From Patescibacteria group bacterium (GTDB lineage: Bacteria > Patescibacteriota > Minisyncoccia > Phycocordibacterales > UBA918): 36,294 nucleotides of DNA. The stretch spans positions 1-36,294 of the forward strand of contig WFTF01000031.1 of NCBI GenBank assembly GCA_015485575.1, in the 5' to 3' direction. The translations under genes and the position numbers were made by a program. A model generated the notes under the pieces. The model did not search any database. It was not told the DNA's origin and saw only the letters and a list, made by a program, of their open reading frames with translations. Shown here in pieces: positions 1 through 36,294 of this stretch; position 1 is the stretch's first letter; each line of letters starts with the position of its first letter.

Positions 1-128
1 ACATTGGCAAGAGTAAAGGTAATTAAAACCAAAGCAGCCATTCCGACCATAGCGGCTGTCTGCAAACTGTGCGGGCTATAGTCATTACCCTCATGCGGTA
101 TAAAAAAGTCTTTTATTTTTTGACGCAT
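1..128 (-). CDS. N-terminal fragment (42 codons) of a membrane-anchored protein that continues beyond the left edge
   Basis: Truncated, so absent from the ORF track. The reverse-strand ATG at 128-126 reads MRQKIKDFFIPHEGNDYSPHSLQTAAMVGMAALVLITFTLAN: a basic N-terminus, then one hydrophobic helix. A consensus-like promoter lies directly upstream (140-168). Confidence 0.45.
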   Translation of the reverse strand, partial: MRQKIKDFFIPHEGNDYSPHSLQTAAMVGMAALVLITFTLAN

Positions 129-139
129 ATCTTCTTTGT

Positions 140-168
140 ATTATACCATAATTATTATGATATATCAA
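140..168 (-). promoter_or_regulatory. sigma70-type promoter TTGATA-N17-TATAAT with TGg extended -10, serving the gene that starts at 128
   Basis: Read on the reverse strand: -35 TTGATA (168-163), a 17-nt spacer ending TGG, and -10 TATAAT (145-140). Only 11 nt separate the -10 from the ATG. Confidence 0.45.
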
Positions 169-174
169 GCAAAC

Positions 175-834
175 CTATGTGGTCTGTTGTAGAACTATTT
201 CCCGTATCTCCACCAGTCTAGCATACACAATCAAGTTGTTGCTGTATCGCATTTTCCCCCTATCATACTTCCCCGAGCAGGTAATCAATCGCAAGCCTGC
301 ATACTCTATATCTCCATACACCTCTTCTGTGGGAAACGCATCTTGTGACGGAAATGACAATTTCTCAACTCTAAAAACAGCAGTGGAGCCATCGTCTCGC
401 ACTATAAAAATATCGTCTCCCGCCCGCACCTTGCGCAGATTCCATAGCACTGCCGGACCTTGGTATGAGTCCACATGTCCAAGCACCACTGCAGGACCCA
501 CCTCACCGGGGATTGGTCCGTACTTGTAGTATGCTACTGTTTGATATGAGCGCGGCACTTCAATTTCATTATTGCGCTGCAGTCCCAGTGGAGATTCAAA
601 CTCTGCATCAATATCCACTGAAGGAATATTGAGACGTACCGGTATGGGAGTACCGCTCATTGTCACATCTTGAGTAACATCAACTTCCAGAGGACCGATA
701 TCGGTAACATAAAAGGTGGACTGCACATACAAAAAGCGCATCATAAATAACGCACCAACGCTCATGCCCAACAGCCCAAACGCCAGCATGCGTAGATGCC
801 GGCGCAGGTTTCTGTACGTATATCCTCGTAACAT
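175..834 (-). CDS. sortase-family cysteine transpeptidase with one N-terminal TM anchor (class not assignable by eye)
   Basis: ORF 175-861. The sortase His/Cys/Arg contexts are visible: VVLGHVDSY, LRLITCSGKY (TLxTC-like) and NLIVYARL. The hydrophobic anchor is LAFGLLGMSVGALFMM. I placed the start at Met10 (834), 5 nt after the stop of the upstream substrate gene. The ATG at 861 would overlap that gene by 23 nt. Confidence 0.85.
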   Translation of the reverse strand: MLRGYTYRNLRRHLRMLAFGLLGMSVGALFMMRFLYVQSTFYVTDIGPLEVDVTQDVTMSGTPIPVRLNIPSVDIDAEFESPLGLQRNNEIEVPRSYQTVAYYKYGPIPGEVGPAVVLGHVDSYQGPAVLWNLRKVRAGDDIFIVRDDGSTAVFRVEKLSFPSQDAFPTEEVYGDIEYAGLRLITCSGKYDRGKMRYSNNLIVYARLVEIREIVLQQTT

Positions 835-838
835 GTCC

Positions 839-2299
839 TTACACTGATTTGCGTGTTGCAAAAATCACAACCAAACTCAAGAGTAGTATTGCCACCCAGA
901 AGAAAGCAAGATCACGTTGCGTTGTTGCTCCCCCAAAGCCGGTGTTGGGAGCGCCCGCAGGAACAATACTCACTTGCTCTCCCAAAACCCGTGGAATTGG
1001 TTGCGGTGTTTGCGGAGCGGCACCGCCTCCGCCAGCCTGTACTGTCGGTACATCACGATTTATCCTCCTTCCTTGTCCGCCTCCGGAACTTGCCTTGGTT
1101 TGCACTTTTACCGTACACACTGCGGTACTACCTGCATTGTCGGCGGTCAGTGTGTATGCACTACTCCCTTGTACTACGACCGTGGTCGTGCCTGATGTGG
1201 CAACGGTGCCAATTCCGTTGTCAATCGTCACCGTGTTCGCGTCAGCTGTACTCCAGGTGAGCATGACCGTATCACCAGGATTTACCACACTGCGGCTTGC
1301 GTCAAAAGTGCAACTTGGGGTTTGCGATACCGGTGCGGGTGCGCCAACAAATACATTACCGAAATTATAAGGACCCCCCGACACGGGAGTCTGTGCTTGT
1401 GCCACCTTTACAAACAGCGAGAGGGGGAAGAATGCCGCCAACGGCTGGTCAGTAAAATCATCCGGTACGGTGATTACATACGTAGTTGGTGTTGGATATA
1501 CCTGCTTCCACCCTTCTTCAAGTACCTCAGAGAGTGTCCATACACCCTCAGTCACCTCAAAAGAAAAGTATCCCGACGCATCGCTTTGTGTTTGGAGCGT
1601 AGTAGTTCCATTAACCAATTGCAGTTCCCATCCTTCCAAAAACTCCTCATCCTCATCTATCCGTCCGTTTTCATTTGCATCATGCCACACATAGCCGTCA
1701 ATCAAATACACCGGAGCCGGAACAGTATAGACACATGATCCATCGTCTTCTGTTGCCAACATGTCGTAATTGTCCGCTTCAACATCGGTGCACCCGTATA
1801 CCGGTGTCGGCGGAGGAGGTGTTAACGGACGCCACTGGTTGTTGGCGTCACACACATTTGCCGATGTGTCATCTGCAGTGACGGTCATAGTGGTGGACAT
1901 ACCGGTTGGTGTATTGTCACAACCGTATCCCGACCACTTTACCGTCCAGTCTGCAGGCACAAAACCCGGTGGCCCCATTTCCGTCAGTGTGTAATCACCC
2001 TCCGGCAACATAATGCTGCCCATAGCGGTATCGGGGGTAAAGGGGCTTAAGGTGACCAGCTCATCGTAGCCATTACCCACCACCGAAAACGAAAACTGAT
2101 CAGCAGTATAGCCGTCTGGTTGAATGTTGTCGCTTATGTTTTTTGTCAGTATAAACGCATAGGTACTGACGGTGTTTGTCGCGGTATCTTCAGCATACGC
2201 GTACGGCAAAAAGGAGAAAAACATCGCAAAAAAACTGACGCATACAAAAGCAGCAATACTCAGAACAACTATATTGAAACGTGGTATATCTAAAGTCAT
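839..2299 (-). CDS. secreted surface protein with a C-terminal sortase sorting signal (APNTG, TM helix, basic tail) and Ig-like/Cna-B-like domains
   Basis: Signal peptide ending FLPYAYA/EDTA. GDYTLTEMGPPGF is a Cna-B/SpaA-type motif. There is a Cys-bounded CTDVEADNYDMLATEDDGSC motif. IDGYVWHDANENGRIDEDEEFLEGW is an SdrD B-like repeat signature. The C-terminus is VPAGAPNTGFGGATTQRDLAFFWVAILLLSLVVIFATRKSV. Confidence 0.85.
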   Translation of the reverse strand: MTLDIPRFNIVVLSIAAFVCVSFFAMFFSFLPYAYAEDTATNTVSTYAFILTKNISDNIQPDGYTADQFSFSVVGNGYDELVTLSPFTPDTAMGSIMLPEGDYTLTEMGPPGFVPADWTVKWSGYGCDNTPTGMSTTMTVTADDTSANVCDANNQWRPLTPPPPTPVYGCTDVEADNYDMLATEDDGSCVYTVPAPVYLIDGYVWHDANENGRIDEDEEFLEGWELQLVNGTTTLQTQSDASGYFSFEVTEGVWTLSEVLEEGWKQVYPTPTTYVITVPDDFTDQPLAAFFPLSLFVKVAQAQTPVSGGPYNFGNVFVGAPAPVSQTPSCTFDASRSVVNPGDTVMLTWSTADANTVTIDNGIGTVATSGTTTVVVQGSSAYTLTADNAGSTAVCTVKVQTKASSGGGQGRRINRDVPTVQAGGGGAAPQTPQPIPRVLGEQVSIVPAGAPNTGFGGATTQRDLAFFWVAILLLSLVVIFATRKSV

Positions 2300-2427
2300 A
2301 CAATAACGAAACTAGCAATGCTTATAAACGTTTTGATTCTAGTGGCACATCCGCACCTTCTGCTCTACGCACCATACACCAGCTGCTGCAGCAGAACAAT
2401 TGACAAACAACGGCAATATGTCCTGTT

Positions 2428-5400
2428 TTAGCGGAAAAAGCCAAACACCTTTTTAACAAATCCACCCAAGAAACCTTTTTTCTTCTGCGGAGCAGGCTTG
2501 TCTTCCGGTACTGTCTCCTGTTCCGGCTCAGGTTGTGACTCTTCCTGCTGTACCTCTTCCTGCAATGGTGACTTGGAAACAGCTGGTGCTGTCGGAGCAC
2601 TCACCACCTTTGGTTTGGTATACGGCACAACAGCCGGCGCGGGCGGTGTCACAGAAGTTGTCTGAGGTTTGGAGGTGGATACACCGGCAACACGCGGTGC
2701 GGCGTAACCCGCAAGTGTCAACGTGCGTACACGACTTGGCACCGTAAAGGTGTAGTCACCACCAAAGGCAATGTTCTCTTCATCGTTGGCGCGTATACGA
2801 TAGGTGTAGACGACCCCTTCTTGTAATCCCGTAATAATCATGAGATGTTTTGTTTTTTTATCTTGGAACATGAAGCTCTTTTGCGCATAGCCAAAGTTTG
2901 GTTTGGTTACGTTAAACGGTGTGGAAGTTGCCCCTCCATACAGAGGGCTGTAGTACACGCGAGCTGTAGACGAGGTAGACGTTTCCCATGTGACCAACGC
3001 CGAAATTTTACCGTCTGCTCCCGGGAAGTATGCCAACACACCCACATTTCCCACAGCAAGAGCCACTCCTTCAATCACAATGGTATGTACCGCATCATCC
3101 AGTTTCAGTGGTCTACCACCTTGCGCTTTGGTGGTGGAACTGCGGTATGCCTCTATACGGGCGGTGTTGGTGTAGCGACCGCTTGGTGTTTTGATATCGT
3201 ATGCGGTAGTGTAGCTGAGCGTAATCTCCTCCCCGGGGAGAATGGTGCCCAAGTCCCACGACTGCTCACTGATTACAGCACCGATTGGGTTACGCAATGT
3301 GTCATAGACGACCGCATCATACGCCGCACCACCTCCGTTGCGTACTTTAATGGTGTAGTCCACAAACTCGCCCGCCTTAATAATTCTGCTGCGGGGCACA
3401 TCCGCTTCCTTAGTAATGAATAACAGTGGTGCCGCGTCCGGATCAACCTCTTTGGTATACCTGTCTATACTTTTTGTTTTTGCACGACTACCACCTCCTC
3501 CACCTCCTCCGGAGTTGCCGGCGACAGGCGTTGTATTTGTGGCTTCTTCTGTGTCTTCTGTGCTATTCGGGTCCCGAGTGGCAGTATCATCCTGTGGCGT
3601 ATTGGAAACAGTGTTTGGATCTTCAAACACAAGCGTAAACGTCAAGAGTGACGAGTTGTCCGATTCGTTGTTGTCGCTTTCGTCGCTCTGAACTGACGCA
3701 ATGGCCATGACGGTACTGCTGCCATACGGCAGGTCATCGTTTACCACCGCTTGCAATGTATGTGTCACCGAAGCACCGGGTGCAATGGACCCCAGTGGTA
3801 CAGTTTGCTGCGTTGCGTTGTTACCGCCTCGTGCATTTTGCAGTGTCTGCCGCAAGGTAACATTTTGTGCGGGCGTATCACTGTTGTTGGTGATGGTGTA
3901 TTGGTATGAAACTAAGTCACCGGGTTGTAGTGCGGATACATCCTCAACAATGGTACCGGTCAGAGATAAATCCGTCTGTGCGAAGGTTACATTACCATCA
4001 AAGTCACCAAACACGTTGATAACTGCCAGCGTCCAGTTGGTACCGATCACGTTTGTGTTGACTATATTGAGTACGTTGGCACTTGCATAAGCGTCCCCCG
4101 TTTTAATGGAACCCACCAACCCATCAATGCTATTCTCACCGGTCACCGCGTCAATGGAAACGTCGTTGGTAACCGTTGCTGTATTCGTATCGGTGATATA
4201 TGCACTATAGGAATCAACATCGTACGGCAGCAGTGTGGACGGCACAATTTCTGCGTCTTCGTTGTAGATAAGAATACCGTCGGGAGTCCACTGCCATGTA
4301 AGTCCGTCCGGAAGCCCGATTACATCCCCACTCCAAACGCCGTGCACGCGTATGAGCAAGTAAAAAGAGTCCCCTCCGTAGATGTTGGTGTTGACCCTGT
4401 TTACCACATTTGACTCCGACTCACCGGCTCCGGTTTGGATGTCGGAATCAAACTGAGTAGTGGCAGTATTGAGCCCCGTTTCAGCATAGGTTTCCAGATT
4501 ATTTTCCACCACCCCGTCGTTGCTATTGTTGATGGAAATGGTCACCTCCTCCGCGTTTTCGGTCTGTGTCATACCATTTGGACGTCCGAAAAATGCCTTG
4601 AACAACTCTTCGGTAGGCAGCATGAGATCACCAGATAGGTCACCCATGGCGTTTAAAGCAAGCAGGCGATAGTTGGAGTCTATGATATTTGCATTTACGA
4701 CATTGATTATATTCGCCCCACCGTATGCATTGCCCGTTTCAATACTTGCGTAATCACCCTCTGCCGTATTTTCTCCGGTTATCGCTTTTATGGTCGCGGT
4801 GTTGGTCACAACCGCATCGTTATCTTGGGACAAATTATAGATAATGTCTTCGGACATGCAGGAAAGTAGAGTACAATCGTCTGCCAATGCTTTTGTTTGC
4901 TCGGGGTTCGGGAAAAAGAAGTTACGCAAGTCCAAGGACTCTCCGGGTACCACCTCAGTATTCCTCAAATAGAGAAAGCCATCCGAGTTCACTATGTTGG
5001 AATTGACAACATTTGCAACGTTCAAGGCGGAAAAGGCGTCCCCTGTGTATATTTCAGAGGCACTGGTAGAAAGAGCGGTATTGTCACCGGTATTGGAAAG
5101 AATAGTACCCGAGGTATCCACCACTGCCTCATTCGTACCTGTTGCACTAAATGTATAGGTATCCAAGTCTCTGTTGGGATCGCCGGTATTGATACTTTTG
5201 AGATTGCTTGCGTTTACGTCGGTATCAACCTCTCCTTTAGCTTGCGCATCGCCGGTATCTATTCGTGTATTGCGACCGGTGCGAGCAATACCTCCCGTAC
5301 TGTCTTCCGGATTGTCCTCAACGGCACTGTCTCCTATATCGTTTTCGGTTTTGACCGGCAATGGACTTTTACTCGGAGCTTCTCCATCTGCTCCCGGGCT

Positions 5401-6009
5401 ACCCGTTGTGCCCTGTGTGCCATCGGAACCGGCTTCCTTTTTGGTTCCATCTTCCCCAGTGTCACCTTCCCCTGTTACAGGCGTACTACTTGCTGTTTGT
5501 GCCGTGCTACTTGCGGTCTGCCCATCGGCGGCATCACCCTGCCCGTTGCTACCATCTGAGCCGACATCCGTACTAGGTGCAGTGCTACCGTCTGTACCAC
5601 TATCCGTATCCCCTCCAGGCATCCCATTGTCAGATGTGCTCGCGGTGTCACTGTCAGAGGCAGTTGTGACGGGTGTATCAGTATCGCCAGTGCCGGTGTC
5701 TGTGTTTGTATTTTGTATGTCATTCTGCTGTTGCGTTGTCGGCACATCTTGGGCTGTACTACTTGCGCTGGTGTCCGCATGAGACTCTTGCGTATCCTCT
5801 TCGTTTGGTGATGTGTCAGGGGAGCCATCGTTCAATGCAGAGGTGGTGGCATCAGTGGAGCTGGCGGTCGTGGGAGCAGTATCTGTCGTCGTATCGTTCT
5901 GGGCAAAAGCAAGCTGCGGAGGTTGTGTGGAGAAAACCAAAACCACCATTACCATGACGCTGACTGTTGCGCGTGCAATGTGTGTTACTTTAGAGTGAAA
6001 TACCCACAT
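2428..6009 (-). CDS. giant (1193 aa) secreted multidomain surface protein
   Basis: Signal peptide VMVMVVLVFSTQPPQLAFA/QND, then ~200 aa of T/S/D/G-rich low complexity and five TG..TGDA modules (aa ~241-656). Two DUF11/CARDB-like domains follow (LVSYQYTITNNSDTPAQNVTL and FVDYTIKVRNGGGAAYDAVVYDTL). After a poly-Gly linker (GGGGGGG) comes an FN3-like domain (VVYTYRIRANDEENIAFGGDYTFTV), then a Pro-rich linker and a basic amphipathic tail KKKGFLGGFVKKVFGFFR. This is the longest ORF in the window, with many spurious antisense ORFs inside it. Confidence 0.9.
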   Translation of the reverse strand: MWVFHSKVTHIARATVSVMVMVVLVFSTQPPQLAFAQNDTTTDTAPTTASSTDATTSALNDGSPDTSPNEEDTQESHADTSASSTAQDVPTTQQQNDIQNTNTDTGTGDTDTPVTTASDSDTASTSDNGMPGGDTDSGTDGSTAPSTDVGSDGSNGQGDAADGQTASSTAQTASSTPVTGEGDTGEDGTKKEAGSDGTQGTTGSPGADGEAPSKSPLPVKTENDIGDSAVEDNPEDSTGGIARTGRNTRIDTGDAQAKGEVDTDVNASNLKSINTGDPNRDLDTYTFSATGTNEAVVDTSGTILSNTGDNTALSTSASEIYTGDAFSALNVANVVNSNIVNSDGFLYLRNTEVVPGESLDLRNFFFPNPEQTKALADDCTLLSCMSEDIIYNLSQDNDAVVTNTATIKAITGENTAEGDYASIETGNAYGGANIINVVNANIIDSNYRLLALNAMGDLSGDLMLPTEELFKAFFGRPNGMTQTENAEEVTISINNSNDGVVENNLETYAETGLNTATTQFDSDIQTGAGESESNVVNRVNTNIYGGDSFYLLIRVHGVWSGDVIGLPDGLTWQWTPDGILIYNEDAEIVPSTLLPYDVDSYSAYITDTNTATVTNDVSIDAVTGENSIDGLVGSIKTGDAYASANVLNIVNTNVIGTNWTLAVINVFGDFDGNVTFAQTDLSLTGTIVEDVSALQPGDLVSYQYTITNNSDTPAQNVTLRQTLQNARGGNNATQQTVPLGSIAPGASVTHTLQAVVNDDLPYGSSTVMAIASVQSDESDNNESDNSSLLTFTLVFEDPNTVSNTPQDDTATRDPNSTEDTEEATNTTPVAGNSGGGGGGGSRAKTKSIDRYTKEVDPDAAPLLFITKEADVPRSRIIKAGEFVDYTIKVRNGGGAAYDAVVYDTLRNPIGAVISEQSWDLGTILPGEEITLSYTTAYDIKTPSGRYTNTARIEAYRSSTTKAQGGRPLKLDDAVHTIVIEGVALAVGNVGVLAYFPGADGKISALVTWETSTSSTARVYYSPLYGGATSTPFNVTKPNFGYAQKSFMFQDKKTKHLMIITGLQEGVVYTYRIRANDEENIAFGGDYTFTVPSRVRTLTLAGYAAPRVAGVSTSKPQTTSVTPPAPAVVPYTKPKVVSAPTAPAVSKSPLQEEVQQEESQPEPEQETVPEDKPAPQKKKGFLGGFVKKVFGFFR
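4042..5289 (-). repeat. five protein-level copies of the bipartite module TG-x-N-[ST] ... TG-[DN]-A-x-[AS]-x-[AS]-N-[VI]-x-N-x-VN-x-N-[IV] inside the 1193-aa gene
   Basis: ARTGRNTRIDTGDAQAKGEVDTDVNASNL; SNTGDNTALSTSASEIYTGDAFSALNVANVVNSNIV; AITGENTAEGDYASIETGNAYGGANIINVVNANII; AETGLNTATTQFDSDIQTGAGESESNVVNRVNTNIY; AVTGENSIDGLVGSIKTGDAYASANVLNIVNTNVI. Confidence 0.8.
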
Positions 6010-6520
6010 AGGAAGTTAAAATTAAACGAATAGAATAAAGAGCTTGTATGATCTCACGAAAACGTACAAGTGCCTCCTGGCTTTCAGTAATGTCCTCCAC
6101 ATTCGCGACTCCCCGTACCGCCTGAGACTGCGGAAGCGATGTGGTCGCACCGCTGAGGGGCCGCATACTGTCCCACGCTGCCTCTGTACTACTGCTGAAC
6201 GTACTGATCAGTACACTTGCATCGTCAGTGGTGCCACCTACATACTTACGCGACACGGCATCTCCCATGCGCACCACAGAAAACCCACCGCTTGCTCCCG
6301 ACACACCGTCTGCACCGTCCGTCCCGCGTGCACCGTTGCGAGCACTACTCACTTCAACAGCAGACTTGCCTCCCGTAGTGACCGTATTGGTGATGATTGT
6401 CACCGTGGACACACGGTCGGTTGCTACTGCGGAGTCGGACGCGAAAACTAAATTCACTGTACTAAAAGCAAACATAAAGACAATTGACATTGGTAGTACT
6501 TTGTCGTGTATCAAGTGCAT
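5990..6520 (-). CDS. small secreted protein, a weak paralogue of the neighbouring Gly-rich protein
   Basis: ORF 5990-6553. The Met at 6520 gives MHLIHDKVLPMSIVFMFAFSTVNLVFA/SDS, a plausible signal peptide (alternative start 6490). The ATG at 6553 lies inside a conserved upstream hairpin. TTGGKSAVEVSSARNGARGTDGADGVSGASGG...RMGDAVS resembles the SNTGGNTSRGARGGRGG...TGEAVS layout of the 366-aa protein. The 3' end overlaps the start of the 1193-aa gene by 20 nt. Confidence 0.6.
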   Translation of the reverse strand: MHLIHDKVLPMSIVFMFAFSTVNLVFASDSAVATDRVSTVTIITNTVTTGGKSAVEVSSARNGARGTDGADGVSGASGGFSVVRMGDAVSRKYVGGTTDDASVLISTFSSSTEAAWDSMRPLSGATTSLPQSQAVRGVANVEDITESQEALVRFREIIQALYSIRLILTSYVGISL

Positions 6521-6643
6521 ACCCTCTTCGTAAAGTCTGGAACCCACTTCCAAACCTTACGGGAAGGTTCCTCGGTGCGACATACCGAGAAACATAATCC
6601 CGTACATTGGCGCGTCCTGCGCGCTCAATGCGACGTCAGTGTA

Positions 6644-7744
6644 TTAGCGACGTACCACACGTGTAACGTTGCGGTTTACCACATTGGTTACCTCGCTCCA
6701 AGCATCTGCACGTCCGGTGCGTACGGTTCCACCGTCACCACCGTCACCTGCGTTCCCTCCTGAAGCTCCGGTACCGGTATTACCACCAGCTCCGGCGTCA
6801 CCGCTGTCACCGCCGGCACCACCCTCTCCGGTTGTGCCGCCATGACCGCCGTTGCCGCCATTGCCGCCGTTTTGTGCGGCGTCAGAACCGTCAACGTCAC
6901 CATTGGCGTTACCTCCGTCTCCGGCATCACCGCCGTCGCCGGCACCTTGGGTGTCACCGCCCGGTGCGACGTTCACACTGGAACCGCCGTCACCTGCATC
7001 GTCGCCACCGTCGCCGCCATTGCCGCCGCGTCCGCCGTCATCACCTTCTGATTCGTTATCTCCGGTGTTTGCACCTGACGCGACAAGGGTACCCACTTCA
7101 GCACCATTTGCATTTGCAACAACGGCTTCGGTTTCGTCAAGATCCGCGTCTCCCGCGTCACGAACAACGGTAGTTTCGTTGTTGTTTACGTCGTTAGACA
7201 CTTTTGCGGTTGAAACGGCCTCGCCGGTTTCAATGGTTCCACCATCGCCACCGTCGCCGGCATCACCACCGTGACCACCAGCGCCGGTACTACCGCCGGC
7301 ACCTCCTGTTCCGGAGTCACCGCCGTCTCCGCCGTCGCCGGTGTTACCACCGCGTCCGCCGGTACCACCGTTGCCGGCACTTTGTGTACCGTCAACTTCA
7401 TCGTTACCGACTGATCGAGCGTTCCCACCATCGCCACCATAGCCGCCGTCACCGGCTCCTTGAGTGCTGCCTCCTGGTGCGAAGTTCACGCTTGAACCAC
7501 CATCACCTGCGTGGTCTCCACCGTCGCCGCCATTACCGCCGCGTCCGCCGCGGGCACCGCGGGAGGTGTTACCACCGGTGTTAGACTCTGAAACAGCTGC
7601 GGTTATAACAACAGCGCTGTTTTCATTGACAACCAGTACTGAGTCATCTTCATGTGCCGCTGCCGGTAGTGCAAAAAATGCAAACGCCATGGCAGGCAAT
7701 AAAGCAACTGCGGTTGTCTTTTGTATTGTTGTAATTGTCTTCAT
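6644..7744 (-). CDS. secreted Gly/Asp/Asn-rich repeat protein (366 aa)
   Basis: Signal peptide AVALLPAMAFAFFALPAAA/HEDD. Two ~158-aa units are each built from runs of GGDGG/GGNGG/GGRGG/GGTGG/GGAGG, flanked by NTG-x-N-x-S and x-TG-x-A...V-x-N-x-VN-x-N half-modules. The coding strand is strongly G-rich, which creates many spurious overlapping ORFs in other frames. Confidence 0.8.
   Translation of the reverse strand: MKTITTIQKTTAVALLPAMAFAFFALPAAAHEDDSVLVVNENSAVVITAAVSESNTGGNTSRGARGGRGGNGGDGGDHAGDGGSSVNFAPGGSTQGAGDGGYGGDGGNARSVGNDEVDGTQSAGNGGTGGRGGNTGDGGDGGDSGTGGAGGSTGAGGHGGDAGDGGDGGTIETGEAVSTAKVSNDVNNNETTVVRDAGDADLDETEAVVANANGAEVGTLVASGANTGDNESEGDDGGRGGNGGDGGDDAGDGGSSVNVAPGGDTQGAGDGGDAGDGGNANGDVDGSDAAQNGGNGGNGGHGGTTGEGGAGGDSGDAGAGGNTGTGASGGNAGDGGDGGTVRTGRADAWSEVTNVVNRNVTRVVRR
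6653..7636 (-). repeat. internal tandem duplication of the 366-aa gene (units about 7163-7636 and 6653-7126)
   Basis: GGRGGNGGDGGDHAGDGGSSVNFAPGGSTQGAGDGGYGGDGGNA aligns with GGRGGNGGDGGDDAGDGGSSVNVAPGGDTQGAGDGGDAGDGGNA. The DNA copies are clearly related but diverged, e.g. 7441-7560 against 6931-7050. Confidence 0.75.
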
Positions 7745-7959
7745 ACAGTGTTTTAAATTTGTTAATGATTTTTAATATGTGCATGAGAAAGGGTTTCTCA
7801 TATGCCCCCTGATCTGGTCTGTAAAACCCTACGGGAGGGAAACTATCGACCCGTTGAATTGCACTGGTATCAGTACAATTCACGTACAGCCGGACATCTC
7901 AGATATCCGGTTGTATGTGTACTCTACTGCAATGCGATCCGGAGATATTCGGGCATGCA

Positions 7960-7997
7960 AAAAGCCGCTTTTTTATACTAGGAAAAAAGCGGCTTTT
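7960..7997 (-). terminator. intrinsic terminator-like hairpin (15-bp stem, symmetric A/T flanks) inside the leader of the surface-protein operon
   Basis: AAAAGCCGCTTTTTT (7960-7974) pairs perfectly with AAAAAAGCGGCTTTT (7983-7997) across an 8-nt loop. On the reverse strand the stem is followed by a U-tract (GCGGCTTTTTGCATG). Confidence 0.5.
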
Positions 7998-8039
7998 GCG
8001 AGTTCTGAGTTTTGGATGTAGTAAGATGGGTACAATTTT

Positions 8040-8072
8040 TCACAAAGTAACGCATGGAAAGTGACGCACCAT
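8040..8072 (-). CDS. candidate 10-codon leader or micro-ORF (MVRHFPCVTL)
   Basis: Reverse-strand GGAGG (8086-8082), then 9 nt, then ATG GTG CGT CAC TTT CCA TGC GTT ACT TTG TGA. It lies between the tandem promoters (8104-8171) and the terminator (7960-7997). Too short to judge coding potential. Confidence 0.2.
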   Translation of the reverse strand: MVRHFPCVTL

Positions 8073-8103
8073 TCAGTTCCCCCTCCAAACAATGTACAGA
8101 GAC

Positions 8104-8171
8104 ATTCTATGCCCGCTTGCGCAATTGTCAACAAAAACCGTGCAGTATAATACATTGGCTTTTATTGTCAA
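8104..8171 (-). promoter_or_regulatory. two tandem near-consensus sigma70 promoters: P1 TTGACA-N16-TATACT and P2 TTGACA-N16-TAGAAT
   Basis: Read on the reverse strand. P1 has -35 at 8171-8166 and -10 at 8149-8144. P2 has -35 at 8131-8126 and -10 at 8109-8104. This is the same TTGACA-N16 architecture as the groES promoter in this window. Both point toward the 366-aa gene, whose ATG is at 7744. Confidence 0.5.
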
Positions 8172-8341
8172 TACACCTCACTCCGTTGCAACGGTATACT
8201 CAGGTAACAACCTGTCCATACAGGATCGACCAGACCAGGGGAATGAATTTTACCAAGTACGGTAAAATTGTGGCTGGTCGATCCTGTATGGATATGTTGT
8301 CTATGTTCCAAGAAGAAAAAGAAGGCTCTATGCCTTCTTTT
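8158..8341 (+). ncRNA. candidate ~185-nt structured small RNA on the forward strand (unclassified)
   Basis: Forward-strand TTGTCA-N15-TATAAT (8125-8151). Downstream is a small hairpin CCGT-TGCA-ACGG (8183-8194). A long hairpin follows: 8213-8233 pairs with 8274-8294 (21 bp including one G-U) and is capped by AATTTTACC/GGTAAAATT (8246-8254/8261-8269). A terminator at 8316-8341 closes the unit. No match recognised to SRP, 6S, RNase P or tmRNA signatures. Confidence 0.3.
8316..8341. terminator. bidirectional intrinsic terminator ending the sigma/anti-sigma operon on the reverse strand
   Basis: AAAGAAGGC (8318-8326), loop TCTAT, GCCTTCTTT (8332-8340). On the reverse strand the hairpin is followed by TTTTTCTTCTT; on the forward strand by TTTT. 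Confidence 0.65.
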
Positions 8342-8423
8342 CCATACCAACTGCAGTTATATACCATAACACGAAGAAATGCAACGTCTGCGGGAGGTAG
8401 TCCGCCAGCATACGTAACTGTCG

Positions 8424-9350
8424 CTAGAAGTGCATCCGTTTCACTGCAGCGATCTCACCGCACACTCCGCTGCTGTCAGTATCAGTACCCGTAACACCGT
8501 ACACTTCCCTCTCTATCCCCTTTACACGTTCCGCTGCTTCCTTATGTGTATACATACGTCCAATAAATAGCTGACGCTGTTTTTTCATCTCTTGCACATC
8601 TACGTCAGACCCAAACAGCCACGGAAACACGCCGCAGGCATAAAAGATATTTTCAACCATATTGGTGGTGGTTCCAAGTATGCGCACCCGCTTCCCTGAT
8701 AGCAGCAGATCCAGATCCGAACCCGATAATTCGGTGGTGTTCACCTGCCACAGATCTTGCTTGTTCTCGGTACGTACATACACAAAAGTGTCATCCTCGC
8801 CGGCATCTTGCAGACGGCCCAGTAAGCGACCTTCCTCCGGTTGCTGCCATATTTTTTCTTCAAACTCTTCATATGATTCATACATCGGCACTATTTTTGT
8901 GATACCAACATCAATCAAATAACCGACTTTGAAGAAGTGCAGCACAACGCCTCCCACAACACTTAAAACAATACTGCTAAAAATAATACCGCCCATTGAA
9001 TACAGGTATCCTCGTTTGGTACGCCGGACGTTAATATACGCAAGCACTATCATGCTCACAAACAGCGTGAGCCAAAGTGTCGGCAGTATCTCTAGAACAA
9101 AATCCACAACGCGATCATGAGTTGCTTCATACAGTGCGAATCGCGCATAGTTTCCCACATATAATATAACCGCAAGTGCAAGAGCACCCAGTACAACCGT
9201 ACTCAACCACGCCACCCAAATGCTATATTCAACACAAATAAACCACCACTTACTTGCCGGCTGCACCTGCTCTGTACGAATGCGCTTCATCACTCGCTGT
9301 GCGAGCGTGCTGCTTGGCTTATTTTCTGTTGTTTGTATGTCTTTATGCAT
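8424..9350 (-). CDS. polytopic membrane protein immediately downstream of the ECF sigma gene; candidate anti-sigma factor by position only
   Basis: There is a 13-nt gap to the sigma stop codon. An N-terminal ~35 polar residues (AQRVMKRIRTEQVQP) are followed by about four hydrophobic helices and then a ~150-aa acidic soluble domain. No HxxxCxxC zinc anti-sigma motif is visible. Confidence 0.75.
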   Translation of the reverse strand: MHKDIQTTENKPSSTLAQRVMKRIRTEQVQPASKWWFICVEYSIWVAWLSTVVLGALALAVILYVGNYARFALYEATHDRVVDFVLEILPTLWLTLFVSMIVLAYINVRRTKRGYLYSMGGIIFSSIVLSVVGGVVLHFFKVGYLIDVGITKIVPMYESYEEFEEKIWQQPEEGRLLGRLQDAGEDDTFVYVRTENKQDLWQVNTTELSGSDLDLLLSGKRVRILGTTTNMVENIFYACGVFPWLFGSDVDVQEMKKQRQLFIGRMYTHKEAAERVKGIEREVYGVTGTDTDSSGVCGEIAAVKRMHF

Positions 9351-9363
9351 AACCTACTACTTA

Positions 9364-9942
9364 CTATATGTGTACTTGTGTATCGTCTATCAGCTTTTTC
9401 AAACGCTGTTTTCCGCGATAAATGCGCGTCCCCACCGATCCTATGGGGATCTTTAATATGTCCGATATTTCCTCATACTCCTTATGTTCAAAATAACGAA
9501 GGACAAGCACATCGTAGTATTTGCGCTCCAATTGAGAGAGTGCTTGCGCCAATATCTCTGCATTCCGCCGCTTATCAAAACGCAGCTCCGAACTGTCTTC
9601 TTTTGCCATCTCGCGCAGCAAATGTTCATCACCCTCATCAATCAAGTGTCCCTCAGGGCGTACCTGTTTCTTCCTATAAAAAGAAATGGCTTCGTTGTGC
9701 GCAATACGATAAATCCAAGAGGAGAAAGAAAGAGTGGTGTCAAAGGCGTTCAGATTACGATACACTTTGAAAAAAATTTCCTGCAACACATCCTGAGCAT
9801 CTTCATGATTGCGTATTCCTAAACGGCGCACATACCGAAACAATTTCTCCTCGTAGCGCATCACAATGTGCTGAAAAAACGACTGGTCACGCAATACCAT
9901 TGACACTATTTCTTCGTCACTCATAGAAGTGGGGTGTGACAT
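9364..9942 (-). CDS. ECF-type (group 4) sigma-70 family RNA polymerase sigma factor
   Basis: Region 2 motifs are LQEIFFKVYRNLNAFD and SWIYRIAHNEAISFYRKK. The region 4 HTH is VLVLRYFEHKEYEEISDILKIPIGSVGTRIYRGKQRLKKL. At ~190 aa it has no region 1.1 or 3. An alternative start is Met7 at 9924. Confidence 0.92.
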   Translation of the reverse strand: MSHPTSMSDEEIVSMVLRDQSFFQHIVMRYEEKLFRYVRRLGIRNHEDAQDVLQEIFFKVYRNLNAFDTTLSFSSWIYRIAHNEAISFYRKKQVRPEGHLIDEGDEHLLREMAKEDSSELRFDKRRNAEILAQALSQLERKYYDVLVLRYFEHKEYEEISDILKIPIGSVGTRIYRGKQRLKKLIDDTQVHI

Positions 9943-9980
9943 TGCCCCTATGGTACGTGATTTTTATAAAAATCGCACGT

Positions 9981-10008
9981 TTGCATCACAGCAATGCTAC
10001 GTTAAAAT
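9981..10008 (+). promoter_or_regulatory. promoter TTGCAT-N16-TAAAAT placed for a leaderless transcript of the 10015 gene
   Basis: -35 at 9981-9986 and -10 at 10003-10008. Only 6 nt (ATACGC) separate the -10 from the ATG at 10015, and no Shine-Dalgarno is present. Confidence 0.35.
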
Positions 10009-10014
10009 ATACGC

Positions 10015-10557
10015 ATGTACCACAAACATATTTCATACATCATTATCGGATTCTTTATATCCGTGTTGCTGGCAACACCGCTTTCAACCTACGCATACTA
10101 CACAACCGCTCAAAATGCGATACGCCTTACAGACAACATCGCTCTCTATACCATAGACTTCACCTTTGGTTTTCCCGACCGAGATGTATATATCCCCATT
10201 GCCACCAAACGGGACATAGAAAATAACCCGCAGAACCCATATATGGGATACACCTTTTACACCAGTACAGGTGGAGACCCGACTGTCGGTACTGCAGCGG
10301 GATTGGTACTCAGTAGCGCAGACATAGAGAACAACATGTATAAAGTACCCGCAGGTGAACGTGGATACTTCACTCTGGTGGTGTTTCTCACTCTGGATCC
10401 GGAAGCGGACCCGAAAGCAAAATATGGGCTGCAGGTAAGCAATCTCCCATTCATCACACAAGAAGGAAACACGATTCAACGCTTTGGACTAAACAAGCAC
10501 GAACTCCAAGCATATAAAACCAAAAAGGTCGGACTGTTACCTCAAAAACGTCTGTAG
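10015..10557 (+). CDS. secreted hypothetical protein (180 aa)
   Basis: Signal peptide IIIGFFISVLLATPLSTYA/YYT. Clean ORF ending at a convergent terminator. No recognisable domain. Confidence 0.7.
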   Translation: MYHKHISYIIIGFFISVLLATPLSTYAYYTTAQNAIRLTDNIALYTIDFTFGFPDRDVYIPIATKRDIENNPQNPYMGYTFYTSTGGDPTVGTAAGLVLSSADIENNMYKVPAGERGYFTLVVFLTLDPEADPKAKYGLQVSNLPFITQEGNTIQRFGLNKHELQAYKTKKVGLLPQKRL

Positions 10558-10594
10558 AAAAAAGTGACCTCAAACGGAAGTCGCTTTTTTCTAC
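10554..10594. terminator. bidirectional terminator between convergent genes
   Basis: GTAGAAAAAAGTGAC (10554-10568) pairs with GTCGCTTTTTTCTAC (10580-10594), giving a 15-bp stem with one G-U or mismatch position. A and T runs flank it on both sides. Confidence 0.6.
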
Positions 10595-11865
10595 ACATGC
10601 TTCCCTGCCACATAGCCGGTAGTCCAGCATAATTGCAGGGAAAAACCTCCGCTTGGTCTGTTGATATGCAACACGTCTCCGGTAAAGAAAAGGTTATCTT
10701 TCTTTTTTGAGCGCATGGTTCTAGTATCCACCTCTGTCAAATCCACTCCCCCATCTGAAATAACCGCCCAGTCCAATCCCATGGTACCTGTTATGGTAAG
10801 AGGCATTGCTTTCATGCGATCCACTAACGCATGACGGGCCTCTCTTGAAACACTGTGTACACGCATATGCAACAACGACTCGGGAAATTGTGCGGCGACA
10901 GCTGGTGCCATACCCTTCGGCACAAATTCCTGCAGCACATTGCGCAATTCCTTATTTTTGTGGATATTAAACTCCTCAAGTACCCTTTTGCGCAGTATGT
11001 TCACCTCAGTATCGGGATACAGGTCAATAAATGCGCGCACCGATCCGTTTTTAAGAAGCTGTTGCACCTGATGTGAGGCGTTGAGAATAAGAGGGCCTGA
11101 CAAACCGAAATGTGTAAACAACAACTTCCCCGTACGTGAAAAACGCTTCTTCTTGTTCCCACTTGGGTCACAAAAGGTAATTTTCATAAAAGATAAGGTT
11201 ACCCCTGATATATCCTTCACCCACTGCTCTGATACCTGCAACGGTACAATGTTTGGACTTGGATCGTGTACCGTATGACCAAGGTCCCGCAGTATGGATA
11301 CTGCGTCACTACTTGCGCCTGTTTGCTGCGCCTGAGCGGACCCTCCCGTTGCCAACACAAACGAATCAGCAGAGTATGAGCCTTTACTGGTTCTTACTCC
11401 CACGATATGCTCCTCGTCGTTCAGTATAAAATCCACAAATCGCGTTCCCATGTGAAGCGTAACACCATTTTTCGTTACGAATTCCTTCAGTGCACGAGTC
11501 ACATCTGTCGCCTTTTGTGATGCGGGAAAGGCACGCTTGCGCGCTTGGACCACTATGGGCACTCCGCGCTTTTCAAAAAAAGCACGTGCGTCTTGCATAG
11601 CAAACTGTGAGAAAGGGGAATAGAGAAACTTTGCCGCCTCACCATAGTGCGCAAGCAACGCACGGGTATCTTCTTCGGCATGCAGTATATTACACCGTCC
11701 TCCACCGGTAATATCCAACTTCTTACCAAGCTGCTTGTTCTTTTCCAATAGCAAAACTCTCCTACCGTTTTCCGCGGCAGTACCGGCAGCCATCATTCCC
11801 GATGGACCTCCACCAATAACAATAACGTCATAGTGCGGACCTATATGTTCCCGATTGCTTGACAT
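10591..11865 (-). CDS. HI0933/BaiN-like NAD(FAD)-utilising flavoprotein
   Basis: YDVIVIGGGPSGMMAAGTAAENGRRVLLLEK is a Rossmann GxGxxG motif, and TGGGRCNILH is the family signature. I placed the start at Met10 (MSSNREH). The ORF track begins at 11892. Confidence 0.88.
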   Translation of the reverse strand: MSSNREHIGPHYDVIVIGGGPSGMMAAGTAAENGRRVLLLEKNKQLGKKLDITGGGRCNILHAEEDTRALLAHYGEAAKFLYSPFSQFAMQDARAFFEKRGVPIVVQARKRAFPASQKATDVTRALKEFVTKNGVTLHMGTRFVDFILNDEEHIVGVRTSKGSYSADSFVLATGGSAQAQQTGASSDAVSILRDLGHTVHDPSPNIVPLQVSEQWVKDISGVTLSFMKITFCDPSGNKKKRFSRTGKLLFTHFGLSGPLILNASHQVQQLLKNGSVRAFIDLYPDTEVNILRKRVLEEFNIHKNKELRNVLQEFVPKGMAPAVAAQFPESLLHMRVHSVSREARHALVDRMKAMPLTITGTMGLDWAVISDGGVDLTEVDTRTMRSKKKDNLFFTGDVLHINRPSGGFSLQLCWTTGYVAGKHV

Positions 11866-11964
11866 GAACAAAAAATAATACCATAATAGCATCTCAAATC
11901 AAGGTGTGGCACTCCCATACCGGCAACCGAATAAACCACATCAAACAACAAAACAAAGTGAGAT

Positions 11965-12696
11965 ATGAACAATTACCCCATACGAGTCAATAAGTACATC
12001 GCGCAACAAGGATGGGCTTCACGACGTGAAGCAGATACCCTTATAGAAAAAGGGCTTGTTTTGGTAAATGGTAAAAAAGCTCAAGTGGGGCAAAAGGTTA
12101 GTCAAAATGATGCAGTAGAGCTAATCAAAAACCCAAAGGAAAAGGTATATCTCGCCTACTACAAAGGGAGGGGTATCATCACTCACTCCCCCGACCTCTC
12201 CAAGGGAGAGGTGGACATCATGACACAACTGCGGCGCACGCGAAAAGATGTGGATCTAAGCGATGTACACCCTGTAGGTCGCTTGGACAAAGACTCAGAG
12301 GGATTGATGATTCTTTCCAACGATGGACGTATTACCGGTCCCCTGCTTGACCCGGATGCAGAGCATGAAAAAGAGTACGAGGTCACCGTAGACAAAAAAG
12401 TAACCGGCATACTGATCAATAATATCCGCAAAGGAGTCAATATTGAGGGATATCTCACCAAACCCGCTCAAGCGGAAAAAAGTAAAAAAAATCCAAACAA
12501 GCTGACCATTATCTTAACCGAAGGGAAAAAACATCAAATCAGACGCATGTGTGCCGCCTGCGGATATCAGGTGCAATCACTCAAGCGAGTGCGCATTGCC
12601 AACATACTTCTCGGCACACTCAAGCCTAATCAGTATAGAAAAATTACCGGATCGGAACTAAAAGCATTTCTACAAGAGTTGGATATAGCCGCGTAG
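11965..12696 (+). CDS. rRNA pseudouridine synthase, RsuA/RluB/RluF family
   Basis: The N-terminal S4 domain is IRVNKYIAQQGWASRREADTLIEKGLVLVNGKKA. The catalytic motif is HPVGRLDKDSEGLMILSNDG. KKHQIRRM is the C-terminal family motif. Confidence 0.9.
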   Translation: MNNYPIRVNKYIAQQGWASRREADTLIEKGLVLVNGKKAQVGQKVSQNDAVELIKNPKEKVYLAYYKGRGIITHSPDLSKGEVDIMTQLRRTRKDVDLSDVHPVGRLDKDSEGLMILSNDGRITGPLLDPDAEHEKEYEVTVDKKVTGILINNIRKGVNIEGYLTKPAQAEKSKKNPNKLTIILTEGKKHQIRRMCAACGYQVQSLKRVRIANILLGTLKPNQYRKITGSELKAFLQELDIAA

Positions 12697-12786
12697 TGCG
12701 ATATATCGCACTACAAATACCTACTCTCAGAAACTCGTTTCGACATATCGAAACAATACCTCTACACGGTGGCAGACGGGACATAC

Positions 12787-14568
12787 TCACTTCCTCTCTT
12801 TTTTTCGTTCACTTTCCTTGAGGTATCGCTTACGCAAGCGAATGGACTGTGGGCATACCTCCAGATATTCATCATCCTGCATAATTTCCAACCCCATTTC
12901 AATACTCAGCGGCTTTGCCGGAGTGAGCTTGATAGCATCATCACTTCCGGCGGCGCGTACATTGGTTAAGTTTTTTCCCTTTGTCGGGTTGACCACCATT
13001 TCTTCACCCTTGGCGGTGTTGCCAATGACCATACCTTCATAGACCTCGGTGCCGGGAGTTATATACAGCTCCCCACGGTCCTGCAATCCAAACAGAGCAA
13101 ACCCCAGCGCCTTACCACTTGCCATGGAGACCATTGACCCCACCTTGCGTTTCCTGATTTCCCCCGCGTGGGGACGAAAACCGATTACCTGTGATGCAAT
13201 AATCCCCTCTCCTTTGGTGTCAACCACAAATTGGTTTTTGTATCCAAGTAATCCTCGTGTCGGACCCTCAAACAGCAGGCGAACCTGCTCTCCGGCGGGA
13301 AGCATCTGCTGCATGATAAAACCACGATTGGATAAACGCTCAATAACCACCCCTTGAAACTCAGCGGGAACATCAACGGTCACCTCTTCAAACGGCTCGG
13401 ACTTCACCCCGTCTATTTCCTTGATAATCACCTGTGGTTGCGAGACAGACAGTTCGTAGCCTTCTCTGCGCATATTTTCCAACAGCACAGAAATATGCAT
13501 TTCTCCACGACCGTACACTTTGAAACTGTCACCATCTTCTTCCACCTTCAGACCGACATTGATTTCCAGTTCCTTTTGCAGGCGTTCCCCTATCTGTCGT
13601 GAGGTAACATACTTGCCCTCGCGCCCCGCAAACGGTGAGCTGTTCACCAAAAAGCGCATGCTGATAGTCGGTTCGTCTACCTCAATGGCAGGCAATAGTG
13701 GTACATCTTCACAATCAGTAATCGTGTCTCCTATGGTGGCATCACTCAGCCCCGCAATAAGTACAATATCACCGGCATACGCCGTATCCAACTCCACCTG
13801 ATGCATCCCCTGATATCCGGAAACCCGTACCACCTTCCCCGTACTGACACCGTATCCGTTTTTTACAAAAACCCGCTGTCCGTTCGTGACTTTTCCTTCA
13901 TATATGCGCACTACCGCAAGCCGACCGAGAAAGTTGTCATAGTCAAGATTGAACACTTGCGCGCGCAACGCATCCCCTTCCGTGTATCCTTTTGCCGCGG
14001 GAACACTTTCCAAAATCGTATCCAGAAGCGGACCAAGGTCTACCAAATCGTCTTCCATGCGTCTTTTTGCAGCCCGATCGCGCCCGATGGTGTAAACTGT
14101 TTCAAACGATGATTGGGCATCGTCGGCACCCAGTTCCAAAAAGAGTTCCAACACCTGCTCTTCACAGCGATCCGGATCTGCTGCAGGCTTATCTATCTTA
14201 TTGATGACCACAATGGGCTGTAATCCCAATTCCAAAGACTTCTTGAGTACAAAGCGGGTCTGAGGCATAGGTCCTTCCTGCGCATCAACCACCAACAGCA
14301 CCGAATCAATGCTCCGCAGCACCCGCTCTACTTCGGAACCAAAGTCGGCATGCCCCGGAGTGTCTATAATGTTTATCTTTGTCCCTTTATACTCAACCGA
14401 AGCGTTTTTCGCATATATGGTAATACCTCGCTCCTTTTCAAGTGCGTTACTGTCCATTGTCTGATCACCTGCGCTGGCACCGGTATACTCCATTAACCCA
14501 TCGGTCAATGTGGTTTTACCATGGTCCACATGTGCAATAATGGCAATGTTTCTGGTATCTTGACTCAT
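12787..14568 (-). CDS. typA: translational GTPase TypA/BipA
   Basis: [18 protein letters not shown] is the G1 motif, and DTPGHADF and NKIDK are also present. The EF-G-like domains run full length. I placed the start at MSQDTRN (14568). The 31 upstream codons in the ORF track look non-coding. Confidence 0.95.
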
Positions 14569-14678
14569 AAATATGAAAAATAAAATACCGCAGCGAGCCC
14601 TGCGGCCATCCACAGCACCCAAGCATAACACGTTACTTACCACTGTCCAGCGTGCTTGCAAACAAGAAGAAGTGTGTC

Positions 14679-14936
14679 CTACGGTAACAATGCTTCTTTT
14701 TCCGTTTTGGACAGCTGTTTAATCTCCCACTCACGCTTGCAGGCCGCACTGCGACTTTCGTGCGCTTCTTGGTACACTACCGCTACGGGCCGTCGGGCGC
14801 GGGTGCACTTTGCACCCGCGCCCGATGTCTCCCCTTGCCCATTATGCTCTGCGACACGACGTTGCACATCGGTGGTCACACCGGTGTACAACCTACCATC
14901 AGCACAGCGCACCATGTACACAAACCATTTGCTCAT
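14679..14936 (-). CDS. GIY-YIG domain protein (UPF0213/YhbQ-like)
   Basis: WFVYMVRCADGRLYTGVTTDVQRRVAEHN plus the downstream KREWEIKQLS is typical of small stand-alone GIY-YIG proteins. Confidence 0.85.
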   Translation of the reverse strand: MSKWFVYMVRCADGRLYTGVTTDVQRRVAEHNGQGETSGAGAKCTRARRPVAVVYQEAHESRSAACKREWEIKQLSKTEKEALLP

Positions 14937-14939
14937 ACG

Positions 14940-15047
14940 CTATATAAACGGTAGATAGGGAATATCAAAGTAGGTACCGGTAAATGCATAATAGGCATAA
15001 TAGGCGAACGCGGCTGTGGCAAGGAGGATTATGATAAATTTAAGCAT
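14940..15047 (-). CDS. candidate 35-aa single-pass membrane peptide (below the ORF-track cutoff)
   Basis: The reverse strand reads MLKFIIILLATAAFAYYAYYAFTGTYFDIPYLPFI. Its ATG overlaps the upstream stop (ATGCTTAA), and its TAG stop lies 3 nt before the GIY-YIG ATG. Confidence 0.3.
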   Translation of the reverse strand: MLKFIIILLATAAFAYYAYYAFTGTYFDIPYLPFI

Positions 15048-15684
15048 ATCTTTTTCTACGATACAGAAGGTATATCAGCAAACCCAGTAACAGAACGGTA
15101 ACCGGCACATAGTAAAACGGGGATTGTAGTACCGCAAATGGTGATTTCTCAAAAAAACGCTTCACTGCATAAGTGTCTGCCAGTGTCTTGAAGTACCCAC
15201 GCCTTTCCGTTACTGCCGCATCATCTCCTTTTTGCACCAGCAGTACGTACTTACCGGTATTCTCAACCGTACTCACCTCAATAATATACTCTCCCGCTTC
15301 CAGTTGTTGATCAAAACTGCCACCCAACAAATAGGAATCTCCGGTACTGCGATCAACCATCGGCGTCCATTGCATATCTTGAAACGGTATGCGCGCCACT
15401 TCAGACACACCTCGCTGCTCTCGTTTGACGATTATCAGTGACTTATTTTTTTCACTGCCTACCATGTCCGGAATGGCAATTTGTACAAACAGACGGGAAG
15501 GCTCTTCCAAAGGTACGGTGAAGGAATGTGGAAATGACTGTAGTTCACCATAAAAACTATATAAGACACCTGTCTGAGAAACGATCGGGCGATCATCAAC
15601 CGTCTTTGGCTGCATAAACGTCGGTACATACGCAAAGAGCTGGGATGGGACAAGAAAGAACACTACAAAAAGCAATACACGCAT
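15040..15684 (-). CDS. hypothetical exported protein with a C-terminal TM anchor
   Basis: Signal peptide MRVLLFVVFFLVPSQLFA/YVP. The C-terminal helix is VPVTVLLLGLLIYLLY, followed by RRKRYA. No recognisable domain. Confidence 0.7.
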   Translation of the reverse strand: MRVLLFVVFFLVPSQLFAYVPTFMQPKTVDDRPIVSQTGVLYSFYGELQSFPHSFTVPLEEPSRLFVQIAIPDMVGSEKNKSLIIVKREQRGVSEVARIPFQDMQWTPMVDRSTGDSYLLGGSFDQQLEAGEYIIEVSTVENTGKYVLLVQKGDDAAVTERRGYFKTLADTYAVKRFFEKSPFAVLQSPFYYVPVTVLLLGLLIYLLYRRKRYA

Positions 15685-15714
15685 ACAGCAGTATCATACC
15701 AGACAAGTAGCCGT

Positions 15715-16317
15715 CTACCCACCTGTCTTTTCACTGGTTGCATGAAATTGATTGTAGAGCCATTCCCTTAGAATCTCATTTAACCCTTCCTCCAACAAAG
15801 GAGAGGTGGGTGTGGTGGTGGCAAGCCGAGTCCATAGTGGATAAAATTGTGTTGCCAATACCGAATCCTTGAAGACCGTGTTGCAAGTGTCAAAAATATA
15901 TGACTCTCCGTTATAGACCAAATTATACATATAGTTTGTGTCATATATTCTCGAACAGGCGCCAAAAGACCGCTTCTCAAGTGCGCGTAAATCTACCGCT
16001 GCAATATATGTCAGCAAGCTGTCAAATCGATCTTTACCCAATCTTCCCTCTACCACCTCTTGTCTGCCATTTTTAACATATGTTGCAATATAGGTATAAG
16101 TGCGGTCACTACGTAACTCAAAAGACGGACACACTGAATCACCCCTGTTACACTCTCCTCGCTGTGCTCCGCGCAAAAGAAAATCTATCTGTGTTTCATC
16201 GCCATCAAAACGTACTTGTGAGTAGTTTGGAACAAAAACAGTGATATACAAGTATGCACCCACAAAAACCCCCATCAAAAACGTTGAGCCAAGCACAGTG
16301 TATGTCTTTAAGTCCAT
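15715..16317 (-). CDS. hypothetical N-terminally anchored protein
   Basis: I placed the start at MDLKTYTVLGSTFLMGVFVGAYLYITVF (TM helix). The soluble domain has several Cys residues. No recognisable domain. Confidence 0.7.
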   Translation of the reverse strand: MDLKTYTVLGSTFLMGVFVGAYLYITVFVPNYSQVRFDGDETQIDFLLRGAQRGECNRGDSVCPSFELRSDRTYTYIATYVKNGRQEVVEGRLGKDRFDSLLTYIAAVDLRALEKRSFGACSRIYDTNYMYNLVYNGESYIFDTCNTVFKDSVLATQFYPLWTRLATTTPTSPLLEEGLNEILREWLYNQFHATSEKTGG

Positions 16318-16385
16318 AGTATTGTATAGTATAGCAATATTTCTTGTCTTCAAGGTGCATTATGCGGTATGATACTGACCACACT

Positions 16386-16410
16386 GGAGAAGTGACTGAG
16401 TGGATAAAAT
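16386..16410 (+). pseudogene. 5' fragment of a decayed class-II (Ser-type) tRNA
   Basis: GGAGAAG-TG-ACTGAGTGGATAAAAT resembles the acceptor 5' strand, U8/G9 and the D-arm GAGTGG of bacterial tRNA-Ser. No matching anticodon arm follows. Confidence 0.4.
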
Positions 16411-16465
16411 GTATGGAGTACAATTTATCCGAAGGAGGACTTTAGGCTCACATAAAATCCAGAGC

Positions 16466-16552
16466 GGAGAGATGGCAGAGTGGTCGATCGCGCATCCTTG
16501 GAAAGGATGTATACGGGAAACCGTATCGGGGGTTCGAATCCCCCTCTCTCCG
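16466..16552 (+). tRNA. tRNA-Ser (anticodon GGA), class II with a long variable arm
   Basis: Hand fold: acceptor GGAGAGA/TCTCTCC; anticodon stem CATCC/GGATG with loop TTGGAAA; variable arm ATACGG-GAAA-CCGTAT; T arm GGGGG-TTCGAAT-CCCCC; discriminator G. CC is encoded but the terminal A is not. There is one A-C mismatch in the 3-bp D stem. Confidence 0.93.
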
Positions 16553-16645
16553 CCCTGGATTTTATTGCATGACATCGAAGGGGTTGCCTGATATTTTATG
16601 AGCAAGGCAAAATAAAATAGCGACAACCTGTACTGAACATGTAAT

Positions 16646-16668
16646 GTTTGAATCCTGCCTTCTCCGCA
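16646..16668 (+). pseudogene. 3' fragment of a decayed Ser-type tRNA (T-loop, T-stem 3' strand, acceptor 3' strand)
   Basis: G-TTTGAAT-CCTGC-CTTCTCC-G-CA. CTTCTCC is the exact complement of GGAGAAG at 16386-16392. The expected T-stem 5' strand (TAATG) does not pair with CCTGC. Confidence 0.4.
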
Positions 16669-16694
16669 AATTGAAACTACTCACGCTGAGTGCG

Positions 16695-16716
16695 TGAACA
16701 TACCATGGTATGTTCA
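16695..16716. repeat. perfect 22-bp palindrome TGAACATACCATGGTATGTTCA
   Basis: Read directly from the sequence. It is preceded by an overlapping hairpin TCACGC-TGAGT-GCGTGA (16681-16697) and followed by TGCGC-GAA-GCGCA (16735-16747). Confidence 0.6.
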
Positions 16717-16882
16717 TTCGTTCTCGTAAAAGGTTTGCGCGAAGCGCACAATCTCACCGCTTTGATTTTGAGGTATATATCATTGAAGTGGATGTGCGAC
16801 AATCGGTGCTAAGGAGAACCTCCATTCCACCGGCGGAAACGCGAAAAGATGACCTATATTACTTTTTGGTAACAAAGGTATG

Positions 16883-16916
16883 AAAAAGCATCCCGCTGTT
16901 TTTGAGAAACAGCGGG
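16883..16916 (-). terminator. intrinsic terminator of the 261-aa gene
   Basis: CCCGCTGTTT (16892-16901), loop TTGAG, AAACAGCGGG (16907-16916). On the reverse strand the hairpin is followed by ATGCTTTTT. Confidence 0.6.
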
Positions 16917-16947
16917 TGCGTATGATGCCAAAATCAGAAGCAAAATC

Positions 16948-17700
16948 CTATTTCATCTCAATAGTCCACGGACCACCGGCAGTGACTACGAACACATAAT
17001 TGTCACTAAATACGTTCTCATATTCAACGTCAGCTTCCACAGGACCAAGATCATTCACCAGATATCGTGTACTGTTGCCATTTTGATCCATCAATGTAAT
17101 AGAAAAGTTACTGTTACCGGAGTACGTTGCGCGAAAGGCAATGAGCCCCTCCTCTAGGAAAAACGTATCTGTCACCGTATCTCCGGTACCCTCAAATGTC
17201 GTTGGAGTCTCTGCGGGTTCCAACTGTTTTTCCGGTTGAGAAATGTCAATCTCCCAACGTCCGCCGTCCACTTTGATGAAATAATCGGTTTTATCTGCCT
17301 TAAACGCAATCTCCCCGTTGTACGATTCTGCAGCTGCATACGCAACGCTGCGGTATGCGCCCGTGTACCCTTCTCCCGAATCTATTGCACCATTTTCATT
17401 TTCATCTTTCAGTACTTCAAACGAAAATGTATCATTCGGTCCGGTCAGGTTTTTAGCGCGTATAATGGTCAATCCTTCCCGAAGGGATATGGGTCCCAGC
17501 ATCTGTATCCCCTCCCCTTCATAGACATAGGTGCCATTACGTGTGTCAGTGCTACCTGCAACTGTGTCCCCACGTTCAACACTTTCAGTTTCGGCACTCT
17601 GTTGTGGCATCTGGACGGATTGCTCCTGCCCCAATGATGCACCAAGCGCTATTCCAACTACAAACGTGATCGCACTGATGATTACTATTTTTGCATTCAT
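16948..17700 (-). CDS. N-terminally anchored hypothetical protein with two related ~90-aa domains
   Basis: I placed the start at MNAKIVIISAITFVVGIALGASLG. Unit 1 is GEGIQMLGPISLREGLTIIRAKNLTGPNDTFSF...YFIKVDGGRWEIDI. It parallels unit 2, GTGDTVTDTFFLEEGLIAFRATYSGNSNFSI...YVFVVTAGGPWTIEM. Confidence 0.75.
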   Translation of the reverse strand: MNAKIVIISAITFVVGIALGASLGQEQSVQMPQQSAETESVERGDTVAGSTDTRNGTYVYEGEGIQMLGPISLREGLTIIRAKNLTGPNDTFSFEVLKDENENGAIDSGEGYTGAYRSVAYAAAESYNGEIAFKADKTDYFIKVDGGRWEIDISQPEKQLEPAETPTTFEGTGDTVTDTFFLEEGLIAFRATYSGNSNFSITLMDQNGNSTRYLVNDLGPVEADVEYENVFSDNYVFVVTAGGPWTIEMK

Positions 17701-17851
17701 AGTACATGATAGTTTAGATGCTAATATATCCACACCTTAACATAAAATACATTGCCAATAAAACACATAAAAGCGCTTCAAAAACACTTTGTCAGATAAG
17801 CAAATAGCGTATAATGACAAAATTAATCAATATCATAGGAGGATATACATA

Positions 17852-18190
17852 ATGAAAACCATATACACAATTCCAATCACAGTTGTCTTGAGTTTTATGT
17901 TCTTTTCACCGCAGGCACAAGCGGCAGAGTTAAAACAGCTGGCCGAACAGCTTGTCAATCTCACCGTGAAGGAAGTGACAATACCACAGCCGAATGATTG
18001 CAAAGAAAACCTATCAAAATGTATTAAGCAAATACAGGGTGTTGAGAAAACAGATATCCGGCGCAGTATGCCACTCTTCAAAAAGCTGATGCAGCAGCAA
18101 CACGAGCATCTAAATGAGCAATTGCGTGGTATCCGAGAGGGTGGCAGGACAGTAGGAGCGGGACAAGTGATGGAAACGGCACAACGATAG
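17852..18190 (+). CDS. small secreted alpha-helical hypothetical protein (112 aa)
   Basis: A strong AGGAGG at 17837-17842 sits 9 nt before the ATG. The signal peptide is MKTIYTIPITVVLSFMFFSPQAQA/AEL. The ORF-track start at 17789 lacks these signals. Confidence 0.7.
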   Translation: MKTIYTIPITVVLSFMFFSPQAQAAELKQLAEQLVNLTVKEVTIPQPNDCKENLSKCIKQIQGVEKTDIRRSMPLFKKLMQQQHEHLNEQLRGIREGGRTVGAGQVMETAQR

Positions 18191-18210
18191 ACGAAAAACT
18201 CTGTATATCA

Positions 18211-18244
18211 AAAACAAATCCGCACTTTTGTGCAGATTTGTTTT
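18211..18244. terminator. bidirectional terminator between convergent genes
   Basis: AAAACAAATCCGCAC (18211-18225), loop TTTT, GTGCAGATTTGTTTT (18230-18244). There is one mismatch or G-U position. Confidence 0.65.
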
Positions 18245-18253
18245 ATATATCTC

Positions 18254-19159
18254 CTATACATCCATTGCACGCAATTTTGCAATACGATCCGCAGCAGGTG
18301 GATGTGTCTGGAATAATCCCCCGATACGTTGCGCAATAGTTCGTTTTTGCGTACCCGCAAAGGGATCGGATATAAATAAATGTGCAGTTGCGTGCGACGC
18401 TTTTTGCATGGGACGTGACGATCCGGAAATCTTCTCCAAGGCGGATGCAAGTCCCTCAGGATAACGTGTTAAGAGCGCTCCTGTGGCGTCCGCAAGATAC
18501 TCCCGTTTGCGCGAGACTGCCATTTGTATCAACTGTGCTGCAAGTGGTGCCAAAATAATACCGACAACGGTCAGAATAAGTACAATAACACCCACTCTAC
18601 TGTCTCGATCCCGTCCACCACCCCAAAACATGGATTGCAATAAAATATCTGAGATGATGGCGATAAAGCCCGCAAGCACCACCGCCACTGTCATCACCAA
18701 CATATCACGGTTGCCGATATGTGCCATTTCATGCGCAATCACCCCTTCCAGCTCACTTCGGTTGAGAATCTGCAACAAACCTGTGGTGACCGCCACAACC
18801 GCACGATCGGGGCTACGTCCGGTTGCGAAAGCGTTTGGCGCGGGATCGTCCACTATATACACTTTAGGCATTGGCAACCCTGCGGTAATGGAAAGATTTT
18901 CCACAATATTATAGAGCTCTCTGTTTTGTTCCAGCGTTGCCGGCTTTGCATTGGTCATCCTCAAGACGATTTTGTCAGAAAACCAATAACTTCCCACATT
19001 CATAACCAGTGCAAAGAGTACCGCCACATACAGGAGTGCAGGTGTCTGCAGATACCATGCAACCGCATACCCTACAGCAATCACCAGTGCAAAGAACATG
19101 GCCATCAAAAACCACGTTTTTGCGATATTTTGAGACTGTTGTGTATAGAGTGTCGCCAT
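18254..19159 (-). CDS. htpX: M48-family zinc metalloprotease HtpX
   Basis: The HEMAHIGNRD zinc motif is present, with four TM helices arranged two and two around the protease domain. The adjacent lemA is a common gene pairing. Confidence 0.92.
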   Translation of the reverse strand: MATLYTQQSQNIAKTWFLMAMFFALVIAVGYAVAWYLQTPALLYVAVLFALVMNVGSYWFSDKIVLRMTNAKPATLEQNRELYNIVENLSITAGLPMPKVYIVDDPAPNAFATGRSPDRAVVAVTTGLLQILNRSELEGVIAHEMAHIGNRDMLVMTVAVVLAGFIAIISDILLQSMFWGGGRDRDSRVGVIVLILTVVGIILAPLAAQLIQMAVSRKREYLADATGALLTRYPEGLASALEKISGSSRPMQKASHATAHLFISDPFAGTQKRTIAQRIGGLFQTHPPAADRIAKLRAMDV

Positions 19160-19247
19160 ACTTTATTATGTAACAATACCGAGAAACACAGTAAAAATAA
19201 AAGATACAGGCACGAACCGTTGGACTGCACAACGGAACGCCGTTCTT

Positions 19248-19832
19248 TTAGAATTGGACCTTGATCGGTTCTTTTTCTACCGAATCTTCTTCCAACTCAA
19301 AGTATTCCATTTCTTTGAAGCCGAACATGTTGCCGATAATGTTTGATGGGAAAGACTGTAGCCTGATGGCAAGATCACGAACATTTCCGTTGTAGAAGCG
19401 GCGAGCGGCCTGAATTTTATTCTCAGTATCAGAAAGCTCGGTCTGCAGTTGCGCAAAATTCTGATTCGCCTTGAGATCCGGATACGCCTCGGCAATTGCC
19501 AGTAACTTACCCAGCGCACCTCCCAGTGCCGACTCCGCTCCCGCTATGGCCTGGATCTGTTCAGGGGTGATGTTTGAAGGATCAACATTCATCTGTGTCG
19601 CTTTCGCACGTGCTGCGGTCACCTCTTCAAACACCCCCCGCTCATGCGCTGCATATCCTTTTACCGTTTCAATGAGGTTGGGGATCAAGTCATAACGACG
19701 CTTCAGTTGCACATCAATATCCGCCCACGCCTCCTTTGCACGTTGTGTTAAGCGCACAAAACTGTTGTAGACGGCAATGGTATACACCACAAGCACCGCA
19801 ATCACCCCTACAATAATCCAAAGTGTCGTCAT
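19248..19832 (-). CDS. lemA: LemA family membrane protein
   Basis: An N-terminal TM helix is followed by YNSFVRLTQRAKEAWADIDVQLKRRYDLIPNLIETVKGYAAHE, the LemA signature. Confidence 0.92.
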   Translation of the reverse strand: MTTLWIIVGVIAVLVVYTIAVYNSFVRLTQRAKEAWADIDVQLKRRYDLIPNLIETVKGYAAHERGVFEEVTAARAKATQMNVDPSNITPEQIQAIAGAESALGGALGKLLAIAEAYPDLKANQNFAQLQTELSDTENKIQAARRFYNGNVRDLAIRLQSFPSNIIGNMFGFKEMEYFELEEDSVEKEPIKVQF

Positions 19833-19869
19833 AATATCTCAACTACTTACATACCGTTAAATCCTCTAT

Positions 19870-19878
19870 ATAATAGCA
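19870..19878 (-). promoter_or_regulatory. possible extended -10 element TGCTATTAT upstream of lemA
   Basis: The reverse strand reads TGC-TATTAT, 37 nt upstream of the lemA ATG. No convincing -35 is present. Confidence 0.3.
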
Positions 19879-19934
19879 CATTCTTTGAAGAGGTGTAGAG
19901 CGCGATTGCTATTCGCGCCCAACGAGCAAACCAC

Positions 19935-19962
19935 AAAAGACACGGATCATCAGATCCGTGTC
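19935..19962 (-). terminator. intrinsic terminator overlapping the last codons of the 212-aa gene
   Basis: GACACGGATC (19939-19948), loop ATCA, GATCCGTGTC (19953-19962). This is a 10-bp perfect stem, followed by TTTT on the reverse strand (19938-19935). Confidence 0.6.
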
Positions 19963-20588
19963 CTTATATCATCCCATGCGAGATAGATACTTTTCAGATA
20001 CTCATTCAAAAAATCCGAAGATTCACGAAACAACAATCGTGCCCGAACCGGAGACGCAGATTGTGCAATAAGACTGTTGCGACGCTGTGGAGTAATCAGT
20101 TGATGATACTCCGCGAGCATCATACAAAACGCCTGATCCCACGCCGGCGGAAAACCTGAAAATGCGAGGTAAGACCCGTCAGACAGCTGTATTCCACCCC
20201 CATAAATAGGCGGTTCTCCAGTTGGATCTGCCACTTTTTCACTGAGTATCACGCCATGTAACACCATGGCGGCATTCTTGTTCTGTGCGTTGGTGGTGAA
20301 GCGTTCCGCATCCTGCGCTGAGACAGTACCGAGCACCTCCAGGCATCTCTGGTCACCCGAACACCACGCGAGCGCCCCACCGGTGCGTATATCTTCCTCT
20401 GTGCTTACCAACTCCTCCGCAAACACACCTACCACCTTGGAAGCAAGGGTGAATAAATGGTCCGGCACAGACTTTGCTGCATACATCGGCCACTCCTTTT
20501 GTTTGGTACATTCCTCTCTTTTCATATCATATTGTCCGTAAAATACAACACTTTTTTCCGTGTAGAATGCGCTTGTCCAACTGCACAT
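19950..20588 (-). CDS. cytoplasmic hypothetical protein (start uncertain; Met22 at 20525 is possible)
   Basis: No signal peptide or TM helix. IYGGGIQLSDGSYLAFSGFPPAWDQAF faintly resembles the GGG...G..SG...D..A motif of GlcG/DUF336 proteins; this is a weak memory-based resemblance only. The groEL terminator abuts the 20588 start. Confidence 0.6.
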   Translation of the reverse strand: MCSWTSAFYTEKSVVFYGQYDMKREECTKQKEWPMYAAKSVPDHLFTLASKVVGVFAEELVSTEEDIRTGGALAWCSGDQRCLEVLGTVSAQDAERFTTNAQNKNAAMVLHGVILSEKVADPTGEPPIYGGGIQLSDGSYLAFSGFPPAWDQAFCMMLAEYHQLITPQRRNSLIAQSASPVRARLLFRESSDFLNEYLKSIYLAWDDIRTRI

Positions 20589-20590
20589 AC

Positions 20591-20622
20591 AAAAAACCTT
20601 TCTTTCAAAAGAAAGGTTTTTT
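20591..20622. terminator. palindromic intrinsic terminator downstream of groEL
   Basis: AAAAAACCTTTCTTTCAAAAGAAAGGTTTTTT is a near-perfect palindrome with A and T runs on both sides. Confidence 0.7.
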
Positions 20623-20647
20623 GTATGCTATGAGGTGCGAACGATAA

Positions 20648-22348
<1,701 letters not shown>

Positions 22349-22376
22349 TTACACAAACTGCTGATAATGAAAACTA

Positions 22377-22691
22377 TTATGATCCGATAACCGCTAATAC
22401 GCTACTTTCACTTACGATGTAGTAAGATTTGTCATCAACTTTCACTTCATCGTATCCATACTTGGAGTAGACCACGCGATCACCGACCTTCACTTCCATA
22501 GGAATACGCTTTTCTCCGTCTTCATCCCATTTTCCCGCGCCGACGGCTACCACGATTCCTTCACCTGCCTCGTCCTTCTTCGCAGAATCGGGAATAATAA
22601 TGCCTGATGCTGACACCGTCCCTGCTTCCTCCTCAGTCAATGGCCGCACCACAACCCGATCTGCAAGAGGTGTAATGTTTACTTCTGACAT
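22377..22691 (-). CDS. groES: co-chaperonin GroES (Cpn10)
   Basis: ITPLADRVVVRPLTEEE, GIIIPDSAKK and GDRVVYSKYG are present. The gene sits directly upstream of groEL. Confidence 0.95.
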   Translation of the reverse strand: MSEVNITPLADRVVVRPLTEEEAGTVSASGIIIPDSAKKDEAGEGIVVAVGAGKWDEDGEKRIPMEVKVGDRVVYSKYGYDEVKVDDKSYYIVSESSVLAVIGS

Positions 22692-22746
22692 ATATTATTG
22701 AATGAAAGTTAAATACCTAATACCTGTAATTGCAAGTGTAATCACC

Positions 22747-22792
22747 TGTGCGCATGCATAATAGCTACATACACATGCGCCACACACATGCG
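22747..22792 (-). promoter_or_regulatory. CGCATG-core repeats in the groES leader (candidate operator; not CIRCE)
   Basis: On the forward strand, ACACATGCG occurs at 22771-22779 and 22784-22792 (13-nt period). An inverted partial copy TGTGCGCATG lies at 22747-22756. The repeats start about at the predicted +1 of the groES promoter. Confidence 0.35.
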
Positions 22793-22797
22793 TGCGT

Positions 22798-22825
22798 ATT
22801 ATAAAGTACTGTGGTAATCTGTCAA
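22798..22825 (-). promoter_or_regulatory. consensus sigma70 promoter TTGACA-N16-TATAAT of groES-groEL
   Basis: On the reverse strand, -35 is at 22825-22820 and -10 at 22803-22798. Both hexamers match the consensus exactly. The predicted leader to the groES ATG is ~100 nt. Confidence 0.6.
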
Positions 22826-22861
22826 AAGAAATCAGTAAATAATCACTTGAGGAGGTGTCTC

Positions 22862-23170
22862 ATGGCATCAAAGTTCAAAAAATGGGATGCGGTACAGACG
22901 GTGCAAGAAAAAGATATTCGTTTTCTGCTGCAGATAGGCGGAAAAAATGTTTCAGTAAAAAGGTATGTTCCAAAAAATGCAGTGGGGAGGATTTGTCAGG
23001 CATATGAGGACGGTACGTTTTTGGTGCATTTCTCCTCCAATCTGCATGACATGCGTCACATCTTTTCACCTGACGAGCTGCAACCTTATAACGGGCCGGT
23101 GCCCGGGGAAATCAGTTTCCCTCCCGGGATGGATTACGATGATCCCGGCTGGTCGATAGATGAGAATTGA
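22862..23170 (+). CDS. small cytoplasmic hypothetical protein (102 aa)
   Basis: GAGGAGG lies 7 nt upstream of the ATG at 22862 (MASKFKKWDAV). A strong terminator follows. The GTG at 22811 in the ORF track lacks an RBS. Confidence 0.65.
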   Translation: MASKFKKWDAVQTVQEKDIRFLLQIGGKNVSVKRYVPKNAVGRICQAYEDGTFLVHFSSNLHDMRHIFSPDELQPYNGPVPGEISFPPGMDYDDPGWSIDEN

Positions 23171-23185
23171 AAATTTGTCAATGTG

Positions 23186-23211
23186 CTCCGCGCCGAAGGC
23201 GCGGAGTTTTT
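23186..23211 (+). terminator. strong intrinsic terminator
   Basis: CTCCGCGCC, loop GAA, GGCGCGGAG, followed by TTTTT. Confidence 0.8.
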
Positions 23212-23273
23212 CGTCTCTCATACTTTCATTCATCACGGAAAAATGTTTCATAAGTGAATTCAAACACAAACGC

Positions 23274-23302
23274 TTGATTCACAGACGCCTTTCTGCTATT
23301 AT
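23274..23302 (+). promoter_or_regulatory. promoter TTGATT-N17-TATTAT with TGc extended -10, upstream of secG
   Basis: -35 at 23274-23279 and -10 at 23297-23302. Only 9 nt separate the -10 from the ATG at 23312, and there is no Shine-Dalgarno. Confidence 0.45.
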
Positions 23303-23311
23303 CGGACTCAC

Positions 23312-23554
23312 ATGGAATTTATACAGAACGTAGTGCTTCCCGTACTGCCATACGTACAAATCATTCTCTCTATTCTACTGGTCGCAGCGATACTGCTTCA
23401 GCAGCGTGGATCGAGCTTGGGTGGTGCATTCGGAGGCGATAACTTTAGTGCAACTTTTCACAAACGACGAGGGGGTGAACTTTTCCTGTTTAAGGCGACT
23501 ATTGTCTTGTCAGTGCTCTTTGTCGCCAGTGCGATCCTTACGGTTATTTTCTAG
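23312..23554 (+). CDS. secG: preprotein translocase subunit SecG
   Basis: 80 aa with two TM helices. ILLVAAILLQQRGSSLGGAFGG is the characteristic SecG loop. Confidence 0.85.
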   Translation: MEFIQNVVLPVLPYVQIILSILLVAAILLQQRGSSLGGAFGGDNFSATFHKRRGGELFLFKATIVLSVLFVASAILTVIF

Positions 23555-23641
23555 GCAAAAAATTATTTGATTGTTTATCTTATTGCAGTGCATAAACACA
23601 GTATGTACAAACATATGTGTGTCACCTGCGTCTTTCCATTC

Positions 23642-25375
23642 ATGAAATTTCGTCTGACACGAACAAGGTCATTGATGACACGTTACTTTGACTTCATACA
23701 ACGACGTAGTATAGGCGATAGGTTTATCTTTCACCTGGCACTGATTGCTGTCTTGGGATCACTGTTGTACACCATCATACTGGCCAACACGCAGAGTGTA
23801 ACACTGGTACCCAGTTCCGGCGGAACTCTGGTGGAAGGGATTGTGGGTACTCCCCGGTTTGTCAACCCCGTACTTGCCATAACCCGTGCAGACCGAGACA
23901 TGGTAGCGCTTATATACAGCGGTTTAATGAAACTTGATGAAAACGGTACACTGGTTCCCGATCTTGCAGAATCAATCACACGATCGGAGGATGGGCGTAC
24001 ATACAACATAAAACTGCGCAAAAATGTCACATTTCACAATGGCGAACCTTTTACAGCGCGCGATGTAGCATACACTATAGCTCTTATTCAAGATCCTGAT
24101 CTGAAAAGTCCATTACGCGGCAACTGGGAGGGGGTTGTGGTTGAAGAACTTGGTGACTATGAGTTGAACATCGTTCTGGAAGAGGCATACACCCCTTTTG
24201 TTGAAAACCTGACCGTGGGTATACTGCCGCGTTCGCTCTGGGATGGTCTCCCTACGGAACAACTGCCATTCAGTCAGAACAACACAGAACCGGTTGGAAC
24301 CGGACCATACTATGTACGTGATACGTTGCGCAATAAGTCTGGGCTGGTGAATGCGTACGAACTGGTGGCGTATGACACACAAGACCGCAAACCAAATCTA
24401 GATACGCTGGTATTTAATTTCTATCAAACTGAGGAAGAACTGCTTCAGGCACTTCAAAATAAAGAAATAGCCAGCACACCCAGTCTTTCCATAGAAGGAC
24501 TAAAATTGATCAATACAGACGTATACACCATTATGGAGACACCACTACCGAGAACCTTCTCTGTGTTCTTTAACCAAAACAAGTCCGCAGCATTGCGTGA
24601 CAAATCGGTCCGACAGGCGCTTAATATCATGCTTGACAGAGAGAAACTGATCGCGGACACACTTGATGGACACGGTATCCCCATCTACAGCCCTGTCCCA
24701 CCGGGATTTCTTACGCTAGAATCTGAAGGCACTTCAGAGGTGCAATATGCTGACTCCGAGCGACTTGAACAGGCAACACAAATACTTACACAGGGCGGCT
24801 GGACCAAAACCGAATCGGGAACCTGGGAGAAGGAAATTGACAAAAATACAGTCACACTTGCAGTGACACTCAGTACCGCAAACACCCCACTGTTTGAAGC
24901 AACCGCTGAATATCTCAGGCAAGTGTGGACAGCACTGGGGGTGGAAGTGCAGGTTGATCAATTTGAACAAACCGACCTGGTACAGTCCATTATCAGACCT
25001 CGCAGTTTTGAAGCATTGCTCTTTGGGAGTGATATCGGACGCAGTGTTGATTTGTATCCATTCTGGCATTCATCGCAAAAAGACGATCCTGGCTTAAATA
25101 TAGCACAGTATACAAACATAGATGCAGACGCTCTTCTGGAGAAAGCACGGGAAATGACAGATACAGAGCGTGTGAATGCAATCCGTCAGTTTGAATCTAT
25201 CATCCAAAATGAGCTACCGGCACTGTTCCTCTACACACCAACATTTAACTATGTAGTGGACAAGGACCTGACCATACCGCCTTTTACACGATTAAGTAAA
25301 CCGAGTGAACGCTTTACAAACATAGCCCAATGGCATATGAACGCTGAAAAGTTGTGGCCTGTATTCACAAACTGA
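23642..25375 (+). CDS. family-5 (DppA/OppA-type) extracellular solute-binding protein, membrane-anchored
   Basis: The N-terminal TM is FIFHLALIAVLGSLLYTIILA. GGTLVEGIVGTPRFVNPVLA, LVPDLAES, RTYNIKLRKNVTFHNGEPFTARDV and PVGTGPY are typical of SBP_bac_5. The start is uncertain (23567 TTG, 23603 or 23642 ATG). Confidence 0.85.
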   Translation: MKFRLTRTRSLMTRYFDFIQRRSIGDRFIFHLALIAVLGSLLYTIILANTQSVTLVPSSGGTLVEGIVGTPRFVNPVLAITRADRDMVALIYSGLMKLDENGTLVPDLAESITRSEDGRTYNIKLRKNVTFHNGEPFTARDVAYTIALIQDPDLKSPLRGNWEGVVVEELGDYELNIVLEEAYTPFVENLTVGILPRSLWDGLPTEQLPFSQNNTEPVGTGPYYVRDTLRNKSGLVNAYELVAYDTQDRKPNLDTLVFNFYQTEEELLQALQNKEIASTPSLSIEGLKLINTDVYTIMETPLPRTFSVFFNQNKSAALRDKSVRQALNIMLDREKLIADTLDGHGIPIYSPVPPGFLTLESEGTSEVQYADSERLEQATQILTQGGWTKTESGTWEKEIDKNTVTLAVTLSTANTPLFEATAEYLRQVWTALGVEVQVDQFEQTDLVQSIIRPRSFEALLFGSDIGRSVDLYPFWHSSQKDDPGLNIAQYTNIDADALLEKAREMTDTERVNAIRQFESIIQNELPALFLYTPTFNYVVDKDLTIPPFTRLSKPSERFTNIAQWHMNAEKLWPVFTN

Positions 25376-25414
25376 TGCCCATAGTCGGTAGTTGAGAATA
25401 TCCATAGCTATGAT

Positions 25415-27388
25415 ATGGATTTTCTCCACTATCTATTAAAAAATAAAAAACGTAAAAAACAGAACATGAAACAACCAGAAACAAAACAGTCAGAAAGGAA
25501 AGTGTCACACGGTCGCACAGCAGGTCGCAGTGTACATGGTGTCCGTCGTACTCGTACAACCAGCAAACGTCACACAAAAACAACTAAAAAAACCACTAAA
25601 AAACGTCGCAGCAACCACCACAACAAACGCAGGAGAAGCACTACCAGCCCGGTCCTCACCCATCGTTTAAACAGCACGGATACGAGATCAGCGCAGATTC
25701 CGGAAGTACTTGATGAAGATACGGTACGCGTGATCCCTATTTCAGGAGTTGAGGAAATCGGCCGCAATATGACCATTGTAGAGACAAAAGACGATATCAT
25801 CATTTTTGATATTGGATTCCAGTTCGTATCTCCTGAGGCAAATGCTCCCGGCATCAACTACATCCTGCCCAACACGCAGTACTTGGAAGAACGTAAACAT
25901 AAAATACGTGCACTTGTGGTGACTCATGGCCACTTGGATCACATCGGTGGCATCCCCTTTGTCATGGAGCGTATCGGCAATCCTCCTATCTATACACAGT
26001 ATTTGACGTCATTGATGATACTTAAGCGACAGGAGGAATTTCCACATTTGGATCCGGTTGATATGAATGTGGTGAAGGAGGGAGAATCATTCACTGTTGG
26101 TAGCACCAAGATAGAGACCTTTCCTGTAACCCATTCCATTCCGGATGCCATGGGAGTTTCTGTGAAAACAAAGCACGGTAATATCGTGATCACGGGAGAC
26201 ATTAAACTGACCCATGAAAACGGACAAGTGGTTGTTGAAGAAAGAAAGTCATGGGAAAAAATAGGGCAAGAAAAAAACCTACTTCTGGTATGTGATTCAA
26301 CCAATGCAGACCGAAGCGGTTGGTCTGCTCCGGAGGGAGAGGTGTTCCACTCACTTGAGGAGATTATCAATGGCGCAACCGGACGACTGATTATCGGTAC
26401 CTTTGCATCACAATTTGATCGTCTGATTAGCATTATTAAGGCATGTGAAAAGGCGGGGAAAAAAGTGGTCATGGAGGGACGCTCCATAAAAACAAACATT
26501 GAAATTGCCCTAACCGCAAAACTCTTCAGCGTAAAACCGGATACCTTCATCAGTGCCGCTGATATGGGCGACTATCCATCGGATCGCATCGTTATCCTCT
26601 CAACGGGCGCACAGGGAGAGGAGTATGCCGCACTGATGCGCATGGCAACCGATAAACATAAGTTTATTCAACTGAACGAGCGAGATACTATTGTGCTATC
26701 CTCCTCTGTTATTCCCGGTAATGAAATTGCGGTACAAAAACTCAAAGACAACATTTATCGCAAAAATGTCAGGGTCATCAACTATCGTTCTGCTGCGGTA
26801 CACTCTTCCGGCCACGGAAACGCAAGTGAATTGGTATGGGTGCACCAAGCAGTGAAACCACGGTTTCTTATGCCGGTGCATGGACATCACTATCACCTGA
26901 AAAGTCACATGTATGCGGCAGTGGAAAATGGTTTTCCAAAGGAAAATATCGTTGTTCCGGACAATGGCACGATTGTAGATATCATCAAAGGAGAAGAGAT
27001 TGTGGTGCAACCGGTAAAGGCACCAAATGATTTGGTGATGGTTGATGGCTTCACCGTCGGCACCAAGCAGGAAGTAGTGCTGCGCGACCGGCAATCCCTC
27101 GCAGAGGATGGTATGTTTGTGATTATCGCCACTATCAACACCAAAACCGGCAAACTGCGCAAATCTCCGGATATCATTTCTCGCGGTTTTGTCTACTTGC
27201 GCGAAAATCAGCAACTCCTTGCAGAAGCTCGCGTACTGATTAAAAAAACCGTTGAGAAAAACACGGAACGCATGCACCCGATTGATCTTGATATGGTCAA
27301 GGATGAATTGGCGGACACCATCTCAGGATTCTTGATGCAAAAAACAAACAAATCACCTATGGTTATTCCGGTGCTGATTGGTATTTAA
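25415..27388 (+). CDS. rnj: ribonuclease J (metallo-beta-lactamase/beta-CASP) with a poly-basic N-terminal extension
   Basis: VTHGHLDHIGG is the HxHxDH motif, and the beta-CASP and C-terminal domains are full length. The first ~100 aa are K/R/T-rich low complexity. An alternative start is Met18 (25466). Confidence 0.93.
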   Translation: MDFLHYLLKNKKRKKQNMKQPETKQSERKVSHGRTAGRSVHGVRRTRTTSKRHTKTTKKTTKKRRSNHHNKRRRSTTSPVLTHRLNSTDTRSAQIPEVLDEDTVRVIPISGVEEIGRNMTIVETKDDIIIFDIGFQFVSPEANAPGINYILPNTQYLEERKHKIRALVVTHGHLDHIGGIPFVMERIGNPPIYTQYLTSLMILKRQEEFPHLDPVDMNVVKEGESFTVGSTKIETFPVTHSIPDAMGVSVKTKHGNIVITGDIKLTHENGQVVVEERKSWEKIGQEKNLLLVCDSTNADRSGWSAPEGEVFHSLEEIINGATGRLIIGTFASQFDRLISIIKACEKAGKKVVMEGRSIKTNIEIALTAKLFSVKPDTFISAADMGDYPSDRIVILSTGAQGEEYAALMRMATDKHKFIQLNERDTIVLSSSVIPGNEIAVQKLKDNIYRKNVRVINYRSAAVHSSGHGNASELVWVHQAVKPRFLMPVHGHHYHLKSHMYAAVENGFPKENIVVPDNGTIVDIIKGEEIVVQPVKAPNDLVMVDGFTVGTKQEVVLRDRQSLAEDGMFVIIATINTKTGKLRKSPDIISRGFVYLRENQQLLAEARVLIKKTVEKNTERMHPIDLDMVKDELADTISGFLMQKTNKSPMVIPVLIGI

Positions 27389-27401
27389 ACGCAGAGAAAA
27401 A

Positions 27402-27435
27402 GGGAGTCAAATGCGATGCATTTGACTCCCTTTTT
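27402..27435 (+). terminator. strong intrinsic terminator after rnj
   Basis: GGGAGTCAAATGC, loop GAT, GCATTTGACTCCC, followed by TTTTT. Confidence 0.8.
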
Positions 27436-27495
27436 CAATGACTCCAAAAACACATGCGGCACTGATGATAACTTCATTTGCGCAAGAAAAACCGG

Positions 27496-27504
27496 TGGTA
27501 CAAT
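27496..27504 (+). promoter_or_regulatory. extended -10 element TGgTACAAT upstream of the MFS gene
   Basis: TG at 27496-27497 and TACAAT at 27499-27504. There are 9 nt to the ATG at 27514, and no Shine-Dalgarno or clear -35. Confidence 0.35.
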
Positions 27505-27513
27505 ACTATCACC

Positions 27514-28716
27514 ATGACGCTCCAACGAAGACATACTTTTTGCTGCGAACCGAATGAAAAGATAGATTTTTGGCTCATCTACATCCTCTCAATCATCTTC
27601 AACTTCCATGGACTGTTGATTGCATATAGCAACTCCACGTTTATGGAACAATTTGCAAGTACCGAGACAATTGGTGCAATGTACACCATCGGCTCATCAC
27701 TTGCAGTGTTATCCTTTTTATTCATCTCACGTATCCTGCGTAAAGTGGGAAATACTTCTCTGACACTGACTCTTGGTATACTGGAAATTATCGCCCTTAT
27801 TACACTCGGCTTTACCGATAACGCGGCAACCGCCATAGTGGCATTTGTGACTTTTCTCACCTTAAATCCTCTACTCTATCTGAGTATTGATATATTCTCC
27901 GAAAGTCTCATTGGAAATAACGAACAAAGTACCGGCAGCAAACGAGGTTTAGCACTGACGCTAATGAGTTTGGCGGCAGTACTTGCTCCTTTGGCTATGG
28001 GTCTTATTGTCGGTGCGGATGACAGTAACCTCAACAAAACCTACTTCGTTGCTGCTGCCATTTTTTCCATATTCATACTGATTATCATCAGTAAATTTCG
28101 CCATTTCTGTGATCCAAAGTACAAAGAGGTACGAGTACTGCGCGCTATACAAGGCTTCTGGGACCAGCATGATGTCAGGTATGTCTTTCTCTCACACTTC
28201 ACCCTACAGGTCTTCTTCTCATGGATGGTGATTTACCTTCCGCTCTATCTTGCAACAGAAATCGGTTTTACCTGGGATATTATCGGATCCATAATAGCAG
28301 TGGGATTATTTGCCTATGTACTTTTTGAGTATCCCATTGGCATCCTCGCTGACCGCTACATTGGTGAAAAAGAAATGATGGCAAGCGGTTTTTTGATCTT
28401 GGCGGTTACCTCCTCGTGGATCTCCTTTATGACCGCTGTTTCAGTAATCGCTTGGATGGTGCTCATGTTCATAAGCCGCATTGGAGCTTCACTGGTGGAA
28501 GCAACAACAGAGAGCTATTTTTTCAAACATATCAACGGGACAGATGCAAATATAATGAGCTTCTTTCGTTTGACACGTCCCTTGGCGATGCTTGTTGGAT
28601 CACTCATTGGCGGTTTAACACTGTTGTACATTCCGTTTCAGCTGATGTTTGTAGTGCTCGGGCTTCTGATGGTACCGGGTATATTTTTCACCATTCACCT
28701 AAAGGACACAAAATGA
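27514..28716 (+). CDS. MFS-type transporter (about 12 TM helices)
   Basis: Alternating hydrophobic helices run throughout, with a central loop (KFRHFCDPKYKEVRVLRAIQGFW) splitting two six-helix halves. I placed the start at MTLQRRH (27514). The substrate is unknown. Confidence 0.8.
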   Translation: MTLQRRHTFCCEPNEKIDFWLIYILSIIFNFHGLLIAYSNSTFMEQFASTETIGAMYTIGSSLAVLSFLFISRILRKVGNTSLTLTLGILEIIALITLGFTDNAATAIVAFVTFLTLNPLLYLSIDIFSESLIGNNEQSTGSKRGLALTLMSLAAVLAPLAMGLIVGADDSNLNKTYFVAAAIFSIFILIIISKFRHFCDPKYKEVRVLRAIQGFWDQHDVRYVFLSHFTLQVFFSWMVIYLPLYLATEIGFTWDIIGSIIAVGLFAYVLFEYPIGILADRYIGEKEMMASGFLILAVTSSWISFMTAVSVIAWMVLMFISRIGASLVEATTESYFFKHINGTDANIMSFFRLTRPLAMLVGSLIGGLTLLYIPFQLMFVVLGLLMVPGIFFTIHLKDTK

Positions 28717-28722
28717 TATAGT
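28694..28722 (+). promoter_or_regulatory. promoter TTCACC-N17-TATAGT upstream of the HIT-like gene
   Basis: -35 at 28694-28699, inside the MFS 3' end, and -10 at 28717-28722. There are 9 nt to the ATG at 28732. Confidence 0.35.
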
Positions 28723-28731
28723 ACTGCCATT

Positions 28732-29097
28732 ATGATATTACGCAGCGCAGAAACACAGGAACGATACAATCAAAACCAAGCGCAATACACAAACTTTTCA
28801 GAAACCAAAGACTACAGAGAAGATGAAGAACGGGTCATACGCCAATACACACACTGGTACATCATCCCCAACCTCTTCCCCTACGATAAGGTGGCTCAGG
28901 TCCACGATATGCTGGTCCCAAAACGTGTCTTTGCAAAACTGTCAGAATGCAACAGGGTGGAATGGGAGGAGTATAAAACCATTCTGAATCAACTGGAAGA
29001 AGAAAAATACTACGATGCCATTATGGAAAACTTTTCTAAACACAGGAGCATTTGCAAACATCTGCACCTACATTTGATTATCTGGAAACGCTCGTAA
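28732..29097 (+). CDS. HIT (histidine triad)-like protein, divergent
   Basis: The C-terminal HLHLHLI matches the HxHxHxx histidine triad. HDMLVPKR resembles the HIT strand that precedes it. Confidence 0.65.
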   Translation: MILRSAETQERYNQNQAQYTNFSETKDYREDEERVIRQYTHWYIIPNLFPYDKVAQVHDMLVPKRVFAKLSECNRVEWEEYKTILNQLEEEKYYDAIMENFSKHRSICKHLHLHLIIWKRS

Positions 29098-29173
29098 ATC
29101 CCAACCTAAACCTGCCTTTGCCGGGTCAAGAAAAACCATACTGATTACTCTTACCTCACATCCGCATACTGAC

Positions 29174-29995
29174 TCAGCGGGGCAACCGGTACGATTGTTT
29201 GGCTTTTTGCAATAAGCCCTCTTCACACAGTTTCTCCAATTGCTCGTCTATACGTCTCTCTTCAAACTCGGTTAGTGAGGTCAGAAGATGCGTATGTGTA
29301 CGAGTACCTTTACATTGTGATAACACGCGTAAAATCGCACCCCGAATTTGCCTATCACTCCCTCGAAACGGCTTTTGAGGTGTATAGTGTGTACTTTTAT
29401 GGTTCAAGCTACCATGTTTCTTTTTGACATACGATCCATAATCCATCAATGCCCAATACCACTCTCGTGGATTAGTCCTATCAAGGGTTCGTTCGATATA
29501 CCGCACTATCTGATCATCATGCACATCATGTTCCTTCTTGAAAAAGTGATGAAGAAAAACCGTCCGGATATTTGTTTCTATCAGGACTTGGGGCTGATTA
29601 AAGGCAAATACAAGTACCGCTCCCGCCGTGTAGGGACCAACTCCGGGCAATTGTATCAATGACCGAAATGTAGACAGGGGTGCACGCTCGGACGATGCTG
29701 ATATCTGTTGTGCACACATATGCAGCATCTTGGCGCGACGATTATAACCAAGCCCTTGCCAGGCAATCAGTACCTCTGCCAAAGATGCATGCGCGAGACG
29801 CTTCCATGAAGGAAAATGCCGCATGAACTCTCTATACTTCGGCTCCACACGCTCAACCTGAGTCTGCTGCAACATAACTTCGGAAACCAGTATGCGATAT
29901 GGAGTGATCTGTCTTCGCCAAGGAAGTGTATGCCGACCACGCGTGTCATAAAAGTCCCAAACGGTCTGTATAAATTGTTTTTCCTTTCTGTTCAT
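29174..29995 (-). CDS. MutY-core HhH-GPD DNA glycosylase lacking the Fe-S cluster loop and NUDIX domain
   Basis: LPWRRQITPYRILVSEVMLQQTQVERV, WQGLGYNRRA and the HhH motif LPGVGPYTAGAVL are MutY-like. No Cys-X6-Cys-X2-Cys-X5-Cys follows ALMDYG. The ~60-aa C-terminus looks winged-helix-like. The ATG overlaps the PspC stop (ATGA). Confidence 0.85.
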   Translation of the reverse strand: MNRKEKQFIQTVWDFYDTRGRHTLPWRRQITPYRILVSEVMLQQTQVERVEPKYREFMRHFPSWKRLAHASLAEVLIAWQGLGYNRRAKMLHMCAQQISASSERAPLSTFRSLIQLPGVGPYTAGAVLVFAFNQPQVLIETNIRTVFLHHFFKKEHDVHDDQIVRYIERTLDRTNPREWYWALMDYGSYVKKKHGSLNHKSTHYTPQKPFRGSDRQIRGAILRVLSQCKGTRTHTHLLTSLTEFEERRIDEQLEKLCEEGLLQKAKQSYRLPR

Positions 29996-30231
29996 TTATG
30001 AACGTGATAATCCGTCTTGTCCGCTGATTCTATCTTTGGTTTTTCGGGAATAATAACCCACGCACCAAGGTATAATAATATGCCCGGCATAAGTCCAGTC
30101 ACCACCACCAACACGAGCATAGCCAGGCGATACCACACAACATCATGCTCAAAGTACTCTGCCAGACCTGCCAGAACACCACCCAGCATGCCCCTATTTG
30201 TGTTTCTATATAACTTTTTTTGTATCATCAT
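29992..30231 (-). CDS. PspC-domain membrane protein
   Basis: KKLYRNTNRGMLGGVLAGLAEYFEHDVVWYRLAMLVLVVVTGLMPGILLYLGAWVIIP is a full PspC signature. I placed the start at Met15 (30231). Confidence 0.8.
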   Translation of the reverse strand: MMIQKKLYRNTNRGMLGGVLAGLAEYFEHDVVWYRLAMLVLVVVTGLMPGILLYLGAWVIIPEKPKIESADKTDYHVHK

Positions 30232-30276
30232 AATCTGTTCTCTATCTGCGACTGTAAGTATAGCAAAGTGCACCCT

Positions 30277-30972
30277 CTACAACTCATAAATTACATCCTT
30301 TCGTTCCACAACCACCTTCCATCCTATAACTTGAGCGTGTTCATATAATTTTTTATTGGGATTGAAACAGATCGGCTGCTCCACTAACGCAAACATTGGA
30401 ATGTCCCCCTCGGTATCCCCTACCGCAATAGATCCTTCCGGGGTCAACTGCTCTTGCGAGAATACCCGCTCTACGATATTCGCTTTGTTTTCAATAATGT
30501 GCTCATCGGTAACCACCCCGGTAAAGCGGTCAGTGGGACCTATTTCATAGATGCGCCCATAGACCTTGTCAAAACCATACTCTCTGCAAAAAGCATCCAA
30601 AATCATCTTTGGGGACTGGGAAATGGCGACTGTGTAGTATCCTCTGCTCTTCAAGTCGGCAATCAGATCTCGCGTATAGCGATATACCCGCTTACTGTGT
30701 ATGGCAATCACCTCTTTGCCAATATCTGCAACAGTGCCATAGGGTACACCGATTATATGCCTGTAAAATGTATCAATCATAGCGGTAATATACGCCTCAT
30801 AACTCCCCTCTCTGTTTCGCCATGCCATATATGCATTCTCATATTCCAATACCGCTTCCACCGGAAAGACTTCATGTTCAATAAGCTGCTCAATCAGTTC
30901 AATAAATAAACTGGAACGAAATACGGTTCCGTCTATATCAAAAAATGCAACGTTTTGTTGTCTGACGCTCAT
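30277..30972 (-). CDS. HAD-superfamily subfamily IB hydrolase (SerB-like fold)
   Basis: Motif I is FFDIDGTVF, a helical cap follows, and motif IV is VGDTEGDIPMF. Confidence 0.85.
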   Translation of the reverse strand: MSVRQQNVAFFDIDGTVFRSSLFIELIEQLIEHEVFPVEAVLEYENAYMAWRNREGSYEAYITAMIDTFYRHIIGVPYGTVADIGKEVIAIHSKRVYRYTRDLIADLKSRGYYTVAISQSPKMILDAFCREYGFDKVYGRIYEIGPTDRFTGVVTDEHIIENKANIVERVFSQEQLTPEGSIAVGDTEGDIPMFALVEQPICFNPNKKLYEHAQVIGWKVVVERKDVIYEL

Positions 30973-30981
30973 AATTGACTC

Positions 30982-31830
30982 CTACAAAACAGCAATAAAC
31001 ACAGGTGTGTACTCACGATAGTCTTCAACAGACAGAGTGCGCTCTTCATATCGAGCATTATCGTCCGTATATACCTGTGCAATTTTTATGCTGTTATCGG
31101 GGTACACCGCTTCCACAAACGCAAGATACCCCACATCATCAAGCACATACTCCATAACCGAGTCTGTTTTTGGCTGCACGTGCATATACACACCCTTGGT
31201 ACCTTTTAATTTCCGCTGCCAAGTTCCCGCCAACCTTGATCGTTGCATTCTCCACGGGATTCTTTTATGACGCCGCACAAGACGATAGGTAACATATTCT
31301 TCCGCGGTTAATGAAAAACCATTACGTCCCGCATGAAACTCATCTTCAATACAGGCACGCAATTTTTTAGTTTCAGGGTGAGCGGCATCATACTGCTCAC
31401 CGGAGGTGAGTTGAGGCAGCACGTTCGCAGCAGAGGTGCTCAGCGAATCTTTTAAAATCCAACCGACCGTGTCTGAAAATCGCACCTGTGCCCATCGCCC
31501 CTGCAACCGTAGCAGGCGCACACCTTGCGCATACGGTAGGCGACATAATGCATTATCAAAAGCAACAACTGGGTCCGTATACATATACACATCCACTCCC
31601 CCAATATAGTACTGCTCACCGGTGTGTAGAGATACTGCGGAAGAAACGGGAGTCGGCGTTGCCGGTGGAGTGTATGTCTGTAGCGCATGAACAAAGGTAC
31701 TCACTGCTGTTTGGTCAATTCCATATGCGGAGGGCGCTTGTTTTTTATCCCGCATTGCAGGACGTGTCCCAAACAACGCTTCTCGCGCAAACAAAAGTAG
31801 ATCATCTACAACTGCAAACAATACATCCAT
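30982..31830 (-). CDS. hypothetical protein with a bacterial SH3-like segment
   Basis: GVRLLRLQGRWAQVRFSDTVGWILKDSL resembles SH3b. No signal peptide is obvious, and the remainder is unassigned. Confidence 0.65.
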   Translation of the reverse strand: MDVLFAVVDDLLLFAREALFGTRPAMRDKKQAPSAYGIDQTAVSTFVHALQTYTPPATPTPVSSAVSLHTGEQYYIGGVDVYMYTDPVVAFDNALCRLPYAQGVRLLRLQGRWAQVRFSDTVGWILKDSLSTSAANVLPQLTSGEQYDAAHPETKKLRACIEDEFHAGRNGFSLTAEEYVTYRLVRRHKRIPWRMQRSRLAGTWQRKLKGTKGVYMHVQPKTDSVMEYVLDDVGYLAFVEAVYPDNSIKIAQVYTDDNARYEERTLSVEDYREYTPVFIAVL

Positions 31831-31893
31831 GGTACCTATACTATACCACCGTCCGAGGAGTGTGGTGGCATTGACGTCAAACGGGGACGTGAT

Positions 31894-32562
31894 TTATTTT
31901 GCTTTTACCCAAATAGTATTCGCTTTTGGATATATCTTGGTTAAAGGGTGCATACGACAGTCATGTACGCGTGCCTGACAGTAGTCGCGACCGTAGTTTA
32001 CCAACCGATGGTTAAAACCCCACCACAGAGACTTTGGCATAATTTGCATAAGATCCCGCTCTATCCGTACCGGATCGGTATAGTCGGACAAGTCAAAACG
32101 GATAGCAAAGCGACGTACGTGTGTATCCACCGCAATCCCTTCGGTAATGCCATAGAGTGTGGAGAGAACCACATTTGCCGTTTTGCGTGCCACCCCGGGA
32201 AGTGTAATCATCTGCTCTAACGTGCGTGGAAGTGCCCCGGAAAACTCATCACGCACTTTTTGTGCTGAGGCGATAATATTTTTTGCTTTATTACGGTAAA
32301 AACCGGTCTGGTAGACATCTTGCTCCATTTCCGTTTGTGGTGCCCGTGCATAGTCGTCCAGTGTTTTGTATTTTTGAAATAGTTTTTTGGTGACCATGTT
32401 CACCCGTTCATCAGTACATTGTGCCGATAGCATCACCGCCACCAGACACTCAAAATCGGTAGTGTAGTGCAACGCAATGCGTGCTTCGGGATAGAGTTCC
32501 TGCAACACTGCGTTCATGCGCGCAACCCGTTTCATACGCTGCTTCTTTTTATACGCAGTCAT
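31894..32562 (-). CDS. nth: endonuclease III (Nth) with a degenerate Fe-S cluster loop
   Basis: LVAVMLSAQCTDERVN, the HhH motif LPGVARKTANVVL and the catalytic VDTHVRR are present. The C-terminal loop reads C-X6-C-X2-H-X5-Y instead of four Cys. Confidence 0.92.
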   Translation of the reverse strand: MTAYKKKQRMKRVARMNAVLQELYPEARIALHYTTDFECLVAVMLSAQCTDERVNMVTKKLFQKYKTLDDYARAPQTEMEQDVYQTGFYRNKAKNIIASAQKVRDEFSGALPRTLEQMITLPGVARKTANVVLSTLYGITEGIAVDTHVRRFAIRFDLSDYTDPVRIERDLMQIMPKSLWWGFNHRLVNYGRDYCQARVHDCRMHPLTKIYPKANTIWVKAK

Positions 32563-32578
32563 ACAAACGCAACACAGC

Positions 32579-33694
32579 CTAGGACACTAATTTTTTATGC
32601 AGTTGCAGTAACATGGCACCCAGGGTCGCGCTACAGAGTGCGATTACAAGCAAAGCACCCAGTACAGGTATTGCTAAAATACTCAGAAGCAGCAAGGTCC
32701 CCACTATCACGGTAGATAAACTCACCGTAGCATCCTTGCGAAATACGCGCAGAAGAAAGACGCCGGATATCATTGCCGCATATGCGAAACTCAGGAGATA
32801 CAGCGCGAACAGCAGTGCAAAAACAGCCAACCCCAACCAAAAGCCCAACACCGTAATCATTAACAGAACAGACACAAACGGGCCGAAGAAAAGTACGGCT
32901 AGTCCAAGTGCGATACTCTTGCCTGAATGTCTCTCCAACATGGAAATGACACTCACGGTAAAACGGCGGCTTACCATATAGAGTACCAAAGTGGTAAACA
33001 ACATCACAAAAATCGGAGTTAAAATCTGCCGATACAGTTCTTTTTGTGAAATGGGTTCGGTCTGCTGCTTGGTAATTTCTCCTTCAACAATAGCCTGAGG
33101 GCTGCGCGATAACTCGGTCAAACTGGTATACCGTATATTTCCGGATACTCGCGCATCTTCGGTGAGAACCATACCCGCAGCTGCGGTTACCACCACATCT
33201 TTTGCAACCAAGCCACCGATAGTCAAATACTCCATCTTTCCATATACAGATCCGGCGACCTCACCCTCAATGGTAACCGACCCTCCAAATACAAAGACAT
33301 CACCCGCCACCGTTGCAGTGGACAAAATACGTACCTCACCTCCAAATATAAAGACATCACCTCCGACACTATCAGCAATCGTTACTTCCCCACCTACAAT
33401 GCGGACATCATCTCCCACAGGAGCATGTATCTGAGCGGTGCCGGCAAGAATGGAAACGTCTGTCCCCACCTCACCGTTCACCGTTACAGACGCACCCAGT
33501 GCGTACATATCTTGTGCAACAGAACCGGACATGACCGTTGTACCAAACGGCCCCACCGACACATAGTAATCTCCGGCAACCAACTGATCAGCATCCACCG
33601 ACACATCGTTGCCACTGCGCAAGACTGTTTCAGCGTACACACCTACAGGGAGAGTGACTGCCAGCAAGGTACTTAGTGCGATAATGTATTTCAT
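32579..33694 (-). CDS. exported bactofilin-like beta-helix repeat protein with a polytopic C-terminal membrane domain
   Basis: I placed the start at MKYIIALSTLLAVTLPVGVYA/ETV (33694), which removes the overlap with the upstream gene. Repeats include VGDDVRIVGGEVTI, VGGDVFIFGGEVRI and VAGDVFVFGGSVTIEGEV. About five TM helices follow. Confidence 0.8.
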   Translation of the reverse strand: MKYIIALSTLLAVTLPVGVYAETVLRSGNDVSVDADQLVAGDYYVSVGPFGTTVMSGSVAQDMYALGASVTVNGEVGTDVSILAGTAQIHAPVGDDVRIVGGEVTIADSVGGDVFIFGGEVRILSTATVAGDVFVFGGSVTIEGEVAGSVYGKMEYLTIGGLVAKDVVVTAAAGMVLTEDARVSGNIRYTSLTELSRSPQAIVEGEITKQQTEPISQKELYRQILTPIFVMLFTTLVLYMVSRRFTVSVISMLERHSGKSIALGLAVLFFGPFVSVLLMITVLGFWLGLAVFALLFALYLLSFAYAAMISGVFLLRVFRKDATVSLSTVIVGTLLLLSILAIPVLGALLVIALCSATLGAMLLQLHKKLVS

Positions 33695-33704
33695 AGTGAT
33701 AGTG

Positions 33705-34451
33705 TTAGGCTTGTGAATTTGAGGAATGGTGCGCATGCTCTTCCATAACCGCAGCAATTGCCTCCTCTTCTTTTTGTCGTTTTTCCTCTTCTTTTTGTAT
33801 GGTCGATTGTGCAATGTTTTGTTTCTCGTGCAAGTTCATAAGAGAAAAAGTAATCATTGCCGCCAATAGAATACCAAGGAAATTCAACAAAAGCATGTTA
33901 AATGATCCTGCAATAACAGTCATATCAAACATGGCAATACCCGCACCGAGTACCGCAAGCGGTGGAATCAATGCGACAGAGATGGCAATTCCCGGCAAGG
34001 TCTCACTCCACTCGGGCTGTGCAAGGGCAAATGACACCGCCGCTCCCGCTATAAAGGCGACAAAAAAATATATGGGAGAAGGATCTAAGCGTATGAGCAT
34101 CTGATTGGTCACAAAGCCATCTCCAAACAAGAGAGTTGCCAGTATTGCCAATACCAATCCAATGGTAACCGACTTGGTCAATGTAACAGTGGAGCGACGC
34201 AATACCTTTGCGTTTGACATAACCAAACCTAGGGCGATTCCCAAAATGGGATATAAAATGGGAGCAATGAGCATACTTCCGATCACCACAGAAGGGCTGT
34301 CAGCAAGCAACCCGAGTGTCGCCATAAGTACGGACAGGCCTATTAAGTAGAAAAAGTCAAAATTTGGTGTACTGCTCTGCATCAGCTTGCGTACCACCGC
34401 AGCTTTATCTTTCTCTTCAATAGCGCGAAAACGTGCGAAAAAGGAAGGCAT
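33705..34451 (-). CDS. DUF389-family hydrophobic membrane protein
   Basis: VVIGSMLIAPILYPILGIALGLVMSNAKVLRRS matches the DUF389/TIGR00341 core as I recall it. It has multiple TM helices and an acidic/basic C-tail. Confidence 0.75.
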   Translation of the reverse strand: MPSFFARFRAIEEKDKAAVVRKLMQSSTPNFDFFYLIGLSVLMATLGLLADSPSVVIGSMLIAPILYPILGIALGLVMSNAKVLRRSTVTLTKSVTIGLVLAILATLLFGDGFVTNQMLIRLDPSPIYFFVAFIAGAAVSFALAQPEWSETLPGIAISVALIPPLAVLGAGIAMFDMTVIAGSFNMLLLNFLGILLAAMITFSLMNLHEKQNIAQSTIQKEEEKRQKEEEAIAAVMEEHAHHSSNSQA

Positions 34452-34466
34452 ACCAAGAAATTATAC

Positions 34467-34631
34467 TCACCCAAACAGTATACCCGAGGTATGGTCAGCT
34501 TGTACAGCCGGTTTCAGATCTTCTTCCTGGCGCAGGGTCTGCTGTAGCGTATACCAGACAAAGACAGTTGCAAGTAGTGCCCCAAGCAACAATGCTATGC
34601 TAAGCAGTATGTATTTAGTAAGAGGCTTCAT
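34467..34631 (-). CDS. candidate 54-aa single-pass membrane protein
   Basis: MKPLTKYILLSIALLLGALLATVFVWYTLQQTLRQEEDLK... I prefer this short version of ORF 34467-34772, because the long form's N-terminus is Cys/Trp/Arg-rich and overlaps a better small ORF. Confidence 0.4.
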   Translation of the reverse strand: MKPLTKYILLSIALLLGALLATVFVWYTLQQTLRQEEDLKPAVQADHTSGILFG

Positions 34632-34632
34632 A

Positions 34633-34803
34633 CTATACGCGAGTATAGGTGATCGGACTTTGCAAGAGCAAGGCAAGCAATACCCCCAGTAAAATAATAA
34701 ACGCCATCGCAGAAAAGAGCACCACCCGCGGTCGCGACAGCTCCAGCTCACCGGTATACCAGTTGCGCACATACAGAAATGAGAAAATAAAACGAAGCAG
34801 CAT
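34633..34803 (-). CDS. candidate 56-aa membrane protein (below the ORF-track cutoff)
   Basis: The reverse strand reads MLLRFIFSFLYVRNWYTGELELSRPRVVLFSAMAFIILLGVLLALLLQSPITYTRV. The ATG lies 5 nt after the upstream stop. Its TAG is followed by a single T and then the next ATG (TAGTATG). Confidence 0.35.
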   Translation of the reverse strand: MLLRFIFSFLYVRNWYTGELELSRPRVVLFSAMAFIILLGVLLALLLQSPITYTRV

Positions 34804-34808
34804 ATCTT

Positions 34809-35096
34809 TTATCCAAGTTTCTTATAAAGTGTACCAGTTAATAGAAGTGTCAGAACGCCAAGACTCAGTAATCGTAACGGGTGATCCATAAAAAACGCTA
34901 TGCGCAGCAGAAACTGCTCCAACCCCAGAAAGGTGGCGGTCACCCCAAATGTCACCAGCATGAGAAACAGCACGGGAAACCTCTCAAAGACCGATCGACG
35001 TACCGGCTCCACTATTGCCTCAACTCCTGAGCCGATTTTCTGTGTTTTTTCTTCTAACATTTCCAATACCTCACTTGACTTTTTCTGTTTGGACAT
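34809..35096 (-). CDS. small two-TM membrane protein (95 aa)
   Basis: A polar N-terminus is followed by FPVLFLMLVTFGVTATFLGL and LRLLSLGVLTLLLTGTL. No recognisable family. Confidence 0.6.
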   Translation of the reverse strand: MSKQKKSSEVLEMLEEKTQKIGSGVEAIVEPVRRSVFERFPVLFLMLVTFGVTATFLGLEQFLLRIAFFMDHPLRLLSLGVLTLLLTGTLYKKLG

Positions 35097-35113
35097 ATCA
35101 TTATTGGATTACA

Positions 35114-36121
35114 TTACTCTTGAAATAATAATCTACCCCTATCCCACATGGAGCTGTCCCCTTGCTGTTTGAGCCAATACCACCACTCAGCTCCCCACAG
35201 ATACTGTTTATCGTATCGTGTCTTTTGGGCGTAGGAAATAATCTCCTCAAACTTTTGCAAATCCATACGGGAGTACTGGGTTTCCAAATCAACATCCGTA
35301 ATAGGTTCCAGCAGCCATGGTTCAGCCGACAACTCAATCAATATAGTTTCTTTCTTCCCATACAATAACGTCATAACACCCTCTTTCAACATATAAAACC
35401 ATGGTGGCAGTATGGTTTTAAATTGCCCCAACTCCGGATTCCAAAAATATACATAGACGCTGGTACCAAACGCATCGCCACTTTTGTAGGCGCCCGCCCA
35501 GGTGCCTAAATTACCACTGTCGGTTACCAATAGAGGTCGCGTATCATCAAGCTCACGTACATACGCCACTTCTTTTTCAAAAAAGGACCGATCAAATTCT
35601 CCACACTGTTCCTTTGCAAACACCTCCAAGAACGGTTCGTTTTCCACCTGCCAATACGTTATATTCTCTTTCTCTTTGTAACGATTAACAACTACAGTCA
35701 TGTATTCCAAAATCTGTTCTTGCTGTTCTTCCCAGGTTAATTTCTGTGCCCACTGTGGCACATGACACTCCGGCCAACGTGGCAAACGTCTGCCAACCGC
35801 TAAAATAACCTCTGCCCCAACTTCCTGTGCTTTTGCTATTTGATAATCAAGTTCTTCAAAATTGTACACATCGTCAATGGGTTCAACCATGGGCCAGTGT
35901 GCAGCCAGACGCAGTTGTCGCACACCCAAGTCTTCCAGAAGAGCATCATAGGTTTCCTTCCAGTCCAAACCCAGCTCCCGCGCATAGAGCGTATTGAACG
36001 ACATGCCGTAGATTATGTGTTCCGGTTTCGGTTTATACGCTATGACACCCACCAACATTGCCAGTACCAAAACCGCACTTAGTGTGACTAGCAACCATTT
36101 TTTACGCAAGTACCGTTTCAT
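35114..36121 (-). CDS. membrane-anchored clan GH-A (TIM-barrel) glycoside hydrolase
   Basis: The N-terminal TM is WLLVTLSAVLVLAMLVGVIAY. WQVENEP is the acid/base NEP motif, and ILIELSAEPW is a candidate nucleophile Glu. The family (GH5/GH42-like) cannot be resolved by eye. Confidence 0.78.
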   Translation of the reverse strand: MKRYLRKKWLLVTLSAVLVLAMLVGVIAYKPKPEHIIYGMSFNTLYARELGLDWKETYDALLEDLGVRQLRLAAHWPMVEPIDDVYNFEELDYQIAKAQEVGAEVILAVGRRLPRWPECHVPQWAQKLTWEEQQEQILEYMTVVVNRYKEKENITYWQVENEPFLEVFAKEQCGEFDRSFFEKEVAYVRELDDTRPLLVTDSGNLGTWAGAYKSGDAFGTSVYVYFWNPELGQFKTILPPWFYMLKEGVMTLLYGKKETILIELSAEPWLLEPITDVDLETQYSRMDLQKFEEIISYAQKTRYDKQYLWGAEWWYWLKQQGDSSMWDRGRLLFQE

Positions 36122-36124
36122 ACA

Positions 36125-36294
36125 CTACACAAACAACATCACAAACCCGATGGAAATAACACTTACATAGAGAACTTTCCTCAAAATAATTTGTGTGTTC
36201 CACTGATTTTCACCTGCGGTTTGCGGAAGAAAGCGTCCAAATGCAATACTCAATATGATAATGAACACATACTTTAACCCATCCAGTGCCTGCA
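36125..36294 (-). CDS. C-terminal fragment of a membrane protein entering from the right edge
   Basis: An open reverse-strand frame runs from the window edge: ...QALDGLKYVFIIILSIAFGRFLPQTAGENQWNTQIILRKVLYVSVISIGFVMLFV, ending in TAG. The stop lies 3 nt before the glycosidase ATG. It is absent from the ORF track because no start lies in the window. Confidence 0.4.
   Translation of the reverse strand, partial: QALDGLKYVFIIILSIAFGRFLPQTAGENQWNTQIILRKVLYVSVISIGFVMLFV

Follow-up and report, generated by a model that had tools for sequence, protein, structure and literature searches.

An ECF sigma factor gene, a gene for a membrane partner and five further genes ending in a sortase lie on one strand of the 36,294-nucleotide stretch of DNA from a Patescibacteria group bacterium (WFTF01000031.1:1-36294) analysed here, referred to as the window. 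This arrangement raises the question of whether the sigma pair and the surface-protein genes form one system, as in a preliminary description of the sequence that read the region as a sortase-terminated operon with a dedicated regulator, and what that system would build on the cell. The locus is a real gene cluster common to many ultra-small Patescibacteria (CPR), namely a sortase-dependent surface locus adjoining an ECF pair. Its parts are of known kinds; several of its families are undescribed, as is a long structured control region. ORF calling in the window placed all seven reverse-strand genes at the positions and in the order originally given. The genes are as follows.

10015-10557, plus strand: orf180, small signal-peptide protein, divergent from the sigma factor gene
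9364-9942, minus strand: ECF sigma factor, 192 aa (Pfam regions 2 and 4_2, TIGR02937)
8424-9350, minus strand: membrane partner, 308 aa (alignment, hydropathy)
6644-7744, minus strand: Gly-rich secreted protein, 366 aa (ORF, related to the modules of the big protein)
5990-6490, minus strand: small secreted protein, 166 aa when started at the ATG annotated in a relative
2428-6009, minus strand: big secreted protein, 1193 aa (domains, predicted structure)
839-2299, minus strand: sortase substrate, SpaA/SdrD_B-like, 486 aa (ORF, weak domain matches)
175-834, minus strand: class-F-like sortase, 219 aa (PF04203, NF033748)
1-168, minus strand: promoter-like site (168-140) and start (126 to 1) of a gene for a CAP-domain membrane protein, which runs beyond the window edge

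The sigma and partner genes have the same orientation and are 13 nt apart. The next five genes were described as following one another with tiny gaps or overlaps. This holds for the small and big genes, which overlap by 20 nt as claimed, and for the substrate and sortase genes (4 nt from stop to ATG), but not for the Gly-rich and small genes (90-153 nt; the ORF of the latter reaches back to 6553, giving alternative starts at 6553 and 6490), or for the big and substrate genes, where a gap of 128 nt contains promoter-like sequence. Signal peptides and transmembrane (TM) segments were predicted for the exported proteins from hydropathy.

Only the substrate, among the four exported proteins, ends in a sorting signal, as had been noticed earlier: VPAGAPNTGFGG (APNTG at 952-938) is followed by an 18-residue hydrophobic TM stretch and the basic tail RKSV. 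The same tripartite C-terminus was found in 12 CPR and many actinobacterial sortase neighbours, and xPxGAPxTGxGG is the ordinary signal beside class F sortases, Actinobacteria included. The substrate itself gave weak SdrD_B/SpaA domain matches; its orthologues carry SpaA-type domains above the Pfam cut-offs, and length and domain content vary freely among relatives. The sortase (PF04203, 63.7 bits) has an N-terminal TM anchor and the catalytic His (GHVDS), Cys (LITCSG) and Arg (MRYSNN) motifs. It is class-F-like, class F being by far the best class (NF033748, 158.2 bits, just below the curated cut-off of 166) as compared with class E (19.8 bits).

Like the class F sortases of Actinobacteria, with which its catalytic domain is 38-48% identical, the sortase is encoded immediately downstream of a substrate gene whose product ends in an xPxGAPxTGxGG signal, a TM segment and a basic tail. 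It differs from them in its CPR host and sub-threshold score, in the Thr of CPR signals often being Ala, and in having a CAP-domain protein as a conserved neighbour. According to PMC13251363, Propionibacterium acnes SrtF is the only characterised class F sortase, and the physiological roles of the class are given as unknown even in Actinobacteria. The CAP gene, full length in a 99%-identical relative, encodes a PF00188 protein, and most CPR loci have a CAP gene behind the sortase. The operon end formerly set at 175 is thus not borne out, the CAP gene being a conserved sortase partner.

The gene layout had also been likened to a pilus locus, in which the sortase would polymerise a major pilin, and the SpaA-type domains of the orthologous substrates would suit such a role. 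However, the single sortase is of the class F type and not class C, one protein bears a sorting signal where a pilus locus would have at least two, the substrate has no YPKN-type pilin motif, and its length and domain content vary freely, as noted above. A sortase-assembled pilus is therefore very improbable, and this reading is not supported.

Conserved gene order, which the preliminary description proposed as a check, was found. The order sigma factor, partner, (trio of module proteins), substrate and sortase was found again in many genomes and metagenome contigs of Paceibacteria/Kaiserbacteria-like type, including those in which the big protein is only 42-55% identical. Substrate and sortase genes are adjacent in 12 of the 13 CPR sortase loci with upstream sequence, in keeping with a sortase-dependent surface locus. 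The three trio proteins always travel together; among 13 distinct trio loci, 12 continue with a SpaA-like substrate gene and 10 then with a sortase gene, and 9 have the sigma pair no more than 3 kb upstream. The cluster divides into three separable units, a sigma unit, a cassette and an anchoring unit.

The trio had been assigned to one module family, and profile comparisons agree (Gly-rich against big protein, 97% probability, E 1e-10; small against Gly-rich protein, 90% probability, E 2e-6), plain BLASTP among these proteins being weak. The Gly-rich protein consists of two half-modules, each interrupted by a (GGX)n insert, and its family is 57-65% identical over 11 loci, and the small protein has one half-module, a GXY run of collagen type and, at its C-terminus, a conserved helix. 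In the big protein, a disordered acidic region and four long beta-hairpin modules (residues ~240-680) precede two CLIPPER/DUF11 domains (PF01345, 53.2 bits, two stretches) and an FN3-like domain, and the protein closes with a Pro-rich tail whose last residues are GFxxxxFGFFR. Relatives also carry CLIPPER_2, and some distant homologues a peptidoglycan-binding domain. CLIPPER/DUF11 is the isopeptide-bond stalk domain of fibrillar adhesins (PMC12617251), which the big protein resembles in having a tandem CLIPPER stalk and an FN3-like domain behind an N-terminal putative functional region. It differs from these adhesins in lacking its own anchor to wall or membrane, and in its four-module N-terminal region, which belongs to no described family or fold.

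The repeat module is carried by ~1,500 cluster representatives and matched no Pfam family. The module region of the big protein, predicted with a pLDDT of 89, had no significant fold neighbour, the sole, non-significant ones being the amyloids FapC and CsgA (Foldseek E 0.07-0.15, probability 0.02 or less). These neighbours would fit an explanation in which the trio is a secreted amyloid-like or matrix fibre independent of the sortase, and the SpaA-like protein and sortase are a separate, ordinary anchoring pair downstream. The promoter-like sequence in the 128-nt gap before the substrate gene and the occurrence of the cassette without an adjacent sortase gene in three loci (L082, L087 and L134) also point this way. 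Against it stand the very low Foldseek probability, a predicted module that is a long-strand sheet and not a curli-type short-repeat solenoid, and the SpaA-like gene found behind the trio in 12 of 13 loci, two of which have no sortase. A sortase-independent fibre is accordingly considered unlikely. Membership of the curli/Fap functional amyloids was rejected, given the absence of a Pfam match and the Foldseek probability.

The cassette is preceded by a conserved structured non-coding region of ~680 nt that travels with the Gly-rich gene and includes a leader of ~400 nt with a terminator and conserved hairpins. Its elements, and the promoter of the sigma factor gene, are as follows.

10010-10034, minus strand: ECF-type promoter of the sigma factor gene, TGAAAT-N16-CGTATA (motif kept in 21 loci)
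8358-8384, minus strand: P0, putative sigma-70-like site (TTGCAT ... TGGTATATA) at the start of the conserved block
8311-8343, minus strand: T0, hairpin and U-run (-16.8 kcal/mol, z -3.9)
8216-8290, minus strand: E3, very stable long hairpin (-46.9 kcal/mol)
8104-8171, minus strand: tandem sigma-70 promoters P1 (8171-8144) and P2 (8131-8104), 11/12 each
8040-8086, minus strand: G-rich box GGAGGGGGAAC and 10-codon mini-ORF (8072-8040), from sequence and conservation
7957-7999, minus strand: T1, strong intrinsic terminator inside the leader (-21.6 kcal/mol, z -4.6)
7806-7883, minus strand: E8, comprising a hairpin (7883-7853), GGTCGA (7852-7847) and GACCAGATCAGGGG (7819-7806)

P0 is kept in the window, L085, L001 and L132. 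The hairpin and U-run of T0 had been taken for a terminator of the partner gene; the structure is present, but it belongs to the block that travels with the Gly-rich gene, and an equivalent hairpin occurs in loci without the sigma pair. E3 has an outer stem including GGATCGACC/GGTCGATCC, a variable inner hairpin and the 3' bulge CAUUCCCC; RNAalifold gave 24 pairs, 7 of them with compensatory changes, and the same architecture with different sequence was found in L083, L130, L082, L128 and L102. No Rfam match was obtained for E3, and the leader gave only chance-level miRNA-like Rfam matches on the terminator hairpin.

The tandem promoters and leader were found as described. The promoter-like sites P1, P2 and 168-140 each scored 11/12 in a scan that as a whole was not above shuffled sequence (10 sites found against 12.6 expected), and what gives weight to P1 and P2 is that nearly all of the 13 loci examined have a tandem pair ahead of the Gly-rich gene. 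T1 makes it doubtful that these promoters give one transcript without interruption; this terminator was absent from the earlier account and has an equivalent 180 to 235 nt before the ATG in most loci. The G-rich box is kept in the window, L085 and L131, with variants in other loci; the mini-ORF peptide is not conserved. A GGTC[GA]A motif occurs upstream of the ATG, at a distance of 85-123 nt, in 10 of the 14 scanned loci (8 among the first 10). The E8 sequence GACCAGATCAGGGG is an inverted copy of 8241-8228, and this 14-nt inverted repeat (93% complementary, 385-408 nt apart) is shared by the window and L085; L001 has a shorter one of 12 nt (92%).

The sigma factor contains Sigma70_r2 (PF04542) and r4_2 (PF08281), with no region 3 match in the domain search, and scores 98.8 bits against the ECF model TIGR02937 (cut-off 42.9); hence it is an ECF (group 4) sigma-70 factor. 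The partner has a short basic N-terminus, three TM segments and a C-terminal domain of ~165 aa in which two Cys residues are invariant. At least 208 homologues were found, none of them named or assigned to a Pfam family, and the partner itself had no Pfam or NCBIfam match, including to zf-HC2/RsiW-type anti-sigma domains, and no sequence relative in the PDB. The sigma gene lies directly upstream, in the same orientation, in every metagenome locus with usable upstream sequence, and the partner is most likely an anti-sigma factor of an undescribed Patescibacteria family.

Two known systems are comparable. The best NCBIfam match of the sigma factor is SigW (118.6 bits, far below the equivalog cut-off of 209), and the promoter consensus of SigW is TGAAAC-N16-CGTA. 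As in the SigW/RsiW system of Bacillus, the sigma and partner genes would form an autoregulated two-gene unit, the putative promoter (AAC-type -35, CGT-type -10) being close to that consensus; unlike RsiW, the partner has no zinc-finger anti-sigma domain. In Streptomyces, the gene for the ECF factor Sigma-BldN adjoins that for RsbN, a membrane anti-sigma factor unlike known families (PMC6101532). The pair described here has the same arrangement, but the partner has three TM segments, and an ECF promoter precedes a surface-protein gene in relatives only and not in the window. Domain and PDB searches revealed no sequence relationship of the locus proteins to RsbN or to chaplins. Long chaplins are sortase-anchored and short ones are not, and the chaplin-anchoring sortase of Streptomyces belongs to class E.

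The reading of the sigma pair as a dedicated regulator stands in part. The ECF-type motif at 10034-10010, whose -35 box overlaps the first codons of the divergent orf180, is the sole good match near the locus in the window, none being found before or inside the cassette, which has its own sigma-70 promoters. In at least eight relatives (L004, L088, L089, L090/L092, L109, L114, L117 and L127), the motif recurs just after the partner gene and precedes the next gene, against a background rate of ~3e-5 per nt for the motif. That gene encodes a large surface protein in L004, L088 and L090/L092, and in L004 it is the sortase substrate. Four loci (L001, L082, L087 and L134) have the cassette and its upstream region but not the sigma pair. 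The ECF pair is probably not a direct activator of the cassette in this window.

These findings bear on the explanation that the adjacency is only positional. The sigma pair would then control itself and other targets, such as orf180 (no Pfam family, hydrophobic N-terminus, position next to the sigma gene kept in many loci) or small downstream genes, the stretch between partner and sortase would be a variable slot, and the trio cassette of the window would answer to its own promoters and leader only. Consistent with this, the cassette and its 680-nt block move independently of the sigma pair, what lies between partner and sortase varies widely (proteins of 167 to 1,634 aa, the trio being present or absent), and small, unrelated genes come next in the most distant of the partner loci. 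Inherited backbone gene order may account for some of the adjacency, since the flanking genes (BipA, RluB-like, HI0933-like, S24 peptidase and DinB) are syntenic too. On the other hand, of 20 partner loci with 3 kb or more of downstream sequence, ~14 have surface, sortase or CAP genes next to the pair, and the ECF-type promoters directly before large surface proteins in L004, L088 and L090/L092 also speak against position alone. A purely positional association is a possible but less probable explanation.

The favoured reading, held with some confidence, is a conserved cell-envelope cluster of Paceibacteria-type CPR with three units. In the first, the ECF sigma factor would be held at the membrane by the three-TM partner, most likely as its anti-sigma factor, and would drive its own promoter and, in relatives, also the gene behind the partner. 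The second, a cassette of the Gly-rich, small collagen-like, ~1,200-aa and SpaA/SdrD_B-like genes, would be expressed from its own tandem sigma-70 promoters, and all four products would be exported by Sec. In the third, the class-F-like sortase and the CAP-domain membrane protein would perform anchoring, the sortase cleaving the signal at GAPNT/G and attaching the SpaA-like protein to the wall. A surface fibre or coat, which might serve in attachment, may then be built by the three unanchored module proteins on the anchored protein or next to it. The lack of an ECF-type promoter at the cassette of the window, the cassettes found without the sigma pair or an adjacent sortase, the syntenic backbone and a sortase below the class F cut-off sit less easily with this three-unit reading.

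A further-reaching proposal, which is speculative and at present rather improbable, is that the locus encodes a heteromeric fibre forming a host-attachment organelle tethered through the sortase-anchored SpaA-like protein, with the 680-nt block as a switch and the ECF pair as a new class of envelope or contact sensor. If true, the Paceibacteria would possess an undescribed surface fibre made of a Gly-rich (GGX)n protein, a small collagen-like protein and a giant four-module protein, and its switch would be an invertible promoter flanked by the 14-nt inverted repeats, or else E3 acting as a neighbouring small RNA that pairs with the leader.

All seven minus-strand genes of the preliminary description were found at the coordinates claimed for them. 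They encode an ECF sigma factor, a membrane partner with three transmembrane segments (a candidate anti-sigma factor), three module proteins (Gly-rich, small and big, hereafter the trio), a SpaA/SdrD_B-like substrate and a sortase. The 20-nt overlap of the small and big genes was confirmed, as was the near-contact of the substrate and sortase genes, which are separated by 4 nt. The remaining gaps had been called tiny throughout, but two of them measure 90-153 nt and 128 nt.

Genes of the cluster and the gene that follows it
9942-9364, minus: sigma factor, with Sigma70_r2 and r4_2 (Pfam)
9350-8424, minus: partner, directly downstream of the sigma gene
between partner and substrate, minus: big protein of 1193 aa, with two DUF11 domains
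2299-839, minus: substrate, with a sorting signal at its C-terminal end
834-175, minus: sortase, passing the Pfam Sortase model
1-126, minus: CAP-domain membrane protein (partial; the complete gene is 15894-17045 of L081, the locus of a 99%-identical relative)

Elsewhere in the window, a 411-aa protein (32579-33814, minus) carries GDVxxxGGxVxI repeats followed by several hydrophobic segments, and from its sequence looks like a putative bactofilin-type polymer domain joined to a membrane domain.

The closest public record (GCA_015488135.1, contig WFOL01000007.1) has an identical layout, with 99% identity over the big protein, and the record titles of more distant relatives name Candidatus Kaiserbacteria, Nomurabacteria, Parcubacteria or Paceibacterota, which places the host among the Parcubacteria-type Patescibacteria (CPR). 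The trio is present in 13 distinct loci (that of the window and L081, and the related loci L001, L082, L083, L085/86, L087, L102, L106, L110, L128 and L130-L134). It is followed by a SpaA/SdrD_B-type substrate in 12 of these, with a sortase next in 10, and the sigma-partner pair lies no more than 3 kb upstream in nine. The cassette formed by the trio and the substrate occurs without the sigma pair in L001, L082, L087 and L134, and an adjacent sortase is absent from L082, L087 and L134. A second sorting-signal protein sits between partner and trio in L083 and L130. In many loci one flank is conserved (BipA, S4/pseudouridine synthase and HI0933-like flavoprotein), as is the other (S24 peptidase and DinB), so that backbone synteny may account for some of the shared order. 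The S24 (UmuD/LexA-like) peptidase and DinB/ImpB-type polymerase genes regularly follow the CAP gene (L081:17119-19690, with equivalents in L083, L085 and L133).

The sigma factor scores well over the cut-off of the ECF superfamily (TIGR02937, 98.8 bits versus 42.9). Its partner has a basic N-terminus of 40 residues, hydrophobic segments at about residues 42-66, 85-106 and 118-141, and a C-terminal domain of ~165 residues. It gave no Pfam or NCBIfam match, and PDB sequences searched with its profile gave none either. When metagenomes were scanned with an alignment of five partner proteins, 42 loci were recovered, and the sigma gene lay directly 5' of the partner gene in all of those with usable upstream sequence. 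At least 208 proteins make up the partner family, every one unnamed and from Patescibacteria, and none with a Pfam family.

The motif TGAAA[TG]-N16/17-CGTA precedes the sigma gene in 21 loci. In the window this ECF-type promoter lies at 10034-10010 (minus), with its -35 box within the first codons of the divergent gene orf180. The product of the latter (10015-10557, plus) is small, has a signal peptide and belongs to no Pfam family; the gene stands divergent beside the sigma gene in many loci, and in L002 and L013 adjoins a substrate-sortase pair without sigma.

The same motif recurs just after the partner gene and before the next gene in L004, L088, L089, L090/L092, L109, L114, L117 and L127. 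Given a background of ~3e-5 per nucleotide, ~0.25 hits would be expected in these post-partner intergenic stretches. In L004 the gene behind it encodes a substrate of 829 aa that carries a sorting signal, and a sortase gene comes next; in L090/L092 it encodes a 1,620-aa protein, and CAP comes next. Degenerate forms of the post-partner motif were seen in L007 and L094. Post-partner genes at L095:2813-7594, L099:11178-16007 and L102:11153-16057 encode proteins of ~1,600 aa that end in several hydrophobic segments with no sorting signal, and these are followed by CAP, the sortase being absent. Near the operon of the window neither strict nor loose scans found the ECF motif; TGAAAC...CGTATG at the end of the partner gene was discarded as an ECF promoter, its spacer being 23 nt.

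From the partner stop (8424) to the ATG of the Gly-rich gene (7744) lie 680 nt that are kept as a unit ahead of that gene. This block (7745-8423, minus) accompanies the Gly-rich gene in 11-13 loci, also where the sigma pair is missing.

Elements of the block upstream of the Gly-rich gene
8384-8358, minus: sigma-70-like site, the first element
8343-8311, minus: hairpin and U-run (-16.8 kcal/mol)
8290-8216, minus: E3, a very stable long hairpin (-46.9 kcal/mol)
8171-8144 and 8131-8104, minus: tandem promoters
8086-8040, minus: G-rich box with a mini-ORF
7999-7957, minus: strong intrinsic terminator within the leader (-21.6 kcal/mol)
7883-7847, minus: second hairpin, then GGTCGA
7819-7806, minus: GACCAGATCAGGGG, an arm of a 14-nt inverted repeat
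last before the Gly-rich gene, minus: AT-rich stretch lacking a Shine-Dalgarno sequence

Folding of the entire leader is far more favourable than that of its shuffles (z -5.7). In the outer stem of E3, 7 of the 24 predicted pairs show compensatory changes, and its inner hairpin retains pairing in sequences that are wholly different between loci. An E3-like architecture with a different sequence is found in a second group of loci (L083, L130, L082, L128 and L102). As judged by eye in the first four, L102 not being covered at its promoter, this hairpin has a promoter-like site before it and a U-run after it, and so resembles a small RNA gene. Its C-rich bulge is complementary in the second group to a G-rich box downstream of the promoters, and predicted duplexes are stronger for cognate or same-group pairs than for cross-group pairs. 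In the group of the window, the inverted repeat (8241-8228 and 7819-7806, 93% complementary) has arms 385-408 nt apart and brackets the tandem promoters and terminator; L001 carries an identical substitution on both arms. The promoters face the operon in 13 of 13 loci, and no recombinase gene was found adjacent to them. The leader had no match in Rfam at gathering or E-value thresholds. From these features, the block could be a small RNA and its target, acting by RNA-RNA pairing, an attenuator, or an invertible promoter. A conserved leader peptide was not adopted, as the mini-ORFs vary in sequence and length between loci, and a type I toxin-antitoxin system formed by E3 and the mini-ORF was dropped, as the peptides are not hydrophobic and toxin-like. 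Antisense to the block lies a 146-aa ORF (8054-8494, plus), annotated in the 99%-identical record (L081:7516-7956), which is probably not a genuine gene.

The arrangement fits a modular cluster. An order of sigma, partner, substrate, sortase and CAP, as in L004, L005, L007, L093 and L103, is likely to be the older one, and in some of these loci the substrate gene has an ECF-type promoter before it. In the lineage of the window, partner and substrate are separated by the trio cassette with a control region of its own. This placement argues that the cassette would be transcribed from the sigma-70 promoters with their structured leader, and not by the ECF sigma factor; the substrate and sortase genes behind it would probably be under the same control.

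The sortase was best matched by class F (158 bits, slightly below the curated cut-off of 166), and a search of PDB sequences returned nothing. At its C-terminus the substrate carries VPAGAPNTGFGG, followed by a hydrophobic stretch and then RKSV. A sortase scan of the genome collection gave 15 CPR and 65 actinobacterial loci. Upstream sequence was available for 13 of the CPR loci, and in 12 of them the sortase gene is immediately preceded by one whose product ends with [VILM]PxGAPx[TA]GxGG, a hydrophobic segment and a basic tail. The same signal type, e.g. VPVGAPSTGLGG or IPLGAPQTGAGG, lies ahead of many actinobacterial class F sortases; in many of the loci L015-L080 the product of the gene upstream of the sortase ends with xPxGAPxTGxGG, then a TM segment, then RRR. 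The APNTG signal is an LPXTG variant with Ala in the first position. As GAPxTG also adjoins class F sortases in Actinobacteria, APNTG was ruled out as an unusual signal and is an ordinary class-F-type one. The gene neighbourhoods suggest that class F sortases of Actinobacteria and CPR bacteria share a one-sortase/one-substrate rule and a distinct signal. CPR substrates range from 167 to 1,504 aa, with SpaA, SpaA_2, SpaA_4 or SdrD_B above Pfam cut-offs in relatives. Sortases have been reported as common in CPR genomes (PMC6744442), and the roles of class F enzymes are still unknown, Actinobacteria included (PMC13251363).

In most CPR loci the sortase gene is followed by one for a CAP-domain (PF00188) membrane protein. 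This protein has a conserved N-terminal motif, FIPHxGNxYxPH, and in some loci its gene sits behind a large surface protein, with the sortase absent.

The trio proteins are weakly similar by pairwise BLASTP. Profile-profile comparison matched the Gly-rich family to the big-protein family (97% probability, E 1e-10, 68 columns) and the small-protein family to the Gly-rich family (90%, E 2e-6, 38 columns); by these profiles the three unanchored proteins are relatives of one another. The Gly-rich protein, made up of two half-modules each with an internal (GGX)n run, is 57-65% identical over 11 loci, where the big protein is only ~45-55% identical. In the small protein a half-module is combined with a GXY run of collagen type and with a conserved helix, LxxLQLxLxxYVSxLF, at the C-terminus. 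AlphaFold2 modelled the module region of the big protein (residues 235-690; pLDDT 89, pTM 0.85) as an all-beta repeat with strands of 22-25 residues. Foldseek found no significant neighbour of this region in PDB and BFVD, the best PDB matches being the FapC and CsgA amyloids (E 0.07-0.15, probability ≤0.02, non-significant). The full-length model matched only generic Ig/FN3 tandems, e.g. integrin legs, mastigoneme and RbmA. DUF11 is now named CLIPPER, an isopeptide-bond stalk domain of fibrillar adhesins (PMC12617251).

An exhaustive phmmer search over 1.84 billion cluster representatives recovered 1,506 module-bearing proteins at E up to 1e-3 and 460 at E up to 1e-30, most of them 800-1,250 aa long and with their module region towards the N-terminus. 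A PF01471 peptidoglycan-binding domain occurs in distant homologues of the big protein (P0034, P0041, P0048, P0052, P0060 and P0065), which hints at non-covalent wall binding by members of this family. The Gly-rich profile found unnamed Patescibacteria proteins only and missed close orthologues, probably because low-complexity words crowded the candidate list.

By established sortase chemistry, the SpaA-like protein would most likely be anchored to the wall. The three module proteins have signal peptides, lack anchors and travel with the substrate gene, from which we infer that they may assemble on or near it. The initial interpretation stands in part. Surface loci that depend on a sortase and adjoin an ECF sigma/anti-sigma pair are a kind of system already known. 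The suggested resemblance to a pilus locus was ruled out, as a class C sortase and a pilin motif are lacking and there is a single sorting signal. Chaplins are anchored by sortase, and sigma-BldN/RsbN is the closest functional analogy, with no sequence relationship to this cluster. In that system, the chaplin and rodlin genes are under the control of an ECF sigma factor and of a membrane anti-sigma factor of novel structure (PMC6101532). The present combination, including the partner and module families, the conserved Gly-rich protein and the structured control region, was not described in the literature searched.

A life attached to other cells is assumed for CPR/Patescibacteria, and to our knowledge no attachment structure has been described for Parcubacteria-type lineages. 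A putative role of the cluster proteins in host attachment is reasonable, and the cluster supplies concrete, widely conserved candidates: a predicted wall-anchored protein and the sortase that goes with it, three secreted proteins that are inherited together and built from an undescribed module (present in ~1,500 cluster representatives), an ECF sigma factor with an unannotated partner family of >200 members, and a long conserved structured control region. For class F sortases, the cluster also provides a clear type of signal and a rule of dedicated substrates, common to Actinobacteria and CPR bacteria.

What the first reader, a model, noticed from the sequence alone, without database searches (positions are those of the whole stretch)
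4042..7636. Unnamed bipartite TG..TGDA-N-x2-N-x-VN-x-N module shared by consecutive secreted proteins
The 1193-aa protein carries five copies of a two-part motif: TG-x-N-[ST], then 3-10 residues, then [IV]-x-TG-[DN]-A-x-[AS]-x-[AS]-N-[VI]-x-N-x-V-N-x-N-[IV]. An example is AVTGENSIDGLVGSIKTGDAYASANVLNIVNTNVI. The 366-aa protein upstream has the same two halves twice: SNTGGNTS...IETGEAVSTAKVSNDVNNNE and ANTGDNES...VRTGRADAWSEVTNVVNRNV. The 187-aa ORF between them has a weak version (TTGGKS...RMGDAVS). Three adjacent genes therefore look like one family built on a module I cannot map to any named domain. The alternating small and Asn residues suggest a beta-solenoid or stacked-strand fold. This is the best candidate in the window for an undescribed structural surface component.
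Basis: partly seen in the sequence, partly recalled or inferred. Interest (0 to 1): 0.8.

Follow-up and report, generated by a model that had tools for sequence, protein, structure and literature searches.

The report
Unnamed beta-repeat in CPR surface proteins
Two neighbouring secreted proteins of an ultra-small (Parcubacteria-type) bacterium share a roughly 105-residue all-beta repeat that no database names, and thousands of proteins in these bacteria carry it in a conserved gene cluster, so it is a good candidate for an undescribed cell-surface structure.

Summary
The motif is real. A profile built only from homologues in other organisms finds four full copies and one partial copy in the 1193-aa protein (196 bits). 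It finds both halves, twice, in the 366-aa protein (30.6 bits; best of 1000 shuffles 7.3). Profile-profile comparison of the two families gives 99% probability. The 187-aa ORF scores at shuffle level, although other genomes have a genuine one-module gene at that position. In the 366-aa protein, ~100-residue glycine-rich insertions split each unit. Pfam, NCBIfam and PDB sequences have no match to the module. AlphaFold2 predicts a confident all-beta array (pLDDT 92, pTM 0.85). Foldseek matches only the C-terminal DUF11/CLIPPER Ig domain. The long strands do not look like a classical solenoid. The module occurs in 3391 protein clusters, all traceable to Microgenomates or Parcubacteria. In 58 of 65 loci a smaller paralogue lies directly upstream of the large gene. 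My best reading is a lineage-specific head domain on a stalked, C-terminally anchored surface protein that co-assembles with small secreted paralogues. Whether it is an adhesin or an envelope layer is open. It is a new domain family within a known kind of system. Interest is moderate to high.

The parts
6644..7744 (-). P366: 366-aa secreted protein with two split module units and a conserved C-terminus ...VVNRNVTRVVRR
   Evidence: ORF. [quoted passage not shown] The family consensus shows two units ending in NVTRIxR.
7550..7642 (-). P366 unit 1, first half (aa 35-65: long strand ending ...SESNTGGNTS)
   Evidence: HMM positions 1-24 match aa 42-65. AF2 predicts a strand at aa 35-55 with pLDDT 71-87.
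7247..7549 (-). Gly-rich insertion 1 (aa 66-166) between the TGxN strand and the TGDA strand
   Evidence: hhalign treats it as an insertion relative to the P1193 family. AF2 pLDDT is below 50. It contains the conserved island AGDGGSSVNFAPGGSTQGAGDGG.
7160..7246 (-). P366 unit 1, second half (aa 167-195: GGTIETGEAVSTAKVSNDVNNNETTVV)
   Evidence: HMM positions 25-48 match aa 167-190 at 17.6 bits. AF2 predicts strands at aa 176-186 and 189-195 with pLDDT 74-91.
7034..7129 (-). P366 unit 2, first half (aa 206-237, ...ASGANTGDNES)
   Evidence: HMM positions 1-25 match aa 213-237. AF2 predicts a strand at aa 206-226.
6737..7033 (-). Gly-rich insertion 2 (aa 238-336)
   Evidence: It aligns in register with insertion 1.
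6647..6736 (-). P366 unit 2, second half and conserved C-terminus (aa 337-366, GGTVRTGRADAWSEVTNVVNRNVTRVVRR)
   Evidence: HMM match at aa 327-362. AF2 predicts strands at aa 346-356 and 359-365 with pLDDT 73-90. The family consensus is VxNVVNRNxTRIxR.
5990..6553 (-). P187: 187-aa ORF (an internal Met gives a signal-peptide-like MSIVFMFAFSTVNLVFA). It sits where other Parcubacteria-type loci have a one-module small protein. Its family membership is not demonstrated.
   Evidence: Searches are negative. Positional analogues in other loci do carry a real module. Similarity to the N-terminal extension of P0001 is weak (E 0.001).
2428..6009 (-). P1193: large surface protein. Order: signal peptide, low-complexity region, module array, 2 x DUF11/CLIPPER, FN3-like region, Pro/Thr linker, amphipathic tail.
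5902..6009 (-). Signal-peptide-like N-terminus of P1193 (aa 1-36, ...VMVMVVLVFSTQPPQLAFA)
   Evidence: Read directly from the sequence. Homologues have the same kind of N-terminus.
5317..5901 (-). Thr/Ser/Asp/Gly-rich low-complexity region (aa 37-231)
   Evidence: Sequence. No domain hit. Its length varies among homologues.
5191..5289 (-). Partial unit 0 (aa 241-273, IARTGRNTRIDTGDAQAKGEVDTDVNASN): second half of a module only
   Evidence: HMM positions 23-47 match at 10.8 bits. AF2 predicts strands at aa 242-251 and 255-265.
4954..5166 (-). Unit 1 (aa 282-352)
   Evidence: HMM 48.1 bits at aa 293-346. AF2 predicts strands at aa 282-306, 311-321, 325-335, 338-340 and 343-352.
4624..4854 (-). 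Unit 2 (aa 386-462), preceded by the conserved Cys pair DDCTLLSC (aa 377-384)
   Evidence: HMM 55.4 bits. Strands. The CxxxxC pair is conserved in the family.
4300..4548 (-). Unit 3 (aa 488-570; its turn reads TGAG instead of TGDA)
   Evidence: HMM 48.7 bits.
3976..4212 (-). Unit 4 (aa 600-678), ending in NVFGDFDGNVTFA
   Evidence: HMM 61.2 bits.
3649..3972 (-). DUF11 / CLIPPER domain 1 (aa 680-787)
   Evidence: Pfam PF01345 at E 4.3e-14, aa 680-787. Foldseek matches to 9IFR (CLIPPER) and to CARDB domains.
3154..3453 (-). DUF11 / CLIPPER domain 2 (about aa 853-952; coordinates approximate)
   Evidence: Pfam and TIGR01451 each report two matched stretches. The family alignment shows a second conserved Ig-like block. 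Position taken.
2431..2487 (-). C-terminal Lys- and Phe-rich amphipathic tail QKKKGFLGGFVKKVFGFFR (putative anchor)
   Evidence: Sequence. Similar tails occur in other Parcubacteria-type family members and in the small one-module proteins.
839..2299 (-). P486: SdrD_B/SpaA-like secreted protein ending in ...GAPNTGFGG + hydrophobic stretch + RKSV. It is a likely sortase substrate and carries no module.
   Evidence: The same gene order is found in L001, L047 and L119.
175..861 (-). Class F-like sortase (228 aa)
   Evidence: Pfam Sortase at E 1.8e-17. NCBIfam class_F_sortase at 158.2 bits, below the 166-bit cut-off.

Best explanation
The TGxN...TGDA motif is the conserved core of a ~105-residue all-beta repeat unit that has not been described and appears specific to CPR bacteria (Microgenomates and Parcubacteria). 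Four to five units pack into one rigid domain of about 450 residues.

In P1193 this domain is the membrane-distal head of a Sec-exported surface protein. Two CLIPPER/DUF11 Ig-like stalk domains and a Pro/Thr-rich linker hold the head away from the cell. A short C-terminal amphipathic tail tethers the protein; homologues use a transmembrane helix with a basic tail, or a peptidoglycan-binding domain.

P366 is a small secreted paralogue with only two units and no anchor. Each unit carries a ~100-residue Gly-rich loop at the one position of the unit that tolerates insertions. P366 most likely docks onto the large protein or onto copies of itself through unit-to-unit beta-sheet contacts. The operon would then build a two- or three-component surface assembly, used to contact other cells or surfaces or to organise the outer envelope.

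Shown: the homology, the repeat anatomy, the absence of any named family, the lineage distribution and the conserved gene adjacency.
Predicted: the fold.
Inferred: export, anchoring, co-assembly and the adhesive or structural role.
For: The repeat is real and shared by the two proteins.

The unit has a median spacing of 105 residues. Its conserved positions are N1, A3, N7, A13, T15, G16, N18, T31, G32, A34, N42, N45, N47, N59, G62 and G66. Of 250 proteins, 167 have exactly four full units, so this is a fixed architecture and not a variable tandem array.

AF2 gives pLDDT 92.0 and pTM 0.85, and all five models score 88.6-92.0. The same strand pattern is predicted for the P366 units at pLDDT 70-90.

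The module has no Pfam, NCBIfam or PDB match. Foldseek aligns only 94-170 columns, all to Ig-like/CLIPPER/CARDB folds.

The module profile finds 3391 cluster representatives (873 at E<=1e-30), typically 750-1100 aa with five stretches.

All 120 genome loci recovered carry module genes. Every independently named record is Microgenomates or Parcubacteria.

In 58 of 65 loci a same-strand module gene lies directly upstream of the large gene. The closest relatives L001 and L002 both have a P366-type gene upstream.

CLIPPER/DUF11 is a characterised isopeptide-stabilised stalk domain of fibrillar adhesins (PMC12617251).

Homologues end in a TM helix plus basic tail, and two carry PG_binding_1. In a Daviesbacteria locus the three paralogues are, in order, unanchored, TM-anchored and LPISG-sorted.

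A sortase and an SdrD_B/SpaA-like substrate are adjacent here and in L001, L047 and L119.
Against: There is no experimental or expression evidence. No ligand-binding signature was found.

Co-assembly rests only on adjacency and shared fold. No multimer prediction was possible.

The low-complexity region lies at the N-terminus, distal to the head, which is unusual for a simple stalk model.

P1193 has no LPXTG motif or TM helix, so its own anchoring is uncertain.

The conserved sequence and fixed unit number across a very deep radiation fit a core structural role at least as well as an adhesin role, because adhesin heads usually diversify quickly.

AF2 tends to be over-confident on repetitive beta sequences, and I could not inspect the coordinates.
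Confidence: 0.55

Rival explanations
1. The paralogues are the subunits of the S-layer-like outer envelope lattice of Microgenomates and Parcubacteria cells. The anchored large subunit and one or two small subunits would tile the surface through homotypic unit contacts, comparable in logic to two-component archaeal S-layers.
For: The family is very widespread, and its architecture and operon are conserved across both superphyla. Anchored and unanchored paralogues occur together. The head domain is predicted to be rigid. Two promoter-like sites matching 11 of 12 consensus positions lie upstream of P366. [quoted passage not shown] 2015) reported a surface layer whose protein has not been identified. 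Two-component S-layers are an established precedent (PMC10903991, listed).
Against: No abundance data are available. No lattice-forming evidence exists. Copy number per genome and presence across complete genomes were not measured. The sortase and SpaA-like neighbours and the CLIPPER stalk are more typical of adhesins or fibres. The promoter scan as a whole was not enriched over shuffles.
Confidence: 0.18
2. The module proteins are components (tip or base) of a sortase-assembled pilus or fibre whose shaft is the neighbouring SpaA/SdrD_B-like protein.
For: A class F-like sortase and a SpaA/SdrD_B-like protein with an APNTG-type sorting signal lie immediately downstream. The same order occurs in L001, L047 and L119. 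The third paralogue in L035 ends in LPISG plus a TM helix and a basic tail. Sortase is enriched in CPR (PMC6744442).
Against: P1193 and P366 have no LPXTG-like motif and no recognisable pilin motif. A sortase was seen in only 8 of the 8-kb loci, although the short windows limit that count. The module genes travel together even where no sortase is in view.
Confidence: 0.1
3. P366-type proteins are secreted functional-amyloid subunits of the curli kind, with Asn and Gly ladders in strand-turn-strand repeats. The anchored large paralogue would act as the nucleator, as CsgB does for CsgA.
For: There is a superficial resemblance: paralogous secreted proteins, imperfect strand-turn-strand repeats and a G-x-N-x-A turn reminiscent of the curlin G-N-x-A. 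One paralogue is anchored and one is free.
Against: hhalign of the module profile against E. coli CsgA gives probability 0.1%. Pfam Curlin_rpt gives no hit. The unit has ~105 residues with a 21-25-residue strand, against ~22 residues in curlin. AF2 predicts a globular multi-unit domain, not a cross-beta stack. The only amyloid Foldseek hit had E 9.9.
Confidence: 0.03
4. The pattern is a compositional artefact of Asn/Thr/Gly-rich low-complexity sequence and not a homologous module.
For: The region is rich in T, N, D, A and G. P366 is largely Gly-rich.
Against: Real scores far exceed composition-preserving global and local shuffles. The halves match in the correct order and register. Positions are conserved across thousands of proteins. 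The structure prediction is confident.
Confidence: 0.01

Closest known systems
Fibrillar adhesins with CLIPPER (DUF11, PF01345) stalks (PMC12617251; PDB 9IFR; survey in PMC9210967)
   Same: Both have a signal peptide, an N-terminal non-stalk head domain, tandem CLIPPER Ig-like stalk domains and a C-terminal tether. Both sit next to a sortase and SpaA-like genes.
   Different: The head is an unnamed four-to-five-unit beta array, not a known adhesive domain. Only two stalk domains are present. There is no LPXTG motif. The protein is always accompanied by small paralogues made of the same unit. The unit number is fixed and conserved across a deep radiation.
Curli system CsgA/CsgB (Curlin_rpt, PF07012)
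   Same: Both involve paralogous secreted proteins built from imperfect strand-turn-strand repeats with conserved Asn and Gly. In both, one partner is cell-associated and one is free.
   Different: No sequence relationship was found (hhalign 0.1%). The unit is five times longer. The predicted fold is a folded domain, not a cross-beta fibre. No csgEFG-like secretion genes are present.
Beta-solenoid and Ca2+-dependent beta-roll repeats of large adhesins (RTX GGxGxD; the xGTGND repeats of the Marinomonas ice-binding adhesin). This comparison is recalled from my own knowledge.
   Same: Both have short TG-x-N / TGD turns, alternating small and Asn residues and an all-beta prediction.
   Different: No Pfam hit to HemolysinCabind or to any solenoid family. 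The strands of 21-25 and 11 residues are much longer than solenoid rungs. No solenoid appeared among the Foldseek matches.
Two-component S-layers such as Sulfolobus SlaA/SlaB (PMC10903991)
   Same: Both pair an anchored stalk-bearing subunit with an unanchored partner encoded next to it. Both are lineage-wide.
   Different: No sequence or fold relationship was tested or found. Lattice formation is not shown. The partners here are paralogues of each other.
Glycine-rich repeat proteins (Pfam GRP; mycobacterial PGRS)
   Same: The P366 insertions are (GGX)n-like, and a few family members give weak GRP or PGRS hits.
   Different: Those hits are low-complexity matches (best E 0.002) and do not touch the module. 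The insertions contain a conserved non-Gly island.

Membership tests
Any Pfam-A / NCBIfam family covering the module | Significant profile-HMM match over P1193 aa 230-680 or over P366 | tested here: not met
   Searches gave no hit at E<=1. Scans of 85 P366-family members and 18 P1193-family members gave only Ig-like C-terminal families and low-complexity GRP/PGRS hits.
DUF11 / CLIPPER (PF01345) | Profile match above the gathering score; Ig-like CnaA-type fold | tested here: met
   P1193 aa 680-787 scores 53.2 bits against a 24.6-bit cut-off, with two stretches. Foldseek's top hit is 9IFR, a CLIPPER domain. This applies to the C-terminal stalk only, not to the module.
DUF11 / CLIPPER (PF01345) | Intramolecular Lys-Asn/Asp isopeptide triad | not tested
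   The residues were not mapped. PMC12617251 notes that some DUF11 domains lack the bond.
Curli subunits (Curlin_rpt) | Sequence similarity to the S-x5-Q-x-G-x-G-N-x-A-x3-Q repeat | tested here: not met
   hhalign of the module profile against CsgA gives probability 0.1%. No Pfam hit.
Beta-solenoid / beta-helix repeat proteins | Regular rungs of about 18-30 residues made of short strands; structural similarity to known solenoids | tested here: inconclusive
   AF2 secondary structure shows 21-25-residue strands and a ~105-residue period. No solenoid appeared among the Foldseek matches. Coordinates could not be inspected, and the listed matches of the large model were all to its C-terminal Ig domain, which may have outranked any match to the module array.
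RTX / hemolysin-type Ca2+-binding repeats | GGxGxD nonapeptide profile match | tested here: not met
   No HemolysinCabind hit for P366, P1193 or 85 family members.
Fibrillar adhesins (operational definition: stalk repeats + adhesive domain + anchor) | Tandem stalk domains | tested here: met
   Two CLIPPER stretches. DUF7507/CLIPPER_2 is present in 11 of 18 homologues.
Fibrillar adhesins (operational definition: stalk repeats + adhesive domain + anchor) | Recognised adhesive domain | tested here: not met
   The head domain matches no known adhesive family. Whether it binds anything cannot be tested here.
Fibrillar adhesins (operational definition: stalk repeats + adhesive domain + anchor) | Cell-surface anchor | tested here: inconclusive
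   P1193 ends in an amphipathic tail and has neither LPXTG nor a TM helix. Of 223 large family members, 96 end in a TM-like segment, and two carry PG_binding_1.
Sortase (LPXTG-type) substrates | C-terminal LPXTG-like motif + hydrophobic segment + basic tail | tested here: not met
   Absent from P1193 and P366. Present in the neighbouring P486 (APNTG...RKSV) and in the third paralogue of L035 (LPISG).
S-layer proteins | Self-assembly into a 2-D lattice; very high abundance; in some lineages SLH or other wall-binding modules | not testable with these tools
   No SLH hit. Lattice formation and abundance need experiments or omics data.
One-module small proteins found between the small and large module genes in Parcubacteria-type loci (alignment A5); tested for P187 | Signal peptide, one module (hhalign A5 vs module profile: 96%, E 1.7e-9) and a C-terminal amphipathic Phe-rich tail | tested here: not met
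   P187 sits at the right position and has a signal-peptide-like start, but it scores at shuffle level.

The most novel reading that the evidence does not exclude
The operon encodes the so-far unidentified building blocks of the outer protein layer of Microgenomates and Parcubacteria cells. This would be a heteromeric lattice of one anchored large subunit and one or two small paralogues, all made of a fold with no solved relative. The Gly-rich loops of the small subunit would form the exposed, host-facing surface.
Probability: 0.15. Interest if true: 0.85.

Novelty: new variant of a known kind. Interest (0 to 1): 0.62.

Why it matters
CPR/Patescibacteria make up a large share of bacterial diversity and are thought to live attached to other cells. 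Beyond type IV pili, almost nothing is known about the proteins on their surface. This work defines a domain family of 3391 clusters at 50% identity with a confident predicted fold that has no solved relative. The family sits in a conserved two- to three-gene operon across both major environmental CPR superphyla. That gives a concrete target for Pfam curation, structural work, metaproteomic look-ups and genetics in the few cultivable systems. If the assembly proves to be the envelope layer or the host-contact device, it would bear directly on how these cells attach and survive.

Tried and rejected
1. The search for homologous proteins with the 56-column module alignment found only 130 word-sharing candidates and none passed. 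That search was wasted. The exhaustive representative search replaced it.

I used a degenerate DNA pattern for [IV]xTG[DN]Ax4Nx2NxVNxN instead.

I used A3.

4. Curli homology was tested and rejected.

5. Membership of P187 was tested four ways, all negative. blastp of P187 against all loci found nothing.

6. Occurrence outside CPR was rejected on current evidence. Records labelled 'uncultured Gammaproteobacteria/Pseudomonadales' carry proteins 29-67% identical (all but two at least 39%) to Levyi-, Woese-, Davies-, Shapiro- or Roizmanbacteria ones. Nearly all show the Microgenomates two- or three-gene layout. Records labelled 'uncultured Saccharibacteria' are 35-73% identical to Kaiserbacteria or other Parcubacteria proteins. 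I treat those labels as unreliable and claim neither group. The 'Bacteroidetes' and 'Brevinema' hits are on 3.5-4.7 kb contigs of MAGs and are probably binning contaminants.

7. Foldseek of the low-confidence P366 model gave nothing usable.

8. Six completed literature searches found no description of the module. The Saccharibacteria Tn-seq paper and the methanogen-parasite paper do not mention it. Luef et al. 2015 is not in the library.

9. The upstream ECF sigma factor is not conserved next to the operon in L001, so I did not build it into the model.

Full report
WHAT IS IN THE WINDOW

Five co-oriented genes lie on the minus strand:
- P366 (7744..6644)
- P187 (6553..5990, overlapping the next start by 20 nt)
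- P1193 (6009..2428)
- P486, a 486-aa protein (2299..839)
- a 228-aa sortase (861..175)

Pfam and NCBIfam recognise only three things. P1193 has two DUF11 stretches, the best at aa 680-787. P486 gives weak SdrD_B/SpaA hits. The sortase is class F-like at 158 bits, below the 166-bit cut-off. Nothing matches P1193 aa 1-680, P366 or P187.

The rest of the window is chromosomal housekeeping: BipA, GroEL, RNase J and an ECF-type sigma factor. The closest homologues are from Paceibacterota and Kaiserbacteria MAGs. [quoted passage not shown]

CHECK OF THE OBSERVATION

For an independent test I extracted 277 modules from the 105 homologues of P1193 and built an HMM of 56 positions. None of those proteins is the window protein; the best is 62% identical. 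The HMM scores P1193 at 195.8 bits. That comes from four full-length matches of 48-61 bits and one half match at aa 244-268.

The same HMM contains no P366-type sequence. It matches its first half at P366 aa 42-65 and its second half at aa 167-190. It matches again at aa 213-237 and 327-362, for 30.6 bits. The best of 1000 global shuffles scores 3.2 bits and the best of 1000 local shuffles 7.3.

Profile-profile comparison of the P366 family (85 sequences) with the P1193 family (99 sequences) gives probability 99% and E 2e-18. Two consecutive modules align, and the Gly-rich stretches are treated as insertions. The central observation is confirmed: P366 and P1193 are built on one homologous module.

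THE 187-aa ORF

P187 scores at shuffle level against the module HMM. It reaches 5% probability against the P366 family.

There is a conserved gene at this position elsewhere. Many Parcubacteria-type loci have a 140-260-aa gene between the small and the large module genes. Seven of these align into a family, A5, with a signal peptide, one module and a Phe-rich amphipathic C-terminus. A5 matches the module profile at 96% probability, E 1.7e-9.

P187 has a signal-peptide-like internal start and strings that look right. Even so, it scores -0.1 bits against A5, and half of the shuffles do as well. hhalign gives 3.7%. Similarity to the equivalent stretch in the closest relative is marginal (E 0.001 over 62 residues).

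THE REAL REPEAT UNIT

Across 250 family proteins the median start-to-start spacing of modules is 105 residues, and 167 proteins have exactly four full units. The unit consensus is:

N.A.v.Nnv.v.A.TG.N.As.NgGda.I.TGDA.A.ANvvN.VNTNivgsn.fl..iNiFGdW.Gdi.lP

The N-x-FG-[DN]-W-x-G-[DN]...P segment was missed. Cys pairs are conserved between units (CxxxxC here at aa 377-384; CGC or CC in other members). The P366 family always has two units, Gly-rich insertions of variable length at the same loop, and a conserved C-terminus VNRNVTRIRR.

STRUCTURE PREDICTION

AlphaFold2 was run on P1193 aa 230-800 with the 99-sequence alignment. It gives mean pLDDT 92.0 and pTM 0.85, and all five models score 88.6-92.0.

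Each unit is predicted as follows:
- a 23-25-residue strand
- the TGxN turn
- an 11-residue strand
- the TGD turn
- an 11-residue strand
- the NxN turn
- strands of 3 and 10 residues
- a partly helical connector

The P366 model is poor overall (pLDDT 59) because the Gly-rich insertions score below 50. Its unit strands score 70-90 and show the same pattern.

Foldseek of the large model against PDB and BFVD returns only matches of 94-170 columns among those with E<=1e-3. All are to Ig-like domains (CLIPPER 9IFR, CARDB, integrin thigh-like domains and similar) and correspond to the DUF11 part. The P366 model matches nothing. PDB sequence searches with the family and module profiles are empty.

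The long strands and the ~105-residue period do not look like a classical solenoid. I could not inspect coordinates, so the topology remains open.

DISTRIBUTION AND SYNTENY

The module profile finds 3391 representatives of 50%-identity clusters at E<=1e-3, and 873 at E<=1e-30. Most are 750-1100 aa with five matched stretches. The ten I looked up are all named 'hypothetical' or 'TIGR01451 repeat protein'.

Every one of those loci contains module ORFs. The independently named records are:
- Microgenomates lineages: Curtiss-, Roizman-, Levy-, Woese-, Gottesman-, Davies- and Shapirobacteria
- Parcubacteria lineages: Kaiser-, Zambryski-, Taylor-, Moran-, Adler-, Nealson-, Giovannoni- and Yonathbacteria, plus Minisyncoccia

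Bulk-submitted MAGs labelled Gammaproteobacteria or Saccharibacteria carry proteins 29-73% identical to those lineages. Nearly all show the corresponding gene layouts. I regard those labels as unreliable.

Synteny is strong. In 58 of 65 loci with enough upstream sequence, a same-strand module gene lies directly upstream of the large gene. In 26 of 54 loci another lies downstream. Two layouts recur:
- Microgenomates: about 440 aa (four units, unanchored), then about 750 aa (TM-anchored), then about 400 aa (three units; LPISG sorting signal in L035).
- Parcubacteria: a P366-type gene, often a one-module gene, then an 800-1300-aa gene. In L001, L047 and L119 an SdrD_B-like gene and a sortase follow, as in the window.

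HOW IT MOST LIKELY WORKS

Read directly from the sequence:
- All four structural proteins begin with signal-peptide-like segments.
- P1193 continues with a 195-residue Thr/Ser/Asp/Gly-rich region, the module array, two CLIPPER domains, an FN3-like region, a Pro/Thr linker and the tail KKKGFLGGFVKKVFGFFR.

From established knowledge: CLIPPER/DUF11 is an isopeptide-stabilised stalk domain of fibrillar adhesins (PMC12617251).

My inference is that the module array is a rigid head displayed on a short stalk and tethered by the C-terminus. The anchorless small paralogues would associate with it, or polymerise on it, through unit-to-unit contacts. Their Gly-rich loops emerge from the single insertion-tolerant loop of the unit.

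The function is either contact with other cells or surfaces, or organisation of the outer envelope. I put about 0.55 on this general model, which leaves the adhesive-versus-structural role open, and 0.18 on the specific S-layer-like reading as a rival. A sortase-pilus role gets 0.1, a curli-like amyloid 0.03 and a compositional artefact 0.01.

COMPARISON WITH WHAT IS KNOWN

The overall architecture is that of a fibrillar adhesin. The stalk criterion is met. The recognised adhesive-domain criterion is not met. The anchor criterion is inconclusive.

The head domain belongs to no described family. Curli, RTX and glycine-rich families were tested and rejected or shown to be only compositional matches.

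Méheust et al. 2019 reported 106 CPR-enriched, mostly unannotated families and enrichment of sortase (PMC6744442). This family may be among those anonymous clusters. I found no paper that describes the module, its fold or the operon.

VERDICT

It is a new domain family with a conserved paralogue operon, inside a known kind of system (Gram-positive-type surface proteins). I therefore rate it 'new variant of a known kind'. Interest is 0.62. The family is not mechanistically surprising yet, but it is a well-defined, widespread and experimentally tractable unknown on the surface of a poorly understood bacterial radiation.

LIMITS

- No coordinates were available for the models.
- No multimer prediction could be run.
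- No HHpred-type search against Pfam or ECOD profiles was possible.
- No expression data were available.
- The genome scan was truncated at 120 loci.
- The loci are only 8 kb long, so sortase linkage is under-counted.

Noticed in passing
window 2431-2487 (-); also P0334, P0326, P0321, P0289 and the A5 proteins from L078, L029, L054, L073, L075: P1193 ends in a Lys/Phe-rich amphipathic tail, KKKGFLGGFVKKVFGFFR. Very similar tails end other Parcubacteria-type large module proteins (for example GGLGGIVTSAVRGVFGLFR). They also end the small one-module proteins (IFKYVFSLFKF, FFKNLFSIFRI). This may be a shared anchoring or sorting signal that no model describes.
   Followed up: partly
window 7247-7549 and 6737-7033 (-); L001 6705-7766: The Gly-rich insertions of P366 are not random low complexity. 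Both carry GGRGGNGGDGGD[HD]AGDGGSSVN[FV]APGG[SD]TQGAGDGG in register, and the Paceibacterota homologue in L001 has the same island. AF2 gives them pLDDT below 50.
   Followed up: partly
L035 (Daviesbacteria), three ORFs at 2647-7563 in reverse-strand coordinates; many other Microgenomates loci: Microgenomates have a three-gene version. The first gene is an unanchored four-unit protein whose units are each preceded by (I/L)(S/T)GNGSDSDN. The second is a TM-anchored large protein with an 'NLAW' motif before the helix. The third is a three-unit protein ending in LPISG + TM + basic tail, a sortase-type signal.
   Followed up: partly
L013, L015, L017, L021 and others ('uncultured Gammaproteobacteria/Pseudomonadales'); L008, L020, L040 and others ('uncultured Candidatus Saccharibacteria'): Bulk-submitted TPA MAG records carry taxon labels that disagree with their content. 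Their module proteins are 29-73% identical to Microgenomates or Parcubacteria proteins (all but two at least 35%), and nearly all share the corresponding gene layouts. The labels look like placeholders.
   Followed up: yes
L001 7700-8480 and 10301-11251: The closest relative looks frameshifted or mis-called in three ways. The conserved C-terminus NIVNRNMTRVVRR of its P366-type gene is out of frame. The P187-like stretch is fused in frame to the large gene. The large gene stops inside unit 4, and the CLIPPER part is called as a separate 306-aa gene.
   Followed up: partly
window 8104-8171 (-), 8424-9350 (-), 9364-9942 (-): Two sigma-70-like promoter matches (11 of 12 positions each) lie in the 680-bp gap upstream of P366. 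Further upstream on the same strand are a 308-aa multi-pass membrane protein with no Pfam hit and an ECF-type sigma factor. This pairing is not seen next to the operon in L001.
   Followed up: partly
window 839-2299 (-): P486 ends in VPAGAPNTGFGG + hydrophobic stretch + RKSV, a non-canonical APNTG sorting signal next to a class F-like sortase. NCBIfam gives only a weak hit to the GVDTG_CTERM sorting domain (E 0.42).
   Followed up: no
P1193 aa 377-384 (window 4858-4881, -); family alignments A1 and A3: Cys pairs are conserved between repeat units (CxxxxC in the large proteins; CGC or CC in the small ones). They suggest inter-unit disulfides, which fits the CPR-enriched MdbA-like oxidoreductase reported by Méheust et al. 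2019.
   Followed up: no
window 10015-10557 (+) and 32579-33814 (-): A 180-aa ORF with a signal-peptide-like start and a 411-aa ORF have no Pfam match.
   Followed up: no
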